Source: a virus | Taxonomy: Duplodnaviria > Caudoviricetes | Reading direction: 5' to 3' (one strand) | DNA length: 64,000 nucleotides | Virus record (IMG/VR): IMGVR_UViG_3300033074_000233 | Location: 128,001 to 192,000 of that record | Shown: piece after piece, positions 1 to 64,000 of the stretch | How positions within the stretch are numbered: the stretch's first letter is position 1 | Layout of the letters: every line of letters starts with the position of its first letter | Position numbers and translations under genes: made by a program | The notes under the pieces: model-generated | Databases searched by the model: none | Told to the model about the DNA's origin: nothing | Seen by the model: only the letters and a program-made list of their open reading frames with translations

Positions 1-188
1 ATGTGTATCCGCAGGCTCCGTACAACGAAGTAACGGAAGAGGAATACATGAAGTGGATTGAGGCACACCCGACTCCTTCTGTTGACTGGCTCGATCTGGC
101 CAAGTATGAGCAAGAGGACAACACGGTGAGTATGCAAACGCTGGCCTGTGTCGGCAACAACTGTGACTGGCAGCCACCAACTGCCTAA
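1..188 (+). CDS. nrdJ: Ribonucleotide reductase, class II (adenosylcobalamin-dependent, monomeric RTPR type), C-terminal fragment
   Basis: YPQAPYNEVTEEEY...DW..L..YE.ED.T...LACVGNNC resembles phage NrdJ C-termini with the terminal cysteine pair; 5' truncated by the window edge. Confidence 0.75.
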   Translation, partial: VYPQAPYNEVTEEEYMKWIEAHPTPSVDWLDLAKYEQEDNTVSMQTLACVGNNCDWQPPTA

Positions 189-202
189 CCGGAGATAGGA
201 AC

Positions 203-535
203 ATGGCCGAATCTCGTGATACAGTAAAACTTCTGGACGCTAAGTCTATTCTCAAATTGGAGACCGAGAATTACAAAGGCTTTCAGAATAAGGCTTGCGA
301 GTTTTGGCCATGTCACCCAGAAGAGGAAATGCAGGGGATGGGGTGTTTGTCCTGCTACTGTCCCCTGTACTTTCTTGCCTGTCCTGGCAACTACACGCGC
401 CTAGCAGATGGTCGTAAGGATTGCTCGCAGTGTACCATTGTCCACTCTAAGGGTGGATGGGAAATCGTCCAGCAGTATATGTTCGCCAAGGAGGCTCCAC
501 AGCCGGACAAGTTCATCCAGGTGAAGAACATATGA
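203..535 (+). CDS. Cysteine-rich small domain (zinc-finger-like) protein
   Basis: CEFWPCH..CLSCYCPLY..C.G.Y...KDCSQCTIVH pattern; AGGA RBS. Confidence 0.7.
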   Translation: MAESRDTVKLLDAKSILKLETENYKGFQNKACEFWPCHPEEEMQGMGCLSCYCPLYFLACPGNYTRLADGRKDCSQCTIVHSKGGWEIVQQYMFAKEAPQPDKFIQVKNI

Positions 536-813
536 GCCAGCCTCAGTTTGACACCTACCTGCTGCACCTGCCTCCTATCAACCTGAATAACATTAGCCTT
601 CTGTATAGGTATAATGGCGAGTTTCACGCAAATCAGAAGGAAAAGGACGTAGGGTTCACTATGTCAAGCAAAGCACCTAAAACCCGTGAAATCTCTCGTG
701 TTTTGGACGGCCTTTTACGCAACCGATAGACTGATACTGGCCTCGCGTCTTTCTAGGCACGAGGCCATTTTTATGCTCAAAATCCACCACTGTACGTCTG
801 TACAGTACCCTAT

Positions 814-962
814 TCTGCAAACTTTTGATATGAGGGCTGCCACACGTGGTTCTGTAAAATAGCAGTAAATACACGCCTCAGAGGGCTTGTTCTGAGGCCG
901 TCTATCGTGCTATACTGTCGATGCTAGACCTCTATAGCAGACGACTATCAAAAGTTTGCAGA
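814..962 (+). promoter_or_regulatory. Inverted-repeat-bracketed sigma70-type promoter module, copy 1
   Basis: 17-bp perfect IR (814-830 / 946-962); TTGTTC 887-892, 18-nt spacer, extended -10 TGC-TATACT 908-916. Confidence 0.75.
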
Positions 963-1000
963 GCCTGAATCTAGCAAGACCACACACTACGGAGAACGAC

Positions 1001-1330
1001 ATGGCCAAGGCCAAAGCGAAAGAAAAGAAAGCACCGAAGTCTGCGGGTACTGCGGCCTTCATCGAGGACTACAAAGGCAAGCCAACCTTCGGTATATGGA
1101 ACGTCGATGCTGACGGCGACAAGGTAGGTGACTACCCGTTGATAGCCTTCGGCATGAAGAAGGCCGAGGCCCTCATGGAACACATTGACGATCTTGAGGA
1201 GTACATCGAAAAAGGCGGTGAGGCCGCCCTGGAAGAAAATCCGAAGCGCAAGGTCAAGAAAGAAGAACCCAAGAAGAAAAAGAAGCCCAAGGTCGTTCGC
1301 CGTTCGGACTCGGACAGCGACGAAGACTGA
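1001..1330 (+). CDS. Small charged hypothetical protein (possible PC4-like ssDNA-binding core)
   Basis: GGAG RBS; Lys-rich ends; core YKGKPTF..YPLIAFGMKKAEAL; fold call is tentative. Confidence 0.6.
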   Translation: MAKAKAKEKKAPKSAGTAAFIEDYKGKPTFGIWNVDADGDKVGDYPLIAFGMKKAEALMEHIDDLEEYIEKGGEAALEENPKRKVKKEEPKKKKKPKVVRRSDSDSDED

Positions 1331-1393
1331 TTCACCTGTTCCACGCGTTTCACCTGATCCACAAATTTCAATCCCACGTTAGAGGTAATCACC

Positions 1394-2074
1394 ATGAGTT
1401 CTGCTCCAGCAAAGAAAGTTGCAATCTTGAACACCGGCCTGACCCTGAGCCAGGATGAAGTGGCCAAACTCAAGCCCAAGGTTCTGCGTGAACACCTCAA
1501 GAAGTCGTTGAACGTCCTGAGCGAGGACTGGCATCTTCACCTGATCGTGGAAGTGCTGGCTGATGTTCACGGCTGCGATCTCCGTGCTCTTACTCAGGGC
1601 GTTCGCGTCACCAAGGGTGCTGGCGATACGACCGAGTACTCTTTCCGCAAGGGCTCAGGCACGGACAAGGCAACCAAGCGCGTCGCCAAGTTCTTCTTCC
1701 ACAACGAGGCACTGCTTCGCAATTACGTGACGGCTATCGACCTGGCCATCGGCTCTGCCGGCAAGAAGCCGCTTGTTCTCTCTGCGGCTTATGGCTACGA
1801 CGGAGAGGAAAACAACGGCGAGGTAATACAGGACCGGTACCTGCGCTTTATGAAAAAGAATGATCAGGTGTACGTCACGGAGTTCGACCACGAGTATGTG
1901 GTGCTCGCTGACGCTTTTGGTCATCAAGGTCCCATGATCGACAGCCTGGCCATTCGCCTGCTCAAGCGCGTCGCCGCGCGCTACAACCAGACCGTGTACA
2001 CATCGGACACGACCACTGTAGTGGATGGCAAGGGCAACGAGGTGTTCCTCGTTTCCTTCGCGATCATGGAGTAA
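1394..2074 (+). CDS. Hypothetical protein
   Basis: 226 aa ORF, GAGGT RBS, strong codon bias. Confidence 0.75.
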   Translation: MSSAPAKKVAILNTGLTLSQDEVAKLKPKVLREHLKKSLNVLSEDWHLHLIVEVLADVHGCDLRALTQGVRVTKGAGDTTEYSFRKGSGTDKATKRVAKFFFHNEALLRNYVTAIDLAIGSAGKKPLVLSAAYGYDGEENNGEVIQDRYLRFMKKNDQVYVTEFDHEYVVLADAFGHQGPMIDSLAIRLLKRVAARYNQTVYTSDTTTVVDGKGNEVFLVSFAIME

Positions 2075-2119
2075 GGCGCAAATCACAAGTTTGCGCTGAA
2101 CAGAATACGGAAGCGTTAC

Positions 2120-2133
2120 GGGCACGGATGCCC
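2120..2133 (+). promoter_or_regulatory. Putative CsrA-binding hairpin
   Basis: GGGC-ACGGAT-GCCC, an ANGGAN hexaloop closed by C-G, in the leader of the 2196 gene. Confidence 0.45.
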
Positions 2134-2195
2134 AGTGTGTTGCAACCACAAGCAAGTAAATGTTTTACCAATCAAAAACCTCTGAGGTAAGTCAA

Positions 2196-3056
2196 ATGAA
2201 AGTGATTAAAGTTTCCGGCGTCAGCAAGGCAGCAAAAGAACTGGTAACGACCATCGGTGACGATATGTTGGCTCGCGCCTTCCGTAGCGGTCCCAAGGTC
2301 GGTCGCGTTGCTGAGAAACGCTTCGACGCCACGGTCAAGGAACTCAAGAACGGCGACATTGTTTGCGTCAATGCCAAGGGCGCAACCATCGGCTACTTCT
2401 GGGACGAGCACAACTACGGTGTGATCTTCAAGAAGGCAACCGACTTCACCAAGTTCGTGAAACTGGCCGAGGAAGAAGACGAGGAAGAAGCACCGAAGGC
2501 CAAGAAAGCGCCGGCCAAGAAGCTCGCTGCGAAAGCCAAGAAGCCCGTGAAGAAAGGCAAGAAAGCAGCCGCGTCGGATGACGACGATGACGAGGAAGAA
2601 GCCGCACCGAAAGCCAAGAAGGGTGCCAAGAAGCCGAAGCCGGCTCCGAAGAAAGGCAAGAAGGCCGCTGACTCGGACGAGGACGACGACAACGCCTGGG
2701 CGGGTGAAGACGAGGAAGACGACGAAGAAGAAACTACTTCCAAGGGCAAGAAGGCGAAGGCCGGCAAGCCTGCGAAGAAAGGCAAGAAGGCAGCCGAGTC
2801 CTCTGACGACGGCGACGATGACGGCGAGGAGCCGGATATCGAACTCGACGTTGACGACGACAACTCCCCGCAGGACAACATGCGGGCTGTCCTCAAGGCG
2901 CTCAAGAAAGAACTCAAGCGCCTGAAGGTCAAGTCGGGTAACGTCAACGACCTGCTCGAACTCCTCGACGGCTACATCGACGACACCGAAGGTGATGGCG
3001 ACGACGAAGAGGAAGAGGAAACCGATTCCGATGAGGAAGAGGAAGACGACGAGTAA
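2196..3056 (+). CDS. Low-complexity protein with alternating Lys/Ala-rich and Asp/Glu-rich blocks
   Basis: GAGGT RBS; repeated KKGKKAA followed by acidic runs; followed by a terminator. Confidence 0.8.
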   Translation: MKVIKVSGVSKAAKELVTTIGDDMLARAFRSGPKVGRVAEKRFDATVKELKNGDIVCVNAKGATIGYFWDEHNYGVIFKKATDFTKFVKLAEEEDEEEAPKAKKAPAKKLAAKAKKPVKKGKKAAASDDDDDEEEAAPKAKKGAKKPKPAPKKGKKAADSDEDDDNAWAGEDEEDDEEETTSKGKKAKAGKPAKKGKKAAESSDDGDDDGEEPDIELDVDDDNSPQDNMRAVLKALKKELKRLKVKSGNVNDLLELLDGYIDDTEGDGDDEEEEETDSDEEEEDDE

Positions 3057-3077
3057 TCCCAGGTAAGTAACTGAGCG

Positions 3078-3106
3078 AAGCGGGGCCTTCTGGGCTCCGC
3101 TTTTTC
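3078..3106 (+). terminator. Rho-independent terminator
   Basis: AAGCGGGGCC-TTCT-GGGCTCCGC stem followed by TTTTT. Confidence 0.75.
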
Positions 3107-3147
3107 TCGTTTGTTCAACGTGCAAACTTTTGAGATTTGGAGACACC

Positions 3148-3927
3148 ATGACTGAGACAATCGAAAACGAGGTGCATGACGCTGTGGTGAAAGCCGTGGA
3201 CGAAATGCTGCTTTCCAACTACAAGGTTCGCCTGAACCTTATTCTGCGCCTGCAGACCGAGGAACTGGAAGAGCCTACGCTGTATCAGGCACCCTCGGGT
3301 GACGTGTTCTCGTTGGCCTTCCCGTTCACAGGCGTACAGGTTCGTCTGAACCCGAACGACAAGGAGCCGACGAAAGCGAAAGGCTTCCTGTCCTCGCACC
3401 TGATCAAGGTGATGCAGGCGATTGAGAACATGCGGAACACGCCGGTTCTTCGTCTGGGTAAGGCTGAGGACGCTGAGGCCTTCTACAATGGCCTGGGTAC
3501 GCACTTCCACCGTCTTGCGTTGGAAACGATGACGGATGAAGTTCCGCAAATGCAGTCCGTTGCGGAGCTTTCCAAGCCTGAGGAAGAGGAAGACCTTACG
3601 CAGAACTATACCATCGACATTTACTACTGCTTCACGGTAAGTGGCGAGGCTGGTTTTGCGAACCTCGAAAAATGGACCAGCAAGGTTCTGGAGAAGTCGG
3701 ACAAGTTCGTTGTACCGTTCCGCTTCACAGTTGCCGTTCCGTTTGATGATCTCCAGCAAGTGATGGGTGATGCGGCAAGCGGACTTGCTCGCATGGGCTT
3801 TGAGTATTCGCACACCTCTGGCGTCAACCCACCTACTCCGCTGTTTCGTTCCAACGCAATGGTTCTGCTCGGCAAGATGGGCGACGGTCCTGTACCTCAC
3901 GCCTTGTTCACCAAGTCGCTCGGTTAA
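3148..3927 (+). CDS. Hypothetical protein
   Basis: GGAG RBS, 259 aa. Confidence 0.75.
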   Translation: MTETIENEVHDAVVKAVDEMLLSNYKVRLNLILRLQTEELEEPTLYQAPSGDVFSLAFPFTGVQVRLNPNDKEPTKAKGFLSSHLIKVMQAIENMRNTPVLRLGKAEDAEAFYNGLGTHFHRLALETMTDEVPQMQSVAELSKPEEEEDLTQNYTIDIYYCFTVSGEAGFANLEKWTSKVLEKSDKFVVPFRFTVAVPFDDLQQVMGDAASGLARMGFEYSHTSGVNPPTPLFRSNAMVLLGKMGDGPVPHALFTKSLG

Positions 3928-3977
3928 TACAAACCCAGGCTGGGACAGGGAAGTCCCATTACGTTAGGAGAAACAAC

Positions 3978-4214
3978 ATGGCTTCATTCGTAACCAGACT
4001 CGAAGGTCACAAAACACTGTCGTCCCAGTCGGTTCGAGTCCTTTACCGCGGCTACGGTAAAGAGGTAGAGATAACGGGAGTGTTCTTTCTTGACCATAAT
4101 CAAACTCACTTTGACCAAGATCTGAAAACAGAACATCCTGAATGCTGGGACCACTTGTGGCAGCAGGCCATGCAGGACAGCATCGAGAATGCAGGTGAAA
4201 CGGTACAGACATGA
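3978..4214 (+). CDS. Hypothetical protein
   Basis: AGGAG RBS; ATGA overlap with next gene. Confidence 0.65.
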   Translation: MASFVTRLEGHKTLSSQSVRVLYRGYGKEVEITGVFFLDHNQTHFDQDLKTEHPECWDHLWQQAMQDSIENAGETVQT

Positions 4215-4624
4215 CAATCGAAACAATCAAAAATTGCCTCGATGAGGTTCTGCCTGAATGGCGGAAGTTTTCCACAATCGAACTTCACGCTATGCAAATA
4301 GCAATCCGCGCTTTGGCCGCGCGCGCAGGTACGTACAAGCCTGGCTTCAAGAATCGAAAGTTTGTACCCGGTACTCGCGTTTGCGTAAAGCAGACGGCCG
4401 TAGTATATGCTGGACGAAAAGGGATTGTTCAGTCCATAGAGGTTGATGCCTCGAACCAGTCCAAAGTTTGGGTTCTGCTTGACGGTACCAGTCATGCTTT
4501 GTTTTTCATGCCTCGTGAACTCAAATTCGACGAGGAAGTGTCACCTGATCACCAGTGCATTACTCTGGAGAACGGTGACTGCATCAATCCGTACTGCGAT
4601 TTACACGCACCATCCTCAACCTAG
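4211..4624 (+). CDS. Hypothetical protein (possible SH3/KOW-like segment)
   Basis: F.PGTRV.V...YAGRKGIV; translationally coupled to the previous gene. Confidence 0.6.
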   Translation: MTIETIKNCLDEVLPEWRKFSTIELHAMQIAIRALAARAGTYKPGFKNRKFVPGTRVCVKQTAVVYAGRKGIVQSIEVDASNQSKVWVLLDGTSHALFFMPRELKFDEEVSPDHQCITLENGDCINPYCDLHAPSST

Positions 4625-4649
4625 AAACGCGGGGTACTGTAAAGTGAGT

Positions 4650-4931
4650 GTGAAAATCAAAACCGATATACGCAACATACCCAACATCTGGTACATGGAA
4701 TGTCCTGATGAATCCGAACTCCTGTTGTCCGCAGCATACGACCTCAGTGAAAAAAGGCTGTTCCTGCTTTACGCTCCGAAGGCCGAGAAAGAAGAACAGT
4801 GGTTCCTGTACGAGGAAGTTCCGTCCAAGTGGTGGCGCGATTTTACGCTGGCCTCTGATAAAGACGCCTTCGTGAAAGAGACAAGAAAAAAGGATTTGGT
4901 GAACAAACATCGCGTCCACTTGCTAATTTAA
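4650..4931 (+). CDS. KTSC-like domain protein (start uncertain)
   Basis: LSAAYD..EKRL.L.Y...LYEEVP..WW.DF..ASDK.AF resembles KTSC. Confidence 0.55.
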   Translation: MKIKTDIRNIPNIWYMECPDESELLLSAAYDLSEKRLFLLYAPKAEKEEQWFLYEEVPSKWWRDFTLASDKDAFVKETRKKDLVNKHRVHLLI

Positions 4932-4951
4932 TAACAGGAGGTAATTCGCCC

Positions 4952-5200
4952 GTGTACAAACATAATAAAGAAGTGCTCTTTATTGAGCGTGAAGAAATGG
5001 TGAAGCATTCCTTCTTCGATCCGTTCTTTCGGGATAATCCCATGAGTCTTCCCGAAGACGTGGTGCGTATCGAAAAGGTCAAGCCGCAAACCATACCAAC
5101 GAAGTACATGATCCAACTCGGTGGCGTAGCGGCTTCCATGAGCAAGGTCATTTATCTGGTTGAGTTCAAGTGTAAGAAAGCCAGAGACTCACGTTTCTAA
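4952..5200 (+). CDS. Hypothetical protein
   Basis: AGGAGG RBS, GTG start. Confidence 0.6.
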   Translation: MYKHNKEVLFIEREEMVKHSFFDPFFRDNPMSLPEDVVRIEKVKPQTIPTKYMIQLGGVAASMSKVIYLVEFKCKKARDSRF

Positions 5201-5221
5201 CTCCAACGTAAGGTGATTACC

Positions 5222-7171
5222 ATGGCCATTGTATTTCGCAAGGCTGAAAAGAGACCAAGCATGACCGAGCGCTTGGCTCTTGTTGACATGATTAAGCAAC
5301 TCCTCAAGGCTGACAAGGCCTATTACAACGGCGACAAGCCAATCATGTCGGACGCGGCCTATGATGCACTACGCGAGCGTGCCTACAAAGCACACAAAGA
5401 CACCAACAACCGCAAGGAAATGCACAAGGGCAAGATTGACGCCAACGCCTACTTCAAACGGGTTGGTGCTCCTGTTCGTGCTTCCAAGCGTAGTGCGAAA
5501 CTGCCTGTGCAACTCGGTTCGCTCAAGAAGGTCAAGTCGGATGACGCCAAGGCCTTGAACCGTTTCTTTGCGAATGCAAGCGCGGCTGCGATTGATCATG
5601 GACGTTACTGTGCCTCTTTGGGCAAAGATTATGCTGGCGTTGCCTCAATCTGGCTACGTGGAGGTGTTACGGTTCTCACGTCGCCGAAACTTGACGGCCT
5701 GACCTTGCTGTTGCATTACCACAAAGGCACGTTGACCAACGCTTTCACTCGTGGCGACGGCGAGAACGCCCAGTCGAAGATGGAACACGCATTGGCCCTA
5801 GTGGCCCTTGGTCGTATTCCGATGACGCTGCCCAAGTCTGCGTTTCACAAGTTTGCTAAGGCTGACTTGTATACGAAAGGTGAGGTCGTCTGTCGTTTGA
5901 AGGCCTTCAAGGCAAAGTGGCAGGGCAAAGGCTATACCAATGCGCGTAACGCGGCAGCGGGCTGGTTGAACAGCGACAAAGCCAAGCATCCGATTCACAA
6001 CGCAATCGACTTCATTGCCTACGACGTATTCACCACTACAGGTGAACTGGGTATTGAAGATGAGCCGCCCTCCACCAACGCAGGTCCTGCAGCGGACAAG
6101 CATCACACGCTGACCTGCCTTAAGAAGGCTGGCTTCAAGACTTACCTGAGCAGCGGTTTCTTTTCTGTCGACCACTTTCCTAGTGGTGCGCCTAGTGCTA
6201 ATTGGAAGGCTATTTTGGAGGAGAAACTTCTTCACCTTAACGACTCACCTTACCAACTTGACGGTCTGGTCATTGAGGTAAACAACAATTACATTCGGGG
6301 CAAGATGGGATCGAAAGACGGTCGCCCGAAGTTTGCTATCGCCTACAAGACCAGTGCAGACGATCTGGAGAACAACGAAGGCGCTGACTCCGAGATCACC
6401 AAGATCGAATACAACACCAGCAAGGTTGGTGCGCTCAAGCCGATGATTCATTACAAGCCTGTGCGTGTGATGGACTCCACTCTGGCTAAGGCGACAGGCA
6501 ACAACGTGTCGTACTTGATCCGTGAAGGTCTGGGCGTAGGCGCAAAAGTTCGTGTAGTGAAAGCCGGTGGCATCATTCCCAAGGTCCACTTGATCGGCCC
6601 GAAGATGAAAGCCGACAAGATCGTTCCTACGCACTGTGAGTGTGGTGCACCTGCTGTGCCTGTAAAGAAAGGCAGCAAGATGATGCCCGACTACTACTGC
6701 TCGAAACCGAGTAAATGTAAAGTGATTCAGCGCGAACTGTTAGGCGCGTCGATCAAGCAACTGGGTATCGTCGGCCTCGCGGGAAAGACCATCGACAAGT
6801 TGTTTGACGCCGGCTTCACCAGTCTCACAAGTTTGCTGTCGGCTGACGCCAAGAAGATTGCGAAGATTCCAGGCTTCGGTCAAGCAATGGTTACCGCAAT
6901 CAAGGTTGCGCTGCCTGCTGCCTTAAAGAAGTGCTCTACTTACGAGGTAATGGATATGTCTGGCGTGTTCATGCAGCCTGGCCTGTCCCTGGGGACTTCG
7001 TCCTTGGTGAAGTTGGAGAAGGTCATTGGAAAGAACATGACCATTACTCCAAAGGATAAGAAACGAATAGTTAAAGCAATTGGTCCTGCTAAGGGCCAGT
7101 TGTTCATTGACAAGTACCCAGAGTGGTGTGAGTACAAGTCCAAACTGATTAGCAAAATACCTTTAAGGTAG
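5222..7171 (+). CDS. ligA: NAD-dependent DNA ligase
   Basis: AYY..KPIMSDAAYD, KLDG, TRGDG, NARNAAAG, DGLVI, FAIAYK, OB fold, C4 zinc finger, HhH; no BRCT seen. Confidence 0.95.
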   Translation: MAIVFRKAEKRPSMTERLALVDMIKQLLKADKAYYNGDKPIMSDAAYDALRERAYKAHKDTNNRKEMHKGKIDANAYFKRVGAPVRASKRSAKLPVQLGSLKKVKSDDAKALNRFFANASAAAIDHGRYCASLGKDYAGVASIWLRGGVTVLTSPKLDGLTLLLHYHKGTLTNAFTRGDGENAQSKMEHALALVALGRIPMTLPKSAFHKFAKADLYTKGEVVCRLKAFKAKWQGKGYTNARNAAAGWLNSDKAKHPIHNAIDFIAYDVFTTTGELGIEDEPPSTNAGPAADKHHTLTCLKKAGFKTYLSSGFFSVDHFPSGAPSANWKAILEEKLLHLNDSPYQLDGLVIEVNNNYIRGKMGSKDGRPKFAIAYKTSADDLENNEGADSEITKIEYNTSKVGALKPMIHYKPVRVMDSTLAKATGNNVSYLIREGLGVGAKVRVVKAGGIIPKVHLIGPKMKADKIVPTHCECGAPAVPVKKGSKMMPDYYCSKPSKCKVIQRELLGASIKQLGIVGLAGKTIDKLFDAGFTSLTSLLSADAKKIAKIPGFGQAMVTAIKVALPAALKKCSTYEVMDMSGVFMQPGLSLGTSSLVKLEKVIGKNMTITPKDKKRIVKAIGPAKGQLFIDKYPEWCEYKSKLISKIPLR

Positions 7172-7200
7172 TGTAAAGTACCGCGAACAGGACCAACCAC

Positions 7201-7788
7201 ATGCAGTACCTGAGGCGGAGTGTAGCATTCTTCTTTGCGCTACAACAACTAAAACTGGACTTAGCCTCGATCTCGGTCGAACAGTACCAGGAGATTTTCA
7301 GTAGCCTGTTGTCCAATGATCCAGGTCTACAGGTCTTACTTACCAAGACGGTAAAGGCCAAGAACATGCTGATGCCATTCTTACGCTATAGAGAGACCAG
7401 CGTAAGGATGGTATCGGACACGGACAACGTCCTGCTAAAGCATCCTCTATACAAGTGGACGCTGACGCAAAGCATGTTGGTCTACATTCAGGACATAATG
7501 AAGATCACCGATGGCTATGCACGCCAAGAGTGGACTCAGGAAATGCGTGAGGATGAAATCCATTTCATGTTCTCACTCCTATCACTCGTTAATTTCTACA
7601 GGGAGAGTCTAGCCAATAAAAAATGTTTCGATCACTTTAGTTCCAACTCGATAGAGGACGAAGCGTTCCTTATATTGAGGGAATACGGAGACGACTTCGG
7701 TATGGACTCCGTGTATTACTTCTACCAACTTGCGTTCTCACCTTTGCCTGAGAAAACCAATAAAAAAGTAAAGAGGCCAAAAAAATGA
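7201..7788 (+). CDS. Hypothetical protein
   Basis: 195 aa ORF after a GTGTAAAGTA motif, AGGA RBS. Confidence 0.65.
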   Translation: MQYLRRSVAFFFALQQLKLDLASISVEQYQEIFSSLLSNDPGLQVLLTKTVKAKNMLMPFLRYRETSVRMVSDTDNVLLKHPLYKWTLTQSMLVYIQDIMKITDGYARQEWTQEMREDEIHFMFSLLSLVNFYRESLANKKCFDHFSSNSIEDEAFLILREYGDDFGMDSVYYFYQLAFSPLPEKTNKKVKRPKK

Positions 7789-8084
7789 TGATCTTCCTCG
7801 CAATAGTTGCAGTTGTTTTCGCAGTTACCTCGGCCGTTCTCGCTTACCGTCTAGGCAAGTCGGAATCGAGGCTCAAGACAAAGACTGAGTATGCTGGAGA
7901 ACTTGAGGAGAAAGTTGCAGACCGCGACGAAAAACTCAAGGAATCTCAGTTCCGCGAGTCTATTCTCGTGGCGAAGTTGGAACAGATAGACAAGGTACTC
8001 ACGGCTACTGGTGCCTCGTTTATCCGTAAGCAAGTTGAACCCTTCCTTTTGCGCGTTGTTGGAGAGAAAAATGGCTCGCGGTAA
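7785..8084 (+). CDS. Membrane-anchored coiled-coil protein
   Basis: Hydrophobic N-terminal helix, charged C-terminus. Confidence 0.65.
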   Translation: MMIFLAIVAVVFAVTSAVLAYRLGKSESRLKTKTEYAGELEEKVADRDEKLKESQFRESILVAKLEQIDKVLTATGASFIRKQVEPFLLRVVGEKNGSR

Positions 8085-8700
8085 GTTCATCGTAATTGAA
8101 GGATGTGATGGCAGTGGCAAGTCAACCCTAGCAAGGGCTCTTGTGGAAGAACTGAATAACCAACAGCGTGGTACGATGTTACTGCGTGAACCTGGTGGCT
8201 GTCACCGTAGCGAGTCTATTCGTAACCTCGCATTATCGAACGACATGATGGGCGCAAACGCCAATGCCCGTATGCTCCTGATGTTTGCTGCGCGCATTCA
8301 ACTGTGCAAGGAAACCATCGAGCCTGCCCTGGAACAAGGCCTCAACGTGGTATGCGACCGTTACTACATCAGCACTGGTGTGTATCAGGTAATCGGTGAA
8401 GGTGCCAGTAGCGATCTGTTTGAGTCTCTGATTCAGCACGTTACAGTACCCGACCAGATTTACCTGCTCAAGGCTACGTTCGAGACCTCGTACACGCGAA
8501 CTCTTGATCGTGACCAGAAGGACCGCAACGGCTATGACGACATTTCGCTTGGCCGTAAAAAGAAACTTTGGTCTGCATACGATGACATGGATAAGTTCGA
8601 CCTGGAATACAACTCCATGGGCGGAACCACTGGCATCCTGCTGGATTCTGAAACGAAAGGCTCATCCGCACTCGTAGCGGAAATACTTACTACCCTCTGA
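8071..8700 (+). CDS. tmk: Thymidylate kinase
   Basis: FIVIEGCDGSGKST, REPGG, LMFAAR, VVCDRY. Confidence 0.95.
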   Translation: MARGKFIVIEGCDGSGKSTLARALVEELNNQQRGTMLLREPGGCHRSESIRNLALSNDMMGANANARMLLMFAARIQLCKETIEPALEQGLNVVCDRYYISTGVYQVIGEGASSDLFESLIQHVTVPDQIYLLKATFETSYTRTLDRDQKDRNGYDDISLGRKKKLWSAYDDMDKFDLEYNSMGGTTGILLDSETKGSSALVAEILTTL

Positions 8701-8721
8701 GGTAATTAAAGGACTTGAACG

Positions 8722-9006
8722 ATGACAACAAACACAATGACCCGCAATTACGATCCAATCGAAAGACCGAAAGACCCCGTTGACCTTAGCAAGGAACACG
8801 TTGAGCGTGAAGTCCACGATCAGATACAACGTATTCAGGCTCAGGCCAAGAAGGTAGATGCAACCGCAAAAGGTGAGTGCCTTAACTGCGGAAAGGTATT
8901 CAAGGAGGAAGACAGACGCCGTTGGTGCAACAATGTCTGTCGTGATGAATGGCAAGAAGTCATGGACCACAGTAAGAAAAACGCAGGAAAGACGAGGCGT
9001 AGGTAA
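8722..9006 (+). CDS. TraR/DksA-like C4 zinc finger protein
   Basis: DPVDLS (DxxDxA-like), long helix, CLNC...WCNNVC. Confidence 0.6.
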   Translation: MTTNTMTRNYDPIERPKDPVDLSKEHVEREVHDQIQRIQAQAKKVDATAKGECLNCGKVFKEEDRRRWCNNVCRDEWQEVMDHSKKNAGKTRRR

Positions 9007-9009
9007 CGC

Positions 9010-9333
9010 ATGAAGACCCGCGAAATTTCACCGGCCCGAAAGGGCGGCCTTATGTATCTGGACATATACTTCGTTGAGGAACTTCTAAGGTCCCTTAACA
9101 AGACTATTCCAGAGTCGGTCCTGAAAAGGGAAAAGAAACTCGCGGGTCTCATCGAAAGTTTGCAGATTTGTGTGAACACTCACCGAGAAGACATACGCAC
9201 AGGTCGCGGTATTGTTATCGGCAGAGACATACAGGAAGTAAGATACATAAGAGACCCAGCACAGAATCAACCTACCAAGCCTATCAAACCTACAAAGAAG
9301 GCTAAGGCCAAGACAAAATCTAAAAGAAGGTAA
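9010..9333 (+). CDS. Hypothetical basic protein
   Basis: 107 aa ORF in operon context. Confidence 0.55.
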   Translation: MKTREISPARKGGLMYLDIYFVEELLRSLNKTIPESVLKREKKLAGLIESLQICVNTHREDIRTGRGIVIGRDIQEVRYIRDPAQNQPTKPIKPTKKAKAKTKSKRR

Positions 9334-9335
9334 CC

Positions 9336-9737
9336 ATGAAAATTTTCATCGCGGTTCCTTACACAGGAACAAAAGAACAGCAGGAAGAACGCTTCAACTT
9401 GGTGAGGACTCATGCACTTACGCTTGCACGTATGGGCCACTATCCTGTTTCACCTGTTTTTACTTTTCATCCTCTGGTAGACGAACTACCTGAGGTACCG
9501 TATGAGTTCTGGATTGAACTCAGCAAGGAATATCTCGATGGATGCAATACTATCCACGTGATAAAGGCTGAGGGCTGGAAGAAGTCAACAGGTGTTCATC
9601 ACGAACTGGTCAGGTCGTTGACACTTGACATACCTGTGTTCCTTGTTCCAGAAGACCACGTTGACAAGCCTGTTCTTGCCAGAGACTATACCCAGCCGCT
9701 TGACGTGCGGGCTTTTCTGGCTGACTCGCTGGAATAA
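9336..9737 (+). CDS. DUF1937 / nucleoside deoxyribosyltransferase-like protein
   Basis: IFIAVPY, SPV..HP, FW, GW..S.GV..E. Confidence 0.7.
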   Translation: MKIFIAVPYTGTKEQQEERFNLVRTHALTLARMGHYPVSPVFTFHPLVDELPEVPYEFWIELSKEYLDGCNTIHVIKAEGWKKSTGVHHELVRSLTLDIPVFLVPEDHVDKPVLARDYTQPLDVRAFLADSLE

Positions 9738-9743
9738 TTTTCA

Positions 9744-9820
9744 GGGCCTGTAGTTCAGTTGGTTAGAACAGCGGACTCATAATCCGTTGGTCCTCGGTTC
9801 AAGTCCGAGCAGGCCCACCA
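9744..9820 (+). tRNA. tRNA with CAT anticodon, most likely tRNA-Ile2 (lysidine type)
   Basis: Cloverleaf GGGCCTG/CAGGCCC, loop CTCATAA, TTCAAGT, CCA; resembles ileX-type rather than Met. Confidence 0.9.
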
Positions 9821-9838
9821 TTTCAACCACACCAAAGG

Positions 9839-10090
9839 ATGAGTATCGTGCTTATAGGTAGTATCGTGTTCTGGCTGTTTGCCTACGCCTTCACAGGCGG
9901 CTGTATGTACTCGATATACGCAAGGCTGGAACATGAGAACATTAAGCACCCTGTGTGGATTGTGTTTCTCGGTTTGTTTCTTGGCCCAGCGATTCTGCTT
10001 GGCCTCGCTCTGATAAGTATCTTCGCTATAGGCATGGGTATCTGTCAGACTATCATTGATGCGCTCTTTCCAGTGAAATCTGTAAAGTAG
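9839..10090 (+). CDS. Small membrane protein
   Basis: Two hydrophobic segments. Confidence 0.6.
   Translation: MSIVLIGSIVFWLFAYAFTGGCMYSIYARLEHENIKHPVWIVFLGLFLGPAILLGLALISIFAIGMGICQTIIDALFPVKSVK
10080..10089 (+). promoter_or_regulatory. CTGTAAAGTA phage promoter-like motif (also at 15250, 16741, 21228, 29369, 35631, 48574, 53754)
   Basis: At least 8 exact + strand copies, five at gene boundaries. Confidence 0.65.
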
Positions 10091-10101
10091 TGTATACAGG
10101 T

Positions 10102-10395
10102 TTGGGTGTTGTGTGGTCCATGAGTAGGCCTAGTGAGTTCCCAAAGACTCAAGGTACAATGCGAAGGGTGTGCCTGCCTACGAATAACTGTCGCGCCACG
10201 GGATGGTGATCCTTCGGTTCGCCCCGACTAGGCCCGTGAAGGAAGAAGTTTACTTGTGCTAGAAGCCTCGCGTGGGTGCGATGCTCGCCTGTACGGCCTT
10301 AGGGCTATTGGCGGAGGTCCGCGAAATAGGGTCATGTACCCGTGCATGAGTTAGCCTAAGCCTTTTGCTGACAGCCTGGAAAGACAGGCACCTAA
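10102..10395 (+). ncRNA. Orphan structured RNA candidate with tRNA top-half-like ends
   Basis: No ORF; terminal helix 10102-07/10390-95; GCCTG-GAAAGA-CAGGC arm; GGCCTAGT/ACTAGGCC; further hairpins. Confidence 0.65.
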
Positions 10396-10413
10396 TTCAT
10401 CAGGAGTGAAAGA

Positions 10414-10977
10414 ATGTCGGCCATTTCCAAAAGTCCTATCTTTGCGCCTAACGTGACCCATGAAATCTGCATTGATATGGATGGTCCGACAGTGGACCTC
10501 GATGGGTACTTCGAGCGCCTGTTCGGCACGTCACTCTGGAACATGACAGTTGAGGAAAAGCATCGTCATTGGGACGAAATGTTTGAGCCGGAATGGTTCC
10601 TTGAAGCCCCAATGAAGCACGACTTTCCTGTACTGATAAAGTTCATCCTTGACAACTTTACGCACGTCCGTTTCCTTACTGCTCTGCCTCACCGTCGAAA
10701 GGATAAGGCTTGGCAAAGCATGGTAACCAAGATTGCGTGGATACACAGACACGTTGGTCACCGTATACCCGTGACGTTCGGTCCGTATGCTGAGGACAAG
10801 CAGAAACATTGCGGTGGTCCTACGTTTGTACTGATTGACGACAGAAAGATGAACATTGAACAATGGGGTGCTGCTGGCGGTATTGCTATCTACCACACTA
10901 GCGCACTTGAAACCATTGAGGCCTTAGCTCAGTATCTGAAAGTAATTGCAGAGCGTCAGCCTTTTGGTAGACGCTAA
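10414..10977 (+). CDS. 5'(3')-deoxyribonucleotidase, HAD superfamily
   Basis: IDMDG, FLTA, K..WI, VLIDD..NIEQW..AGG..I.H. Confidence 0.85.
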   Translation: MSAISKSPIFAPNVTHEICIDMDGPTVDLDGYFERLFGTSLWNMTVEEKHRHWDEMFEPEWFLEAPMKHDFPVLIKFILDNFTHVRFLTALPHRRKDKAWQSMVTKIAWIHRHVGHRIPVTFGPYAEDKQKHCGGPTFVLIDDRKMNIEQWGAAGGIAIYHTSALETIEALAQYLKVIAERQPFGRR

Positions 10978-10983
10978 AGTTTC

Positions 10984-11059
10984 GCTGGCATAACTCAGTC
11001 GGTAGAGTAACTGCCTTGTAAGCAGTAAGTCGCGGGTTCGATCCCTGCTGCCAGCACCA
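10984..11059 (+). tRNA. tRNA-Thr(TGT)
   Basis: Canonical cloverleaf, loop CTTGTAA, CCA. Confidence 0.95.
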
Positions 11060-11080
11060 AATTCTCAGGAGAAATTTTCC

Positions 11081-11692
11081 GTGGAAAAAGAACTCGCTAT
11101 GCCAATGTTGATACCGGACGTAGAGCATGTTACGCCCGAGAAGACAGACAAGTTTTTTCTTCCAAAGATCAAGTCAAAACAGGCTAGGCAAAACGAAAAG
11201 CAATTACGTCCGGAAGTGAACACTCTCTTTAGTTACGGGGATGATCGCAACGGTGGCTACTTCATAACGCCGAAAGACGAATCCTATGTTGCTTACTTTG
11301 TCCAGTACAAACCTATCACCTATTCTAAACTCGGACTTAAAGCCTTAAGACAGGCCCTAGTCTGGCGGAAGACAAAGGGAGATATAGTAGCAACCTCCAT
11401 GCCACTGAGAGTTTTCTTTGAGATTCTGTTGCCGAAGTTTGGTCAAATTATTTCAGACTACGAACAGACAGAATTTGGTAGAGACTTCTGGCTACGCGCC
11501 GTAGACATGGCTTTCGAGAAAAACCTGTTCGTTTACGTTGTGAATCGAATCGGAAAAGACGGAGACAAACTTATACGTCTAGACTCTTTCTCTGACTTAG
11601 TAGATTTGAAAGACTTTCTGTGGGCACCGATAGAAAGAAACAAACGTGTCCTTTTGTTGATATCCAACAAGGAACTAAAAGAGGTTAAGTAA
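11081..11692 (+). CDS. Hypothetical protein (relatively AT-rich)
   Basis: AGGAG RBS, 203 aa. Confidence 0.7.
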   Translation: MEKELAMPMLIPDVEHVTPEKTDKFFLPKIKSKQARQNEKQLRPEVNTLFSYGDDRNGGYFITPKDESYVAYFVQYKPITYSKLGLKALRQALVWRKTKGDIVATSMPLRVFFEILLPKFGQIISDYEQTEFGRDFWLRAVDMAFEKNLFVYVVNRIGKDGDKLIRLDSFSDLVDLKDFLWAPIERNKRVLLLISNKELKEVK

Positions 11693-11751
11693 ATGAAAAC
11701 TCATAGTGAGGTAATTGCCATGATATAAACTGTCACTCTTCGGAGGCTTTT

Positions 11752-12114
11752 ATGTCACGCACGATTCGCAGGAAAGGTTTTAACTACAAAGGCAACCGTA
11801 ATTCGTTCGACCACGAGGCTGAAAAGGACCTTAAGCGTAGCGCACGGTGGGCCGAGTTTTGGGAGCAGCAAACTGGTCGTACTGTTGTCAAGTCTAATCG
11901 TCGTTGGGACAATCCCAACTGGTGTGAGTGGCGTTACCATGCTGACCGTGGCAAGTATCGTTCCATTCCTCACTGGTTCTGTGTTCTGCGGTACTACGCT
12001 CCTGAACGTGCTGCAATGCGCGCTGTCCTTCAAGGATTCAAGCGTTGCGAGGATTGGGAAGACGTAGACGTTCACACGGATATTCACACCGACCTCTGGA
12101 ACGACTGGTGCTGA
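11752..12114 (+). CDS. Small basic Arg/Trp-rich protein (MSRTIRRK...)
   Basis: GGAGG RBS partly within a cUUCGg hairpin. Confidence 0.7.
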   Translation: MSRTIRRKGFNYKGNRNSFDHEAEKDLKRSARWAEFWEQQTGRTVVKSNRRWDNPNWCEWRYHADRGKYRSIPHWFCVLRYYAPERAAMRAVLQGFKRCEDWEDVDVHTDIHTDLWNDWC

Positions 12115-12127
12115 TAAGGAGGTGCCA

Positions 12128-12259
12128 ATGAAACTTAGGAAACTTATCAAGATCAAGCGGCTACAGAAGCAGTACGTCGAAAGGAAGAAGAAGGAAACCC
12201 AGCAAGAGTTTGGCCCGGAAACACTGGAAGGGTACGGAGGCTGGCCTTACCCTTGGTAA
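12128..12259 (+). CDS. Small basic protein (43 aa)
   Basis: AAGGAGGT RBS; too short for the ORF track. Confidence 0.5.
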   Translation: MKLRKLIKIKRLQKQYVERKKKETQQEFGPETLEGYGGWPYPW

Positions 12260-12267
12260 ACACACGT

Positions 12268-12344
12268 GCCCCGATAGCCCAACTGGTCGAGGCAAGGGAC
12301 TTAAACTCCCTCAAGTGCGGGTTCGAGTCCCGCTCGGGGTACCA
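12268..12344 (+). tRNA. tRNA-Leu(TAA) with short variable loop
   Basis: AGGGA-CTTAAAC-TCCCT; 5-nt variable region; CCA; 77 nt. Confidence 0.9.
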
Positions 12345-12451
12345 CTACGTGGAGTTAAACATGAACATGAAAATGCTAGTCTATATCCGATGATAGCCGC
12401 ATTCCTTTTAGAGCGTGAAAAACTTCACGCGGGAATGTGGCAGGAATGTGA

Positions 12452-12721
12452 TATAGGGCTAAGTCTGCAAAACGCCGTCACCACATTGAACGGCTGAAAA
12501 AGAAGCGCAAGCACTACTGGGGCCGCGACTATCCACGTTCCACTATGGAGCCGTTGACGCCTAAGCAACTGAATCAGGTAGTAAGTTACCCGAAGTTGTG
12601 TGGGTGCTGGATGTGCAGTCGTAACAAGAAGAAAGTTTTTGGCGGTACGTTTTACCAGTATAAGCAGGATGCTATCTGCCGATTCGAGACAAGCACTGAT
12701 AACACTACGTTAGGAGAATAA
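12452..12721 (+). pseudogene. Start-less reading frame for a basic CxCxxC protein
   Basis: RAKSAKRRHHIERLKKKRKHYWG...CGCWMC, preceded in frame by ATG-TGA at 12446-12451. Confidence 0.45.
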
Positions 12722-12723
12722 GG

Positions 12724-12927
12724 ATGAATTTTTTCTCAGCCGAAAGGAAAGAGGCTGCTTGTTCCTGCTCGATCTGTGAACAATATCCTCAGTATCCTGC
12801 ACAGGAACCTATACACGTTAAAGCCAAAGACCCAAGCGGTCAAGAGGTTATGGTCGAACTGAAAGGTAAGACCGCTGAAAGATTTCGTGCCTTCATGGAC
12901 GAACTCAATCAGGAAAGCACAAGTTAA
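12724..12927 (+). CDS. Hypothetical protein
   Basis: TACGTTAGGAG RBS. Confidence 0.55.
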   Translation: MNFFSAERKEAACSCSICEQYPQYPAQEPIHVKAKDPSGQEVMVELKGKTAERFRAFMDELNQESTS

Positions 12928-12932
12928 GTTTC

Positions 12933-13016
12933 GCGCCCGTGGCGGATCGGTAGACGCGCTGGGTTTAGGTCCCAGTGCCGCAAGGCGTGGGGGTTCGATT
13001 CCCTCCGGGCGCACCA
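12933..13016 (+). tRNA. tRNA-Leu(TAG)
   Basis: CTGGG-TTTAGGT-CCCAG, long variable arm GCC-GCAA-GGC, CCA. Confidence 0.95.
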
Positions 13017-13039
13017 TTTCTTACGTTAGGTAATCAGCC

Positions 13040-13348
13040 ATGACGTTTCCTATTCCCGATGACCAACTTGAAGCCGAGGCGCGCAAACTGTTCAACCCTG
13101 AACTGATCTACGCTGTCACAGGTGCCCAAGGCAAGCAACTTGGCCTTGTGATAAAGGCTTTCACCAAGGCTTGGTTCACGCCTGAACACTTCAACCACTG
13201 GTGTGTTACAGTGGGTGAGGAACTGGTACATAGCACCTTCAAGGAGTGGTGGGCTAAGGAGTCGAAAGACCCGAACAGCGAACTTATGATCGGATTCAAC
13301 ATTCACGCCGAGAACATGCGAAAAGGAACTACGAAACATGACAATTAA
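13040..13348 (+). CDS. Hypothetical protein
   Basis: 102 aa ORF overlapping the rtcB start. Confidence 0.65.
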   Translation: MTFPIPDDQLEAEARKLFNPELIYAVTGAQGKQLGLVIKAFTKAWFTPEHFNHWCVTVGEELVHSTFKEWWAKESKDPNSELMIGFNIHAENMRKGTTKHDN

Positions 13349-14531
13349 AACGACCTTTCAAGGACACGAGGTTCCTGTCTTTGCTTGGACGGAGGATATT
13401 GAATACTCCGCGATAGAACAGTTGCTGAACCTTAGCCGACTTCCTATCATGTTCAAGCACGTTGCTGCAATGCCTGACGTACACATGGGCGTAGGGGCCT
13501 CAGTAGGAACCGTCATTGCAACCAAAGGCGCTATCATTCCCTCGGCTGTTGGCGTAGACATTGGCTGTGGTATGATTGCAGCCAAGACAAACCTCAACGC
13601 GAGTGACTTACCTGACAATCTACACGCGCTGCGCCATAGCATTGAGCGTTCCATTCCACTAGGTGCAGGTGGTGCGAACTCTAAGGAGTCCGAAGACATT
13701 CGCAAGCCTTGGATGGCAAGCCTTGATGCCGACCACGAAATACTTATCGCTTTGCATCCTGAGTTGAAAACGAAGTACAATCCAAGACAGCAGTTGGGAA
13801 CGCTGGGCTCAGGCAACCACTTCATAGAGGTCTGCCTTGATACCAATGACTCCGTCTGGATAATGCTTCACTCAGGTTCGCGAGGTATCGGCAATCTTAT
13901 TGGCCGCGCTTTCATATCCAAAGCCAAGAAGTATGCTGAGGAGTTTGAGATTCACTTGCCTGATCGTGACCTTGCGTATCTGAATGACGGAACAAAGGAG
14001 TTCGCCGAGTATGTCTTTGCCTTGAACTTTGCTCAAAGGTTCGCAGAGATAAACCGTGAGGTGATGTTTAGTCGTGTTATAAAAGACCTTACTCACTTTA
14101 TGAAGCGTCCTGTAGAAATACTTGGGCACACGGTCAACTGCCATCACAACTACTCCACCATTGAGAATCACTTTGGTGAGGACGTATGGATCACCCGTAA
14201 GGGTGCGGTGAATGCAGCTAAAGGAACTTGGGGTATTATTCCTGGGTCTATGGGCACTAAGTCCTATATCGTTGAAGGCAAGGGTGAAGAAAACTCCTTC
14301 TGCTCTTGTTCGCATGGTGCAGGACGTAGAATGTCCAGAGGAGACGCAAAGCGCAAGTTTACCTTGCAGGATTTGATTGACCAGACCTCAGGTGTTGAAT
14401 GCCGAAAGGACGCTAATGTGATTGACGAAATCCCAGGTGCGTATAAAGACATTGACGTGGTAATGGAAAACCAATCTGACTTGGTAGACGTGCGCGCTGT
14501 TTTGCGTCAAGTCCTTTGTGTGAAAGGGTGA
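13338..14531 (+). CDS. rtcB: RtcB RNA ligase
   Basis: MPDVH, VGVDIGCG, LGTLGSGNHFIE, LHSGSRG, HHNY, RKGA, PGSMG, SHGAGR, DEIPGAYK. Confidence 0.97.
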   Translation: MTIKTTFQGHEVPVFAWTEDIEYSAIEQLLNLSRLPIMFKHVAAMPDVHMGVGASVGTVIATKGAIIPSAVGVDIGCGMIAAKTNLNASDLPDNLHALRHSIERSIPLGAGGANSKESEDIRKPWMASLDADHEILIALHPELKTKYNPRQQLGTLGSGNHFIEVCLDTNDSVWIMLHSGSRGIGNLIGRAFISKAKKYAEEFEIHLPDRDLAYLNDGTKEFAEYVFALNFAQRFAEINREVMFSRVIKDLTHFMKRPVEILGHTVNCHHNYSTIENHFGEDVWITRKGAVNAAKGTWGIIPGSMGTKSYIVEGKGEENSFCSCSHGAGRRMSRGDAKRKFTLQDLIDQTSGVECRKDANVIDEIPGAYKDIDVVMENQSDLVDVRAVLRQVLCVKG

Positions 14532-14534
14532 AGC

Positions 14535-15062
14535 ATGAATAAGCCGAAGGAGTATGAACGGACCGTTATCCGAATTAAGGGTCCCTTCCGAATCCTAAAC
14601 TACGAACTGAACCCTCGACCCATCTTTTTGGCTCATGGTTTGTTCAAGCGCATGATGACCAATGCTGGCGGTCGTCTTCCTCTTGCTGGTGTACCTGCAG
14701 GGGTAGACATTGATCTGGAAGTCAAACTGGATGCTGAGTTACGCTGGCGAGACAAGAAGGCCGTGAGCAAACTTGCTGACCTTGCTTCGTATCCAGTCAA
14801 GGGTCTTGCACCGGGCACTGTATTCGTAGAGGAGGCACGCAGCAACTTCCTCTTTTACGGCAACTGTTGGTGGCACCTAGACCAGACTGTGCGTAACACC
14901 GAATCTCCAACAGAGGATGAGGAGGGGCAGCAACGCTTTACCAAATCCATTGAGAAGATGGAGAAAGAGCAAAGCAGGATCGCTGGGACGAGCATTGTGC
15001 GAGAGTCCAGTGGAACATTAACCATGCGCGATAGACCCTACTATCGCAAAAACGGAGAGTAA
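14535..15062 (+). CDS. Hypothetical protein
   Basis: 175 aa ORF following rtcB. Confidence 0.65.
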   Translation: MNKPKEYERTVIRIKGPFRILNYELNPRPIFLAHGLFKRMMTNAGGRLPLAGVPAGVDIDLEVKLDAELRWRDKKAVSKLADLASYPVKGLAPGTVFVEEARSNFLFYGNCWWHLDQTVRNTESPTEDEEGQQRFTKSIEKMEKEQSRIAGTSIVRESSGTLTMRDRPYYRKNGE

Positions 15063-15063
15063 T

Positions 15064-15240
15064 ATGGACTTTGATACTTGGATGAAAGAGTGCCGGCGCT
15101 TGGCCCTTGAGAAGGGTCTGCGTATTCCTGATGACCTGGACGAGGAACAGGCCTTCTTCTGGAAGAACCAGCATGACAACGCTATGATGGCCACAGAGGC
15201 CGTGTTCTACTACCAACAGACGCTGAACGAAGGAGGCTAA
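15064..15240 (+). CDS. Small hypothetical protein (58 aa)
   Basis: GGAG RBS; too short for the ORF track. Confidence 0.55.
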   Translation: MDFDTWMKECRRLALEKGLRIPDDLDEEQAFFWKNQHDNAMMATEAVFYYQQTLNEGG

Positions 15241-15280
15241 TGGGCAATTCTGTAAAGTAAGTGTGCAAGAAGCGTAACCA

Positions 15281-15357
15281 CGGGGATTAGCACAGCCTGG
15301 TAGTGCGTCTGCTTTGGGAGCAGAAGGTCGCAGGTTCAAATCCGTCATCACCGGCCA
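15281..15357 (+). tRNA. tRNA-Pro(TGG), possibly degenerate
   Basis: TCTGC-TTTGGGA-GCAGA; one acceptor and two T-stem mismatches; CCA. Confidence 0.75.
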
Positions 15358-15364
15358 GTTCAAT

Positions 15365-15482
15365 GGGGTTGGCGAGGACGTATCTTCGCTTTGCAATGGA
15401 GAAGGACTGGACGAAATTCTCCTGAGGTGCAGCAATAGGTGTGAAAGCCTGTTGCGCGGGTTCGACTCCCGCAACCCCACCA
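15365..15482 (+). ncRNA. 118-nt tRNA-like RNA ending in ACCA
   Basis: GGGGTT/AACCCC, T arm GCGGG-TTCGACT-CCCGC, three internal helices, no canonical anticodon arm. Confidence 0.8.
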
Positions 15483-15486
15483 TTTT

Positions 15487-15519
15487 GCGCCCGTGGCTCA
15501 GATGGATAGAGCAACGACT
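15487..15519 (+). pseudogene. 5' half of a disrupted tRNA-Arg-like gene
   Basis: GCGCCCG-TG-GCTC-AGATGGATA-GAGC-A-ACGAC; A20 Arg identity element; argU-like. Confidence 0.85.
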
Positions 15520-15534
15520 ATTTATAGGCTATCT

Positions 15535-16008
15535 ATGTGGAAGATTGAGAAAATCGTCAGCAAGGGTGCCTATAACTATGCTGTAGTTAGAGATCATCCA
15601 AATGCAATCAAATACGGATACGTGTTACACCATAGGATAGTTGTAGAAAATCACCTTAAAAGACTTCTGAAAAGAAATGAAGTAGTACATCACATAAACG
15701 GAAAAAAGAAAGACAATCGCCTTAAAAACCTGAAGGTTGAGGATGCTATAACACATGGCAGACTACACGGAATTGAGCAGGGTCGCTTATGGGTAAGTCT
15801 TAGATGTCCTTGGTGCGCCTGCACTTTTCAGCGACCTAGAAACACAACTCACTTGCAGAAGCCCTCAAATCTGAAGGTAACGTGTTGTGGTCCGTCGTGT
15901 AGAGGAAATTTTTCTAGGTACGTTCAGTTGCACGGCAAAACCTTGAGGCTAAAATTAGCAGTTGATGCTAATGTTCAGAAAATATATCGAATATATCAAA
16001 AATTATAG
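15535..16008 (+). CDS. HNH (homing-type) endonuclease
   Basis: HP....GYVLHHRIV.E.HL.R.L...EVVHHINGKKKDNR..NL; C-terminal CPWC...CCGPSC. Confidence 0.9.
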   Translation: MWKIEKIVSKGAYNYAVVRDHPNAIKYGYVLHHRIVVENHLKRLLKRNEVVHHINGKKKDNRLKNLKVEDAITHGRLHGIEQGRLWVSLRCPWCACTFQRPRNTTHLQKPSNLKVTCCGPSCRGNFSRYVQLHGKTLRLKLAVDANVQKIYRIYQKL

Positions 16009-16085
16009 GGCTGTATCGGAACGGCCTTCTAAGCCGTAGTACCGTAACTGGATCAATGCGAGTTCGAGTCTCGCCAGTCCTACCA
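16007..16085 (+). tRNA. Atypical D-armless tRNA-Arg(TCT)
   Basis: AGGGCTG/CAGTCCT acceptor; ACGGC-CTTCTAA-GCCGT; GCGAG-TTCGAGT-CTCGC; ACCA; only 7 nt where the D arm should be. Confidence 0.8.
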
Positions 16086-16096
16086 AGAATTTGCGC

Positions 16097-16130
16097 TAGG
16101 TCGCTGGTTCGAGTCCAGCCGGGCGCACCA
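16097..16130 (+). pseudogene. 3' half of the disrupted tRNA
   Basis: T-AGGTC-GCTGG-TTCGAGT-CCAGC-CGGGCGC-ACCA; acceptor strand pairs 7/7 with 15487-15493. Confidence 0.85.
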
Positions 16131-16181
16131 CCGAGTTCGATTGTACAGTCGGACAAATGTCAACCACAGAGGTAAGTACCC

Positions 16182-16679
16182 ATGGGTATCAAAACGAAAG
16201 ACAAGAAGTCCACCAAGTCGAAAGGCAAGGAAGAGATCGTGAAGAAAAAGAAGAAGTCGAAGGAAGGCGAGAAAGTAGAACGCTCGTCCAAGAAAAAGAA
16301 GGGCGAGAAGAAAGCGCGCAAAGTAAAAGCCGTGATCGAAGTCAAGCCGATCAAGGAAAAACTGAGCCGCATGGGCCTTATCAATCACCTGGTTGATGAG
16401 ACCGCTGTCGAAGCCAAGTCTGTCAAGAAAGTCCTGGCTGCCCTGGAAGCCACGATCAAGGGTTCGATTATGAAGAAAGGTCTGGGCGAGTTCACCTTCC
16501 CAGGTCTGTTCAAAGTCAAAACCAAGTTCAAGCCGAAGCAGAAAGGCGGCGAGAAGAAGAAGAACCCGTTCAAGCCGGGCGAGTTCATCATCACCAAGCC
16601 GAAGCCCGCTTCGATCAAGGTCAAAATCCTGGCAATGAAGCGTTTAAAGGATGCGGCTGCCCTGCCGCCGAAAGAGTAA
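16182..16679 (+). CDS. HU family DNA-binding protein with Lys-rich N-terminal extension
   Basis: LINHLVDET....VKKVL.ALE, FTFPGLFKV, NPFKPGE..I.KPKPAS.KVK...KRLKDA. Confidence 0.85.
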   Translation: MGIKTKDKKSTKSKGKEEIVKKKKKSKEGEKVERSSKKKKGEKKARKVKAVIEVKPIKEKLSRMGLINHLVDETAVEAKSVKKVLAALEATIKGSIMKKGLGEFTFPGLFKVKTKFKPKQKGGEKKKNPFKPGEFIITKPKPASIKVKILAMKRLKDAAALPPKE

Positions 16680-16846
16680 GCACGGTTCAGAGAGTCAGGT
16701 GCTGCCTTCACGCGGGCACCTTATCCTCTGCATAGCAGTTCTGTAAAGTAAACGCACAACAGGAGAAGCAAACTTGTGATTTAGACTGTCCGCGCTATAC
16801 CCTAACCCATGAGACACAGGAGGTACTCGTATGTCACAAATCCGTT

Positions 16847-16887
16847 AGACCCGAGCCTAATACCAATAGCCTCGGGTCTTTTTGTTT
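16847..16887 (+). terminator. Rho-independent terminator overlapped by a mini-ORF stop codon
   Basis: AGACCCGAG...CTCGGGTCT followed by TTTTGTTT. Confidence 0.7.
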
Positions 16888-16919
16888 CCTAAACCCATTT
16901 CCAAGCGCGGAGAAGAACA

Positions 16920-17291
16920 ATGACTGACGTTGCACCGACCAAAGAAAATACGCTGCACATGAAGAACAATAGAAAGCCGAAAGGACACGCCGCGGATAAG
17001 CCGTTAGAAGTTCCCAGACATGAGAAGGCCGACATTGCTGATCGTCGTCCTCAGAAGAAGCCCAAAGACTACAAGTTGCAATATAAGGGTAAAGAAGGTA
17101 CTCCAATGGAGACCTCACACAAAGAGTGGCGTCACCTAGATGCCTATTCAAGTATAGAAACGGCGCGACAAAGTGCCCACACTCGAATGACTGGTAATGC
17201 CCTAACCAAGATGTTTGACTACCGCATTCTCGACAAAGATGGCAAGGAATGTCCACTCAAAAAAGACGGTAAGGAGAGACTACTCAAATGA
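16920..17291 (+). CDS. Basic hypothetical protein
   Basis: GGAG RBS. Confidence 0.6.
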   Translation: MTDVAPTKENTLHMKNNRKPKGHAADKPLEVPRHEKADIADRRPQKKPKDYKLQYKGKEGTPMETSHKEWRHLDAYSSIETARQSAHTRMTGNALTKMFDYRILDKDGKECPLKKDGKERLLK

Positions 17292-17953
17292 AAAATCCAA
17301 TCGTAATGGATGAAGGTGATCTAGCCTACAGTCGGTGGACTATACGCATACTGGCTGGCTTATGCGTTATGCTCGGCATCGTGGCCGGCGTAAGCATACT
17401 GCAGGTTGATCGTGTGACACAGAAGGTTAAAGACCTTCAACAGGAGAACGAGGATCTTAAAGCCAAGTTGTCTTTGCATGAGATCAATCTCGGTGACACA
17501 CAGAGAACGATTGATGCTGTGACAAACATGATTGTGAAACTAGGTAAGAAAACTCCGCAGGAAGCCGAGAGACTGGCTATACTTGAAGTTGTTTCTGCCG
17601 AGAAACACGGTGTTGATCTACCAACAGGCTTGGCTGTATCCTTTGAAGAATCTAAGTGGAAGACAGCCGTAGTGTCATCCAACGGTTCCTCTATTGGAAT
17701 TAAACAAATCAACTTGTCTGCTTGGCGGGATCGCTTCAAGGATATGACTGTGAAACGTCTGACCAATCCTGCATACAACATCGACATTGGATACACGTTG
17801 CTGGCTGAGCACATAAAGGAATATGGCACGATCAATCGAGCCCTGCAGAGGTATAGAGGATCGAAAGACGCGGGCATAAACGAACGGTACGCAGACGGTG
17901 TTCAGAAAACGGCGCAAGCAATACGGAAACACCTATCGTTCTCTCAGACCTAA
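17288..17953 (+). CDS. Membrane-anchored lytic transglycosylase (SLT domain)
   Basis: N-terminal TM and coiled coil; EES catalytic motif, GIKQIN, L.NP.YNI.IG, ALQRY. Confidence 0.85.
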   Translation: MKNPIVMDEGDLAYSRWTIRILAGLCVMLGIVAGVSILQVDRVTQKVKDLQQENEDLKAKLSLHEINLGDTQRTIDAVTNMIVKLGKKTPQEAERLAILEVVSAEKHGVDLPTGLAVSFEESKWKTAVVSSNGSSIGIKQINLSAWRDRFKDMTVKRLTNPAYNIDIGYTLLAEHIKEYGTINRALQRYRGSKDAGINERYADGVQKTAQAIRKHLSFSQT

Positions 17954-18008
17954 GTCCTGGGTTAGGTAAAGACCCGCATCAGGACCAACAACCTAAAAGG
18001 TAAAGCAC

Positions 18009-20257
18009 ATGGCTTCTCCAACTGTTGTACGTTTCAACTCTGCCCGCAGTCAAATGGCTAACGGTGATTCTCGCAAGCAACTCCGTGTCATGGCTGCGGA
18101 AGTAGCCTTGAACAAGATGTTCTCTGGTAGGCATTTTGATATTTGCGCTGTTCGCGAGGCTTGCGAGGTAATGGGTGCAACGCTTACGCCTGACGCCGAA
18201 GCAATTCTTCGGCCATTGCACTGTGTGAACTGGGACCAGATTCCACCTGCGATCAAAGACGAAATCCCTCACCTGCTTAAGGAGTCTTTCCAACGTAGTC
18301 AGATTGTTCGTGGGATGGTGCAGGACATTATTCTCGGCGACTTCGTTGAGAAAGAACCAGAAGTAGAAATCCTATTCGAGCAGGCGAAAGAATCTAAGCA
18401 GGAACTCCTCACGCAAGACGTTAGAGAGCGCGCGAGTGAAATCAAAAAGAAAACCTGGAAGTGGTGGTGACATGAACATATGGGACTTTGCTGACAAGAA
18501 TCCTTGGTTTACCTTCTTCTTGGGCTTTTGGGCCTTGATTATGGTTGCATTCGTTGCCGTAGCCTTCAGGACTATCTTTACTACCTTGAACGTACTGGTT
18601 CGAGGCTGGCCTCCGCCGCATCTGGATGCAAACGGTGAGTTCAAGAAAGAACCTGAGGAGAAAAAGGAAGATAAGAAAGAAGAACCAACGGACACTCGGA
18701 TTGTAGGTGCTATGCCACACGGTGCTCCGTATGCCGGCCATAACAAGGACAAACTTCCAACGGGAATGTTTAGGTGACTTATGACTTCACGACGTATTGG
18801 TTCTTTCACAGTAAAAAATCGGTTCTTCCTGAATCTTGAAGGTGGCGCAGGCACTAACCTGTTTCATGGAATGGTTGTTCTACGCGCTGAGCCTGACTGG
18901 TCAATGGATAACACTCGCTATATGGCACATCATCAGGATTTTGACTTGGTTCACAGTGGCGAAATGATTCCTGAATATGAACCTGTATTCGCAGAAGAAC
19001 CTGACGGATATGGATACGCTTATGGCGTTCCAAAGTGGGTACGCAAAAATGAGAAAGGTTGAAGTTACATGCGACAACTGCCAACGTCAGTTGTCTGATA
19101 CGGGCTCAATGCCTGCGTTCCGTGTAGTTCTGAAGTCAGAGCAAATTCCAAGCAGTAGTCCTTACCGTAACGCAGTACACATTGAGCCTCAGGTACGTGA
19201 TGAACAGCATTTCTGCGGTATAGACTGCCTGTACTCTTGGCTGGATAAAACTTACCCAAGACTCCACGTAACATGAAAACTAAGGAGAAGGACTATGTCA
19301 GAACTTGATTTCGAGAAAGAACGAGCCAATTCCGTTCCAGGCGATTGGGTTCCTATTGATGGCGTTATGGAAGTGATACAAAAGATGAGAGACAAGAAGT
19401 GGATTTGGCCTTTCAACTCTCATTGCAAGTACATAACTTTGCGTGTTGACATGCGTGATGGTCATTGCGTAATACGTAACCGTAATGGAAACATAATTTC
19501 ACTTGACCAACTTAACCGACAGGCGAATCAAAATGACGGATAGAGTGAACTACCTAACTGTGGCCCTTGAGAAGGACATGCGTATTGAAGATGCTCAAGC
19601 CTTGGTCCAAGCAATACGTTGTATGCGTAATGTGCTGGACGTAAAAGAAAACGTAGCCGATCCACTGGGCTTCGTTGTTGAAGAACGTGTAAGACAGGAA
19701 ATGTCACGAAAACTAATTGAAGTTGTTAGTAGGAGGTCATAGATGACTGACTACATTGGCCAGGCCAAAATAGCTCTGGAGATTTGGGAAGCAGGTGACA
19801 CGCGCACGATAGAGTCCTGTATAGAACTGACGAAAGGCCTGCTAGGTCTGCTCACGTTAAAGCCGATTGAGACAGCGCCGAAGACTGGCGTTGATCTGCT
19901 TCTGGCTGTAGTTAAGGACGGACTCCTTATGACAGCAGTGGTTGGCTGCTGGGCGCACTCTGACGGTGAGGAAGAACCTCGCTGGCACTTCGTCAACGAC
20001 GAAGACGGAATAAAGCCTACTCACTGGATGCTTCCTCCAAAGATTGAAGGAGAAGATTGATGAGCAACAGGAAGCAGCGCATAAAGAACCGTAACACTTA
20101 TAACGCGCTTATGGGCAAACTTGAGGCACAAGGCAAACTGAATCGTCCACCTTGTTCCAACTGTGGTAAACCCGGTGCTCACTTTGTAATGGCTTGCTTT
20201 GGACAAGAGGGCTACTTTGCCTGCGCTAAAAAGGAGAAACAAGATGATAGTGTGTAA
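18009..20257 (+). other. Run of small hypothetical genes (18009-18470, 18472-18777, 18781-19062, 19049-19276, 19295-19543, 19533-19742, 19743-20060 DUF551-like, 20057-20257)
   Basis: Tightly packed co-oriented ORFs with RBSs; PIETAPK..PTHWM motif in the 19743 gene. Confidence 0.65.
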
Positions 20258-20876
20258 GTGCTGTGGCGAAGAAGCCCGCTGGTGTGGTCCAACGTGTGGA
20301 ACAGAAGAATGCGACCAGATTACTTGCGATCACTGCGGTATGCAGTACGACTGCCAAAGTGAGGCAGCGCAAAACGCAGAGACCTTCGAAGAAGCCCGTG
20401 CTGCTATGCTGGCTTGCTACAACAAGTTGGAGCGTACACCACAGACGCTGAAACTTGTCCTGCAGAAACTCAAGGAAGCCCGTGACGTGCTGGCAGACGT
20501 TGCTGCTATCAGTGGCGACCTGAAGAACTTTGATTCTCTAAGCGAACGGGTGCAAAAGGTGTTGAAGTCTCAAACCTTGACCGAGCCACCTACAACGCTC
20601 CGAGAGTTAGAGCATGACAACGAGTCTGGCGGAGTAGTAACTAAACTTCCAGAAGGAATGTCCTGCGGAGGTCTGAGCAAGTGTGGTTTTGAGAACTGCC
20701 AGAACACTAAAGGAATAACGTCTCGCCTAGTCGGCTTTAACAACGGTCTGGGTGAAGGCGTTATCACTGTGTGGCTGTGCGAACTCCACAAAGACTACGT
20801 TGACCAGAGTTACCAACCCACCAACTATTCAATAGGCTGCAAACAAGAAGGAAAGAACGACAATGAAAACGACTAA
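20244..20876 (+). CDS. Zinc-ribbon protein with Lar (restriction alleviation)-like N-terminus
   Basis: CKCCGEEA...ITCDHCG...EEARAA...YN. Confidence 0.5.
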
Positions 20877-21447
20877 GGTCCACTTCTTTCAGAAAGGCAA
20901 TACACATAAATCAATCTGTGGTCAACCAGACTACATGGTCAATAAAATTGCCAAGACTCCTGAAGAGGTTACGTGTAGTAACTGTTTACGTTCAATGGAG
21001 ACCGCCAAGAAACTGGATACCAACGCTGTCTTCCGCGACCTTGTTGGGATGAAAAAGCGTTTCGCTAGTAACCAGGATTGGAAGTCAGTGACTACGCTCC
21101 AGAACGCCATCAAGTACATGACCGAACTTGAAGGTCGTCTTGGTATCCAGAATCTGGCTGCACTGCAGGAACGCTTCATGCCTGTAGTGATCCCCAAGTC
21201 CTTCGACCGTGAACGCTGGTTGCGAGTCTGTAAAGTATTCGTAGATAATCTCGGTATCAAGCCGGAAGAATGCAAGCCTGATTCCGACATTATCGAAGAC
21301 CTCGGCGCAGACAGCCTGGACACTGTGGAACTGGTGATGGGCCTTGAAGAGGAGTTTGAAATTCAGATTCCAGACGAAGACGCAGAGAAGGTAACCACGC
21401 TGGGCAAGGCCTATGAGGCTGTGACGAAATTACTCGCAGGGAGATAG
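20863..21447 (+). CDS. Acyl carrier protein domain fused to an N-terminal Cys/His domain
   Basis: [35 protein letters not shown] closely matches AcpP. Confidence 0.9.
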
Positions 21448-21448
21448 T

Positions 21449-24400
21449 ATGCAGTTACGCGGACTACATGAGAACAGGTGCAAGCATTGTAATCTATGGA
21501 AGGACCAGCATAACAGCTCCAATCTGGCTTGTCCTATTGGAAGTAAGCACCGCACGTTAGGCTACACGCAGTACAGTGAAACAACCAAGTACGAATCCAA
21601 ACAACGCAAACAACGAGGCAAATGATATGAGCGAACTTGATCCGAAAGTAATTGAGCAGACCAGCAATCTTGCAGAGGGCGTTAGCCAACTGGCTGAGGG
21701 CTTCAAGCGAAAAGCCGAAGCAATGGATCGAATCAAGGCTATTCTCGCTGATCCTGACAAGTACACCGTGTACGATCTTCTTAATGCCTCAGTTGCAGGT
21801 GGCTACCAACTGAAACTGAACTTCCATGAGATCGGAGCAGAGGGCTGAGGTTACTTATGGGAAACAATAAGGAACGGCCCGAAGGCCGTTTCCACATTCA
21901 CTTTGATGAAGACGGTAAAGCCGTCCGTTGCTACCACGATTGCAAGAACATCGTGCGTCAGCCTTCCTTCTGGGTCATTACTACGCTTTCGTTTCCAATA
22001 GAGCACGGAATCTGGACGCTTATCTATCGTCTCTTTGGGCTGGAGCACTGACATGAGCGGCAGGCCTACGAGAATGATTGATATGTGGGGACCCTGTCGT
22101 CGTTGTGGGAACGTAAAGGAAGACGAACTTAACTTCGAGGGACGTATCCATCACGGAACCAAGGTTTTGTGCTTCGACACTAAAGCCTGCGCTAAACGGG
22201 TCAAAAAGAGTAAAAAGAAATGAGGCGAATCGAGAGATACTGACATGACAGATGTATTGCAACCTGCATTTGACAAGTGCTTTGATGAAGGCTGGCACGG
22301 TCTCCACGATTGCCTGGTAGAGTTCGAGCCTAGAAATTACAGTAAGGAAGAAGTCCGAAAAATCTTTGACCTTCTGCCACGCAACATAAAGATTGAAGCC
22401 GTTGAATGGGGTCTTAATGACACCGTAGTAGGCGACTCTTGCTGCACTTATCTAAAGAATATAAACTGGAAGCCCGACTGAATGGGACACTACACAGGTT
22501 TCTGTTTCAATCTGCACCTTAAGCAGGAAACACCTCCAAGCGTTATCACGCTGTTGAATATGTTTGTTGGACCAGAAGAATCCAACAAGACTGATGAACT
22601 CGCCAAGGATATTCCAGGCTACGACAGATACTGGAGCATAATGTTCGCTGGTCAGTCTTATTACTTCGGTAAGTGGACGACTTCACGAGTTGATTCCTTA
22701 CCTGACCAGACCACACACTTGTTATCTGCGGCCTCATGCAAATTTGGTGATAACTATATATACGACCTTCTCGAATGGCTAAAACCCTGGCTGGTTCCAT
22801 CAGAAGACTTCGTTGCCTTCCATATATACGAAAGTTCCAATACCTTCTATGCCTATTACCTATCTGGTGACAAGATCATACAGAAGGCCATTCGATTCAA
22901 GTACAGCGACTACAGTGATGACATTCATCCTAAGGACGTAGACCTTGACGAAGCCATAAAAAACTGGCAGTACGGATCAATCATACACATTCCGATATGT
23001 GACCTTGCTTTACCAAATCCATCTGGATACAACGATAATGACCAAGACACCTAAGCAAAGAGTAGACGCTATACTGGAGGAGGCCGTAGGCAGTGACTTG
23101 AACTCCTGGGAGAAGCATGAGTTTCTTCCTAGCGTTAGTAAGCGTACACCCTACAACCTAACACAGGGTCAGAATCAGAAACTAAAGGAAATCGAACGCA
23201 AGATATTTGGAGATAAAAATGTTTAATTGGATTAAAGCCTTATTCAAGGAGCCCGAAGCCAACAAAAGCATTCTTCGTCAGGACTACGAATTTGTAGCGG
23301 TAGCCACTTCTGCTAATAACGAGGTTATCCTTTTAGTGAAAATACAGGAAGTAGAAGTTAGATTTGTAGGCAGTGGCTCTGTTTGGTATCGTTTGCCCGA
23401 GTTTCAGCGGTGCCCATCTTCGCAAGAAATGAAACTTGCTGATATTTGGAGCAAACTAAAGCACGAAAAGAGAATCTAAGGTATAGTCTCAGGGTCGAAC
23501 TTTCTCAACAAGTATGCAACATGCTACTGGATTTCACCAAGTTCGAGCGTGAGACTACTCCTACCTGTGAGAACATAACAGGCGATACGTGGTCTGACTA
23601 TGTGGATTGGAAAAGGATTCACGTTACTTACGGATACAAGTTGGGCCTTCTTGGAGATCAAATTTACGAAATCACCAAGCACGGACTAATCAATCCAAGA
23701 CCATATGACCTCAGCCTAAAATATTTCGTTTCGGACTACACAGGAAGATAAGCCATGTGTTCTACAACTTGTTTAGATATGTACTCACTACCAGTGTGTA
23801 ATGCCATTACCATTTTTGGTATCTTGATAGCGGCTGTAGGTATATTTGTGCTATGTATCGTAGGCTTCCGTAAATTTTCCAGCTCCTTGTACAAGGAAAG
23901 GGACAAGCCATGATTTCTATCATAGACTTAGATCCAGTGTTGGTCGCTGAACAGATTGAAAAGAGATGTGCTGAATACGAGACCATACGTGTACGAAAAG
24001 TTGCTGAGGCTGAGGCTTGGACCCTTGAATACGAAGCCTGCGTTGCTAACGGAACAGTAGGCAGAAAGTTTATTAGGCGGCCAACTTCGGTAGAACAAGA
24101 AAATGACTTTTACAAAAAGCGCATAGCCCAAGAACGCGAAGTGTACAGTCGGGTTCGTATCGTTGAGTTAACTCTGCCCTTGGAGAAAAAATTTGTTCTT
24201 GTCTACGGCAAGTCCCCTACGGACACAGAAGGAACTGGCCCATTTGAGTCTGTTGAAAAAGCATCTAACTGGTTCTTTCGCGGAGGAAGATAAGCCATGA
24301 AACTTTGCAAGAACTGTAAGCACTGCGTACAAAGCCTAACATACGATAGTTGCCGAAAGGTACACGAGGAAATTGGAGAGGTATCCTTCGTTGACGGAAA

Positions 24401-24566
24401 GAAAAGGTGGAAACCAGCCAGCGACGGCTGGAACTCCTTAGAATACGTCAGGAAATATTACTGCGGTGTAGAAGAAGCCAAATGGTTTGAACCTGTAGGG
24501 AGATTCTCCTTCTTTGCATCCCTTGGACAAATTCTCTTTGGTGGTGTTAGCGAGACTAAGCCATGA
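21449..24566 (+). other. Run of small hypothetical genes (including 21627-21848, 22245-22481, 22482-23054, 23910-24293, 24297-24566)
   Basis: Packed co-oriented ORFs, no recognisable family. Confidence 0.6.
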
Positions 24567-25408
24567 CAACCCCGCACTGGTACGTAGATACCTACATTCT
24601 GGAAGGCAAGCCTGAGGCCTTTGACAAGATTCGCAAGGCTCTTGAGAACTATCAGACGACATACACAAAGTACATTCCATTTTCCGAAAGACAAGAGGGT
24701 CTGGACTCAGTATTCAATCCGTATCAGTTGAACCTTGTGTATGGAACGCACGGATTTGTTCGCAATATGCAGAACACCTTTGGTAAAGGTTCTATCAGTC
24801 CGTATATAACTGAATCCGAAATGGAGTGCACACATTACTATCCCAAGTTGCCTGCAGAGTGGCTGCTAAACGCAGGCTGCTTCTTTGTACCGTTCGGAAT
24901 GCTCGCTGCATCGGTTGCTACTTTTTGTGGTCATTCGGAAAAAATGTTTGTTCGTCCGAACTCTGGATTCAAGTCTTTTATTCCGACACAGATTGATACC
25001 ACGAGACAGTACAAAATTCAAGAGGGCGTCAAAGAAATAGCCGATAAGTATCAGGTAACTCCAGACACTTTATGTCTGGTTGCTTACCCTCGGGAACTTT
25101 CCTTTGAGATTAGATACGTTATCGTAGACCGTGAAGTTGTCTCCGCTTCTTACTACCGTCTTAACGGAAAACACTATTTAAAGGAATGCTTGGAAGTAGG
25201 ACCTTATGAGGCCAAACGGCTAGCCGAAAGGATGGCAGCGCATGCCTGGCAACCAGATGTGGCCTATATGTGTGACATTGCACTGACATACCCTGGACTC
25301 TGTAAAATAGTAGAGTTGAACGCCTTCTGTTGTGCTGGTCTTTATGAATGCGACTACGACAAGGTTTTCAAGGCCGTTACCGAAGCCTATATGCGGAGAG
25401 AGGCATGA
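24563..25408 (+). CDS. ATP-grasp domain protein (DUF4343/R2K-like)
   Basis: FVRP.SGFKSF, E.RYVIV..EVVSAS.Y, DIA...KIVELN.F..AGLY.CD. Confidence 0.8.
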   Translation: MTTPHWYVDTYILEGKPEAFDKIRKALENYQTTYTKYIPFSERQEGLDSVFNPYQLNLVYGTHGFVRNMQNTFGKGSISPYITESEMECTHYYPKLPAEWLLNAGCFFVPFGMLAASVATFCGHSEKMFVRPNSGFKSFIPTQIDTTRQYKIQEGVKEIADKYQVTPDTLCLVAYPRELSFEIRYVIVDREVVSASYYRLNGKHYLKECLEVGPYEAKRLAERMAAHAWQPDVAYMCDIALTYPGLCKIVELNAFCCAGLYECDYDKVFKAVTEAYMRREA

Positions 25409-25959
25409 ACTATCTGACCGATCCAGAAGGTTCCAACCACAAGGTTGATACTGACACCCACGTTTTCTTTTATGAGCAGGACTTTTACGTTCTCTCGAAC
25501 TTCTCCTCGTTTGAGGTATTCTGGCCATACGTAAGGGATGACGATTACATTACTATGTGGCATAAGACCTCAGAGCATCTGTACCACTTCCTTAAGTTTT
25601 GGTTCCACATGAGTACCAAGCAACAAAAAGAAGTTGCCTTGAAGATATACCACGCAAGGTCAGCGCACGACGCCTTCAATATAGCACAGACTTACAAAGG
25701 TCTACGTCGTCCTGATTGGGACAGTGTAAAATTCGTCAACATGAAACAGATCCTAATTGAAAAGGTCAAGTGCCACGAATACGTGAGGCGTAAACTCCTT
25801 CAGACAGGTGATCGTATCCTTGTGGAAGATTCCTGGCGCGATGATGTTTGGGGCTGGGGTCCAAACAAAGACGGACAGAACATGCTTGGCAAACTCTGGA
25901 TGGAAGTACGCGAGGAAATTAGGCAGCAGGAGAGTCAGAATGGACAGCCAAAAGTTTAG
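25405..25959 (+). CDS. NADAR family protein (YbiA-like)
   Basis: LSNF, TSEHLYH..KF, RPDWD.VK...M, LLQTG..ILVEDS..D..WG.G...GQNMLGKLWMEVR. Confidence 0.93.
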   Translation: MNYLTDPEGSNHKVDTDTHVFFYEQDFYVLSNFSSFEVFWPYVRDDDYITMWHKTSEHLYHFLKFWFHMSTKQQKEVALKIYHARSAHDAFNIAQTYKGLRRPDWDSVKFVNMKQILIEKVKCHEYVRRKLLQTGDRILVEDSWRDDVWGWGPNKDGQNMLGKLWMEVREEIRQQESQNGQPKV

Positions 25960-27332
25960 GTCATTGAGTGCTATTGCCTGGCCTGAGCCTTTCTTTATCA
26001 AAGCGTCTTACGAGATCAATTCGGACTTTTCTTTACGGCTAAGACCAAAAAGAAGAAGGTGGCTTAACAACGCGAGCCTTACCAAGAAGAACGTCACGCG
26101 AAAGATTTGGCGCGCAGAAAGACAGGCAATGAAACAAGCACAGGTTGACCTCTGCGCTGCCGAAGACAAACGATTCCTAGATATGTTTCTTAAAGGTGAT
26201 ATACATGCCCATTGAATGGTATTGGCCCAGACCTTCTTCGGGTCCTATTCCATGCACATGGAAATGCTATGACTCTCAAGGAAATCCTATATACATAAGT
26301 ATCATACGAGGATAACAGTCATGTACACAGTAAAGACCCTAGGCTGTACCTGCCCACCGAGCGCGCAAACCTGTTCCTGTGTAAGACATGCAATAATGTT
26401 GGACGGAAAAGAACTTATTGCTATGGGTCGAGAGCACGGACTCATCAATCAGATAGTAAACGCGGCCAATATGGGCTTAGAGACAATAGAGAAAGAAGTT
26501 AAGGCTCTGATTAAAGAACAAATGGAAGACGAATGAAACTTCTGTGGATATTCTTAACAGTTGTCGGGTGCTGGATAAGCAGTCACATTACGCCGTATGT
26601 CGTTGCGACGCAGGAATATCCAGCACATGTGGCTCATGCAGAAACACTGACAGTACGATCCCACGGACACAGTGAGCGTAATATACGGCGCTGGTCCAAG
26701 AAATTCAAGAGGAAAAAGTCATGACCAATCTAACAAGTGAAACCAATGATGCCGACCCTACACCTGAGCCTGTCGTAGCACCACCTAACGATTCGATCCC
26801 TGAGACGGAAGTAGAAAATGATTGGGAGAATACCTGGATTTGTACTAAGGAAAACGGAGACTGGACGCAACATGACGGAGATCGTTTTGAGATTACCCCG
26901 TCAGGCGTAGCCCTTTTCTATCAAAAAGACCGACTTACGGGCGCCTCAAAAGATTACGAAGCCATTTTTCGCAAAGACCTCATTGATGTTGAGTGGTTAT
27001 ATGATAATGAAGTTGCACCTCGCCCGAAGCCTGAACCTACAAAGAAAGCCTTAGAGGTTGATATTAAACTGCCAGATATCAACAAATCATCAGTGCATCC
27101 AACAGACGCTGATGGTTTCTATTCCGTAACCGACTGTCTGCCTAAGAGATTGGCTGGCTTCTCGGGTATAGGTTATACAATGTTTGTCACGTTGAAGTAT
27201 GTGGATGGAAGAACGGAAACTGGAATCTTTCTCTCGGACAAACTAGTGTTCCAGCGCAGTCGTTTTTCATGGGCTCCTAATCTTGCCTTTGCCAAGACCT
27301 TAGATGAGGTTGTTGGCTGGAAGTACAGGTGA
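25940..27332 (+). other. Small hypothetical genes (25940-26215, 26321-26536, 26533-26724, 26721-27332)
   Basis: Co-oriented ORFs with overlaps. Confidence 0.55.
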
Positions 27333-27453
27333 TTTATGCCCTATGATATGTCACAACATTTAGTGGGCTGGTCCTGTGATAAAAACAACCTCAGTCGAAA
27401 GCAAGCCGAAGTGATGTATCAGAAACTTAGGGCTACGATACGTGGAAGGAAAA

Positions 27454-28008
27454 ATGAACCTGCCAAATCTAACTAAGGAACAAGGACTCTTGTGGGGCAA
27501 GTCCTTAGTCTCGGATTCCAAGATTCTGGAGCAAGTAAACGTCCGTAGACTAATGATTGAACTGGAAAAGTTTGTGTCTGAGGCCCTGTCCAAAAAGTTG
27601 TTTGTAGATTCCAAGTTGGATCAACTAGGTATCTTCCAGCGACCTAGTATGCAGGAACAACTAGCCGAGTACGAAGGCTACTTGGACTTGACTATGCGTA
27701 AGGCCAAAGACGCAGGTTATATATCGGAGTTCACTCGCCACACAAAAGGGTTCGTGGAGTCCTTCATTCACAAGCGTGATGGCACAATCATTGTTATGTG
27801 GCACGACGGGTCCATACAGGAAATGTCCTCGTGGAAGTACAAGCCCCGACGTAAGGCACGTGTGTGGGCTAAACAAGCCAAGCGTTGCACTATAGGTTTC
27901 GACACTACGGTCAAGCCTGTAGTTTCTGTAAATTACGTCGAACTGAATCTTGTTCTCACCAAGCAAGGCGCAGACTTTAGTCAAACCAAAGGAGTTGAAC
28001 CATGTTAG
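27454..28008 (+). CDS. Stand-alone tail-sheath C-terminal-domain-like protein
   Basis: [50 protein letters not shown] parallel the T4 gp18-type C-terminus. Confidence 0.7.
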
Positions 28009-28205
28009 TTCTTACAAGGCGTGTAGGCGAGAAAATCCGAATCGGCGACGACGTTGTTATCACACTGCTAGGTGTTCGAGGTAATCAATACAAGGTTGGC
28101 ATTGAAGCGCCAAACCACATTAAGGTTAACCGTGAGGAGATCTGGGAGCGTATACAGGAGTCCAAGCGTTTGAATGAGGAAGAAGAAAGCGACAACGCTG
28201 CATAA
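28002..28205 (+). CDS. csrA: Carbon storage regulator CsrA/RsmA
   Basis: [43 protein letters not shown]. Confidence 0.95.
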
Positions 28206-28231
28206 TCAATCACCTACAAAGGTAAATCAAA

Positions 28232-28558
28232 ATGAAAGCCTTAACACTGATCTTCGCTCTGGTATTCTCGGTAGCAGCAAATGCCGAGGGTGTGGTATTC
28301 AAGATAGTCTCTGACAACGGCTCCGTGTTTAACTTCCGGGATAGTACCTGTCCGAACTCAAACTTTTTTCGTGCCGTTGCTGTTGAACCGAACGGAAAAA
28401 TGCACTTGGGGTGTTACGTTGTTGATGACGAGGAAAGAGTCGTAGCCGTTGCCTGGCCAGGCGGCGTTGATGGTCTTAGGCAGTACAGTTTTGATAACGT
28501 CGAAGTAACCAAATACGGAGAACGCTACTTCGATCCTGCAACTATGGAGCGTCGATAA
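28232..28558 (+). CDS. Secreted hypothetical protein
   Basis: Signal peptide MKALTLIFALVFSVAANA; cysteine pair. Confidence 0.65.
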   Translation: MKALTLIFALVFSVAANAEGVVFKIVSDNGSVFNFRDSTCPNSNFFRAVAVEPNGKMHLGCYVVDDEERVVAVAWPGGVDGLRQYSFDNVEVTKYGERYFDPATMERR

Positions 28559-29451
28559 ATGACTCCTGAGGAAGATAGATACAGAAGGTACAAGGAGTTC
28601 AATCGGGATCGCTGGTCTAGTGCGGAACTTTATGCAGGCATCTTTGTCGTAGGCCTTATTACTTGTGGTGCCCTTTGGTGGCAATACTACAAGTTCTGCG
28701 AGTGTCGCCAAGTAGGCCACGGTATCCTGTATTGCTTAGCCAGTTTGTTTTAGGGAGGTTGGCATGAACAGGAACAAACTGATTATCCAGTTGCAAAAAG
28801 AACTCAAGCAAATGAAATGGGCTGGTTGCTCAGGCGATCAAGCAATGGACGAACGCTGGGACGAAGCCATCGCTGCTGTCCAGAACCGTATCGAACAGTT
28901 ACTTTCACTGGACGCATTAGATACCGTGCGCGAGACTCTGATACCTATAGGTAACATTATACCTCCGTGTACTAGCCCTGAGCACAATCCACCAAGTCAA
29001 CTGTACGTTCCTCCTGATACCAATTATACCCACACTTGTCCATCATGTGGTGCTAAATCTACTCTGGGTACACCTATAATGTTTCTTGGCAAATCACTTG
29101 GTGGACTAGATGGCCCTTGATATAGAAAAGCCAACCTTCACGTACTTCGTCAAAGATAAACCTGAGTGGATCAAACTTGGTAAGTACGTCAACTGGCTGT
29201 TGAAAGAGCAGATTACAGGTGCGCCCGGTGTCTCTGGTACCTTTGCCTTGAAGATGTGTCCTGGTCCTGATGGATGTTTTCTCAGTGCCGACTTTTGGGC
29301 TTCACCTCTTGGTCAAGGTTATCAAACATCTATCACGGGTTATAAGGAACTGGACGTATGGCAGCGTTCTGTAAAGTATGCAGACGATTTACGCAAGCAA
29401 GCAATAAAATACATAGCCAAGACTGCCAAGAAAACCAAGAGGAAAAAATGA
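28559..29451 (+). other. Small hypothetical genes (28559-28753, 28764-29120, 29110-29451)
   Basis: Packed ORFs with RBSs. Confidence 0.6.
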
Positions 29452-30614
29452 AACAAACTAGTGCTGTCACCACTTATGGTTCTGTGGAAATGCCCAATAG
29501 CATTAAAGACTTCCTAGATAGAGGAGGTGTTAGACGCCACACTCTATATAAAGAGCCTCACGACGAGGATGATATTCCAAACGCAAATCCAAAGAACAAA
29601 AAGATTGTTGTCCTGTATCACGATAAGTGCTGGGACGGAACAACGGCTGCTTGGTGTGCCTGGCTCAAGTTGAAACACTCTGCTGTTTATATTCCAGTGA
29701 ACTACAAGAAGCCTCTGCCTAATGTAGATTGGACGCGAGTGAAACAGGTTTACATTCTGGACTTCTCCTATAACCGTGAAGTCCTTGACGAACTCTATGC
29801 AGTAGTCAATGGCAACCTCGTTGTCCTCGATCACCACAAGACGGCCGCGAAAGAATTGAAAGACAGGCACTACGCTTGCTTCGCAAAGAACCTTTCCGGT
29901 GCTGGCATGTCGTGGATGTATTTCCATGAGAAGTTTACGCTGCTTGGCTTGTCTCGGTGCTCTCACCAAGGCTGGGGATCGAGCAAGGCCTCAGGCACAA
30001 TGCCGAAATTTGTTTACTTCGCCCAGGATTACGACTTGTGGAAGTTCAAGGATAAGGATACCAAAGCGTTCCGTGCTGCACAGGATATGTTTCCTCGCAC
30101 GATAGACACAATACAGAAGATACACGACGCTCGGGTTAACGGAACGAACCCGATGAACATGGACCAATTGATTAAAAAGGGCAAGTTCATCCTCGAACAG
30201 AAAACGAAGATGGTCAATGAAGCAGCCTCTACCGCTTTCAGAATGACCTTCCCAATTCCAGGTGTGAATGAGTCTGAGACACTACTTGCAGAAGGCTATG
30301 GTGTAATCTCCTCAAATCCGAGCATTACCTCTGATCTTGGCAACGTACTTGCAAAGCGCGCAGCGAAAGAAGGTCTGGGTGGCTACTCCGTTGTGTTCAG
30401 CCTAAACGGCAAGTCTATGCAAAGTGGTGAGGTCTTTCTGTCGATTCGATCCGTTAAGCACGTTGACATTTCGGACTTCGCTCTTGCTTATGGTGGAGGC
30501 GGTCATGCACAGGCTTCTGGCTGTACCTGGAACTACGCTTTCTTCCTGCAGTTCCTGGGTCACCTGGGCATAAAGGCCCTGGACAAACAAGATGAAAAGG
30601 TTAAGAGGAAGTAA
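29448..30614 (+). CDS. DHH/DHHA1 phosphoesterase (NrnB-like)
   Basis: YH..C.DG..AAW, ILDFS, LDHHKTA, SGA, D.DLW, SIRS, YGGGGH..ASG. Confidence 0.9.
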   Translation: MKQTSAVTTYGSVEMPNSIKDFLDRGGVRRHTLYKEPHDEDDIPNANPKNKKIVVLYHDKCWDGTTAAWCAWLKLKHSAVYIPVNYKKPLPNVDWTRVKQVYILDFSYNREVLDELYAVVNGNLVVLDHHKTAAKELKDRHYACFAKNLSGAGMSWMYFHEKFTLLGLSRCSHQGWGSSKASGTMPKFVYFAQDYDLWKFKDKDTKAFRAAQDMFPRTIDTIQKIHDARVNGTNPMNMDQLIKKGKFILEQKTKMVNEAASTAFRMTFPIPGVNESETLLAEGYGVISSNPSITSDLGNVLAKRAAKEGLGGYSVVFSLNGKSMQSGEVFLSIRSVKHVDISDFALAYGGGGHAQASGCTWNYAFFLQFLGHLGIKALDKQDEKVKRK

Positions 30615-30948
30615 GATACTTCGCAAAGGCTTCTGCGTGTTCTGTGGCTACAACGTAGTTCACACTGACACAATAATGCCTTCAAAGGAAAGAGAAACGC
30701 AATGCCTTCATTGCGGCTATCAAGAAACGTATTCTGTAAATAAAGATGAGAAGGACACAGGTGAAGGCGAAACGACCCAACTGGAAATATAGTTTGTCTG
30801 TGTCCTTGTTCAAGATATGTGCGGTGTTACTACTGGCCTCGTTTGCAACACCCGACGATTGGTCAACTAGCCTACAGTGTGCTTTCTTGACTCTGTTTAT
30901 TCCCGCTTTCGCTTTATACACCTATTACTACGACGAGGAGTCACGAAA

Positions 30949-31776
30949 ATGCAAATGACCAGTTTCGCCGAGCGCCTGATTGCGTTCAACGATATGTACC
31001 GCCTTCCGATCAGTCTGTCGCCGACGCTGAGTTGGGCACATGCTAGTAAGCACCCTCGTGGTAACAACACCGAAATTCCCAGCAGCGTTCAGGTTCACGA
31101 AGACTGGGCTGTTCAGGTCAACAACTTCTTCAACATTCTGCGTGAGGAACTTGGCGAACTGGACGACCTCCAAGAAATGTTTGACTCGGAGTCCGAAGCG
31201 GACGAGTTCGACATTCTCACGGCCATTGCTGACTGGCTGAGCGACATTGCCGTATACTCAATGTCTGAGGCTACCAAGTACGGCGTAGCGGACTACGTTC
31301 CGAACTTCATCTATACAGATCATGCCTCACTTGGAGTTGCCTACTCGGAACTCGACCAGATGGAAAGCGCGATCATGTCAGTAGGCGAAGGTCTGACGCA
31401 ACTGGTTGACTATCACGAAACGATCCTTGTTGGTCAGCCGTCAGCAAAGAACATGGCCAAGTTCCTTACGGCTCTTATCGCACGTTGCTTCCACGAGGCC
31501 GAGCACTTCGGCTTCAACCTGTATGACACTCTGGAAATCGTAATGGATTCCAATATGTCGAAACTGGGCGAAGACGGCAATCCGATCTATGACGAGCGTG
31601 GCAAAGTCAAGAAAGGCCCAGGCTACTGGAAGCCTGAGCCGAAGATTCGTGAGTACATCACGTCCTTGTTTGAATTGGATGATTCCGAAGACGAAGAACT
31701 GGAAGACGACGAGGAAGATGAAGACGAAGAAGATGACGACCTCGAAGTCGATGGTACTGAGGAGATTGAGAAATGA
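30949..31776 (+). CDS. MazG-like NTP pyrophosphohydrolase with acidic tail
   Basis: LREEL.EL, ADWL.D..VY, VMDSNMSKLGEDG.PIYDE.GKV.KGP.YW.PE. Confidence 0.8.
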   Translation: MQMTSFAERLIAFNDMYRLPISLSPTLSWAHASKHPRGNNTEIPSSVQVHEDWAVQVNNFFNILREELGELDDLQEMFDSESEADEFDILTAIADWLSDIAVYSMSEATKYGVADYVPNFIYTDHASLGVAYSELDQMESAIMSVGEGLTQLVDYHETILVGQPSAKNMAKFLTALIARCFHEAEHFGFNLYDTLEIVMDSNMSKLGEDGNPIYDERGKVKKGPGYWKPEPKIREYITSLFELDDSEDEELEDDEEDEDEEDDDLEVDGTEEIEK

Positions 31777-32246
31777 AACTGCCTACTGGTCAGACAATAA
31801 TGCCGCACCAGTTTAACGTAACCTTCAATGGAAATCCCGTTGAAGGTCTTACGGAATGGATTGACGATGTTTGCATCGACTACGTTGAACAGAAAATCGG
31901 CCTGTCTTTCCTGCTTGCTTATGACAAAGACCCCGATAACACACTGTCCCACCAGAAGTTAGTGGCTCTTATGTCTGTTCCAGAGACAACCATGGAAGTG
32001 CATATCCTTACCCCGTCTAACGAGGAGGTATGTAAAGAAGTATTCCATAAATTGAAAATTGCAGAACTATACTACGGGTTGAACGCTTGCCTTGTATCCG
32101 GCGACAACTCAACTGTTCTTGACAACGAAGATGAGGAAGAACCAGACACTAGACCACGCAAAGTATCTATGTTCGACAACCAGGTGAATGTTTCTGCTTC
32201 CATCAAATTCGGAGTAACTAGCAATGGCAACGGGCAACTCTCCTGA
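31773..32246 (+). CDS. Hypothetical protein (weak tail-tube-like resemblance)
   Basis: P..FNVTF...LT.WI.DV; weak pattern only. Confidence 0.55.
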   Translation: MKLPTGQTIMPHQFNVTFNGNPVEGLTEWIDDVCIDYVEQKIGLSFLLAYDKDPDNTLSHQKLVALMSVPETTMEVHILTPSNEEVCKEVFHKLKIAELYYGLNACLVSGDNSTVLDNEDEEEPDTRPRKVSMFDNQVNVSASIKFGVTSNGNGQLS

Positions 32247-32811
32247 AGTATCCGGTACAGCGAACGTGCCCATGCACCTGCGTTTCAAGTGGTGGCGTGA
32301 CCGTGTATCCTACAGCATCACCTCGCGTCTATCCCAGTTCTTTCTCAGACTCGCCTTTCGTTTTGGCGACCGTGAGAGCAAGCTGGTAAAACACGCAGAA
32401 GCCGAGATGCGCCGCGCTGGATTGTACGACGCTGACGCCGACTACGGTGGAATGCTACCACACGCGGTAATGCAACTGGTACGTATTCACTCCATGCAAG
32501 GTCACAGTGGCTTCTCACATGGCTACACTCTGGCCTTGTTCAACAAGGTAGTGAACTTCCAAGTGCTCACTCCGATCACGGATGACCCAGAAGAATGGAA
32601 CGAATGCTCGATCATGATGGGTCGACCTAGCTGGCAGAACAAACGTCAGTCTTCTTGTTTCTCCGATGATGGTGGCAAGACGTATCGTGATATTAACGAA
32701 CGTCCCATACACACGGACGAAACTGGAGAAACTTATACCAAAAGTAGTGATGAGGCACCGTTGCATATATCTAAGCCACATAAGGGTAATGTGGATGGCC
32801 AGCCCGGTTGA
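32224..32811 (+). CDS. Hypothetical phage protein
   Basis: QGHSGFS, LTPITD..EEW, WQNKR.S..F motifs. Confidence 0.7.
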   Translation: MATGNSPEVSGTANVPMHLRFKWWRDRVSYSITSRLSQFFLRLAFRFGDRESKLVKHAEAEMRRAGLYDADADYGGMLPHAVMQLVRIHSMQGHSGFSHGYTLALFNKVVNFQVLTPITDDPEEWNECSIMMGRPSWQNKRQSSCFSDDGGKTYRDINERPIHTDETGETYTKSSDEAPLHISKPHKGNVDGQPG

Positions 32812-32985
32812 ACACAAACTTGAGGATGTAGAGGCTAGGTTGAAAGACCTACGTGGACACATACCTCCGAACCTTGAGTTTGCTATTCAGGACTTGATAG
32901 CGGTAGCGCGCCATCAGCAAAACGAGATAGCCCAGTTGAAGCGCCGCGTCCCTGAGGATGACGGTCGTTAGGAATCTATAACATT

Positions 32986-33200
32986 CACAACCATCAGAAA
33001 CCAAGTCAGCCAAGGGCTTGTCAAAACTGCGGGCAATTTTCTTGGCAGTGGATAGGTAACTGCTCGTTCTTTCCCGTAGTCCTGCAATTCGCTTGCACAA
33101 TCTGGCTCTGACCCATGAGTGCGGAAATAGCGGTTGTGTTTGTTTACTGTGGACCCGCCGAGTCCCAGCGTGAGGTGTGTGGCTGACTTCACCCCTCACG
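32986..33200. ncRNA. Pseudoknotted structured intergenic element (strand undetermined)
   Basis: AAGTCAGCCA/TGGCTGACTT 10-bp pairing into a hairpin loop, plus six other helices. Confidence 0.55.
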
Positions 33201-33229
33201 GATAAGGCATATATTAGTGGAGGTCAAGT

Positions 33230-33667
33230 ATGACCAGAATAAACATTATAGACCCAGCCGAGTTGTACGATCAACACCTAATGGCCGAGCGCAAAGAGAT
33301 ACTCCAACTCTGCGGCTCCCTCAGACGTTCGCTCGCCAGTTCTCGTGGCGTAAACATTTCCCGCATTCCTTCTAAGTTCACCCTTAATCGTGGCCATGTC
33401 CTTTTCTTCTATGACAAGGGGTATTACCTTCACCAGCGTTTTCGTGCTGTGACGAAGGAAATGATTAAGCGTGGCTTCAATCCCGATCAAAGCATCCTGT
33501 TCCCAGCTACCTTGTGGCCTAGCCATCTCTATAACGACTGGTCTCCCTCTAACGAGGATGAGGCCATTATTCGTTTCCGCATCGCCCATAAACTGGCCAT
33601 GAAGCCTAACTGGTATAAAAAGACACCAGTAAAAACACACGTTATTGCGTGGGCAAGGGCTCAGTAA
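33230..33667 (+). CDS. denV: Pyrimidine dimer DNA glycosylase / endonuclease V
   Basis: MTRIN...EL.DQHLMAE.KE, F.L..GHV.FFYDK..YL..R, KPNWY. Confidence 0.93.
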   Translation: MTRINIIDPAELYDQHLMAERKEILQLCGSLRRSLASSRGVNISRIPSKFTLNRGHVLFFYDKGYYLHQRFRAVTKEMIKRGFNPDQSILFPATLWPSHLYNDWSPSNEDEAIIRFRIAHKLAMKPNWYKKTPVKTHVIAWARAQ

Positions 33668-33695
33668 TTAGACCTCTCAAAAACAGCGCCTTTTA

Positions 33696-33840
33696 AGCAA
33701 ACTTTTGATTCTATTGACTACCTACACCAACGCTCTAAAATGGCCGTTTTTACGCGAGAAAAACGCTTGTTTTTAGTGCTTTTTTATGCTATACTGTAGA
33801 TGCTAGAAAACGTCGAAAATACGGCTATCAAAAGTTTGCT
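33696..33840 (+). promoter_or_regulatory. Inverted-repeat-bracketed sigma70-type promoter module, copy 2
   Basis: 14-bp IR (33696-33709 / 33827-33840); TTGTTT-17-TATACT with TG extension. Confidence 0.75.
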
Positions 33841-33880
33841 AGATTCACAGCCCACTAGATCATACGTTAGGAGATACAAC

Positions 33881-36800
33881 ATGGTTAACCTCAAACTGGT
33901 ACAGGTTACGGATGACGTGGACTTCGTGTCTACGGAATTGCTGGAGGCTTGTGAGGAGGGCGAAGTGTCGTATATCGTCCAGGCCCACACAACCGGTGAA
34001 GTCCTTGTATGGTGTGCTGCTGGTCCAGAAGGCGAACTGCTTGAAGTGGACGAGGAAGACGCGGTACCGTATATCGCCAAAGCCCTGTTCCCGAACTAAT
34101 TACAACCCAAACCCTACGTTAGGAGATAGACATGAACCGTGTACAATCATTCATCCTTGGCGCAGTCCTCACGGGTTTCGTTGCGTTGGCTTTCACTGCA
34201 CACGAAGTCAATGAGGAAACGCATCGCCTGATGGTATTCAAGGAAGTAGGCACGATGCTTCTGCAAGGCCAGAATGAAACGGAAATCATTATGAATGTGA
34301 AGTCCACGACGGACCTCAACGAAGTACGCGCAGCCTTCAACTACTACAAGGAGTCAACGAAATGAAAACCCTCTGGATGGTGAAGCATAAGGCTTCTGGT
34401 ACCTTCGAGACCCAACCGAAAGCAACGGCGAAAGCCGCGTGGGAAGAGTTCTGGTTCAAGATGGAACGCCTGAACCTGCACAAGAAAGCGGCCGAGCAAG
34501 ACTACGACGCCGTTGAAGTAACGGTAGCGGAAACTGGTTCTACTTGCAACAACAACGAGTGGTGAATATCATGGTAAACGCTGGCAAACTCGATTCCTTC
34601 ATGCAGCACTATGCACAGGCTCTGCACAAGGCCGTAGCCGAACACAACGCGGAATACGGATATCCGGTTGAGCACGTTCCCGTTGTTGTGAAAAAGATGA
34701 AACTGGCTATCGAAAATGGTTCATACAACCATGACGGTCGCGGATTCAAGGGCGCATGTAAGGCGCTCGGTATCAAGTACACCAAGAAAGCAATCGAAGA
34801 ATACCTGGAGAGGAAGTAACCATGGCTCGTACAAAAACCCAGTTCGACCGCGTTATGGAAGACCTGTCATCAAAAGTTCGCGCTGCTCTCGGCGTGTTGA
34901 TCGGCACCAACACAGCCGTATACGTTGCACCTGCTGACGTAGCCGAGCACATTCTTTCTCCATACAATGGCTTGTCAGAAGACGAACGTGAGGAAGTGGT
35001 CAAGCGCGTAGGTGCGTTGCTTTCCACAATGTCGCGCAAGGGCAACTGCGACATTTACCGCACCGATCACAAGATTCAACCCAAGGCTATCAATCGCAAA
35101 GCGCAGTACGGCTATCGTATCGGTCCTGTGCTCACTCCTATTCGCACTACCGAGGTGCGACTTCAGGAGAAGATGACGGCTGACATGGTTGCATCGGCTA
35201 CTGAGGATCCGATTGCTTTCCTGCTGTCGATCAAAGCCCAGTTGCCGTTGTTGAAACTGAACGCTCTGATGGTTGAGATTTGCGGTGAGATTCAGAACCG
35301 TGTCATGGAACAACACGTCGCCATGTCCCAGTTGGACAAGCGCATGAAAGAACTGTCAGAAGACTTCAAGAGTTTGTCAGGAGTAGCCAATGAAGAAGAA
35401 GAGGAGCCGATTCAAGAGCAAGAGTCAATACAAGGACGAGGCAAGAAGAAAGCAAGAGGCTGAGGCGCTGGCCCGACAGACACAACGTCGCCTAGATCGC
35501 CTTGTTCCTGACAAAGAGGTCAAGACCAAGACGTTCGATGTGTACAAGCCCAAGGCTGTATGGCGTCCTGAACCTCAGAGCATAAAGTCAAAGCGTAAGG
35601 GCGTTGAGCCTGTGCGTAAGCACGCCAAGACTGTAAAGTATGAGGGTGAGATGGCGCAGCGCGAAAGCGCAGCCCAAGAGGAAGTAGAAGCCAAGAAAAA
35701 GCGTATTGCGCCTATGTACAACAAGGGGGCATACATGCTGATAACTGACGGAACTGATCCAAAAGAAATTGGCCGCAAGAACCCACTTTAGATAAGAGGT
35801 AATAGACATGACTACCGAAACCAAAGTAAACTTCAACATCACCAACTGGGCTGACGAGTTCTGGTCGTTTACCGAACGCAGGGACAAGCAGGGCGAGCCG
35901 CTTCCGATCACCGAAGCCCAGCGCGTGGGCTTCTGTCTGAACGATGCAATCGGCATGATTGAAGGTATCCCGGAAGACTTCGGTTACGCGATTGCCGAAA
36001 AACGTGCAAAGTCCTGTGGCCTGAAGTGTACGCCCGGCTTCCTTGTTTGCATTGCGTCGATTGCGAACACTCCGGGCGAGATCGTTATGTTTATCCATGC
36101 GTTTCGCCACGAGCAGGACGCAAGCAACGCTGTCGGTGAGGCCACCGAACTCCTGAAGCGTGGCTACAACGCGGCTGACTTCTTTCACCTCACCAAGAAC
36201 GTCACGCCCAGCAAGGACCACATGCACAAGATGTGGGACGCGCAGAAGGGTGGTCCGCAGTCTCGCGTTGACAACTGGCTGGACTTCCTCGCTACGGAGC
36301 CGCGCTTCATCAAGGCTATTCGTGACGGCTACTGCGAAATGCCGGAGTTGTTGTGATATGAAAAAGCAAACGAACTACCAAGTGATAGCGACCAAGAGTC
36401 TTAAAGACTTGCACTTGGAGGTAGAGATCGCTATGAAAGAAGGCTGGGAATGCACGGGCGGTGTCTGTGCTGTTGATACCTCACCGAAGTCCTTTCCCAG
36501 TGTTGATTTGTCCTATCACCAAGCGATGGTGATGTATTCGGATTACGGAGACTGACCATGAAACGCAACCTCGCAGTAAGCGCCGTGTGCCTTCTGGACA
36601 CGATTGACGTAAACGTCAACAACCTCAACCTGACTGATGCCGAGTTCCGCGAGTTCGTTTGCAACAGCATGATCGCCGTGCGCAACGAGTTCGAGGCCGC
36701 TGCTATGCAGGCAAACGGTTTGACCAGAAAAGATTTGCCTGAGCGCCTGTACGCTCTCAGCAACCTCACGTAAGGAGAACAAGATGGACCATCATACTTT

Positions 36801-38470
36801 CTGGGCATATGTTTCGGTAGGTGCCGCAAGTATTTCGGTGCTCAGTGTAGTTTGGATGATAGTGAAGGCTTATTACTATAACAGGCCTGCTATCTATAAG
36901 TGGAACGCTGAAAAGAAAAAATGGGAGTAAAAGAAATGCTGAATCACATTCACGCTCAGGTTTTCATCGAGACCTTCCTGTACACCTTCTTCAAGCGAAA
37001 GATGAACTTGGCTATCGGCCAAAGTAGCAGCGACATTTACATCGTGGATCAGGTGAACACCCTTCGTAACGAAGGTCGTAAGGATGCTTTCACCAATTTC
37101 AGTTTCACGATTGGTGCAAACTTCCGACAGGACGAACAGAAGTTTGCACGGGAAATCGTGGACATGCTCATGACGGCACTGAACGATAACTTCGATGAGG
37201 CCAATATTGGGATTGACTGGACTGACTGGACAGGTCATGAAGGTTTTTACCAGCACGGTTTTCCCGAGTGTCGTCTTTGCGTAAACGTGTACTGAGGAGA
37301 ACAACATGGCTGAGCACAAAATCTACTGCCGCGTTATCGGTACCAACAGCATCACCGGTACTATCGCTGTAGCCAGCAAAATGATCGACTGCTCTACAGG
37401 TGGTTCCATTGAACAGGGCGACTACATCGTCATCAAGTGCAACAAGGTTGATGAGGACTACGCCTCTATTCAACTGGACCTGTTGAACGCTCTGGAATAC
37501 TTCAACCTGAATAGTATCCAGATTCAGGACATGCGTGGAAAGATTCTCCACGTGAAGAACAACCCGGCGCCCCGTGTGGTGTTCCATGAAGGGCCCGGCT
37601 GAAACGGAAGACGCGCTCTCCAAGGACTTGGTAGAGCGTGTAGTACAAAACATGGATACTCTTAGTGCCCACGAAAGACTGGAAGTGATGAAAGCCTTCT
37701 GTCCTAAGTGTGGCGCAAAGTTTCTATATCACAAAGGCAGGAAAGAAACCTGCTATCACAATCCTTCTGACTGAGGGCATCATGGAAATCGTAACCTGGA
37801 CGCAGTTGCGCGAAGCAATCGTGGAGCGTTCCATCAACGAGCGCGAAGAAAGAAATCAACTTGAGGCAATGGAGGGCTGGAAAGACGACGGCTACTCTGT
37901 GGAGTGGACTGCCAAGCGCATGGGCTACTGTGATGCTATCGAAGAAGAAAAGATCTTCTATATCTACTGGCGTGACGGTAGGAAGCAGCAAGTAGTAGGC
38001 CATGACATTGCTGATGCCTTCTCCAAAGCAGGCTATGGCGGTGGGGCGATCAACGCCATAGACTTCTACAAACAAGGCGTAGACAACTACGAGTGGAACT
38101 CTGAACAACGTACTTGGTTGGAGGTAGAGCCGTGAGCAACTGTAAGTATATCATCATGGAAGAATACTACACCGGAATCACGACGTTGGATTCCTTCCCT
38201 TTCATCTTCCCTAGTGTTATTAGCCACGATCTAGAGGCCCATCGTCGAGGCTATCCTGAACGTAAGGTGATTGCTGCTGGCTTCTGTTGTCCTGCAGATA
38301 TGGCGATAAATCCAATCGTCATTGATGGTGTGGAACATCGTAAAGAGGAAGACAAACTCACAGGCCGTATTCACACCTTACGTTGGATATGCTGGGGTCG
38401 GTCGGACTCTCTTGGTATAGCAACACGCGGTGATGTGGACGCACAGATACTTAACAAGTTCTTTCGGTAA
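33881..38470 (+). other. Cluster of small, probably early genes (33881-34099, 34132-34365, 34362-34565, 34571-34819, 34822-35463, 35390-35791, 35808-36356, 36358-36555 DUF1737-like, 36558-36773, 36921-37295, 37306-37602, 37782-38135 and others)
   Basis: Co-oriented short ORFs with strong RBSs downstream of the promoter module. Confidence 0.65.
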
Positions 38471-38482
38471 CACGGAGACACT

Positions 38483-39151
38483 ATGAACGAACTACAAACC
38501 ACAAGTACAAACTCGGGAATTGAGGTTGAGGTAGTTATCAATGACAACCTTCCCTCGGTAGACGTTGTACCGATTGACGAACGAGTAGAAGCCCACTGGA
38601 AAACGGAGTCTGGCCTGTATGCAGTCGCCTACCGACAGCCTATGGGCCACCTGTGTGGATACGTGAGCGTTCCTTGCTTTCATCCGTTGTACGGAGTGTT
38701 CGCAAGTGACAAGACAATCTATCTTCCACGCAGGCCTGAACCTGTCGTGGGTTCGTTCTGGATTCGGTTGATCGCTTGGTTCAAGAGTTTGTTCGCCGAG
38801 CGTATTCCGCAGTCGCCTGAAGAAGCGTTCGACGTACACGGTGGAATCACTTGGTCCGAAGGTTCACAGACGCACCCTGTCGCGTCTGACCGCGTCTGGT
38901 GGTTCGGATTCGACTGTGCCCATTATTGCGACGCGCCTGACCTGACTATGGTGTCTCCGAACATGGCCCAGTTGATGGGACGAATATACCGACAAGGTAC
39001 CGTGCGAACGCTGGACTTCGTTCTGCATGACCAGCAGACCTGGGAACAGGCTATGCAAGGTGAAATGCGCGTAGTGTTCCGCGACGGCCAGATGTACAAC
39101 GTCCAGTCGCTCGCAGACATTCGTGCTCGCCTCGCTGCCGAACTGGTGTAA
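38483..39151 (+). CDS. Phage hypothetical protein with a NadV-like C-terminal tail
   Basis: GHLCGYV, VHGGITW, WWFGFDCAH; tail HDQQTWEQ..QGEMRVVFRDG...QSLADIRARL. Confidence 0.7.
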   Translation: MNELQTTSTNSGIEVEVVINDNLPSVDVVPIDERVEAHWKTESGLYAVAYRQPMGHLCGYVSVPCFHPLYGVFASDKTIYLPRRPEPVVGSFWIRLIAWFKSLFAERIPQSPEEAFDVHGGITWSEGSQTHPVASDRVWWFGFDCAHYCDAPDLTMVSPNMAQLMGRIYRQGTVRTLDFVLHDQQTWEQAMQGEMRVVFRDGQMYNVQSLADIRARLAAELV

Positions 39152-39160
39152 GTAAAACGA

Positions 39161-39187
39161 CAGGGCCTGGACTATGTCTGGGCCCTG
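39161..39187 (+). terminator. Stem-loop after gene (possible terminator or processing site)
   Basis: CAGGGCCTGGAC-TAT-GTCTGGGCCCTG; no clear U tract. Confidence 0.45.
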
Positions 39188-39413
39188 TCCCACTTGGGAG
39201 AAAGGAAATGTTTGTACACTACGTCTTAATTCTTACCTTGTTGTCCTCAACTTCTCAGACAGGCAATTCTATATCTCAGATGGAGTTTGATTCTAGACAG
39301 TCCTGTTTGACCGCACGGGCTTTTTGGATAGAGCAAGTATTCATTGCAAAGAAAAGCGGATCGTACTATGGTTATCCCGTTGCTGTGTGCGTTCCTAAGT
39401 AAGGAGAACGAAA

Positions 39414-39818
39414 ATGGATAGGCCATTTAGAGAACATGAACTCAACCTGATTAAAGGCTTGTTGCCTGCACACTTCTACCACTCAATCGTTAGGATGAAC
39501 AAGCACCCAGAGGAAATAGCACAACTGAAAAAGCGTATAGAGGAACTGGAGAACCCTGTTGTCTTTCGCTTCCGTGAGCATAGGGGTTCGCTAGAGGATT
39601 CTCTTGCCACGGAAAAGGTCCTTACTTCCAATAGCAAGGACGTCTTGATAGACTGCATTAAGGAGATACTAAATACCTATCCTATTGATGTAGACGAGGC
39701 GAAAGTGACGATTGAGCCTTACACTAAAGGCGGACGCACCTTTGGGTGGAAGGATACCTACATAGTGTCCTTACGTTTCTACGGTGTCATAGGCTTCACG
39801 AACTACATGCCCGTGTAG
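39414..39818 (+). CDS. Hypothetical phage protein
   Basis: AAGGAG RBS; FREHRGSLEDSLAT. Confidence 0.65.
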   Translation: MDRPFREHELNLIKGLLPAHFYHSIVRMNKHPEEIAQLKKRIEELENPVVFRFREHRGSLEDSLATEKVLTSNSKDVLIDCIKEILNTYPIDVDEAKVTIEPYTKGGRTFGWKDTYIVSLRFYGVIGFTNYMPV

Positions 39819-39958
39819 AGCAAACTTTTGACTGCTCTCAGGGCACCCTAGAAAGGAGCTGGGTTTGCATCGTAAAAGGCCCTGTTTGCAGAGGGTCTCA
39901 GGACGTGCTATAATGACAGCGCAAGACTACACGCTAGAATCATCATCAAAAGTTTGCT
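39819..39958 (+). promoter_or_regulatory. Inverted-repeat-bracketed sigma70-type promoter module, copy 3
   Basis: 13-bp IR (39819-31 / 39946-58); TTGCAG-17-TATAAT with TG extension. Confidence 0.78.
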
Positions 39959-39972
39959 GAAGGAGAATAGAC

Positions 39973-40248
39973 ATGCTTATAAGAAGGCAAAGTCGGATGA
40001 GTGGTAAGTGGCATGAATGCGAAATGCCTATTACCAACACGCAGGCTGAGGACTACCTCAGCGGCGCACTGATTCAGGATGCTTTTCCGAATCTCTCGGA
40101 TAGCCAGCGCGAGTTTATACTCACTGGCATTACGCCTATCGAATGGGCCAAGACGTTTGGCAAACCCGTAGAACAAGGTGCCGACGAGTACAAGCCCTGC
40201 GAGGCACCCGTTCTTAACTTCACATCCGTAACTACTGGTCGGAGTTGA
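39973..40248 (+). CDS. Hypothetical phage protein
   Basis: LIQDAFPNLS..QREFILTGITP.EW; AGGAG RBS. Confidence 0.7.
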   Translation: MLIRRQSRMSGKWHECEMPITNTQAEDYLSGALIQDAFPNLSDSQREFILTGITPIEWAKTFGKPVEQGADEYKPCEAPVLNFTSVTTGRS

Positions 40249-40250
40249 AC

Positions 40251-40538
40251 ATGGCCAAGACAAAAATCGAGTACAACGAGCTGGTCCTCAAGGTTGACGA
40301 AGACGACCGCATCCTGTTCGCGGAGTTCACGTCCAGCAACCTGTCCGTCCTGGCTTACGACATTACCAACAAGCAGGTCATCGCGGTGTTCAAGAACAAC
40401 CCGGACAAACGGTACTTCTACAACGACGTACCGGCCAAGACCTTCTTCGAGGTCATGAGTGCCAAGAGCGTTGGCTCGGCGTTCAGCAAGTTGATAGTGA
40501 AAGGCGATTTTGCTTTTTATGACGAGGCCAACAAGTAA
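40251..40538 (+). CDS. KTSC domain protein
   Basis: SSNL..LAYD...KQ..AVFKN....Y.YNDVP...F..MSAKSVGS.F. Confidence 0.85.
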   Translation: MAKTKIEYNELVLKVDEDDRILFAEFTSSNLSVLAYDITNKQVIAVFKNNPDKRYFYNDVPAKTFFEVMSAKSVGSAFSKLIVKGDFAFYDEANK

Positions 40539-40548
40539 GGAGTAAGCC

Positions 40549-43500
40549 ATGAACGAAGAAACTCGCAGGCTCTGGAACAATGCGAATGAGGCAATCAAAC
40601 GCTACGCTAGGGCAGAGTACCACAGCCGTGCCGAGGCGGAAGCCGAGCAGGACATGGTCCGAGCGAAAGCCGAGTTCGAGGAACACCTGAACCGTTTGTG
40701 CAACAACCAGTCAACGTCAGAACCGGAGTCGCCGCATTGGGCGGCTCCCTCAGATTAAAGGAGTAGGCAATGAAAGATGAAGTAGTACGGATGCTCGCGG
40801 TATTCTTCGCACACGTCCGATGTGACCTGCACTGTTTCAAGAGTTTGCTGATTCATGCTCCTCATGATGTTGAAACCAAGTTGGTTATCCGTGAGGGCAA
40901 GGACTGGAAGTCGTCCAAAGTCCTGTTGATCCTTTCAGTGCAAGGCTCGCTGTTGAAAGGCGATCTGAAAATCTGGAAGTGCTTCTACAACCCACACAAC
41001 GTAAACGAGTTCGACAATCCGATAGACTGGCACAAGCATAGAACCTACAAAGTACCCAAGTAAACGGAGTAATAGACATGACTACAAGAAAAAAGCCTAA
41101 GAAAGACTTGTTAAGTCTTCTGGACCAGTACGTGGATACGCGCATTAAGTTGGCAAAGGCTAAAGAACAAGGTCTCAGTGGTCTGGAAGAAAGACAAGCC
41201 AACGAGGCAAGAGAAAGGCTTGAGGCCTATGTGAAAGAAAACGGTTGGAAACTTAAGGAGTAATAGACATGATTAAGTTCCTGAATCCGCACGATGCCGT
41301 GATCCTCAGTGAGTTGATCGCGCACGGTGAAAACACTTTCGGCGCTGCTGACTTCTGGACCAAGCGCGGTATGCTCGGTCCGTTGATCCGCAATGCGCTG
41401 CTGATGCCGCATGTCGAGGTGACGATCAGCACTCGCATCGGTGGTCGTCACGATCATCTGGAAAGCGGTAACGTGTACTTGCCGAAGGAGATCGACTTCG
41501 TTTGGCATGCCATTGATCGTAATGAAGGTGAAGCCTCGTTGTGCAAAGCAACCTTCAACGACTGGTTGAAGTTTGACGAAGAAGACGCCCGCAAGGAAAA
41601 GCGCCGCATGATGAACGGTGGCTGGGTCAATCATGGCAGCGACAACGCACCTGACTGGGGTTCGCACACATGAAAAACCAAGTCTTGGACGAAGAAATTT
41701 TGTCGGACGATTACCCGGTGTACGCAGACTACTGGTACGTTGCGGATGGTAAGCCCGTAAGAAGCGATTGGCACGGTATCACAGTTCGCCAGTTGAAGCA
41801 CTACTTGAAAGCCGAGGAAATAAGGCGCTGCGACATAGTTGGACGTACAGCAAGTGCCGGTTCTCCTCCTACGAGGTTGCCATGAAAAAAGAACTGGTCG
41901 CTGAGACACTCGGACATTGCCAGTACGCCCTGAGCGTTCACAGAGTTAAACGTGATGCCTCCGGTCGTAGGGCTTTCCAGCACCACATGTACTACGATGT
42001 GATCGTTAATGGTGACATAAAACACTCGGGCTTGTCGGCTGAGGACACTATAGTCCATCTGACGGCTACGATCAATAGTTTGACCAACGCAATGGGCAAA
42101 GCAGGAGTTAAAGTACCATGAAAAAGATTAAGCCGAAAGCCGCCTTGAAGAAGGGCGAAGCGAAAGCAAAGAAGAAAGCGGGCTTCACGATCAGCGCACA
42201 AGAGAAAGCCTGCGCTGAGGTAGTTGGAGATTTGTGGGAAATGATTGAAGACGACGACGGTGATGGTGTCAACTGGGGTGACGTTGAAGCATGTATGAAA
42301 AATCGAGGAGTATCCAAAGAATTTTTGCGAGAAATCATCAATAGACGGGCTATTGAAGAAATGTCTCGCAGAGATAAGGCTATTGCCTCACTGAAAGCAG
42401 CGTATAACAAGTTGCCCAAGCACCTCAAAGAAATCCTTGACAACATGGACAGCGACGATATGTGCGAAGCAATTTGTAACGGGGAGAGTTAAGTTATGAA
42501 CAGGGACGAGGTAATTCAGAGCATTCGTGACACAGGGCGGATTCCTGCAAAGGAAATCTGTCCGTTTCGCGTTGAATGCGCCATCGCTCAAGGCGGCGTT
42601 TGCGAACATATGGGGCACCAGCACACTGTTCCATACTCTTGTGGTGCAGCGCGTTCGTTCCCAGAGATTCTCAGGAGAGAGAAATGAAGGCAGAGACTCA
42701 AGAAGAAAAGATACAAGCAGCGCGAGACTACATGGCCCGACCTTTCACTCCTAAGGAACGGGGTGAACTCGAAGGCCTGATTCCCGATCACGTGATTACG
42801 CTGCTGGAAAAGCCTTCAGGAGAAGGTCGTAAGTGGATCGGTGACAACATGCGTATGGCAGATGAGCGCGTCGGTCGTATATCCTGGCTTGTCGTAGGCA
42901 TTGTGGTCATTGGTTTCGCAACGAGCATAGCATTGCCTCTTATCTTTGGCCACAGGTTGGACCTTTCCAACTACGGCAATATGCTTGTGGCCACAATGAT
43001 TGCCTTCATGCAATATGCCATGGAATCTCGGTACTACCAGAACAGGTACCTACGTCTTCTTGCTGCTCTTAACGGCTATCTGTTCGTTATGTCACAGCGT
43101 AGAGGCGACTGGCTGGACCTTCGTCTGGACGCAAACCGTGACAGACAGTTGGACTTTGTTCAGGAGATTGACGCTGCCTTCAAAGTGTTTGCTGATAAGG
43201 TAAATGCTTTGCCTGACTCAGAGACTACTCTCATGTTGAAAGAGGAAATGAAATCAATTTACGATACGACTGCAAATCCTCCAGCAACTCCTGAACCTGA
43301 AATCCGTATCATCAAAACTGACCAGCAAGAAGCCGAACTCAAGGCTTAGGAGACCAGCATGAAAAAGCCAACAGGTATTCGCTTGGTGTCGATTGCCAGA
43401 GCGCGCAAACTGAAACGTAAAGGTGTTCCCGTTTGGTGGAGTGTCCAGCACAGTTCGTTTGTGTGGGGTCCGACCACGTTTGATAATTTCACGCGCTTGG

Positions 43501-45907
43501 TAGTTAAAGGCGCGCGTCAACAACTGTTCAACGTCTTGAAACACTACGTTCCTGTTTGCACCAACAACATAAAGGACTACTACGCACGATGGGCAGTTGA
43601 AGAAGCCATTGACGACTGCGCCCTTGAAACATGGATGTACGATGAATACAAATGGCGTCAAAAGGGATGGGTCAAATGAACATACCGTCGTTTCCCAAAA
43701 GCCGCATCGACCGTTTCGAGCGTGAGTACTGGTCGCAAGTGAAAGGCAGTATGCGATACGGTCAAGCGTTCCATTCGTACTTGGGGCTGGAGAAACTTTC
43801 CATAGACAAGTACACGGACGGCAAGTTCTCCGACGAGAAAATCTGGCTGGATCGACTGTACAACGCGGACGACGCAATAGCCAAGAAAATGATTGAAGGT
43901 CGTACTGACTACGACAACTGAGGATAACAACATGGCCCCAGCAACAACAGTAGCAGTAAAAGCCGCGTATCTGGTATATGCGGTTACGTTTGGCACCGAT
44001 ACACGCACACCGAATCTTACCTACTTCAAGCAGCCCAGCATGGAAGTATGTCAGGAATCTGTGAAGGCTGCGAAAGTTGAAGTAGCAAAGAGTGGTGATG
44101 CGGAGACTACGGTTTCCGTGTTCTGTTCCGAAACGCGCGGCTCGAACTGAGGATACCATTGTGGAAATCCACATTAAAGAACTGACACCCCAGATGAAGT
44201 TTGTGATAAGACAGCAACTCCTGACTATTAAGGAAGTAGTAGACTACGCGAGGACGCATGACGTTGAGGAGATGGACGTTGACGCGCTGGAAGCCCTGTG
44301 TGACAAAGTAGAGTCCTCGACCAAGTATCTTTCTGGTTTTCTGGACGCTCTTGCCGAGGTGAGTGCTGACCTACAAAAGGACCCAGTATACATCGAGGGC
44401 TCTAACGCAGTAGATGCGGCGCTTGATCTGGCCGAAGAAATGATACACGGTTAAACACAAACTAAAGGTGATGAAAATGGACAATGTAAAAGTAATGACC
44501 TCGAACTATATTGGCAACATCGTCAACAACGAGATTCAGGTGACCTTTCCTGGTATGGGAAACTTCAACTCGTTTGTGCTTGGCCTGTGCGCACACGTCC
44601 TCATGTTTACCAGCAAGACTTCTCCGTTGTACGTTGATCCACAAATCAACGAGGAAAACTTCCACGTAGAGCCGACGAAACGGGCTTACGAGCGTCTCGG
44701 CCTCGGCGTCAAGACTACTGAATGTGGTTGGTCCAACGTGTGGATCAATCATGCGTTGCTGATTCAGAAGTTTGTAGAATCCTCGGCTCAGCGTCAGTTG
44801 TACCTCGATCATGAAAGCCGTATTGCTGCAAAGCAGGCGCTGACCTGTTTCGGTGCTTGGCGGAAATCCAACATAGAGGCTATCCAACGTAAGCGTGGTG
44901 AACGGTTTGGTAGCGCAACCGGCTGGCAGACGAATAATCCGCTGGAGTTCATCTACGCGCTTGAGGACAAGCACTACGAAATGTGGGAGTTCGACAACAA
45001 GATTTTCAACGGACGTATGGCTCTCCGCATCACGGACCGTGAGGATCGCCAGTATGTTTCGTACTACGACGGCATCAACGATTTCGTTAAGCGCGAACGT
45101 CGCAACGGTCGTTTCTTCAAGAGTATTGTTCACATAAACCGATACAACATGGAAACGGGAGTTGGAGGTCACGCTGTTAGTGCCAGAACTCTGGAACACG
45201 CTTTCAATGAGGAGAAAGCCAAGGACAAGTACTGGTTGGAAAACGAGACCGAGACGTTTGAGGATTGCTTCTGCAACTATCACCGCGAGGAAGTGTGATA
45301 TGAAAGTTTCTATCTATGTAAAGCGTGATAGGGAAAGCGTAGATGTTGGTAGGAAGTCTACGCACAAGTGTATCTTTAAGGCTCTGGACCTTCCGTTCAT
45401 TCCACGTATCGGAGATCAGGTAGTAGTACGTGAGGGCTTCTGCACTGAGACTGTTGAGGAAGTAATCTACTCAATACATTCAAACCATATACAGATATAC
45501 GTGGCTGGCTATGACAGAGACAACGAGTATCCTGAGGTGACCTAATGGCAGTCATAATCAACAAGCGTCGGGTAGAAGGATACTGGAATACTAAGGACAA
45601 CAAGTACCCGTATTATCCGAGGCCCGTTCGACACAACAAGAAGTGGAAGAAGTCCGAGTTCGTTGCTCGTCTCAAGGTTGTGCAGAACGACCTCGATGGA
45701 AAGACCAGTCAGGGATTCATGAAGGGCTGGAGCACCTGTCGAGTATGCCAAGCCAAGTGCGGCAGTAGTGAGTTTGCTCGTGGCAAGTACGACTGGCCTG
45801 ACGGTCTTGTCCACTACATCACCAAACACGGAGTGAAGCCCTCGGATGACTTCATCGAGTTCATCAACGCGGAATACCTCAAGATAACCAAAGGAGAATT
45901 ACAATGA
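40549..45907 (+). other. Cluster of hypothetical genes (including 41269-41673, 42118-42492, 42684-43349 membrane, 43359-43679, 44468-45298, 45545-45907)
   Basis: Packed co-oriented ORFs with RBSs. Confidence 0.65.
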
Positions 45908-46740
45908 TTACGCTTCGTGGAATCAATCTCGACAAACTCAACAGCATCACCAAGTATCCCAGTATCCCGACGTACCACACGCTCGGTGATCGTGGTATCC
46001 TGCAGCAGGACCACATCGACTTCTCCTCTTTTGACAAGGTTGAAGCAACTGAGAAAGTTGATGGTACCAACTCGCGCATCATCATGCTCATCAACCCGTC
46101 CTTGCCTCAGGGCTTCCAGTTCGTGCTGGGTTCCCGTGAGGAACTATTGTACGCACGCGGTGACCTGATTGGCAATCCGAGTATGGGCATTGTAGACGCC
46201 CTACGCAACACGGCAGAAAGCATCGGTCGCCAGATGCTGGAAGACTTCGAGGAAATTGACTTCGACCGAGAAAACTTCTACACGTTCTACTTTGAGACCT
46301 ACGGCGGCAAGGTCGGCGCCAATGCCAAGAACTACACCCGTGAAGGCAAGGTCGGTCATCGCCTGTTCGACATTGTGAACACCAGCGTAACCGAGTTCCT
46401 TTCCCTTCAGGAGAAAGAGGGCTCACACATCGCGCGCTGGAGAGAAGAGGAACAAGGCCAGAAGTTCCTGGATAGCGTGTCGATGGACTCCGTTGCCGAT
46501 CATCTTGGCCTTGAGCGAGTTCCGGTTACTACGGTGAATACCCAGTATCTTCCGAACACCCTTGTAGAAGGCGGTGAGTTTCTCAAGGCCTTCGCTCAGA
46601 CTACGCAGGTTGCCCTTGACGACACTGGTATGCTCAAGCCTGAAGGCATAGTCGTGCGTTCGACGGACCGTAGCAAGATTGCCAAGATTCGCTACGAAGA
46701 TTACGAGCGTACCCTCAAGTTTCTCTCCAAGAAGGGCTGA
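45904..46740 (+). CDS. ATP-dependent RNA ligase family protein (Rnl2-like)
   Basis: KYPSI, TEKVDGTN (motif I), ETYG, LFDI, PEGIVVR, KI.KIR. Confidence 0.8.
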   Translation: MITLRGINLDKLNSITKYPSIPTYHTLGDRGILQQDHIDFSSFDKVEATEKVDGTNSRIIMLINPSLPQGFQFVLGSREELLYARGDLIGNPSMGIVDALRNTAESIGRQMLEDFEEIDFDRENFYTFYFETYGGKVGANAKNYTREGKVGHRLFDIVNTSVTEFLSLQEKEGSHIARWREEEQGQKFLDSVSMDSVADHLGLERVPVTTVNTQYLPNTLVEGGEFLKAFAQTTQVALDDTGMLKPEGIVVRSTDRSKIAKIRYEDYERTLKFLSKKG

Positions 46741-46744
46741 TGAC

Positions 46745-49091
46745 ATGGAAATCCAAAGACTGCGTAACCTTACCACAGGCATCCTGCACACCGAAATCGG
46801 TCACATCTACGAGGACATTGAACTGCTCACGGGTGAGAAAGGCATCATGACCCACATGCTGCCCAATGCAATGCGGGCTATGGAGCTCATTCTTCGCGCC
46901 CGACTGAAAGACGACCGCTTTTTCCATAAGACTTGGGACAAGGAGCACAAGGGTGAAGTTGATATGCAGCCGTTCGCTGCCCACGAGAAGGCCGTGTTTT
47001 GGGATAACTACAGGGCTCTTCCGTCTCTCTTAGAAGGAAAGAAAGTAATAGAGGTCCTGGTGGATGAAGCGAAGTCGTCATGAAATGGTACTGCACCGAT
47101 CTGGACGAAAACGGGTTCTTCAAACTACACGTTGAAACCAAGTACGCTTCCGCTTGGAAACGAATGCGTATGACGCCAAGGTTCTGGTTTGAAGTGAGCG
47201 CGTTGAAAGCACGGCTGAAACCGTCACGCGGTGGGCTGTATATCATTCAATTTTGCGGAGTGTGAGGAGAGTAACATGAAATACATCACTACGAAAACCG
47301 AAGAAGGCAAAGAAGAAATCTTCCTTTTTCCAAAGGACGTTAATCACGATTGCATGATGGAAATGCTTGGCTTCATCAAGAACCAAACAGGCGGGCAGTG
47401 GGAGCGCGTTTACCGCGAGGCTATTTCGGCTGGCTTCGTTGATGGTAACATGAAGTGTCACGGCCACAGCGAAACCCTCAAGTTGAAATCCCGACCAACC
47501 GAGGATACTGCGTTGCTCAAGAAGCAGTTAGGAGGCTGATATGAAACTGGTACATCAGGATCATACCAAGTGTCCGAGTTGTGGTCACACCCACAGCGAG
47601 TTGTACTTCGAGTTTGACTACGTTGATCGGTACAAGTCCGGTCCACGTAAAGGTCAGGTCAAGACAGCCCGACAAGAGAAAGCGGTATTCCGTAGTGGTC
47701 AACCGTTCGATGAAATCCTGTCGGATGCCGGTAACACAGCCATACCACTTGTCGTCAAGGACGAGGACTCGTTCAACTATCACAAGAAGGTTTTAGCCTG
47801 TCCAAACTGCCGAGTGGTATTCGTTGCTGGCAAGTGCAATGATCCAGTCCTGTTCACTGAGGGGTTCCGATGACATGACTAAGAAACTGAGCGACGTAAA
47901 ACGTATTGAGATAAGTCAGGAATACACCGCAGTACGAGTCACGACCTATAAGCAAATTCTCGCGCTTGGTTGGGAAACGGCCCGGCGCTTGAACATCTAC
48001 GATCCCGTAGACGGTGAGGTGTATTTCGTGGACAACATCTACAACTGGATTCAGGCCAATCCACGATTCCATAGCAGACAAATATTGGAAGTGGAAGTAG
48101 CCAGCACTGACAACATAAAAATCGTTTACAACACCTAGAAGGAGAACCGAAATGAGCACAGTAACTGCCACGTTTGCCGAAGAACTTTGGGCTGAGGCCA
48201 GAGACGTTCGCCTCAAGGCCGAGACGGAGCGTAACGAAACCAAGAAGCGTCTCCTGCAGATGCTTATGTCCGAGACCCGAAAGCAGGCCAAGCATGCCAC
48301 TAAGAAGGGCGAGGACAAATGCGAAATCCACTTTCCTACCGTGTATGAGCAAGAACCCTTGCACAAGGATGTTGTTGTCACGTCCTTCAGAAAGGAACTC
48401 CTAGCCCTAGGCTTCAACAAGCGCGAAGTCGTCTGGGCCTTCCATGAGGTGAATAGCAGCGACAATGAAAAGGGCAAGCACCTCATACTACGTCTGGCCT
48501 GGGATGAGCCGCTTGACTCCCGCTCGGTCAGCGAACTTTTGAATCCTCCAGTAGAAAAGGCCTGAAAAGCATTCTGTAAAGTACAGTTGCGTTTCTACTT
48601 TTCGAGGGATAAGGTCTGTGGACGACTATATATCAAGGCTCAGAAAGTCAATCCTGATTGGCACGGTTACAACGAACGATTCCTTTGACGCTAGGACCCA
48701 CATCAAGGTTCTGACCAAGATAGGTGACGAAGTAATCTCCAAGTATTCCCCTAACCTGCAGGTCCATGTCAAGGCAGAAGTGGCCATGCAGATAGAGGAC
48801 GAGAAAGGAAACATCACCGATGTTATGTGTGAATACCTAATCCTGTCTGTCGGAAGTCGGGCAGCCAAGATTGTGTATGACGGTCAGATCAATGAGTGCT
48901 ACATTCACTTCACGGTAAGCACCACGCCGTCGTGGGTTCGTTTCTACTACGGACACATGGTCACGATCTTCTGCCCTGACATTCCAATGTCCAACGTGAT
49001 TCTCGGTGCTGTCTTTGAAGGTAAGGACACAGACAAAGACGAGGAAGATACCAAGCCAGCAGAACGTCCTAAACTTACTTTGGTGAAATGA
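46745..49091 (+). other. Hypothetical genes (46745-47083, 47276-47539, 47541-47873, 48152-48565, 48618-49091 and others)
   Basis: Packed co-oriented ORFs. Confidence 0.6.
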
Positions 49092-49298
49092 AATGGAAGA
49101 TTCCGACTTCGCAAAAGCAATAAGACAGGCAGACCTCAGGCTGCGCGACATTATACAGCACAGGTTAGCAGGTCGTCAGGCACTCGCCGAGCCTAGACTA
49201 ACTGACGAGGATATTGAAGCCTTAATTATTTTTATCGCAAGCAGGGGCTTTGTTCAAAAAGTTTAATGCGTAAGCAATCCTAAAACAGGAGAAACGCT

Positions 49299-51239
49299 AT
49301 GCCCGTCAATCAAACTACAACTTATCCTCCAACACGACCAGTCTGGGTAATCGGACTGGAGTATCTTGAACTGTCCCTGCTCAACTGGTTCGTTACCACG
49401 CATATGATTCCACAAATGACTCGGGCGGTTGCTGAAGCCGAGGTGGGACGGGGTCTTACACGCGAGCGCATTGAAGAACTGTTGGCTACAGGACAAATGC
49501 TGTTCCGTAGGAATACAACTCCAAAACTTCAACAGTATTACACCTTCTTCACCAAGAATATGGTGAAGGCCGTTCGGAACCACTCCGACAAAATCATGTT
49601 CGCTGATTCCAGTATGTTCTCTGGACTTACTAACTTGGAATTTGAGGCTCACGCATTTGACGGTGCGGATTATTTTTATAGAGCAGCGCAGCATAGGCAG
49701 TGTGTATACATCACGTTCCAAACTGCGTACAACCCGGCTCACGGTTTTGCCCAAGAGAGCGAGCGTTACGAATACTACGTCGTGGAAAGAAACAATACCG
49801 GATATATTCTTGGTTCCTCACGTTTTCCATCCCCACCCAATAGAAACGTACATGGGCTAGGTCCGTCAGTATCCTACACTGACTCCTGGATTTCTAATCC
49901 TCATAGTGTTCGTCTGCCCGAGCACGTTATCAATAGTTTGTCCTACCAGAACAGGACATCCGAGTCTTACGCTATTGTCTCGCCTATAAACAATAGGTTT
50001 GTAGACAAAGCCTCCTATATTCTGGATTGGCTCTCAAGCGACAGCGCGCCAAAGAACCTGAACAAACTTAACTACTTCGATGCGCTCCGTAAGGCTGGAG
50101 AGTGGCATGAGGAGAGAACTCGCAGGCGTAATGCGGCTATGCGTTCGCCAGTTCGTCCTGGGGTGACCGTTACGGAAGTTGATGTGTCTAGGCGTGTACT
50201 GGACTTGAGTAATAGAACCGATATGGACATCTTCATGGCTGGGCGCATAGCTGGAAGGACTAATACCTTTAGAGCCATGTTTGACCTTGAGCGTGGTCAA
50301 ATGGTTTATCCAACAAAGAAAGAGACTCAAGTTACTGAGGTTACAGAAGCCGATTACACGTTGATTTGGGAACGTGATGGATGGAGAGTATTTGCTCTGG
50401 AATCTCAAGCGGCCTTCGTCAAAGAGTCAGAGTTGATGAGTCACTGTATTGGTGAGTCTCCTCGTTATTGGAGGATGAAGGAAGAGGACCCGCACCATTA
50501 TATCGCAATGACTCTAAGATCTCCTGCCGAACAGGGCTTCGGTAAAGCAACGGCGACGTTCGACTACTATCCGGCACGAGGCTTTACGCAACTAAAAGGG
50601 TACGACAACAGGAGTCTAACGATTGGTGCATCGGATATGTTCGTTAGGTTCCTTGATGATATTGCGCGCTTTGGTGTTGAGTACACCTCACCGTTGTTTA
50701 CGAAGAACGAGGATGAATATGCCAACAGCACGCCCTTTCCGATGATCTACGCAGCGAAGTGGTTTGATTATGGGAACCTAGCCACGGCCTTTCATGGCGA
50801 TGCTCGTGTTGTTAAAAACTACTTGGACAGAAATGTACATATTCCCTCAGCGATTGATACGCTATTAAATCCTATTACCAAGTCTAACATTGAGCAGATG
50901 CGTAAAGAGTACATCAATGGCGAGGAAGTTCAGATAAGGTTCTTGGAAGAGCCACGTGGCGGTTTGACTTGGGTAGGTGTTGATGAAGTTGCACCGTTAC
51001 ACCAGATACAGGCCTTGGATAGACTGTTAAGAGCACGTGAGGGATCTAGAGTGGGAAATCCAGAGTATGGTGTGCCGATACAGGACCTTATTGCTCAGGA
51101 CCCGAACCCGTGCAACGAAGTTGAGATTCCTGTTAGTCCTTCTGTAGTAACCGTTGAAACCGGTCAAGCCACAACTATTCACCTTCCTGAGGTCCCGGAA
51201 GGCACCACATTCCGTATCTACCGTAATCGAGGAAACTAA
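49299..51239 (+). CDS. Large protein with a PcfJ-like segment
   Basis: EWH..., L.S..AF.KESELMSHCIG...Y...LR, QLKGYDN. Confidence 0.65.
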   Translation: MPVNQTTTYPPTRPVWVIGLEYLELSLLNWFVTTHMIPQMTRAVAEAEVGRGLTRERIEELLATGQMLFRRNTTPKLQQYYTFFTKNMVKAVRNHSDKIMFADSSMFSGLTNLEFEAHAFDGADYFYRAAQHRQCVYITFQTAYNPAHGFAQESERYEYYVVERNNTGYILGSSRFPSPPNRNVHGLGPSVSYTDSWISNPHSVRLPEHVINSLSYQNRTSESYAIVSPINNRFVDKASYILDWLSSDSAPKNLNKLNYFDALRKAGEWHEERTRRRNAAMRSPVRPGVTVTEVDVSRRVLDLSNRTDMDIFMAGRIAGRTNTFRAMFDLERGQMVYPTKKETQVTEVTEADYTLIWERDGWRVFALESQAAFVKESELMSHCIGESPRYWRMKEEDPHHYIAMTLRSPAEQGFGKATATFDYYPARGFTQLKGYDNRSLTIGASDMFVRFLDDIARFGVEYTSPLFTKNEDEYANSTPFPMIYAAKWFDYGNLATAFHGDARVVKNYLDRNVHIPSAIDTLLNPITKSNIEQMRKEYINGEEVQIRFLEEPRGGLTWVGVDEVAPLHQIQALDRLLRAREGSRVGNPEYGVPIQDLIAQDPNPCNEVEIPVSPSVVTVETGQATTIHLPEVPEGTTFRIYRNRGN

Positions 51240-51243
51240 GTCA

Positions 51244-51711
51244 ATGGATTGTCCGACTGTACCCAGAAAGAGGGCCCCAAAGATGCCGCGCATGAAAGTT
51301 AAAGGTGTACCTGGAAGTAGAAACAAAGAAGAATTGCTTCGGGCAAAAGAGGTAGGCTGCTTTAAGTGTCTCGAAACCTACTCTCCGAAGGATATCAAGG
51401 AATGGATTGACAGAGGTGAGACTGCTCTTTGCCCTATGTCTAAGTGCGGAGTTGATTCGGTCATTGCGCGTAACGCCAACGATTCGGCTATGGCCTTCGA
51501 GACCCGCCTGAAAAAATTGAAGGAAGAACGATTTGACGGCGTGTATGACAAGTCCAGAGAAGACGGTACTGCTATTGTGATCGACGCTGGTATGAGTGAT
51601 CGTGGTGAGTACGTTACCGTGAAGATGTTTGGCTCAGACCGCATTGTCACGCACTACGAATCCGATCCTGACGGAGCCTTCCAACGTATTGAAGCACTTT
51701 CGAGGCACTGA
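51244..51711 (+). CDS. Cys-rich hypothetical protein
   Basis: GCF.CL..Y.P.DI.EWID.GETALCP..CGVDSVI. Confidence 0.65.
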   Translation: MDCPTVPRKRAPKMPRMKVKGVPGSRNKEELLRAKEVGCFKCLETYSPKDIKEWIDRGETALCPMSKCGVDSVIARNANDSAMAFETRLKKLKEERFDGVYDKSREDGTAIVIDAGMSDRGEYVTVKMFGSDRIVTHYESDPDGAFQRIEALSRH

Positions 51712-52202
51712 TATGGCAATCACACCAAAATCCGTAACAATACGGAGTCCACATTACCTCAAGCCTGTAGAGGTCGAGTTTAAGGGCCTTTCCTTCTACA
51801 AGAAAAAAGATGATGGTCCGTTCTATATTTCAGGAGGACGTGACGCTCATGCCTTAGTGCTTGGGTTCAACGTACATCGTGAGGTCCATTACAGTGGAGA
51901 TACAGGCGAAGAAATTTCGGATACTTTCCAGATCAAGTACACTCTGTTGTGTGAGAAGGATTCAGCATGAAGCCCCCATTCAATGAAGTTCCGTCTTACT
52001 GGTGGGACATGGAAGATCATAACGGTAAGCCACACATTATTGTTGAGAGCAACGATGATCGCTTTCCTGTAGTGGGTAGGTTTCAGTATGATCCAGACTC
52101 AAAAGAGGCAGCTGAGCCTGCTATAAAAGACGCGGACAAACTTATTGAGGACTTGAAAGCAGGACGAGTTGATCCGCGCAAACTTTACAAGGATCTTACC
52201 AA

Positions 52203-53069
52203 ATGAAAATCAAAGTAACACCCAACTGGAAGAATCACATTCGACTTGAGTTCTCGTCAGGCAATCCAGACAACGATCATCCTGAGTCGGGTATCACGAT
52301 TGCCTTCTGGAGGTGGTATATCCAGATCAACTGCTGGATGCCATTCAAACCGATTGAAAAGAAAGTGAAAGCCACGTTCTGGGACGCTGCTACCATAGAG
52401 CGTATGGGTCGGGACTGGTATATCAACTACATCGAGCGCCGTTACGGTTTCTATGTGTGTGACGGTCACTTCAACGTGAACTACGGTCGGTATACGCATG
52501 ATAGCAGCACAGAACAACGCTGGTCCATGTTTCTTCCTTGGACTCAGTGGCGTCACGTTCGCCACACTATGTACAACATAGACGGCTCCGTGTTCTTCGA
52601 GGAACTTGAAGGCAAGAAGGGTCAGAAGAAAGACTGGATGGAATGGCACAAAGCCAGAGATAATCTTCCTAAGGTCTGCTTCCGTTTCGCTGACTACGAC
52701 GGTGAGATAATTGAGGTCGAGACCTTTGCGGAAGAGCGTCAATGGAAGTTCGGTACCGGATGGTTCAAGTGGCTGTCTTGGTTCCGCAAGGACCTCGTAA
52801 AGCGTTCACTTGACCTTGACTTCACCAAGGAGGTGGGCAAGCGCAAGGGTTCATGGAAAGGCGGTACCCTTGGTCACAGCGTGGACCTTGGTCCAAACGA
52901 ACTGTATGAAACGGCCTTCAAACGGTACTGCAAAGAACATAACCTGACTTACTTGCAAATGATTCCTGCAGTCAGTGACCTATCAAGGAAGAAGTGGCGC
53001 AAGCAAGAGTCGAACCTTGAGGCATGTGCTGCCGATGGTGGTGCATCAGCACAGGTGAAGAAAGCATGA
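52203..53069 (+). CDS. Trp-rich hypothetical phage protein
   Basis: 288 aa ORF; GSWKGGTLG. Confidence 0.7.
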   Translation: MKIKVTPNWKNHIRLEFSSGNPDNDHPESGITIAFWRWYIQINCWMPFKPIEKKVKATFWDAATIERMGRDWYINYIERRYGFYVCDGHFNVNYGRYTHDSSTEQRWSMFLPWTQWRHVRHTMYNIDGSVFFEELEGKKGQKKDWMEWHKARDNLPKVCFRFADYDGEIIEVETFAEERQWKFGTGWFKWLSWFRKDLVKRSLDLDFTKEVGKRKGSWKGGTLGHSVDLGPNELYETAFKRYCKEHNLTYLQMIPAVSDLSRKKWRKQESNLEACAADGGASAQVKKA

Positions 53070-53521
53070 TACCTAAGTATGGGTCTGTAGAAGCCCGCAA
53101 TCCTCGGATCAAGTACGATCATGCTACTGGATCGAAAATGCTCGTTCACAAATGTGGCTGCAACGAGGACGGCTGTCAACTGTGTCATTGGGACCGATTC
53201 AAGATTCCAGCACACAAGAATAGAGAAGAACGTCGGAGAGCCAAGCATGAGGCCAAGAGCACCGGTAAAGTGTAGTGAGTGTAAGACGCAAACTTATGAT
53301 TGCGTTCTACTGCCTGCCTCTACGTGGTATTTCATCTTCGATCACGACTCCTCGAAGGAGAACATGCTACCTGGATGGGGCTGGCCGATTCAGAAGGTAA
53401 CCCGTGAAGTCTGGGAAATGGCCCGGGCCAAGCGCGATACCTACTCACCTGTATACGGCAAGATATTCAAGTGCTGGATACCGTACTGTAAGGACTGCAT
53501 GATGCCAAAGAGGAAAGTCGC

Positions 53522-53764
53522 ATGTTAGCACAAGCCGAGATCGAAACGCTGGAGCAGGCCCTGAACACCGAGCCAACTACGAACTTCCTCGTGTTGCTCC
53601 GTGAGGAGGCCAAGCAATATGGATGGACGAAACTCGAAAGAGAGACAGGCATAAGCCGTCAAGGCATGCACCAGGCCTTGAGTGAGAGGGGCAATCCTCA
53701 GTTTGCGACTGTCCACGCAATACTGAAGGCCCTGGGAGTAAAGATCACTGTTACTGTAAAGTAG
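53522..53764 (+). CDS. Addiction module antidote-like HTH protein (HI1420 type)
   Basis: G.TKL.RETGISRQGMHQALS.RGNP.FATV..ILKALG. Confidence 0.85.
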   Translation: MLAQAEIETLEQALNTEPTTNFLVLLREEAKQYGWTKLERETGISRQGMHQALSERGNPQFATVHAILKALGVKITVTVK

Positions 53765-53816
53765 TGTCGTTAGCGTCAAAGTAAGTAACCATCAAAGCAA
53801 CTAGAGGTAAGAGGTC

Positions 53817-55433
53817 ATGTCGCAAGCAACAACCACGTCCAGCCAGAAACTGGGCAACTACACCGATGCACAATACCACCGATTGGTCGAGGCCATGCAG
53901 ACCGCGTTCCTTGACAACATCGAAGGCCAGCCGCTTTTTACGGTCGATATTGAGGACCTGTGGGAAGTCTATCTGGAGTCGTTCGCTCTGGAGAACCGTC
54001 AGTACCACAACTGCTCGGCTTGCCGGCACTTCATCCAGCGTTTCGGTCATCTGGTAACCATTGACGCCGAGGGTCACCAGACGCCTGTAATGTGGGACGT
54101 GAGCGAAGATCATCCGTATGCCCAGGTGTTTGAGCGTCTGCGGTCGCACGTTCGCCGTGCTCGCGTTACTGGCATTCACCTGTCGTCGGAGAAAGTGTGG
54201 GGCACCCCTAAGACTGGTGTGTGGACTCACTTCGCCGTTGTACCGCCTTCGACCCGTCTGCACAAGGACGTGTTGCTGACTGCCGGCCAGACGATGGCTG
54301 AGAAGCGCGAAGACTACAAGAACGTCAAGCGCGCACTGTCGGAGTTCGGTCTTCCTCTTCTGGAGAAAGCACTCGGCCTGTTGAAGTCCGAGTCGATGTA
54401 TCGCTCCGAGAAGGTGATCGGTCCCGTACAGTGGTTGCATGACCTGCATGTAGCGCGTGAAGCAGCAGGCAAGAACAAGGCTGTGCGTCGCAACGTGACC
54501 TGGCTGGCAATCGCCAACGCACCGAAAGGCTTCCTGCATACTCGTGCAGGCATGGCTGGTACGCTGCTTGACGATCTGGCTTCTGGTATGGACTTCGCAC
54601 AGGTGTCCAAGCGTTTCGCTGACAAGATGCACCCGCTGTCGTACCAACGTCCGCAAGTAGCACCGTCAGCTGGCAACATCAAGGTTGCTGAGGAGATCGT
54701 TGCGAAATTGGGTCTGGCTCCGGCACTGCAACGCCGCTTCGCTCGTCTGGAAGAAGTCAAGACCACGTGGGTTCCGCCTACCGTTGTCAAGACTGCCAAG
54801 AACGATGGTGGTGTGTTCGGTCACCTGACTCCGAAAGGTCATGTTGAAGAAAAGGAACTGCGCGTTACCAAGTCTACCAGCATGACGTGGGACAAGTTCA
54901 CCCGCACCATTCTGCCTGACGTACTGGAAATGCAGGTGTACCTGGGTTCTGGCGCGCATCACTTCGGTGCTATCGTGACCGCAGTGAATCCGGAAGCACC
55001 ACCGCTGTTGCAGTGGGACTACGAAGATGCTCGCAACCCGTTCTCGTGGTACCTGTGGAATGGCGGTTCTACGGCACGTCAGTGGACCCTTGAGAGTGGC
55101 GCGTTCCACAAGATCAATGCCGTGTGCAACGATCCTGCTCACTGGAATGAGGAACGTGCTCCGAAGAACCAGCCGAAGGGCATCTTCCTGATCATCGACG
55201 GTGCGCGTGAAACCCGTAACGCAGGTATCGCGCTGTTCCCGGAGATCATGCGTTCTGAACTGCACGGCATCCGTTCGACCATCGAGTCCTTCTCCAGCAA
55301 GGGCAAGTTGGAAGGAATGGAAGAAGGTTCCGCTTGCGGCCTGATCCTGCAACAAGGTGGCTCGCTCAATGTTCGTCTGCGTGTGCGTACCAAAGCACTC
55401 GTTGCCGATTACACCATCGACCGTATCGACTGA
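53817..55433 (+). CDS. Large hypothetical protein (HNC..C motif)
   Basis: 538 aa, strongly biased codons, downstream of a CTGTAAAGTA motif. Confidence 0.8.
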   Translation: MSQATTTSSQKLGNYTDAQYHRLVEAMQTAFLDNIEGQPLFTVDIEDLWEVYLESFALENRQYHNCSACRHFIQRFGHLVTIDAEGHQTPVMWDVSEDHPYAQVFERLRSHVRRARVTGIHLSSEKVWGTPKTGVWTHFAVVPPSTRLHKDVLLTAGQTMAEKREDYKNVKRALSEFGLPLLEKALGLLKSESMYRSEKVIGPVQWLHDLHVAREAAGKNKAVRRNVTWLAIANAPKGFLHTRAGMAGTLLDDLASGMDFAQVSKRFADKMHPLSYQRPQVAPSAGNIKVAEEIVAKLGLAPALQRRFARLEEVKTTWVPPTVVKTAKNDGGVFGHLTPKGHVEEKELRVTKSTSMTWDKFTRTILPDVLEMQVYLGSGAHHFGAIVTAVNPEAPPLLQWDYEDARNPFSWYLWNGGSTARQWTLESGAFHKINAVCNDPAHWNEERAPKNQPKGIFLIIDGARETRNAGIALFPEIMRSELHGIRSTIESFSSKGKLEGMEEGSACGLILQQGGSLNVRLRVRTKALVADYTIDRID

Positions 55434-55440
55434 GGAAAAC

Positions 55441-55641
55441 ATGAATCACCTTAAACTAGGCCGGCGCTTTGCCATCATCGTGTTCTGGATTATGACCGTA
55501 GGTGTCTTGTACAACTTGGTTACAGGCTGTGCTAACTGCTGGGCTATTGGTTGGTTCGGTGCTGTGCTTTACGGGGCCGTACTAATTGTCGTGCTTTACG
55601 GTGCTGCGGTTGCAACACCCAAACTCTGGAGTCTCAAATGA
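55441..55641 (+). CDS. Small membrane protein
   Basis: Two hydrophobic helices. Confidence 0.6.
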   Translation: MNHLKLGRRFAIIVFWIMTVGVLYNLVTGCANCWAIGWFGAVLYGAVLIVVLYGAAVATPKLWSLK

Positions 55642-56345
55642 AAAAGTTCCTTATCGCTATTGCTGTTTCTTCGATGCTTCTTGCAGGCTGCGCCCGTGTT
55701 GCATCCAACGTCTACGTCCTTACCACGTCAGACTGCGGCGCAAACTGGGAAAAACTTGACGTTGGTAATGCTGTGCCGAAACACACAGGTCAGCCTTGCG
55801 GATACAACGTGGCGCTTCCCAACTGGCCTATGGCGGGTGAGACACAGTTCAAGACGCAGTTCGACAAAAAGGTCTTGAGCAAAGCCAAACTGTCCTACAG
55901 TTATGCCATCACCGATCCTGTAGCGTTTATCAACGAGGCTCGTTACCTCGGCAAGATGGGAGGTTCACTTGAACTCTCAGCCGACGAGGTAGGCAGTCGA
56001 TACGAAATGGCCGAGAATATCATCATCGACAAGATGCTTCGTGAGGTGACTACAAGTCTTACACGGACCCTCGATATTGTTGATGCAAACCCAGCCGAAG
56101 TAGAGGACGCTATCATGGCTAAAGCCGCTGAGGCTCTTGCTAAGAAAGGCATTACCTTGAATGACTTGGCTCTGGTCATTGAGAATGATGAACAGACGCG
56201 ACTGGCCATTGATGCAGCAACCGCAGTTCGGGTATATGAGGCCGCGGGCATCAAGGAAGTTGGTGAGCGTGTAATGATCGCAAGATCGGGTGCCAATAAC
56301 ATTGTCATAGAGACAAGCCGAGAGTCGGTTTCTGAATCCAAATGA
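55638..56345 (+). CDS. Lipoprotein, possibly SPFH/band-7-like
   Basis: Lipobox LAGC after a signal peptide. Confidence 0.7.
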   Translation: MKKFLIAIAVSSMLLAGCARVASNVYVLTTSDCGANWEKLDVGNAVPKHTGQPCGYNVALPNWPMAGETQFKTQFDKKVLSKAKLSYSYAITDPVAFINEARYLGKMGGSLELSADEVGSRYEMAENIIIDKMLREVTTSLTRTLDIVDANPAEVEDAIMAKAAEALAKKGITLNDLALVIENDEQTRLAIDAATAVRVYEAAGIKEVGERVMIARSGANNIVIETSRESVSESK

Positions 56346-56537
56346 CCGAAGTAAAGTGGGTAACGGTGAAGGTCAAGCCAAGGCTGGTACGACGCCGTTA
56401 CTCACGTTTCCTCAACCGTAGGCACTACACGCCTCCGTCAACGGATAAGTGTATCGACATAACTCCTCAGTCAATGAAGGACGAAATCATTGAGGAGCAT
56501 ATGAAACTCCTAATAGACGAAATAGAGAGGACTCGAA

Positions 56538-57539
56538 ATGACTAACACAACAGTACCACGCCGCACCTCGATCAGCAACGACGAAGAACATCAGGCCGCT
56601 TGCATGGAGTTGGCTGCTCGCCGCTGTATGGATTCTTCCTCCGAAGAGGTCACACACCTGGAGCAACTCATAGAGGCCTATGAGGCACCAGTTATTCCTG
56701 AGAACTGGACCGCTTGCAAGGAGATTCCAGAAGAAAACGGTTTGCAAACGTGGGACCGCCAGAAACTCATCGCGGAAAACGGCGCGTTCCTTGAGAGCAC
56801 GTTCCTATATGCGTCGTATCTGGACGAGTGCTTCGCCAAGAAAGAGCGCGAGGCCCGCAGCATCATTGCTCAGTACATCCAATTCTCGAACATTGAGGAG
56901 CCGGATTCTTTCGGCGTAATAAAGTCCTTCTTCGAGAAGCACTACGACCGTGCGGCCCGTTACCACAACTGGCACCACACCTGCTGCATGATCGTCAACG
57001 TGTCGGACGCCTATGCCTACACCAAAGAACGTGATCGTCAGGAGTGGGACTTGAAAGAGTACCGTTCGCTGATTCTGGCTGCGGCTATGCACGACATTGG
57101 TCACACGGGTGGCCACGAGAGTGACACTATCAACGTGGCCCGCGCTATTGCACTGGCCTCGGACTTCATTCGCTATGCTCGCCTCGATACGCAAGTAGAT
57201 AAGGCGCTTGTCATAAGTTTGATACGGGTGACTGAGTTCCCGTTCGTGTTCGAGCCCAAGACCGAACTGGAGAAAATCATTCGGGACGCGGACTTGTTGC
57301 AGAGCCTTGAGCCTACTTGGTTCTACATGATCTACCACTGCCTGCTTGCGGAGATTCGTGTCAAGCGGACCTCGTTGAAGTTCACCGAGTTCTGCAAAAT
57401 GCAACACGACTTCATGCACAACGCCCAGTTCTACTCGGTGTGGTGGAATGAGAAGAAGTTTGGTGAGTTCGGTGGCATTGCACTGGAACGTGCGGTGATG
57501 ATGAAAGAGCGAGCCGAGAAAATCGTAAATCCTTTCTGA
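56538..57539 (+). CDS. HD-domain phosphohydrolase with HigA-like N-terminal segment
   Basis: YHNWHHT, HDIGHTG, T.FP, IIRDADL. Confidence 0.85.
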   Translation: MTNTTVPRRTSISNDEEHQAACMELAARRCMDSSSEEVTHLEQLIEAYEAPVIPENWTACKEIPEENGLQTWDRQKLIAENGAFLESTFLYASYLDECFAKKEREARSIIAQYIQFSNIEEPDSFGVIKSFFEKHYDRAARYHNWHHTCCMIVNVSDAYAYTKERDRQEWDLKEYRSLILAAAMHDIGHTGGHESDTINVARAIALASDFIRYARLDTQVDKALVISLIRVTEFPFVFEPKTELEKIIRDADLLQSLEPTWFYMIYHCLLAEIRVKRTSLKFTEFCKMQHDFMHNAQFYSVWWNEKKFGEFGGIALERAVMMKERAEKIVNPF

Positions 57540-57549
57540 GGAATAGACA

Positions 57550-59175
57550 ATGACTGAGATAATTAAGTTGTACGTACCATCAGGGCCTGTAGAAATTAAG
57601 ACTCCGATTCGCGTAAACTTCACGCGCATAGAAGACGCAAACGGAAAAACTCTTTGTGGTCATTCCACTGAAAGCCGTTTAGGTATCATGGAAGAAATAT
57701 GTCGCCGTGTTAATGCCTACAAAGAACTTCCGTCGGTTGAAGACCTCAGGAAACTTGCAGGCCATTATCACGATGGTCCGTATCGTTCTGGCGCAGTTGT
57801 ATCGGCTCTTGAACTGGCTATTAAAGAAATCCTTGAGGCAGACGCGGCCTTCAAGCGCGAAGTTGATGGAGTATGGAACAATGAAAATTGACACATTAGA
57901 AGATGGCACAATCGTTCTCCGCGAAGTGTACAACTCGATTGTTCTGGAGACCGAAGAGGGCAATCGCCTTGCAGTGTGTATGCGCGACGCTGGGTTCGAG
58001 ATTGGTGTCGGCGACAGTATCACCAAGGATCACTACACTTGGTATGCTGCTGGCAACGGATGCGTGGACCCGCTTGGGTCCTCTACGTCAGGTCATGTAG
58101 AGCGTAAGTCCTCTAAGGAGTTTGCGGCCTCAATCGCAGGCATGGTAATTCCTGAGCCACTGGCCAGTCTTCCGTACGAGAGCAGCCCAGCGATAAGCAA
58201 GATGCTGCAAAGCAAGACGGAGGGCTTTTTCGACAAGGACAAGTATCCCGTGCCCGAGGACTTCGTTTGTCCTGAGGTGCCTGCACTTGGTTCACGCTGG
58301 GAGATTGATGCGGTTTACGATCCGAGCAAAGGCCCGCGTAACGCCTACACCGTTCTGTTTGTCACCAACCTTGACCACTTGAGCAGCAAGTATCCGCCTC
58401 AAGTTGTTTATCGTGGTGACAATGGTCGTGTCTGGAGTCGCTCTCTTGGCCAGTGGCCAGGTCGTCTACGCAGACTGCCTGAGTCAGAATCTGAGGTAGA
58501 GCGTCCGTTCTCTGAGGCGGATCAGCAAGAGTTGAATGCTGTTGCAGACGCGGCTATTTCCTACGGCCGGGAAAATCCGATTCGTGTAGCAGACGGCTGC
58601 GATCCTGAGTTCATGGAGTCACTCGCTCGTGGCGATCATCTGCGCGGTATTGGCTTGTCCGAGGAAGGCATTGCCAGGGCGCTGGAGATTTCCCGCAAGT
58701 TTCCATTCAAGGGATCAGCGCCGGAAGACCGTCTGGACCTGGGCATGTGTACAGAACTTGTTGAGGTAATTCAGTATCCGCATGACGGTCTTACCGAGTG
58801 TGGTGATAGAGCGGTTGCTATAGTCGATGGAAAGCCTCTGTGTGAGTTCCATGCAAGGAAAAAGACATGAAGCCACAGTTGAACACCTATTACCAGCTGC
58901 AGGTCTTTAGAAACGGTATTCTCTGGAAGGGACGGGCTTCAATAGGGGACTTAGCCTGGGAAGGTATCCTTACCTACCCCAGTACGGCTATTAAGTTCAA
59001 TGTGTTGAATACAAGTAAGGAAAAGGAGGAGTACAAGGTAGATTGGATTTACGACGTGCCTCGTAACCGATCGTTTCGTGAATCACTTACGGTAAGTATC
59101 GACACAGGAGAAACCGCTTGCTTCACGTTTGACCTAGAAGGTCTTAACTGCAATATTCTGGAGAAGGAAGGATGA
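57550..59175 (+). other. Hypothetical genes (57550-57891, 57881-58870, 58867-59175)
   Basis: Overlapping co-oriented ORFs. Confidence 0.6.
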
Positions 59176-59351
59176 TAGGGAGAGCCTTCGTTCACGGAGT
59201 GTGGTATAGAGTGACCACCTCCGTAAGAGGGAAATTCAAAATAGACAAGAAAACGAAAACGACTCCTGGGAGTATTTCGACACGGTAAAGAGTGAAGGCA
59301 AAACTCCACAGGAAGTAATGCAGGACTACTTTAAGCAGAAGGAGAAAACCA

Positions 59352-59817
59352 ATGAAGCGTAGATCATTCTTGGCAGGGTTGCTCGCTCTGCCCTTCGCAC
59401 CTCTTGCTTTCGGCAAAGAGGAAGTTCAACTCAGCAGACAGCACCAGAAGGCTATCCTGTTCGGGGGGGCGTTATGGAACGGTGAACCTGCCTGTGGGTG
59501 CAGGCAAAACGAAGTATGCTTTCGTTATTGGCGAGACAGCCCAAGAAGCGCGCCAGTACATTGAACGGGCTAAAGCCCATCCCGAGGCGACCCCTATCCG
59601 ATACTTCACTGTGTCCCTGAGTAGTCGTATGGCTTATACCCAGTTAATGGGCCACAAAAACTGTCACATCATTGTCGCAGGTAAAGTGGGCAGGACCTAC
59701 GAAACTCATGTAAACCTGCAGAAGGTGAAAGAGGAAGCGCGACATAGGAATACCAACTGGTACTATCCGCCTGAGAACTCTGTCATGCTCAAACTACATG
59801 AAGGGACAACAGTATGA
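59352..59817 (+). pseudogene. Gene split at a G7 tract (Tat-like leader plus P-loop-like motif)
   Basis: Removing one G at 59463-59469 fuses ORFs 59352 and 59404 into ...QKAILFGGRYGTVNLPVGAGKT... Confidence 0.5.
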
Positions 59818-60006
59818 AAGCCACGAAGCACACAGTAACGATAACCGTAGAGGTGTTGAGCCTTGACACGGTTCCGGGTCTCTTGCAGGAATGCTCGGAA
59901 CAGATGCGTAAGGAATACGTCAACGGCGAGTTGAGTGCCGACGACGGCGACAAGATAAAGTGGGAAGTCAAATCAGTTCCAGTCGAATTTTAACAGGAGA
60001 AACACC

Positions 60007-60396
60007 ATGGATTACTTCGTACCCGCAGTAGTTTCAACTATCCTTCTAGTAGTAGCCCTAGGCTTTCTGGTAAAGGTCTGGATGGAAAAAAGGTCCAACG
60101 AAAACTACTACAAGGAATGCCTCAGGGAGAAAGACGAATATAGAAGGGATATTGTAAAGAAGCATGATACGCAAATGATGGAACTGAGGGATGAATACAG
60201 AGAGAAAGTTGCAATCGTTCGTGTCGGAGACAAGGAACACTTGCCCTTGCCAACAGATGCTGACCTTGCCTTCGTTGAGAAGGAGTTGACACGCAAAGGC
60301 TTCGATCCTGAAAAGGTACTTGTGGTTCCTTGGCACCTCACGTTTGACACTATCCACAGTCTGGCTAGCGCGAGGAAGAACAAAGATGCAACGTAG
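60007..60396 (+). CDS. Membrane-anchored hypothetical protein
   Basis: N-terminal TM; AGGAG RBS. Confidence 0.65.
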   Translation: MDYFVPAVVSTILLVVALGFLVKVWMEKRSNENYYKECLREKDEYRRDIVKKHDTQMMELRDEYREKVAIVRVGDKEHLPLPTDADLAFVEKELTRKGFDPEKVLVVPWHLTFDTIHSLASARKNKDAT

Positions 60397-60646
60397 ATCA
60401 TTCATTGCTGGCCTGCTTACGCTTCCGTTTGCAGGCTCGGCAGTCAAAGCAACCGCAGCACCCCTCGCTTACGCTGGCTGTTACAACAAACTCCAGATGT
60501 TTGGTGTATCGGTAGTCAAGACACCAACCGATCCAGCCTGTGTTATCGAGAAGTCCACAGAGGAATATCTACGCGAACTTCAGGAGAAAGGGATTCCTGT
60601 TCCAAACAGTATGTACCTCAATGCTTGTGGCTTTCCGGGACTTTGA
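60386..60646 (+). CDS. Small protein with twin-arginine-like leader
   Basis: MQRRSFIAGLLTLPFA. Confidence 0.55.
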   Translation: MQRRSFIAGLLTLPFAGSAVKATAAPLAYAGCYNKLQMFGVSVVKTPTDPACVIEKSTEEYLRELQEKGIPVPNSMYLNACGFPGL

Positions 60647-60848
60647 CTATGGGCCTCGTCATTCTGGAACTCGAACTGGATTACGTGCCTGTAAGTCGTG
60701 AGGTCTTTAAGTCCAAAATTCCTAAGAACGGCGAGGACTATTACGTTCTTGAGGGTCAGAATCAAAGATACTACACTGACAGTCGCGGAATAACTGACGG
60801 TGTGTTCGACTACGTAACCAACAAATACTGGCTGAGAAAACCCTTAGC

Positions 60849-61127
60849 ATGACTTCCACACACATAGTAGATTACCACGTTGTTACCAACGTAACTATAG
60901 ATGCCTTGATTGCTGACGTGAAGGTGGCTATAGGTCGAGGCTGGCAACCCATTGGAGGCATGACTTCCTCTTCCCACCCAACCGGAGGCTACCTTGAACT
61001 AAGTCCTGTTGGCTATGGTGTAAAGGGAATTCTTCTGTTCTCACAGGCTCTTGTAAAGTATGCGCCTAAGTTGGATACTGAACGTATGAGTACCGGCACT
61101 TATGATTCTTCCAAAGCAGTTCCGTAA
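60849..61127 (+). CDS. DUF1737-like protein
   Basis: Y.VV...L...V..AI..GWQPIGG...QALVKY. Confidence 0.6.
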   Translation: MTSTHIVDYHVVTNVTIDALIADVKVAIGRGWQPIGGMTSSSHPTGGYLELSPVGYGVKGILLFSQALVKYAPKLDTERMSTGTYDSSKAVP

Positions 61128-61671
61128 CAATGACGTTATACCAGACGAAGCCATGAAGGGTAAGGGTACTTGTCACTACAAAGGCAAGTTCTTACCCTTT
61201 AGGCAGGTCTACGATCACATTGCCAAGAAACACGAGGTCGTGGACTACGGAATTGCATACAGTCGCTATTTCGGGGTCTATATGTGGGACCTGCTAAAGG
61301 CCTGCACCGTCCCAGTGAAATATGCGACCGTAGGCTTCGTTTGTAGCAAGTGTATACCCGACCCAAAAGTAGCGTTCCGCATCACCATGGACATGATTGA
61401 TAAGGCCGGATTCACTGGCTACAACATGATGGTCCTGGAAGACGATCCACTTATAGAGGAGCATTTCTTCGATAAGCAGTCTACCAGCGTGGTTTGCTAC
61501 GACTTCATCCACGTTATGACAGATCGCAAGCCCAAGAAAGCGATGGCAGATCATCTTGTAAAGTATGCGTCACACATAATCGTCTTCTGGGACAACGAGG
61601 ACAAGAGGTGTGAGTACATAGTTCGCAAGGCCAAAGAAGCAAACAAAAAGGTAAAGGAGTTCTTCATATGA
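61102..61671 (+). CDS. Protein with SLOG/YspA-like C-terminus
   Basis: LVKYASHIIVFWD.......YIV.KAKE.NK.V. Confidence 0.5.
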   Translation: MILPKQFRNNDVIPDEAMKGKGTCHYKGKFLPFRQVYDHIAKKHEVVDYGIAYSRYFGVYMWDLLKACTVPVKYATVGFVCSKCIPDPKVAFRITMDMIDKAGFTGYNMMVLEDDPLIEEHFFDKQSTSVVCYDFIHVMTDRKPKKAMADHLVKYASHIIVFWDNEDKRCEYIVRKAKEANKKVKEFFI

Positions 61672-63310
61672 GCAACGACAATCCGCTAGCCAAGATAGAC
61701 ACCAATGCGTTGCGTGACCGTGTGGCCGCGCAAGTAACCAACTCCTTCGGTATGTTGATTCCCGAGGAACAGTTTTCCGCAATGGTCGATGCACAGATCA
61801 AGGCCTTCTTCGAGACCCCAACAACCCTAACCTTTGAGCGAGGCGGCGGCTACAACAGCGACACATATACACTCAAGGGTGCCCAAGTTACGATGTTCCA
61901 GATGATGGTCTGGAATCTTGTGCGTCCTATGGTACAAGCAAAACTTCAGGAGTACATGAACCAGGGCGAAGGCAAGAAAGCCCTTGACGGATTCCTGAAA
62001 GACCTATTCGAGGCAAAAGAGTTCAACGACCAACAAGTCATGGGTGTACAGCGCCTTATGGTAGCCATGACTGCTGGTTTGTTCCAGCAGATTGGACAGA
62101 CAGCGGTCATGAACTTCCAGTCCTCGTTGGCTAACGCGGCAATGAACTCACAGATGCCGCAGTTGGCAAATGAAATCTGGAGAATACCATCATGATCGAG
62201 CCCTGCGTAGAAACCATTGTATGGAATAGCGTAGGAGAGTTGAAGCCACCACAAAGGAAACCAGTAGTTGTATGTGTTGACAACGACTACGGACGTTCCA
62301 TTTTTAAGGCTGAATGTCGCACAGACATAAATGGATTCGACTGGTGGACTGCAACCAACGGCATTGGAAGTTGCTTAGTAAAAGACGACCACGCTTGGGC
62401 TATTGTGACTGGACCAAGATCACAGGAGAAAACTACATGAATACCAAAAAGGAATACCTAGAAGTAAAGGCAACATTTTCCACGTCATTCATGTCCGTGT
62501 TCGGTATGGCTGTTGAGAAGGCCTTACTGAAACTTCCTGAAGAATGGGGTTCCTCAGGTGACTCGGAAACCGATTTTATCTGGAAGATGCTTATTCAGGC
62601 CATGAAGAAGAACGGCCAGTGCAGTATGTACTCCCAAGAGGAGGGATCAGAACTGGTCAAGGTTACCTACGATGTGAACTACACGGAAGAAGGTGAACAG
62701 GCACCAGAGTTTACCGCACACTGGCGTAGAGAGAAAACCATCAAGGACAAAGAACGCGAGGAACTTGAGCGCAAGCAAGACATTCGACAGATGGGTAAGT
62801 TAGCGGAAAAGCACAGGCTTAGCATCCACATGTTCGACACGCCGGAGACTTACGGTCGCTTCGGTACTGTGCAGCACACGGCTGTCTCAGGTCCGCCAAG
62901 CCAGACCGGCACCTACCTGTTGTGGATTGATCCCAACGAAACGGGAACAGAAAATGCTGGGTCGTTTTACTACGACGCCGAAAAGAACGCGTGGTACGAT
63001 CACGCTCCCAACAGTACCGACTCAGACACCGTCATGATACCAATTACGTGTCCTGCCTTCACCGCGTACATGGGTCCGATTCCACCTAAGGTAGGGTAAG
63101 CACATGGCTACGGACTTTCAGCGTGGCGCTCGGGCCATGTTTGATTGCTTGATGGAGCGTGCCGCCAACAACTTCCACGCTAATCCTGTAATTAAGGAAG
63201 CGTGTGAAAAGGAAAACGCAATCATAGAAAAATGGGCTGCTGATGCACTCGAAACGGTTGACCCAGTAGGCGTGATCTTCAACAACGAACCCATTATTCC
63301 AGTGGTCTAA
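61668..63310 (+). other. Hypothetical genes (61668-62195, 62192-62440, 62437-63099, 63104-63310)
   Basis: ATGA-coupled ORFs. Confidence 0.65.
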
Positions 63311-63420
63311 TAATGACTCCTGAAGAACACATTGAGAAATACGGACATGAAGCCCATTGCAGCATCATGTTCCCAGCAGCCCCTTGTTTTTGTGACTGTA
63401 AAACCGGAGTGGAGAGAAGA

Positions 63421-64000
63421 ATGGATAACCATACGTACCAATACCACCAACTGCTAGAGCATATCCTTGCCAAGGGAACCTGGAAGGGTAACCGGACAGG
63501 CGTCAGGACGCTTTTCGTTCCGGGCTATCACTTGCGTTTTGATTTGTCTAAAGGCTTTCCTATGGTTAATACCAAGAAGGTTCCTTTCAAATCCGTGGTC
63601 GGCGAGTTGCTCTGCTTCTTGAAAGGATCAGACAACGCGAAAGACTTTCGTGACCACAAGTGCAACGTGTGGAATGCCAATGCAAATGATCCCGGTAGGC
63701 CGGACGCGCCGAATGCCTGGATTAAAAGTCCGTACCGCCGAGGTGAAGACGATCTCGGCCGTATCTATGGCATTCAGTGGCGTCATTGGGCAGGTCACGA
63801 AAAGGATTACGACCAAGTCCAGAAACTGCTGGATACTCTGGAAAAGAATCCACTTGATCGACGCATGATTGTCAACGCGTGGAACGTAGAGGACATTTAC
63901 GAAGGCAAGATGGCATTGCCGCCTTGTCATGTCATGCACCAAGTTCTGTACGAACCTGAGACCAACAAACTGCACATGACCATGTACCAGCGGTCGTGCG
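63421..64000 (+). CDS. thyA: Thymidylate synthase (3' truncated by the window edge)
   Basis: My translation gives NRTG..T, RFDLSKGFP..TKK, ELL.FL.G, DLG.IYG.QWR, RRMIVNAWN, MALPPCH, YQRS; absent from the ORF track because it runs off the end. Confidence 0.96.
   Translation, partial: MDNHTYQYHQLLEHILAKGTWKGNRTGVRTLFVPGYHLRFDLSKGFPMVNTKKVPFKSVVGELLCFLKGSDNAKDFRDHKCNVWNANANDPGRPDAPNAWIKSPYRRGEDDLGRIYGIQWRHWAGHEKDYDQVQKLLDTLEKNPLDRRMIVNAWNVEDIYEGKMALPPCHVMHQVLYEPETNKLHMTMYQRSC

Follow-up and report, generated by a model that had tools for sequence, protein, structure and literature searches.

A short asymmetric DNA word, (A)TCAAAAGTTTGC, recurs at the strong early promoters of an uncultured jumbo (giant) bacterial virus. 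We tentatively read its copies as dispersed operators of a site-specific protein, probably a DNA-bending one, that would control early and some middle promoters (probability roughly 45%), with recombination resembling that of promoter-early stem-loop (PeSL) cassettes as a side effect. The word is treated here as a 12-mer, written GCAAACTTTTGA in left-arm and TCAAAAGTTTGC in right-arm orientation, or in the 13-bp form given above. The window that was analysed (64,000 nt) covers bases 128001-192000 of a 215,992-bp IMG/VR virus record, which is linear and 84% complete as estimated by CheckV. Genes of the record lie on the minus strand up to ~72 kb, on the plus strand at ~72-199 kb and again on the minus strand after ~199 kb. 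The entire window falls inside the plus-strand early/middle block of 126 kb, which carries many small ORFans together with genes for an NAD-ligase, RtcB, a DHH phosphoesterase and denV. Comparisons with cultured phages (megablast, blastn and tblastn) returned no close cultured phage for the region, for the module described below or for the HU-like protein of this virus. The ligase shares only 27% identity with its counterparts in proteobacterial jumbo phages, and a terminase search for taxonomic placement gave no result.

Three inverted pairs of the word, M1 to M3, enclose promoters in the window, at the places and with the inverted repeats (17, 14 and 13 bp) and G-to-C spans (143, 143 and 138 bp) that the original prediction had reported. 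Specifically, the left (upstream) arm of M1, GCAAACTTTTGA, occupies positions 817-828 within an inverted repeat that extends to 814-830. It is followed on the plus strand by a sigma70-type early promoter at 887-916 (TTGTTC, an 18-nt spacer and TGC-TATACT) and by the right arm, TCAAAAGTTTGC, at 948-959, which starts 31 nt past the -10. In M2, the exact left arm at 33697-33708 precedes a plus-strand promoter at 33767-33795 (TTGTTT, a 17-nt spacer and TGC-TATACT) and a plus-strand right arm at 33828-33839, 32 nt past the -10. The left arm of M3 (39820-39831) begins 2 nt past the stop codon of the preceding gene; its promoter, at 39885-39914 on the plus strand, reads TTTGCA, an 18-nt spacer and TGC-TATAAT, and its right arm (39946-39957, plus strand) lies 31 nt past the -10 and 4 nt ahead of the Shine-Dalgarno sequence GGAG. 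M1 and M2 share TGCTATACTGTnGATGCTAGA, as had also been noted; otherwise, paralogous modules resemble one another in their interiors only over the stretch from the -35 to the right arm. Scanning the full genome for more copies, as had been suggested, revealed further solo copies and a fourth module, M0, outside the window (genome 73595/73754), where two direct copies 159 bp apart stand around TGCTATAAT.

All modules contain a sigma70 early promoter close to consensus, in which a TTG-type -35 hexamer precedes TGCTATAMT by 17-18 nt. The plus-strand block, and the genome as a whole, has five TGCTATAMT promoters, and the right arm accompanies four of them. Across nine modules, which include those of three relative lineages, the gap between the -10 and the right arm is 29-32 nt in all nine and 31-32 nt in eight, whereas the gap between the upstream arm and the -10 hexamer varies from 63 to 109 nt. 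The upstream copy is in direct orientation in M0 and is missing from the M0 orthologue of the related contig L060. Because the -10 gap is fixed and the upstream copy is variable or missing, we consider the right (downstream) arm to be the constant element and the upstream arm a frequent but optional one. Assuming that transcription starts 7 nt after the -10, the right arm lies at about +25 to +36. Centre-to-centre distances between arms are 110, 126, 131, 131, 131, 132, 137, 140 and 159 bp and have no common helical phase, which bears out the earlier remark that the 5-bp spacing difference of M3 argues against strict helical phasing. With regard to orientation, leader copies are right-arm in a ratio of ~9:1 and upstream copies left-arm in a ratio of ~5:1, so that the ATCAA ends of both face the promoter; given this strong positional bias, the orientation of the word matters inside modules.

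Several other features were seen in and around the modules. The fifth TGCTATAMT promoter, TGCTATACT (genome 84041, outside the window), is the only one of the five without a right arm. GCTAGA occurs 6-22 nt past the -10, among the first transcribed bases, in all four arm-bearing early promoters (window 923-928, 33802-33807 and 39931-39936; genome 73741-73746) and likewise ahead of the solo arms at genome 77547 and 87236. A word resembling (G/A)AGGGTC(G)T occurs repeatedly, both at early promoters, where it falls within the -35 region or immediately upstream of it, and inside modules (window 882-886 and 39892-39898; genome 73640-73648, 73697-73705 and 84026-84032; L046:9300-9308). It may be a second binding site. 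Adjoining the M1 left arm upstream is a hairpin, ACTGTAC-GTCT-GTACAGT (window 788-807), which is kept in the related contig L058 (ACTGT...ACAGT). The first gene past M1 (window 1001-1330) encodes P0244, a 109-aa protein without a family match, whose N-terminus is rich in lysine and alanine and which also has a lysine-rich stretch and an acidic tail of serine and aspartate; it may be nucleic-acid-binding or histone-like. Two further promoter candidates were dropped: a second upstream sigma70 promoter in M2 (TTGACT-16-TAAAAT), which is not conserved in L045 or L048, and a leftward promoter mirrored beside the left arm, whose -10-like TATTTT/CATTTT is not conserved in orthologues.

In the 216-kb record, 12 exact copies of the 12-mer were counted, where ~0.03 would be expected. 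On the plus strand, eight of these copies read TCAAAAGTTTGC and four GCAAACTTTTGA; all 12 fall in the plus-strand early/middle block, and the late blocks have none. Matches with up to two mismatches number 33 in the window versus 8.2 ± 3.1 in shuffles, and the word is in the top three over-represented non-coding 10-mers of the genome, alongside CTGTAAAGTA and ATTAAATTAG, both candidate phage promoter motifs. The base before the word is A in 14/17 right-orientation copies across genomes, and we therefore take the 13-mer ATCAAAAGTTTGC as the unit. Complementarity between paired arms scarcely exceeds this unit (12-14 bp in M2, M3 and the relatives' modules), with M1 as the exception (17 bp).

Copies of the word also stand alone. 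The solo left-orientation copy already reported in the window, at 3122-3133, follows an intrinsic terminator (3077-3103) and precedes the Shine-Dalgarno sequence of a 259-aa gene, and the one-mismatch right-arm variant TCACAAGTTTGC, likewise reported (2083-2094, plus strand), lies in an intergenic gap between two genes and occurs five times in the genome. Another one-mismatch variant, GCAAACTTGTGA in left orientation (16768-16779), is found directly 3' of the HU-like gene, 17 nt past a promoter-like TCTGTAAAGTA motif, and is kept in the relative L057. Right-orientation solo copies at genome 82399 and 87236 lie close to the 3' end of a 487-aa gene and immediately ahead of a terminator, respectively, and a third, at genome 77547, is placed 30 nt past a TCTGTAAAGTA motif. 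The word thus also follows this second type of motif, at 28-30 nt, at genome 77547, at its orthologue L060:5820 and at L058:19693.

The TCTGTAAAGTA motif is itself strongly over-represented, with 14 copies of CTGTAAAGTA versus 0.5 expected. Exact occurrences in the window are at 10079, 15249, 16740, 21227, 29368 and 48573, and variants at 797, 851, 25299, 27925, 35630 and 53753. The motif is co-oriented with genes in both strand blocks, often 25-60 nt ahead of gene starts, tRNA clusters or an RNA gene, and is a candidate promoter for a phage sigma factor (gene at genome 113586). M1 contains a variant of it, kept in L058, that stands downstream of the left arm and upstream of the sigma70 promoter.

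Relatives of this phage were found via protein queries with denV (84% and 74% identity), the HU-like protein (96-70%) and proteins of 298 and 320 aa, which yielded ~70 kb of sequence from three lineages in ENA and Logan assemblies. Pattern searches were less productive: an exact-pattern scan of IMG/VR for the inverted-repeat pair gave 0 matches, and an IMG/VR scan for the promoter plus right arm gave 36, approximately the estimated chance number, none of them with the 52-53-bp span of the modules. A JGI metagenome scan for the inverted pair recovered only two long palindromes that are unrelated, and IMG/VR scans that started from two proteins, the ligase and the DHH protein, brought up no relatives. 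More distant denV homologues (P0006 and P0007) were rejected as relatives because they reside in unrelated phages.

The exact word recurs in the relatives' contigs, which contain orthologues of M2 (L045/L046/L047 and L048), M1 (L058/L059) and M0 (L060) and, in L046, two further inverted-pair modules. In pairwise or three-way alignments, both arms of the M1 and M2 orthologues are identical at 12/12 positions (including the M2 left arm, invariant in a three-way alignment) and the -10 box at 9/9, while the DNA from the left arm to the -10 is identical at only 35/88 (M1) and 36/81 (M2) positions. The non-coding surroundings are ~40% identical, with 28/64 (M1) and 13/45 (M2) upstream of the left arm and 24/53 (M1) and 18/57 (M2) downstream of the right arm. 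Since the arms are invariant amid decayed interiors and flanks, they are discrete elements under strong purifying selection, and their conservation in related phages, on which the original prediction had made its case depend, is observed for both modules. Solo copies are also conserved at orthologous places (genome 77547 and L060:5820; genome 80948 and L060:10943; window 3122 and L058:10948). The site ahead of the 259-aa gene reads GCAAACTTTTGA in the window and TCAAAAGTTTGC in L058, i.e., the opposite orientation, in a context that is alike in both phages (same terminator, same TCGTTTGT and same gene start). Another pre-gene site, at genome 80948 (one mismatch) and L060:10943 (exact), is left-oriented in both phages.

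A more distant relative, L054, whose HU-like protein is 59% identical, has no arms in 20 kb. The early promoters of this contig (39% GC), TGATATAAT, share another leader word, AGGTATAGCT, ~40 nt past the -10, followed by a conserved leader (L054:1815-1880 and 7129-7190), and lineage-specific leader words past early promoters may be general in this phage group. In L060, a 417-aa gene on the minus strand (9036-10289), with DUF7487 and a faint TnsA-like nuclease N-domain, lies antisense beside the gyrase B gene and may be a homing-type nuclease insertion.

Of the looping phage repressor with paired operators that had been proposed for the modules, the operator part is supported by the exact footprint in relatives, by its occurrence in both orientations and by its locked position at promoters. 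Obligatory pairing or looping is not, the upstream arm being optional, once direct and unphased. Two observations count against the operator reading: the arm-to-arm distances are without helical phasing, and the positional orientation bias would also suit an RNA-level or strand-specific role. Other explanations of the word were weighed against the same data.

The window and L046 are collinear upstream of M2, and the alignment ends at the last base of the right arm, past which the small genes are in a different order in L046. The 61-nt core of M3, from promoter to arm, recurs in module B of L046, between and ahead of different genes, and the L046 orthologue of the gene downstream of M3 is without a module. 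Module positions do mark synteny breaks in relatives, a point that the original prediction had proposed to check. This pattern would be expected if no trans factor were involved and the arms were part of a conserved PeSL-like promoter-leader cassette, homogenised by recombination or gene conversion, with the inverted copy as a by-product: the right arm is precisely where the relatives cease to be homologous, the M3 core has come to stand with other genes, the early genes past M2 are in scrambled order, and the upstream copy is missing in one M0 orthologue and direct in M0 itself. It also has a documented precedent in the PeSL cassettes of T4-type phages, where cassette recombination reshuffles early genes (PMC2839356, PMC4122927). 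Nonetheless, we consider this explanation unlikely. Solo copies distant from any sigma70 promoter are kept at orthologous places, the word also occurs past a second promoter class, and the left arm is kept at 12/12 positions amid decay, a pattern that gene conversion could not produce over a tract of 12 bp.

A role at the RNA level would have the arms pair in read-through transcripts, forming a stem of 12-17 bp by which the promoter region is enclosed, as an RNase III/processing site, an insulator or a masking device, while transcripts from the internal promoter carry the right arm unpaired; T4 hairpins that separate read-through from promoter-proximal transcripts are comparable. The stem between left and right arms does appear in the minimum-free-energy fold of each of the three modules (z = -6.1, -3.8 and -2.2), leader copies are nearly always in right-arm orientation, and several arms lie 4-5 nt ahead of a Shine-Dalgarno sequence. 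However, the stem is 4 to 31 nt from the ribosome-binding site and does not consistently reach it. All pairs use one identical sequence without pair-specific covariation, and their complementarity ends at the word. M0 has direct repeats and its orthologue no upstream copy, many copies are solo, and one solo site is flipped between relatives. Because covariation is absent and because of the direct module, the solo copies and the flipped solo site, recognition of double-stranded DNA by one trans factor is favoured over an RNA stem, which appears to us quite improbable. A conserved RNA hairpin in the leaders was also considered and rejected, as local hairpins differ among modules.

Miniature non-autonomous elements of the MITE type, with the arms as terminal inverted repeats, would account for identical short inverted repeats around a 140-bp unit, and IHF sites inside transposon ends have precedent (IS1 and IS10). 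We regard such elements as very improbable here. Target-site duplications are absent from the flanks of the three window modules, the interiors of paralogous modules have only the promoter core in common, no transposase was seen, and orthologous modules occupy the same place in relatives with interiors that are old and diverged. The idea of a mobile promoter cassette analogous to PeSL, raised in the original prediction, hence stands in so far as synteny breaks fall at the cassettes, but not with respect to ends of a transposon type. Invertible promoters, the other possibility it had raised, are scarcely credible: although 13-17-bp inverted repeats around a promoter are the anatomy of known invertons (fimS, hin and Bacteroides invertons), in which a site-specific recombinase would here flip the 120-bp segment between the arms, neither a resolvase/invertase (PF00239) nor a tyrosine recombinase (PF00589) was found in the 216-kb record (84% complete), the promoter faces the downstream genes in 9/9 modules from four lineages and several independent assemblies, one module has direct copies, and a flipped promoter would yield only antisense RNA to same-strand genes.

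If the word is read by a protein, its sequence points to the IHF/HU class. ATCAAAAGTTTG agrees with the IHF consensus WATCAANNNNTTR, as used previously (PMC9452768, PMC10380432), at each of its fixed positions. By our own estimate, the chance of such a fit for a 13-mer is ~1e-4. The pattern ATCAA-AAGT-TTG is present in all copies that have A before TCAA (14/17 in right orientation, across genomes), and the W position is met in about half. In M1, the right arm is preceded by TA, giving TATCAAAAGTTTG, a full match to the consensus. Genome-wide there are 15 matches to the consensus versus ~11 expected, and six of the 15 are arms; a general genomic excess of IHF-consensus sites was rejected, as there is none beyond the arms. 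This counts against a binder of this class, and so do two further points. The exact invariance of the 12-mer exceeds that of typical IHF sites, with HU and TF1 homodimers having little sequence specificity, and the ATCAA core of the consensus is disrupted in TCACAAGTTTGC, a recurrent variant.

The only HU/IHF-family gene of the phage encodes P0121 (165 aa; window 16182-16679, plus strand), a candidate binder of the word. P0121 scores 24 bits against PF00216, keeps the arm-tip proline and has a lysine-rich N-terminal tail of ~50-60 residues. The nearest solved structures to its family profile are ASFV pA104R (6e-12) and SPO1 TF1 (3e-6; structures 1exe and 1wtu), ahead of cellular HU. TF1 is the classic phage HU homologue and prefers sites at early promoters on modified (hydroxymethyluracil) DNA; for literature on it, see the references of PMC3969353. 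Against P0121 as the binder, L054 encodes a 59%-identical HU-like protein and has no arms in 20 kb. A HigA-type antitoxin-like helix-turn-helix protein (80 aa; window 53522-53764) matches HTH_3 with 22.1 bits, just below the Pfam cut-off. It was the sole helix-turn-helix match and the only other recognisable DNA binder found besides P0121, with no link to the sites, and is a possible binder of the word.

Returning to the operator reading, (A)TCAAAAGTTTGC would act in cis as the double-stranded-DNA target of a single sequence-specific protein. This would most likely be a DNA-bending protein of the IHF/HU class that binds the minor groove, either IHF of the host, assuming that the host has it, or a TF1/pA104R-like HU homologue of the phage. 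One copy is fixed in the initially transcribed region of strong sigma70 early promoters, and the word also stands after some TCTGTAAAGTA-type promoters; a second copy is usually found ~80-130 bp further upstream with its ATCAA end likewise toward the promoter. Occupancy of these sites would bend or wrap promoter DNA and thereby set the level of early transcription, or switch it off, in the course of infection. Since the block from promoter to arm is the only sequence common to the cassettes, it may also serve as a homologous-recombination joint through which small early genes are reshuffled between related phages. In a more specific form, which we think rather doubtful, the source would be a hypermodified jumbo phage whose own TF1/pA104R-like protein reads the invariant 13-bp word via the minor groove in a truly sequence-specific way, with two outward-anchored U-turn bends at about +30 and -100 folding strong early promoters into small closed loops that turn early transcription off, and the sites doubling as recombination joints. 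Temporal control is poorly understood in jumbo phages that depend on host RNA polymerase, and a strictly conserved word at +25 to +36 offers a concrete handle on it, for regulator pull-down and footprinting, for reporters of early shut-off and for the study of HU-family sequence specificity on modified DNA.

Among known systems, gal OE/OI is an operator pair that brackets a promoter and is looped with HU. The modules resemble it in having one site upstream and one in the transcribed region, ~110-160 bp apart, but differ from looping operator pairs of the gal/lac type in that their two sites keep no constant helical phase and some modules can do without the upstream one. P1 C1 repressor operators are similar in that a single asymmetric word recurs at many operons in either orientation. 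IHF sites near phage early promoters are known from lambda pL and Mu Pe, and the word is like them in meeting all fixed consensus positions, in its asymmetry and in its nearness to strong early promoters. Those sites, however, are degenerate and located upstream of the promoter, whereas the 12-mers described here are invariant and paired, with one copy past the start site. The likeness to SPO1 TF1 lies in a phage-encoded HU-family protein combined with sites at early promoters; TF1 sites are without a strict consensus, and P0121 differs from TF1 by its long lysine-rich N-terminal tail.

The modules share with PeSL cassettes a repeated non-coding unit of ~100-150 bp with a near-consensus sigma70 early promoter, placed ahead of small ORFans in a plastic early region. 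In both, the cassettes mark indel or replacement break points between relatives and one core heads different genes. PeSL cassettes have, upstream of the promoter, a local terminator formed by a G+C-rich stem-loop, while the modules have an A+T-rich 12-13-bp word past the start site and an optional inverted copy ~130 bp away, and the word is also found solo and past another promoter class. No local stem-loop common to the modules was found, and only M1 has an upstream terminator-like hairpin. Because the defining local stem-loop terminator is missing, the modules are an analogue of PeSL and not a member of that class. They extend the PeSL idea, of regulatory cassettes as gene-shuffling joints, to phages other than the T4 type and to cassettes of another architecture.

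What the first reader, a model, noticed from the sequence alone, without database searches (positions are those of the whole stretch)
10102..10395. About 295-nt orphan structured RNA in the tRNA region with a tRNA top-half mimic
Seen: an ORF-free gap starting 12 nt after CTGTAAAGTA. TTGGGT (10102-07) pairs with ACCTAA (10390-95), directly stacked on GCCTG-GAAAGA-CAGGC, resembling acceptor plus T arm. Inner helices: GGCCTAGT/ACTAGGCC (10127-34/10227-34), GGCCTTAGGGCTA/TAGCCTAAGCC (10295-307/10352-62), TCATGTA/TGCATGA, GCGG/CCGC and a cUUCGg loop. The loop CCCAAA (10140-45) can alternatively pair with TTTGGG (10101-06). I do not see tmRNA, RNase P or intron signatures. Known: large ncRNAs such as GOLLD and ROOL often neighbour phage tRNAs. 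Inference: a separately transcribed phage ncRNA, possibly undescribed.
Basis: partly seen in the sequence, partly recalled or inferred. Interest (0 to 1): 0.75.

Follow-up and report, generated by a model that had tools for sequence, protein, structure and literature searches.

The report
Undescribed folded RNA of jumbo phages
A large uncultured bacterial virus carries a roughly 300-base RNA gene among its tRNA genes; its fold is kept across related viruses but matches no catalogued RNA family, and its job is still unknown.

Summary
10091-10413 is the largest ORF-free gap of a 216-kb phage genome and follows a repeated promoter-like box (14 seen, 0.55 expected). Folding energy is no better than shuffles, and Rfam has no match. 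Five metagenomic relatives keep the element, one of them distant (neighbouring protein 43% identical). Parts: a three-way junction, an invariant 22-nt core, a hairpin with a candidate kissing loop, a long arm with an exchangeable insert, and a 3' hairpin. That hairpin is not a private T-arm mimic. It is a portable ~21-nt module found in at least 120 stretches of bacterial genomes and many phages, often beside tRNAs; this scan noted it before on another phage (e1-5319099). HEARO, tmRNA, Y RNA, group I intron, GOLLD and ROOL were tested and not met. Best reading: a stable phage ncRNA cut from a tRNA-operon transcript that acts as a scaffold or decoy (45%). Expression and function are unshown.

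The parts
10079..10089 (+). Promoter-like box, repeated genome-wide; also before tRNA-Pro (15249)
   Evidence: kept in L166, L168, L173; promoter role inferred
10095..10395 (+). Structured non-coding RNA; ends inferred, conserved body 10124-10392
10101..10106 (+). Leader that can pair with loop 10140-45 (pseudoknot of the close relatives only)
   Evidence: one compensatory change; absent in L175
10124..10181 (+). 5' three-way junction: closing helix 10124-29/10176-81, hairpins 10134-51 and 10152-75; near-invariant loop 10158-70
   Evidence: 7 two-sided changes in the two hairpins; closing helix has only one-sided changes
10176..10197 (+). 22-nt core, identical in all six sequences; has several competing partners
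10197..10238 (+). Hairpin P4 with conserved A/GG internal loop; carries UCCUUC (10210-15), candidate kissing partner of loop 10164-70
   Evidence: 6 two-sided changes plus U-A to C-G in contig X10; kissing pair inferred
10239..10364 (+). Long arm 10239-59/10344-64 capped by hairpin 10265-84, exchangeable insert 10285-10315 and hairpin 10329-41
   Evidence: G-U/G-C at 10256/10347; G-C to A-U at 10270/10279 in X10; equivalent helices in L175 by hand alignment; insert has different folded versions in the window, L166/L168, L173 and L175
10369..10392 (+). Portable hairpin module (UGACA, 5-bp stem, GAAAGA loop, ACC)
   Evidence: 30 viral loci; at least 120 genome stretches; free stem pair Watson-Crick in 101 of 110; 39 of 41 nearby tRNAs on the same strand
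10402..10977 (+). RBS and NT5C-like 5'(3')-deoxyribonucleotidase gene; the same gene lies within one gene downstream in all homologs
   Evidence: PHROG 2643 E 5e-21
9744..9820 (+). tRNA-Met upstream (context)
10984..11059 (+). tRNA-Thr, probably on the same transcript (context)
   Evidence: co-transcription inferred

Best explanation
A phage-encoded structured non-coding RNA of a family not in Rfam, found so far in one clade of uncultured large tailed phages. It is transcribed from the phage promoter box, or from an upstream operon promoter, as the front part of a nucleotidase-tRNA transcript. It folds into a three-way junction and a long-armed domain locked by loop-loop contacts of the invariant nucleotides, and ends in a portable hairpin that many phages place between tRNAs and genes. 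I propose that the hairpin marks or protects a processing site, that the body is released as a stable RNA, and that it works in trans as a scaffold or decoy for a host or phage RNA-binding protein or nuclease, like the tRNA-island RNAs GOLLD, ROOL and manA. Shown: conservation, secondary structure, the module, the context. Inferred: transcription, processing, tertiary contacts, function.
For: Largest ORF-free gap of the genome. Kept in 5 relatives. A model built only from the four close copies finds the distant copy at 61.7 bits, E 3e-15. 13 of 32 pairs change on both sides and 100% of cells pair. The last 77 nt are 76/77 identical to L166 while 54 of 188 third codon positions differ in the next gene. 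No conserved reading frame. The insert is exchanged for other folded inserts. The gene directly downstream differs in L168 and L175. No terminator or RBS-hiding helix was found. GOLLD and ROOL lie near tRNA islands and are held together by kissing loops (PMC12286853).
Against: No expression data. Only six distinct, related sequences; the alignment behind one search was fitted to the structure, the 3' half of L175 was aligned by hand, and X10 is one contig at 3x depth. An NT5C gene is always within one gene downstream and an RBS follows the RNA by about 10-15 nt, which also fits a cis leader. Several conserved pairings exclude each other. No partner protein was identified.
Confidence: 0.45

Rival explanations
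1. Cis-acting leader (riboswitch-like switch or put/nut-like antiterminator) that controls the downstream nucleotidase-tRNA operon; the invariant core binds a nucleotide or RNA polymerase and the competing pairings are the two states.
For: Always directly before an RBS, with NT5C within one gene. Mutually exclusive pairings are conserved in all six sequences. The module also lies in the early leftward leader of lambdoid phage mEp390.
Against: No terminator or anti-RBS helix. Four close NT5C relatives lack the RNA in the DNA held (L042, L043, L044, L185). put RNA is a ~70-nt two-stem RNA (PMC9378689), unlike this one.
Confidence: 0.25
2. Domesticated, degenerate descendant of a known RNA (HEARO/omega RNA, permuted tmRNA or group I intron).
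For: The same 3' module ends several HEARO elements. Short words resemble HEARO, the group I P/Q/R/S elements and the tmRNA resume context (sequence; resemblance recalled from memory). Model R2 weakly hit a permuted tmRNA (10.6 bits, E 0.16).
Against: No HEARO match at E <= 10. No RRXRR, TnpB zinc-ribbon or RT gene in the genome. Models R2 and R3 give no match (E <= 1) at the HEARO elements. The tmRNA hit vanished with the better model. No conserved tag frame. The P7-like pairing is displaced by the 10204/10230 compensatory pair.
Confidence: 0.12
3. A ribozyme that cuts itself or the tRNA precursor, with phage RtcB (13338-14531) joining the ends, possibly to a circle.
For: A compact invariant core among covarying helices is typical of catalytic RNAs (inference). 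RtcB is encoded 3 kb away.
Against: No match to any Rfam ribozyme family. No cleavage site is evident, and RtcB is common in such phages (704 records).
Confidence: 0.1
4. One reading: an RNase P/CCA substrate with a large insertion.
For: 3-4 bp between the ends can stack on the terminal hairpin in all copies; three of six end in ACCA.
Against: The acceptor-like stem keeps only 3-4 bp with no covariation; the loop has 6 nt and no T-loop consensus; the hairpin occurs alone in unrelated contexts, with NCCA in only 5 of 122.
Confidence: 0.08

Closest known systems
GOLLD (RF02032) and ROOL RNAs
   Same: Phage-encoded, near tRNA islands, multi-domain, function unknown, stabilised by kissing loops (PMC12286853).
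   Different: About 290-320 nt against about 660 and over 800 nt; no Rfam match; different fold; ends in a portable hairpin module; multimer formation untested.
manA and EGFOA RNA motifs
   Same: Short RNA motifs that form RNA-only assemblies (10.64898/2026.07.01.735769, outline only); the link of manA to phage tRNA genes is from memory.
   Different: No match at E <= 10; those are under 200 nt with other folds.
HEARO / IscB omega RNA (RF02033)
   Same: Similar size; several HEARO elements end in the same hairpin module.
   Different: No model match, no IS605-type ends, no IscB or TnpB found in the genome, leader has no target in its own genome.
T4 species 1 and 2 RNAs; phage Y RNA (YrlA)
   Same: Stable RNAs in phage tRNA clusters (from memory).
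   Different: No canonical T arm plus CCA; no Ro60/TROVE gene found.
lambda boxB and HK022 put RNA (for the 3' module only)
   Same: Small hairpin with a GNRA-like purine loop in phage leaders.
   Different: Spread over many phyla and inside tRNA arrays; no boxA or N gene tested; lacks the two-stem put fold.

Membership tests
Any Rfam 15 family | Covariance-model score at the gathering threshold | tested here: not met
   Window, L166 and L175: nothing above 13.4 bits
GOLLD / ROOL | Family model match and length over 550 nt | tested here: not met
   No match; 290-320 nt
GOLLD / ROOL | Location in a phage tRNA region | tested here: met
   Between tRNA-Met and tRNA-Thr; in L175 the nearest tRNA is 3.2 kb away
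GOLLD / ROOL | Abundant RNA that forms RNA-only multimers | not testable with these tools
   Needs RNA-seq and cryo-EM or native gels
HEARO / omega RNA | RF02033 match | tested here: not met
   R2 and R3 miss the HEARO elements
HEARO / omega RNA | IscB/IsrB/TnpB partner or IS605-type ends | tested here: not met
   genome is 84% complete, so absence is not final
tmRNA (one- or two-piece) | tRNA-like domain with T arm, G3-U70 and CCA | tested here: not met
   ARAGORN and RF00023 give nothing at this place
tmRNA (one- or two-piece) | Conserved tag reading frame | tested here: not met
   Frames differ among homologs (and direct reading)
Y RNA (YrlA) | Ro60/TROVE gene and Ro-binding stem | tested here: not met
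   PF05731 not found; no Rfam match
Group I intron | P, Q, R, S in order with P3/P7 and a terminal G inside an interrupted gene | tested here: not met
   Look-alike words are out of order, P7-like pairing displaced by covariation, no flanking exons
tRNA top-half mimic | 7-bp acceptor on a 5-bp T stem with a 7-nt T loop and NCCA | tested here: not met
   3-4 bp, 6-nt loop, ACCU in the window
tRNA top-half mimic | RNase P cleavage | not testable with these tools
   Needs an in vitro assay
put-like antiterminator | About 70-nt two-stem RNA with the A9-G35 platform just after an early promoter | tested here: inconclusive
   Compared by description only; overall fold differs; no put model searched

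The most novel reading that the evidence does not exclude
A new class of catalytic or ligand-sensing phage RNA: the invariant core and its competing pairings form a ribozyme or nucleotide sensor tied to the phage's tRNA and nucleotide-salvage operon, fused to a cross-phylum hairpin that serves as a general, so far undescribed processing or antitermination signal of phage tRNA arrays.
Probability: 0.15. Interest if true: 0.85.

Novelty: new variant of a known kind. Interest (0 to 1): 0.58.

Why it matters
Orphan RNAs of phage tRNA regions have recently proved to build unexpected RNA-only structures, yet no function is known for them. This one is small enough to make and probe, has a covariation-backed fold, an invariant core to mutate, and a natural exchangeable insert. 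Its 3' hairpin occurs in cultured phages (mEp390, Ralstonia, Cronobacter and Stenotrophomonas phages), so that module can be tested now and may be a general signal of phage tRNA operons.

Tried and rejected
Folding energy as evidence: z about 0 for the window; only L175 and the 5' domain reach about -2.2. Searches for full-length homologs in cultured phages found only the 3' hairpin. IMG/VR patterns, the metagenome pattern and protein-guided IMG/VR scans gave nothing or chance matches. Sequencing runs: no RNA holder listed. Run X14, only guessed to be RNA, has one contig identical to 10175-10401; I count it as a lead, not as evidence of expression. L169 keeps only 10090-10178, but the joint has a microhomology with another gene, so it may be a misassembly and does not show that the RNA is dispensable. 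The idea that the module's GACA generally pairs upstream was not supported, so helix 10189-95/10366-73 stays untested. HEARO, tmRNA, group I, Y RNA, small ORF and guide-RNA readings failed as listed. Likeness to SRP, RNase P, cobalamin riboswitch, twister and pistol was by eye only and had no Rfam support. CsrA sponge was dropped because there are few ANGGA loops. Literature searches for the hairpin found nothing relevant, but the supplements of PMC5737381 and PMC10690425 were not held, so the hairpin may be among the unnamed candidates there.

Full report
Setting. The window is part of a 216-kb IMG/VR phage record, estimated 84% complete, with no close cultured relative (DNA ligase at most 27% identical). 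The element lies between an 83-aa ORF and an NT5C-like nucleotidase gene, flanked by tRNA-Met and tRNA-Thr. RtcB lies 3 kb downstream. The host is unknown.

Observation. The gap 10091-10413 is the largest ORF-free stretch of the genome. The upstream 10-mer occurs 14 times against 0.55 expected, mostly ahead of genes or tRNAs; its role as a promoter is inferred. Rfam gives no match at the gathering threshold and only sub-14-bit noise at E <= 10. The minimum free energy equals that of shuffles (z -0.04), so the single sequence cannot support any particular helix.

Homologs. DNA searches found none, so I followed the neighbouring proteins. This gave L166/L167 (identical to each other), L168 and L173, a variant contig in run X10, and a distant copy in L175-L178, whose neighbouring protein is 43% identical. 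The distant copy was found by a profile of the close ones (E 3e-17) and by a covariance model of the 5' half built without it (61.7 bits). The 3' 77 nt are 76/77 identical between the window and L166, while 54 of 188 third codon positions differ in the next gene. No reading frame is conserved.

Structure. A revised fold of 69 pairs pairs in 100% of cells over four close copies, with four two-sided changes. With the distant copy, 13 of 32 pairs of the 5' half change on both sides and none breaks. That alignment was fitted to the model and the sequences are related, so the shuffle counts are not probabilities. The parts are a three-way junction (10124-81); a 22-nt core identical in all six sequences (10176-97); hairpin P4 (10197-238); and a long arm (10239-59/10344-64) capped by two hairpins and an insert that differs completely between lineages but always folds. 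By hand alignment L175 has every one of these helices except the innermost P4 hairpin 10214-27.

Unresolved pairings. Four further pairings are possible in all six sequences and partly exclude each other: loop 10164-70 with 10210-15 (kissing, 5-7 bp), the same loop with 10188-95, 10177-82 with 10271-76, and 10188-92 with 10370-74. Their letters barely vary, so covariation cannot choose. They may be tertiary contacts, contacts between molecules, or two states of a switch.

The 3' hairpin. It is not specific to this RNA. A 22-nt exact search gave 30 IMG/VR loci with unrelated upstream sequence, and a pattern with the middle stem pair left free gave at least 120 stretches in bacterial genomes of many phyla. 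The free pair is Watson-Crick in 101 of 110. Of 141 copies, 41 have a tRNA within 400 nt, 39 of them on the same strand, and 12 end within 30 nt before a tRNA start. It also closes several HEARO elements and lies in the early leader of phage mEp390. NCCA follows in only 5 of 122 copies. It is therefore a strand-specific, portable RNA signal. Its role as a processing or protein-binding mark is inferred. An earlier agent of this scan reported what appears to be the same module on another phage (e1-5319099); I had found it independently, and that note is not counted as support.

Mechanism. Shown: a conserved folded RNA body fused to the module, placed before an RBS in a nucleotidase-tRNA operon. 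Inferred: because no terminator follows and L175 has no promoter box directly upstream, the RNA must be cut from a longer transcript or act in cis. I favour a released stable RNA acting as scaffold or decoy (45%), because the gene next to it changes between lineages, close NT5C relatives lack it, and I find no expression platform. A cis leader remains the main rival (25%), since NT5C is never more than one gene away. Descent from HEARO, tmRNA or a group I intron (12%), a ribozyme (10%) and a tRNA top-half mimic (8%) follow.

Known kinds. It works like, at most, the orphan tRNA-island RNAs GOLLD and ROOL, which are phage-encoded, use kissing loops and have no known function (PMC12286853). It is not a member of either. 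HEARO, tmRNA, Y RNA and group I intron tests failed. The genome is incomplete, so missing partner genes are not final.

Verdict. A real, apparently undescribed structured RNA family of one phage clade, with a corrected fold and a widespread 3' module. It is a new variant of a known kind (orphan phage tRNA-region RNAs). The sample is small, and expression and function are untested. Interest 0.58.

Noticed in passing
L175:5998-7314: Eleven ~36-nt units with two alternating short repeats and ~9-nt spacers, followed by a 299-aa ORF with a weak IS110-family hit (PF02371): looks like a TIGR-Tas locus (PMC12045711) in the related phage; no homolog in this genome by tblastn.
   Followed up: partly
window:15365-15482: 118-nt tRNA-like RNA with T arm and CCA, missed by ARAGORN and by Rfam at gathering threshold; weak tmRNA-model match (21.4 bits).
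   Followed up: partly
window:16007-16132: A tRNA found by Rfam (40.7 bits) but not ARAGORN, followed by what looks like a 3' half tRNA remnant ending in CCA; an HNH endonuclease ORF (15493-16008) lies just before.
   Followed up: no
L169:2296-2400: A 98% identical relative keeps only the first 89 nt of the RNA, joined at a microhomology to the middle of an HD-domain gene: deletion or misassembly.
   Followed up: partly
L044:325-1926: Related large phage with a permuted tmRNA followed by 1.3 kb without called genes that holds repeated structured units.
   Followed up: no
L046, L077, L081, L095, L108, L137: HEARO-like elements, most apparently without an IscB gene, that end in the same hairpin module.
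   Followed up: partly
L188:1100-1780: The early leftward leader of phage mEp390 is a long, structured, mostly non-coding stretch with the module and looser variants of it.
   Followed up: no
L175:5301-5783 and L185:8211-8669: Acb1 (anti-CBASS) family genes lie near the NT5C gene in two related phages.
   Followed up: no

Follow-up and report, generated by a model that had tools for sequence, protein, structure and literature searches.

How can an endonuclease gene come to lie within a tRNA gene, and what becomes of the tRNA that it divides? The question is raised by a locus in a 216-kb phage genome, where the two halves of one tRNA gene are separated by an HNH endonuclease gene and a second, complete tRNA gene. 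We studied this locus in a window of 64,000 nucleotides, which corresponds to bases 128001-192000 of the 215,992-nt virus record. The locus was then compared with other members of the HNH family in a set of 91 loci (designated by L numbers) drawn from viral, metagenome and genome collections; the window is included in this set and duplicates are counted. The comparison, which is one of sequences, gives good support to the view that a cassette has disrupted a resident tRNA-Arg gene and brought a substitute for it. The features of the locus are collected in Table 1.

Table 1. Coordinates of the split tRNA locus and its components (positions in the window).
Feature	Position	Strand	Basis or remark
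Repeated intergenic 10-mer, 10 genome copies	15249..15258	+	Upstream of tRNA-Pro and cassette
Orphan tRNA 5′ half	15487..15519	+	Sequence; form as in intron exon 1 and baseline Arg(UCU) genes
HNH endonuclease gene, 157 aa	15535..16008	+	Pfam HNH_3, alignment, homologues up to 64% identity
Rewired tRNA-Arg(UCU), 79 nt	16007..16085	+	Rfam, fold, family of 123 distinct sequences
Relocated D helix	16017..16044	+	16017-16019 pairs with 16042-16044; covariation
11-nt spacer	16086..16096	+	In place of resident anticodon loop and 3′ stem strand; sequence, exhaustive splice test
Orphan tRNA 3′ half	16097..16130	+	Sequence; syntenic with 3′ end of intact tRNA-Lys in L399

Anatomy of the split tRNA gene

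The initial annotation had described two outer tRNA halves that keep a 7/7 acceptor stem, a D arm, a T arm and CCA but have lost about 10 nt, and an AT-rich insert in which the TAG of an HNH reading frame overlaps a tRNA with anticodon TCT. These observations were confirmed on the sequence, with Pfam and Rfam matches for the two inserted genes. The 5′ half consists of the 7-nt acceptor strand, a 4-bp D stem with the canonical AGAGCA end, a D loop with G18-G19-A20, the 5′ anticodon strand and base 32. The 3′ half begins at base 43 and continues through the variable loop, the T arm and the acceptor 3′ strand to ACCA. All seven acceptor pairs between the halves are Watson-Crick pairs, for which the chance in a given register is (1/4)^7, or about 6 × 10−5. 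The insert is 577 nt long, and tRNA positions 33-42 (10 nt) are absent. The spacer found in their place pairs at only 2/5 positions with the 5′ anticodon-stem strand, so that no stem is possible, and an exhaustive splice test found no junction at which the exons would join to a complete tRNA. The GC content of the HNH part (15520-16006) is 39%, against 48% for the genome, and only 14 of 2156 segments of equal size are as low.

Because the outer halves carry A20, resemble the Arg(UCU) exons described below and fit the target of the HNH family, the resident tRNA was probably tRNA-Arg(UCU). The same 7-mer occurs at 15484-15490, where the outer tRNA begins, and at 16090-16096, just before the 3′ half, and is a possible insertion scar. 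An assembly error is an unlikely cause of this layout because the same layout recurs in other contigs. One of these, L079, has a spacer that resembles that of the window.

The HNH gene is the only ORF in the insert. Its product has an HNH_3 motif at residues 32-66 (Pfam, 25.0 bits against a cut-off of 24.8), followed by a Cys-rich C-terminal part, and the His and Asn residues of the motif are conserved across the aligned homologues. The best fold match of the predicted structure was I-HmuI, a weak match (E = 0.25), and a PDB search with the protein sequence returned zinc-finger matches only. A GTG at 15493 is unlikely to be the start codon, since the homologues begin at the same Met-Trp as the ORF in Table 1. 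A group I intron could be rejected, as the window has no catalytic core (P3-P8, J8/7), no terminal G and no Rfam intron match. Thus, the gene lies in neither an intron nor an intein and encodes a homing-family nuclease domain with an intact motif, as in a free-standing homing endonuclease. An integrative element using a tRNA attachment site was also rejected, because the insert has no integrase and the 3′ ends of the inner and outer tRNAs differ. ARAGORN called an intron-containing tRNA-Ile, which was discarded for want of a proper stem.

The TAG of the HNH gene (16006-16008) covers the first two bases of the inner tRNA. An HNH stop codon within the start of the partner tRNA is found in at least five other loci (L079, L105, L114, L361 and L362). 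In the window, 5′ processing of the tRNA could strip the stop codon from the message and so damp expression of the nuclease. Of the 14 Arg codons in the HNH gene, 10 are AGA or AGG, against about 22% in the long ORFs of the genome; this excess may reflect AT richness.

Several neighbouring features were recorded. The repeated 10-mer is likely to be a phage promoter. Directly 5′ of the split tRNA, at 15365-15482, lies a 118-nt structured RNA (fold z-score −3.5, no Rfam match) with an acceptor, a T arm and CCA and without a normal anticodon arm. An RtcB RNA ligase gene occupies 13338-14531 in the tRNA region and is absent from the syntenic stretch of L399. An HU-like DNA-binding protein with a lysine-rich N-terminus is encoded right 3′ of the cassette (16182-16679).

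What the slot holds in the absence of the cassette can be seen in L399, the closest relative with context, which is 94% identical over 14531-15357. It has an intact tRNA-Lys(CUU) there and no cassette, from which it follows that the slot normally holds an intact tRNA. The initial annotation had predicted an intact tRNA-Arg gene at this place, and the only close relative with context does not bear this out. Another relative, L398 (HU-like protein 96% identical), starts just after the tRNA. A pattern search with the outer 5′ half for an empty tRNA-Arg allele gave no match, searches of cultured phages gave no close relative, and searches with the neighbouring genes gave no viral relative with the slot.

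The HNH family and its tRNA-Arg(UCU) partners

The survey of the family led beyond the initial reading: most members are intron-borne, in group I introns at this tRNA site. In 57 of the 91 loci the HNH ORF is contained in a group I intron that splits tRNA-Arg(UCU) between U34 and C35, with group I core motifs 3′ of the ORF, and the anticodon stem re-forms 5/5 in the 29 entries for which both exons were parsed. The classical sites of bacterial tRNA group I introns are Leu(UAA), fMet, Ile(CAU) and Arg(CCU). The intron assignment rests on the motifs and the fit of the exons, since the Rfam intron model gives no more than a weak match (L068, 26.1 bits). Four further loci show exon 1 and an intron leader before the contig ends. 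In L074, the intron core is lost. One HNH-bearing tRNA-Arg(UCU) intron (L140) is on a 1.3-Mb contig of a Blastocatellia MAG, and so such introns are not confined to phages.

An intact Arg tRNA adjoins the ORF in 24 of the remaining 30 loci. It is a cloverleaf in 18 of them (one with anticodon CCU) and has a rewired form, described in the next section, in six. The initial annotation had asked whether the homologues recur beside a D-armless tRNA-Arg(TCT); the link to Arg(UCU) held, but it is not specific to that type, as the cloverleaf is three times as frequent as the rewired form (18 versus 6). Among these 24 intron-less loci, L079 and L123 are nested like the window. The cargo of L079 is a cloverleaf and its outer acceptor pairs 7/7 with one G-U; the cargo of L123 is rewired and its outer acceptor is degenerate. 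The orphan 5′ half alone is retained in L101, L105, L114, L124 and L130, and the 3′ half is lost in most related loci.

Phylogenetic trees of the HNH proteins were poorly resolved. Neither a single clade of intron-less HNHs (AU test, p = 0.23) nor one of the three nested cases (p = 0.49) was rejected, and the trees settle neither the direction of change (cassette from intron or the reverse) nor the number of origins. The C-terminal tail motif was unreliable for labelling proteins without context, since P0005, P0023, P0049 and P0076 are intron-borne and do not have it.

We then analyzed the end of the D stem, where the partner tRNAs differ from ordinary genes. Among ordinary viral Arg(UCU) genes, a control set chosen by its variable-loop pattern, 59 of the 62 complete ones end the stem in AGAGCR, as do 37 of 42 intron exons, but the motif was found in none of the 18 cloverleaf partner tRNAs, which have many different variants instead. 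The difference was highly significant against both the intron exons (Fisher’s test, p = 4 × 10−11) and the controls (p = 4 × 10−15), although these values assume independence and are inflated by kinship. The canonical motif is kept in the 5′ half of the window and in most orphan halves. AGAGCR is not an absolute requirement, because five intron exons also lack it.

The D-stem change of the partner tRNAs fits an escape from cleavage. The simplest reading of these sequences is that the HNH nuclease recognises a site extending from the D stem as far as the anticodon, and that a carrier must break, interrupt or recode this site. No intact canonical site was found in the 91 loci (232 kb) or in this genome, and the motif is taken here as the putative target. 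In L365 (1290-1400), an HNH homologue precedes a tRNA that has a canonical D stem and carries a short hairpin inserted in its anticodon loop; this is possibly a fourth way of breaking the target.

A tRNA-Arg(UCU) with a relocated D helix

The inner tRNA has a 7-bp acceptor, the anticodon TCT at 16028-16030, a T arm and an encoded CCA. It scores 40.7 bits with the Rfam tRNA model and is missed by ARAGORN. Only 7 nt lie between its acceptor and anticodon arms, and thus a canonical D hairpin is absent there. The initial annotation had called it D-armless. Covariation tells otherwise: the D arm is relocated rather than missing, forming a helix that encloses the anticodon arm, with a D-loop-like segment next to it at 16045-16052.

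We collected 123 distinct sequences of this class. The strands of the helix are the three bases after U8-A9 and the three bases beyond the anticodon arm. Pairing in this register was observed at 346 of 369 positions, against 200.6 ± 9.6 in 10,000 shuffles (maximum 238), and slid registers gave 209 and 165 pairs. Pairs 1 and 2 occur in all four Watson-Crick types, and pair 3 is C-A or G-G in two subfamilies. On average, 6.8 of 7 acceptor pairs and 4.9 of 5 T-stem pairs are formed. The D-loop-like segment after the 3′ helix strand contains G-G-A, and an A-U precedes the T stem. The helix is nested and makes no pseudoknot. We infer that the strands of the D arm have been swapped, so that base 9 would be followed by what is normally the 3′ D strand, with the 5′ D strand and D loop placed beyond the anticodon arm.

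In E. coli, A20, C35 and U36 are identity elements of tRNA-Arg. The rewired class keeps the equivalent of A20 together with C35 and U36; its UCU anticodon was fixed by the search pattern and is no independent result. The class was found in 51 contigs by a strict pattern and in more than 119 by a loose one, and four cultured phages (SOVA965, DC31, Atu_ph04 and Slicko01) carry it. It is not bound to the present HNH family, which stands beside rewired tRNAs in 5 of about 120 loci. Because orphan canonical 5′ halves precede rewired tRNAs in six other loci, the rewired tRNA appears to act repeatedly as a replacement.

Three further loci show variants of this class. In L344, the 3′ acceptor strand of the rewired tRNA forms 7/7 pairs with the orphan 5′ half that precedes it and 6/7 with its own 5′ strand; this replacement tRNA may have captured the 3′ end of the resident. 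L028 has a second rewired tRNA in tandem, with anticodon CCU, about 80 nt past the first. L127 (1690-1790) has, beside a frameshifted HNH gene, a rewired tRNA-Arg(UCU) that is more divergent and whose swapped strands are longer.

Origin of the arrangement and its meaning

We consider it probable that the locus is an intron-less homing cassette, in which an HNH gene and a target-free tRNA-Arg(UCU) were inserted together into a resident phage tRNA. The nuclease would target the D-stem/anticodon region of ordinary tRNA-Arg(UCU) genes and be accompanied by a tRNA-Arg(UCU) of its own, from whose sequence the target is missing and which would resist cleavage. By landing in the anticodon arm of the resident, the pair would destroy both the target site and the gene; the cargo tRNA, if charged, would restore AGA decoding, and the outer halves would be remnants. 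The initial annotation had suggested such homing. Its core is well supported by the comparison, as the family tracks Arg(UCU), L079 and L123 repeat the nesting, and the D stems of the partners are altered; an Arg allele was not seen in the one close relative with context, and the family is not specifically linked to the D-armless type.

The same arrangement might be left by a decayed mobile intron, if a rewired tRNA-Arg had later replaced the ribozyme core and part of exon 2; the cassette would then be a salvaged remnant, with no need for homing as a unit. Introns carry the nearest HNH genes (L064 at 64% identity, and L062 closest on the tree), the ORF starts 16 nt past tRNA position 31, near the 18-20 nt of short intron leaders, and L074 shows that a core can be lost. 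However, the leader is not significantly intron-like, since 57 of 222 leaders of this genome score as well, and neither a P7 or J8/7 remnant nor an intron-overlapping C-terminal tail was found. The 24 recurrent intron-less loci with recoded tRNAs would also be unexpected from a one-off decay, and we regard this history as unlikely.

It is very improbable, in our judgement, that no targeting is involved, that is, that HNH genes merely pile up in tRNA clusters, nesting results from illegitimate recombination and the odd D stems are drift of phage tRNAs. Unrelated HNH genes do flank rewired tRNAs (L001, L002, L011, L019 and L317), rewired tRNAs follow an orphan 5′ half in L269 and L344, where this HNH is absent, and the slot varies between relatives. 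But the HNH family is nearly always found with Arg(UCU), its intron-borne members at a single fixed position, and intron exons from similar contigs keep the canonical D stem while the partners do not. Hardly any credence can be given to outer halves that function as RNA, whether as a 644-nt tmRNA-like scaffold, which the initial annotation had offered as an alternative, or as a precursor that is spliced or ligated to a tRNA, for instance by the phage RtcB encoded in the same tRNA region. Folding of 15487-16130 predicts the outer acceptor pairs with a probability of 0.79-0.96, but it leaves the inner tRNA unformed (acceptor probability 0.01). ARAGORN found no tmRNA, Rfam gave neither a tmRNA nor another match to such an RNA, and the outer pair 3-70 is G-C. 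No junction rebuilds the anticodon arm; the best gives 3/5 pairs with the full 5′ strand and an 8-nt variable loop. Moreover, the 3′ half is gone from most related loci.

The homing cassette can be compared with several known systems. T4 SegB acts on a tRNA motif, and tRNA genes next to it are spread through its activity (PMC2330249). Like the nuclease of the window, it is free-standing in a phage tRNA cluster, and the cassette would work in the manner of such intronless homing (PMC2330249). However, SegB is a GIY-YIG enzyme that recognises the T-loop motif and lies between intact genes, whereas here an HNH gene lies in a broken tRNA gene, accompanied by a complete gene for a substitute. Collaborative homing brings a free-standing nuclease and an intron together at a shared site (PMC3984707, PMC2988022); this model fits the present family, which occurs both in and out of introns at the same tRNA position. 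Aeh1 mobE in nrdA and T4 mobA in gene 60 are HNH genes inserted without introns into critical parts of genes (PMC2988022). There the pieces reassemble as protein, as shown for nrdA, whereas in the window no tRNA forms from the pieces and a second gene would restore the function. Bacterial tRNA genes have group I introns, including the endonuclease-bearing one of tRNA-fMet (Bonocora and Shub 2001, as cited in PMC3984707). They share with the window a nuclease that is, or would be, aimed at the anticodon region, and the closest homologues of the window's nuclease sit in such introns, but the window has no ribozyme, and the introns of its relatives are HNH-bearing and lie in Arg(UCU) at 34/35.

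PMC7609411 and PMC5389517 describe other departures from the standard cloverleaf, namely mitochondrial D-armless tRNA-Ser and the 8/4 and 9/3 allo-tRNAs, respectively. The inner tRNA differs from both in that its acceptor branch is 7/5 and its D-stem and D-loop elements are retained but have changed places, and a term search of the two papers found no swapped-D form. In the literature covered, which takes in few subscription journals, we found no description of a nuclease that splits a tRNA and brings a replacement, nor of the rewired fold.

A broader proposal stands at even odds in our estimation. The HNH family would save its target gene interchangeably by an intron, a recoded cloverleaf or a rewired tRNA, and the rewired tRNA would work with a non-cloverleaf path and owe its spread partly to escape from the nuclease.

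If our reading of the locus is true, a selfish nuclease can invade a tRNA gene without splicing, by breaking the gene and bringing a resistant spare. Intron-less homing with an unusual tRNA cargo is a known mode in a new form, and the rewired cargo tRNA, if functional, is most likely the part that is new in kind. The occurrence of the same HNH family in group I introns at the same position provides a test set for the collaborative-homing model of the origin of mobile introns. The cargo also points to a large class of phage tRNAs, for the most part unannotated, whose core is rewired and which ARAGORN missed here; as cultured phages carry such tRNAs, their function can be tested.
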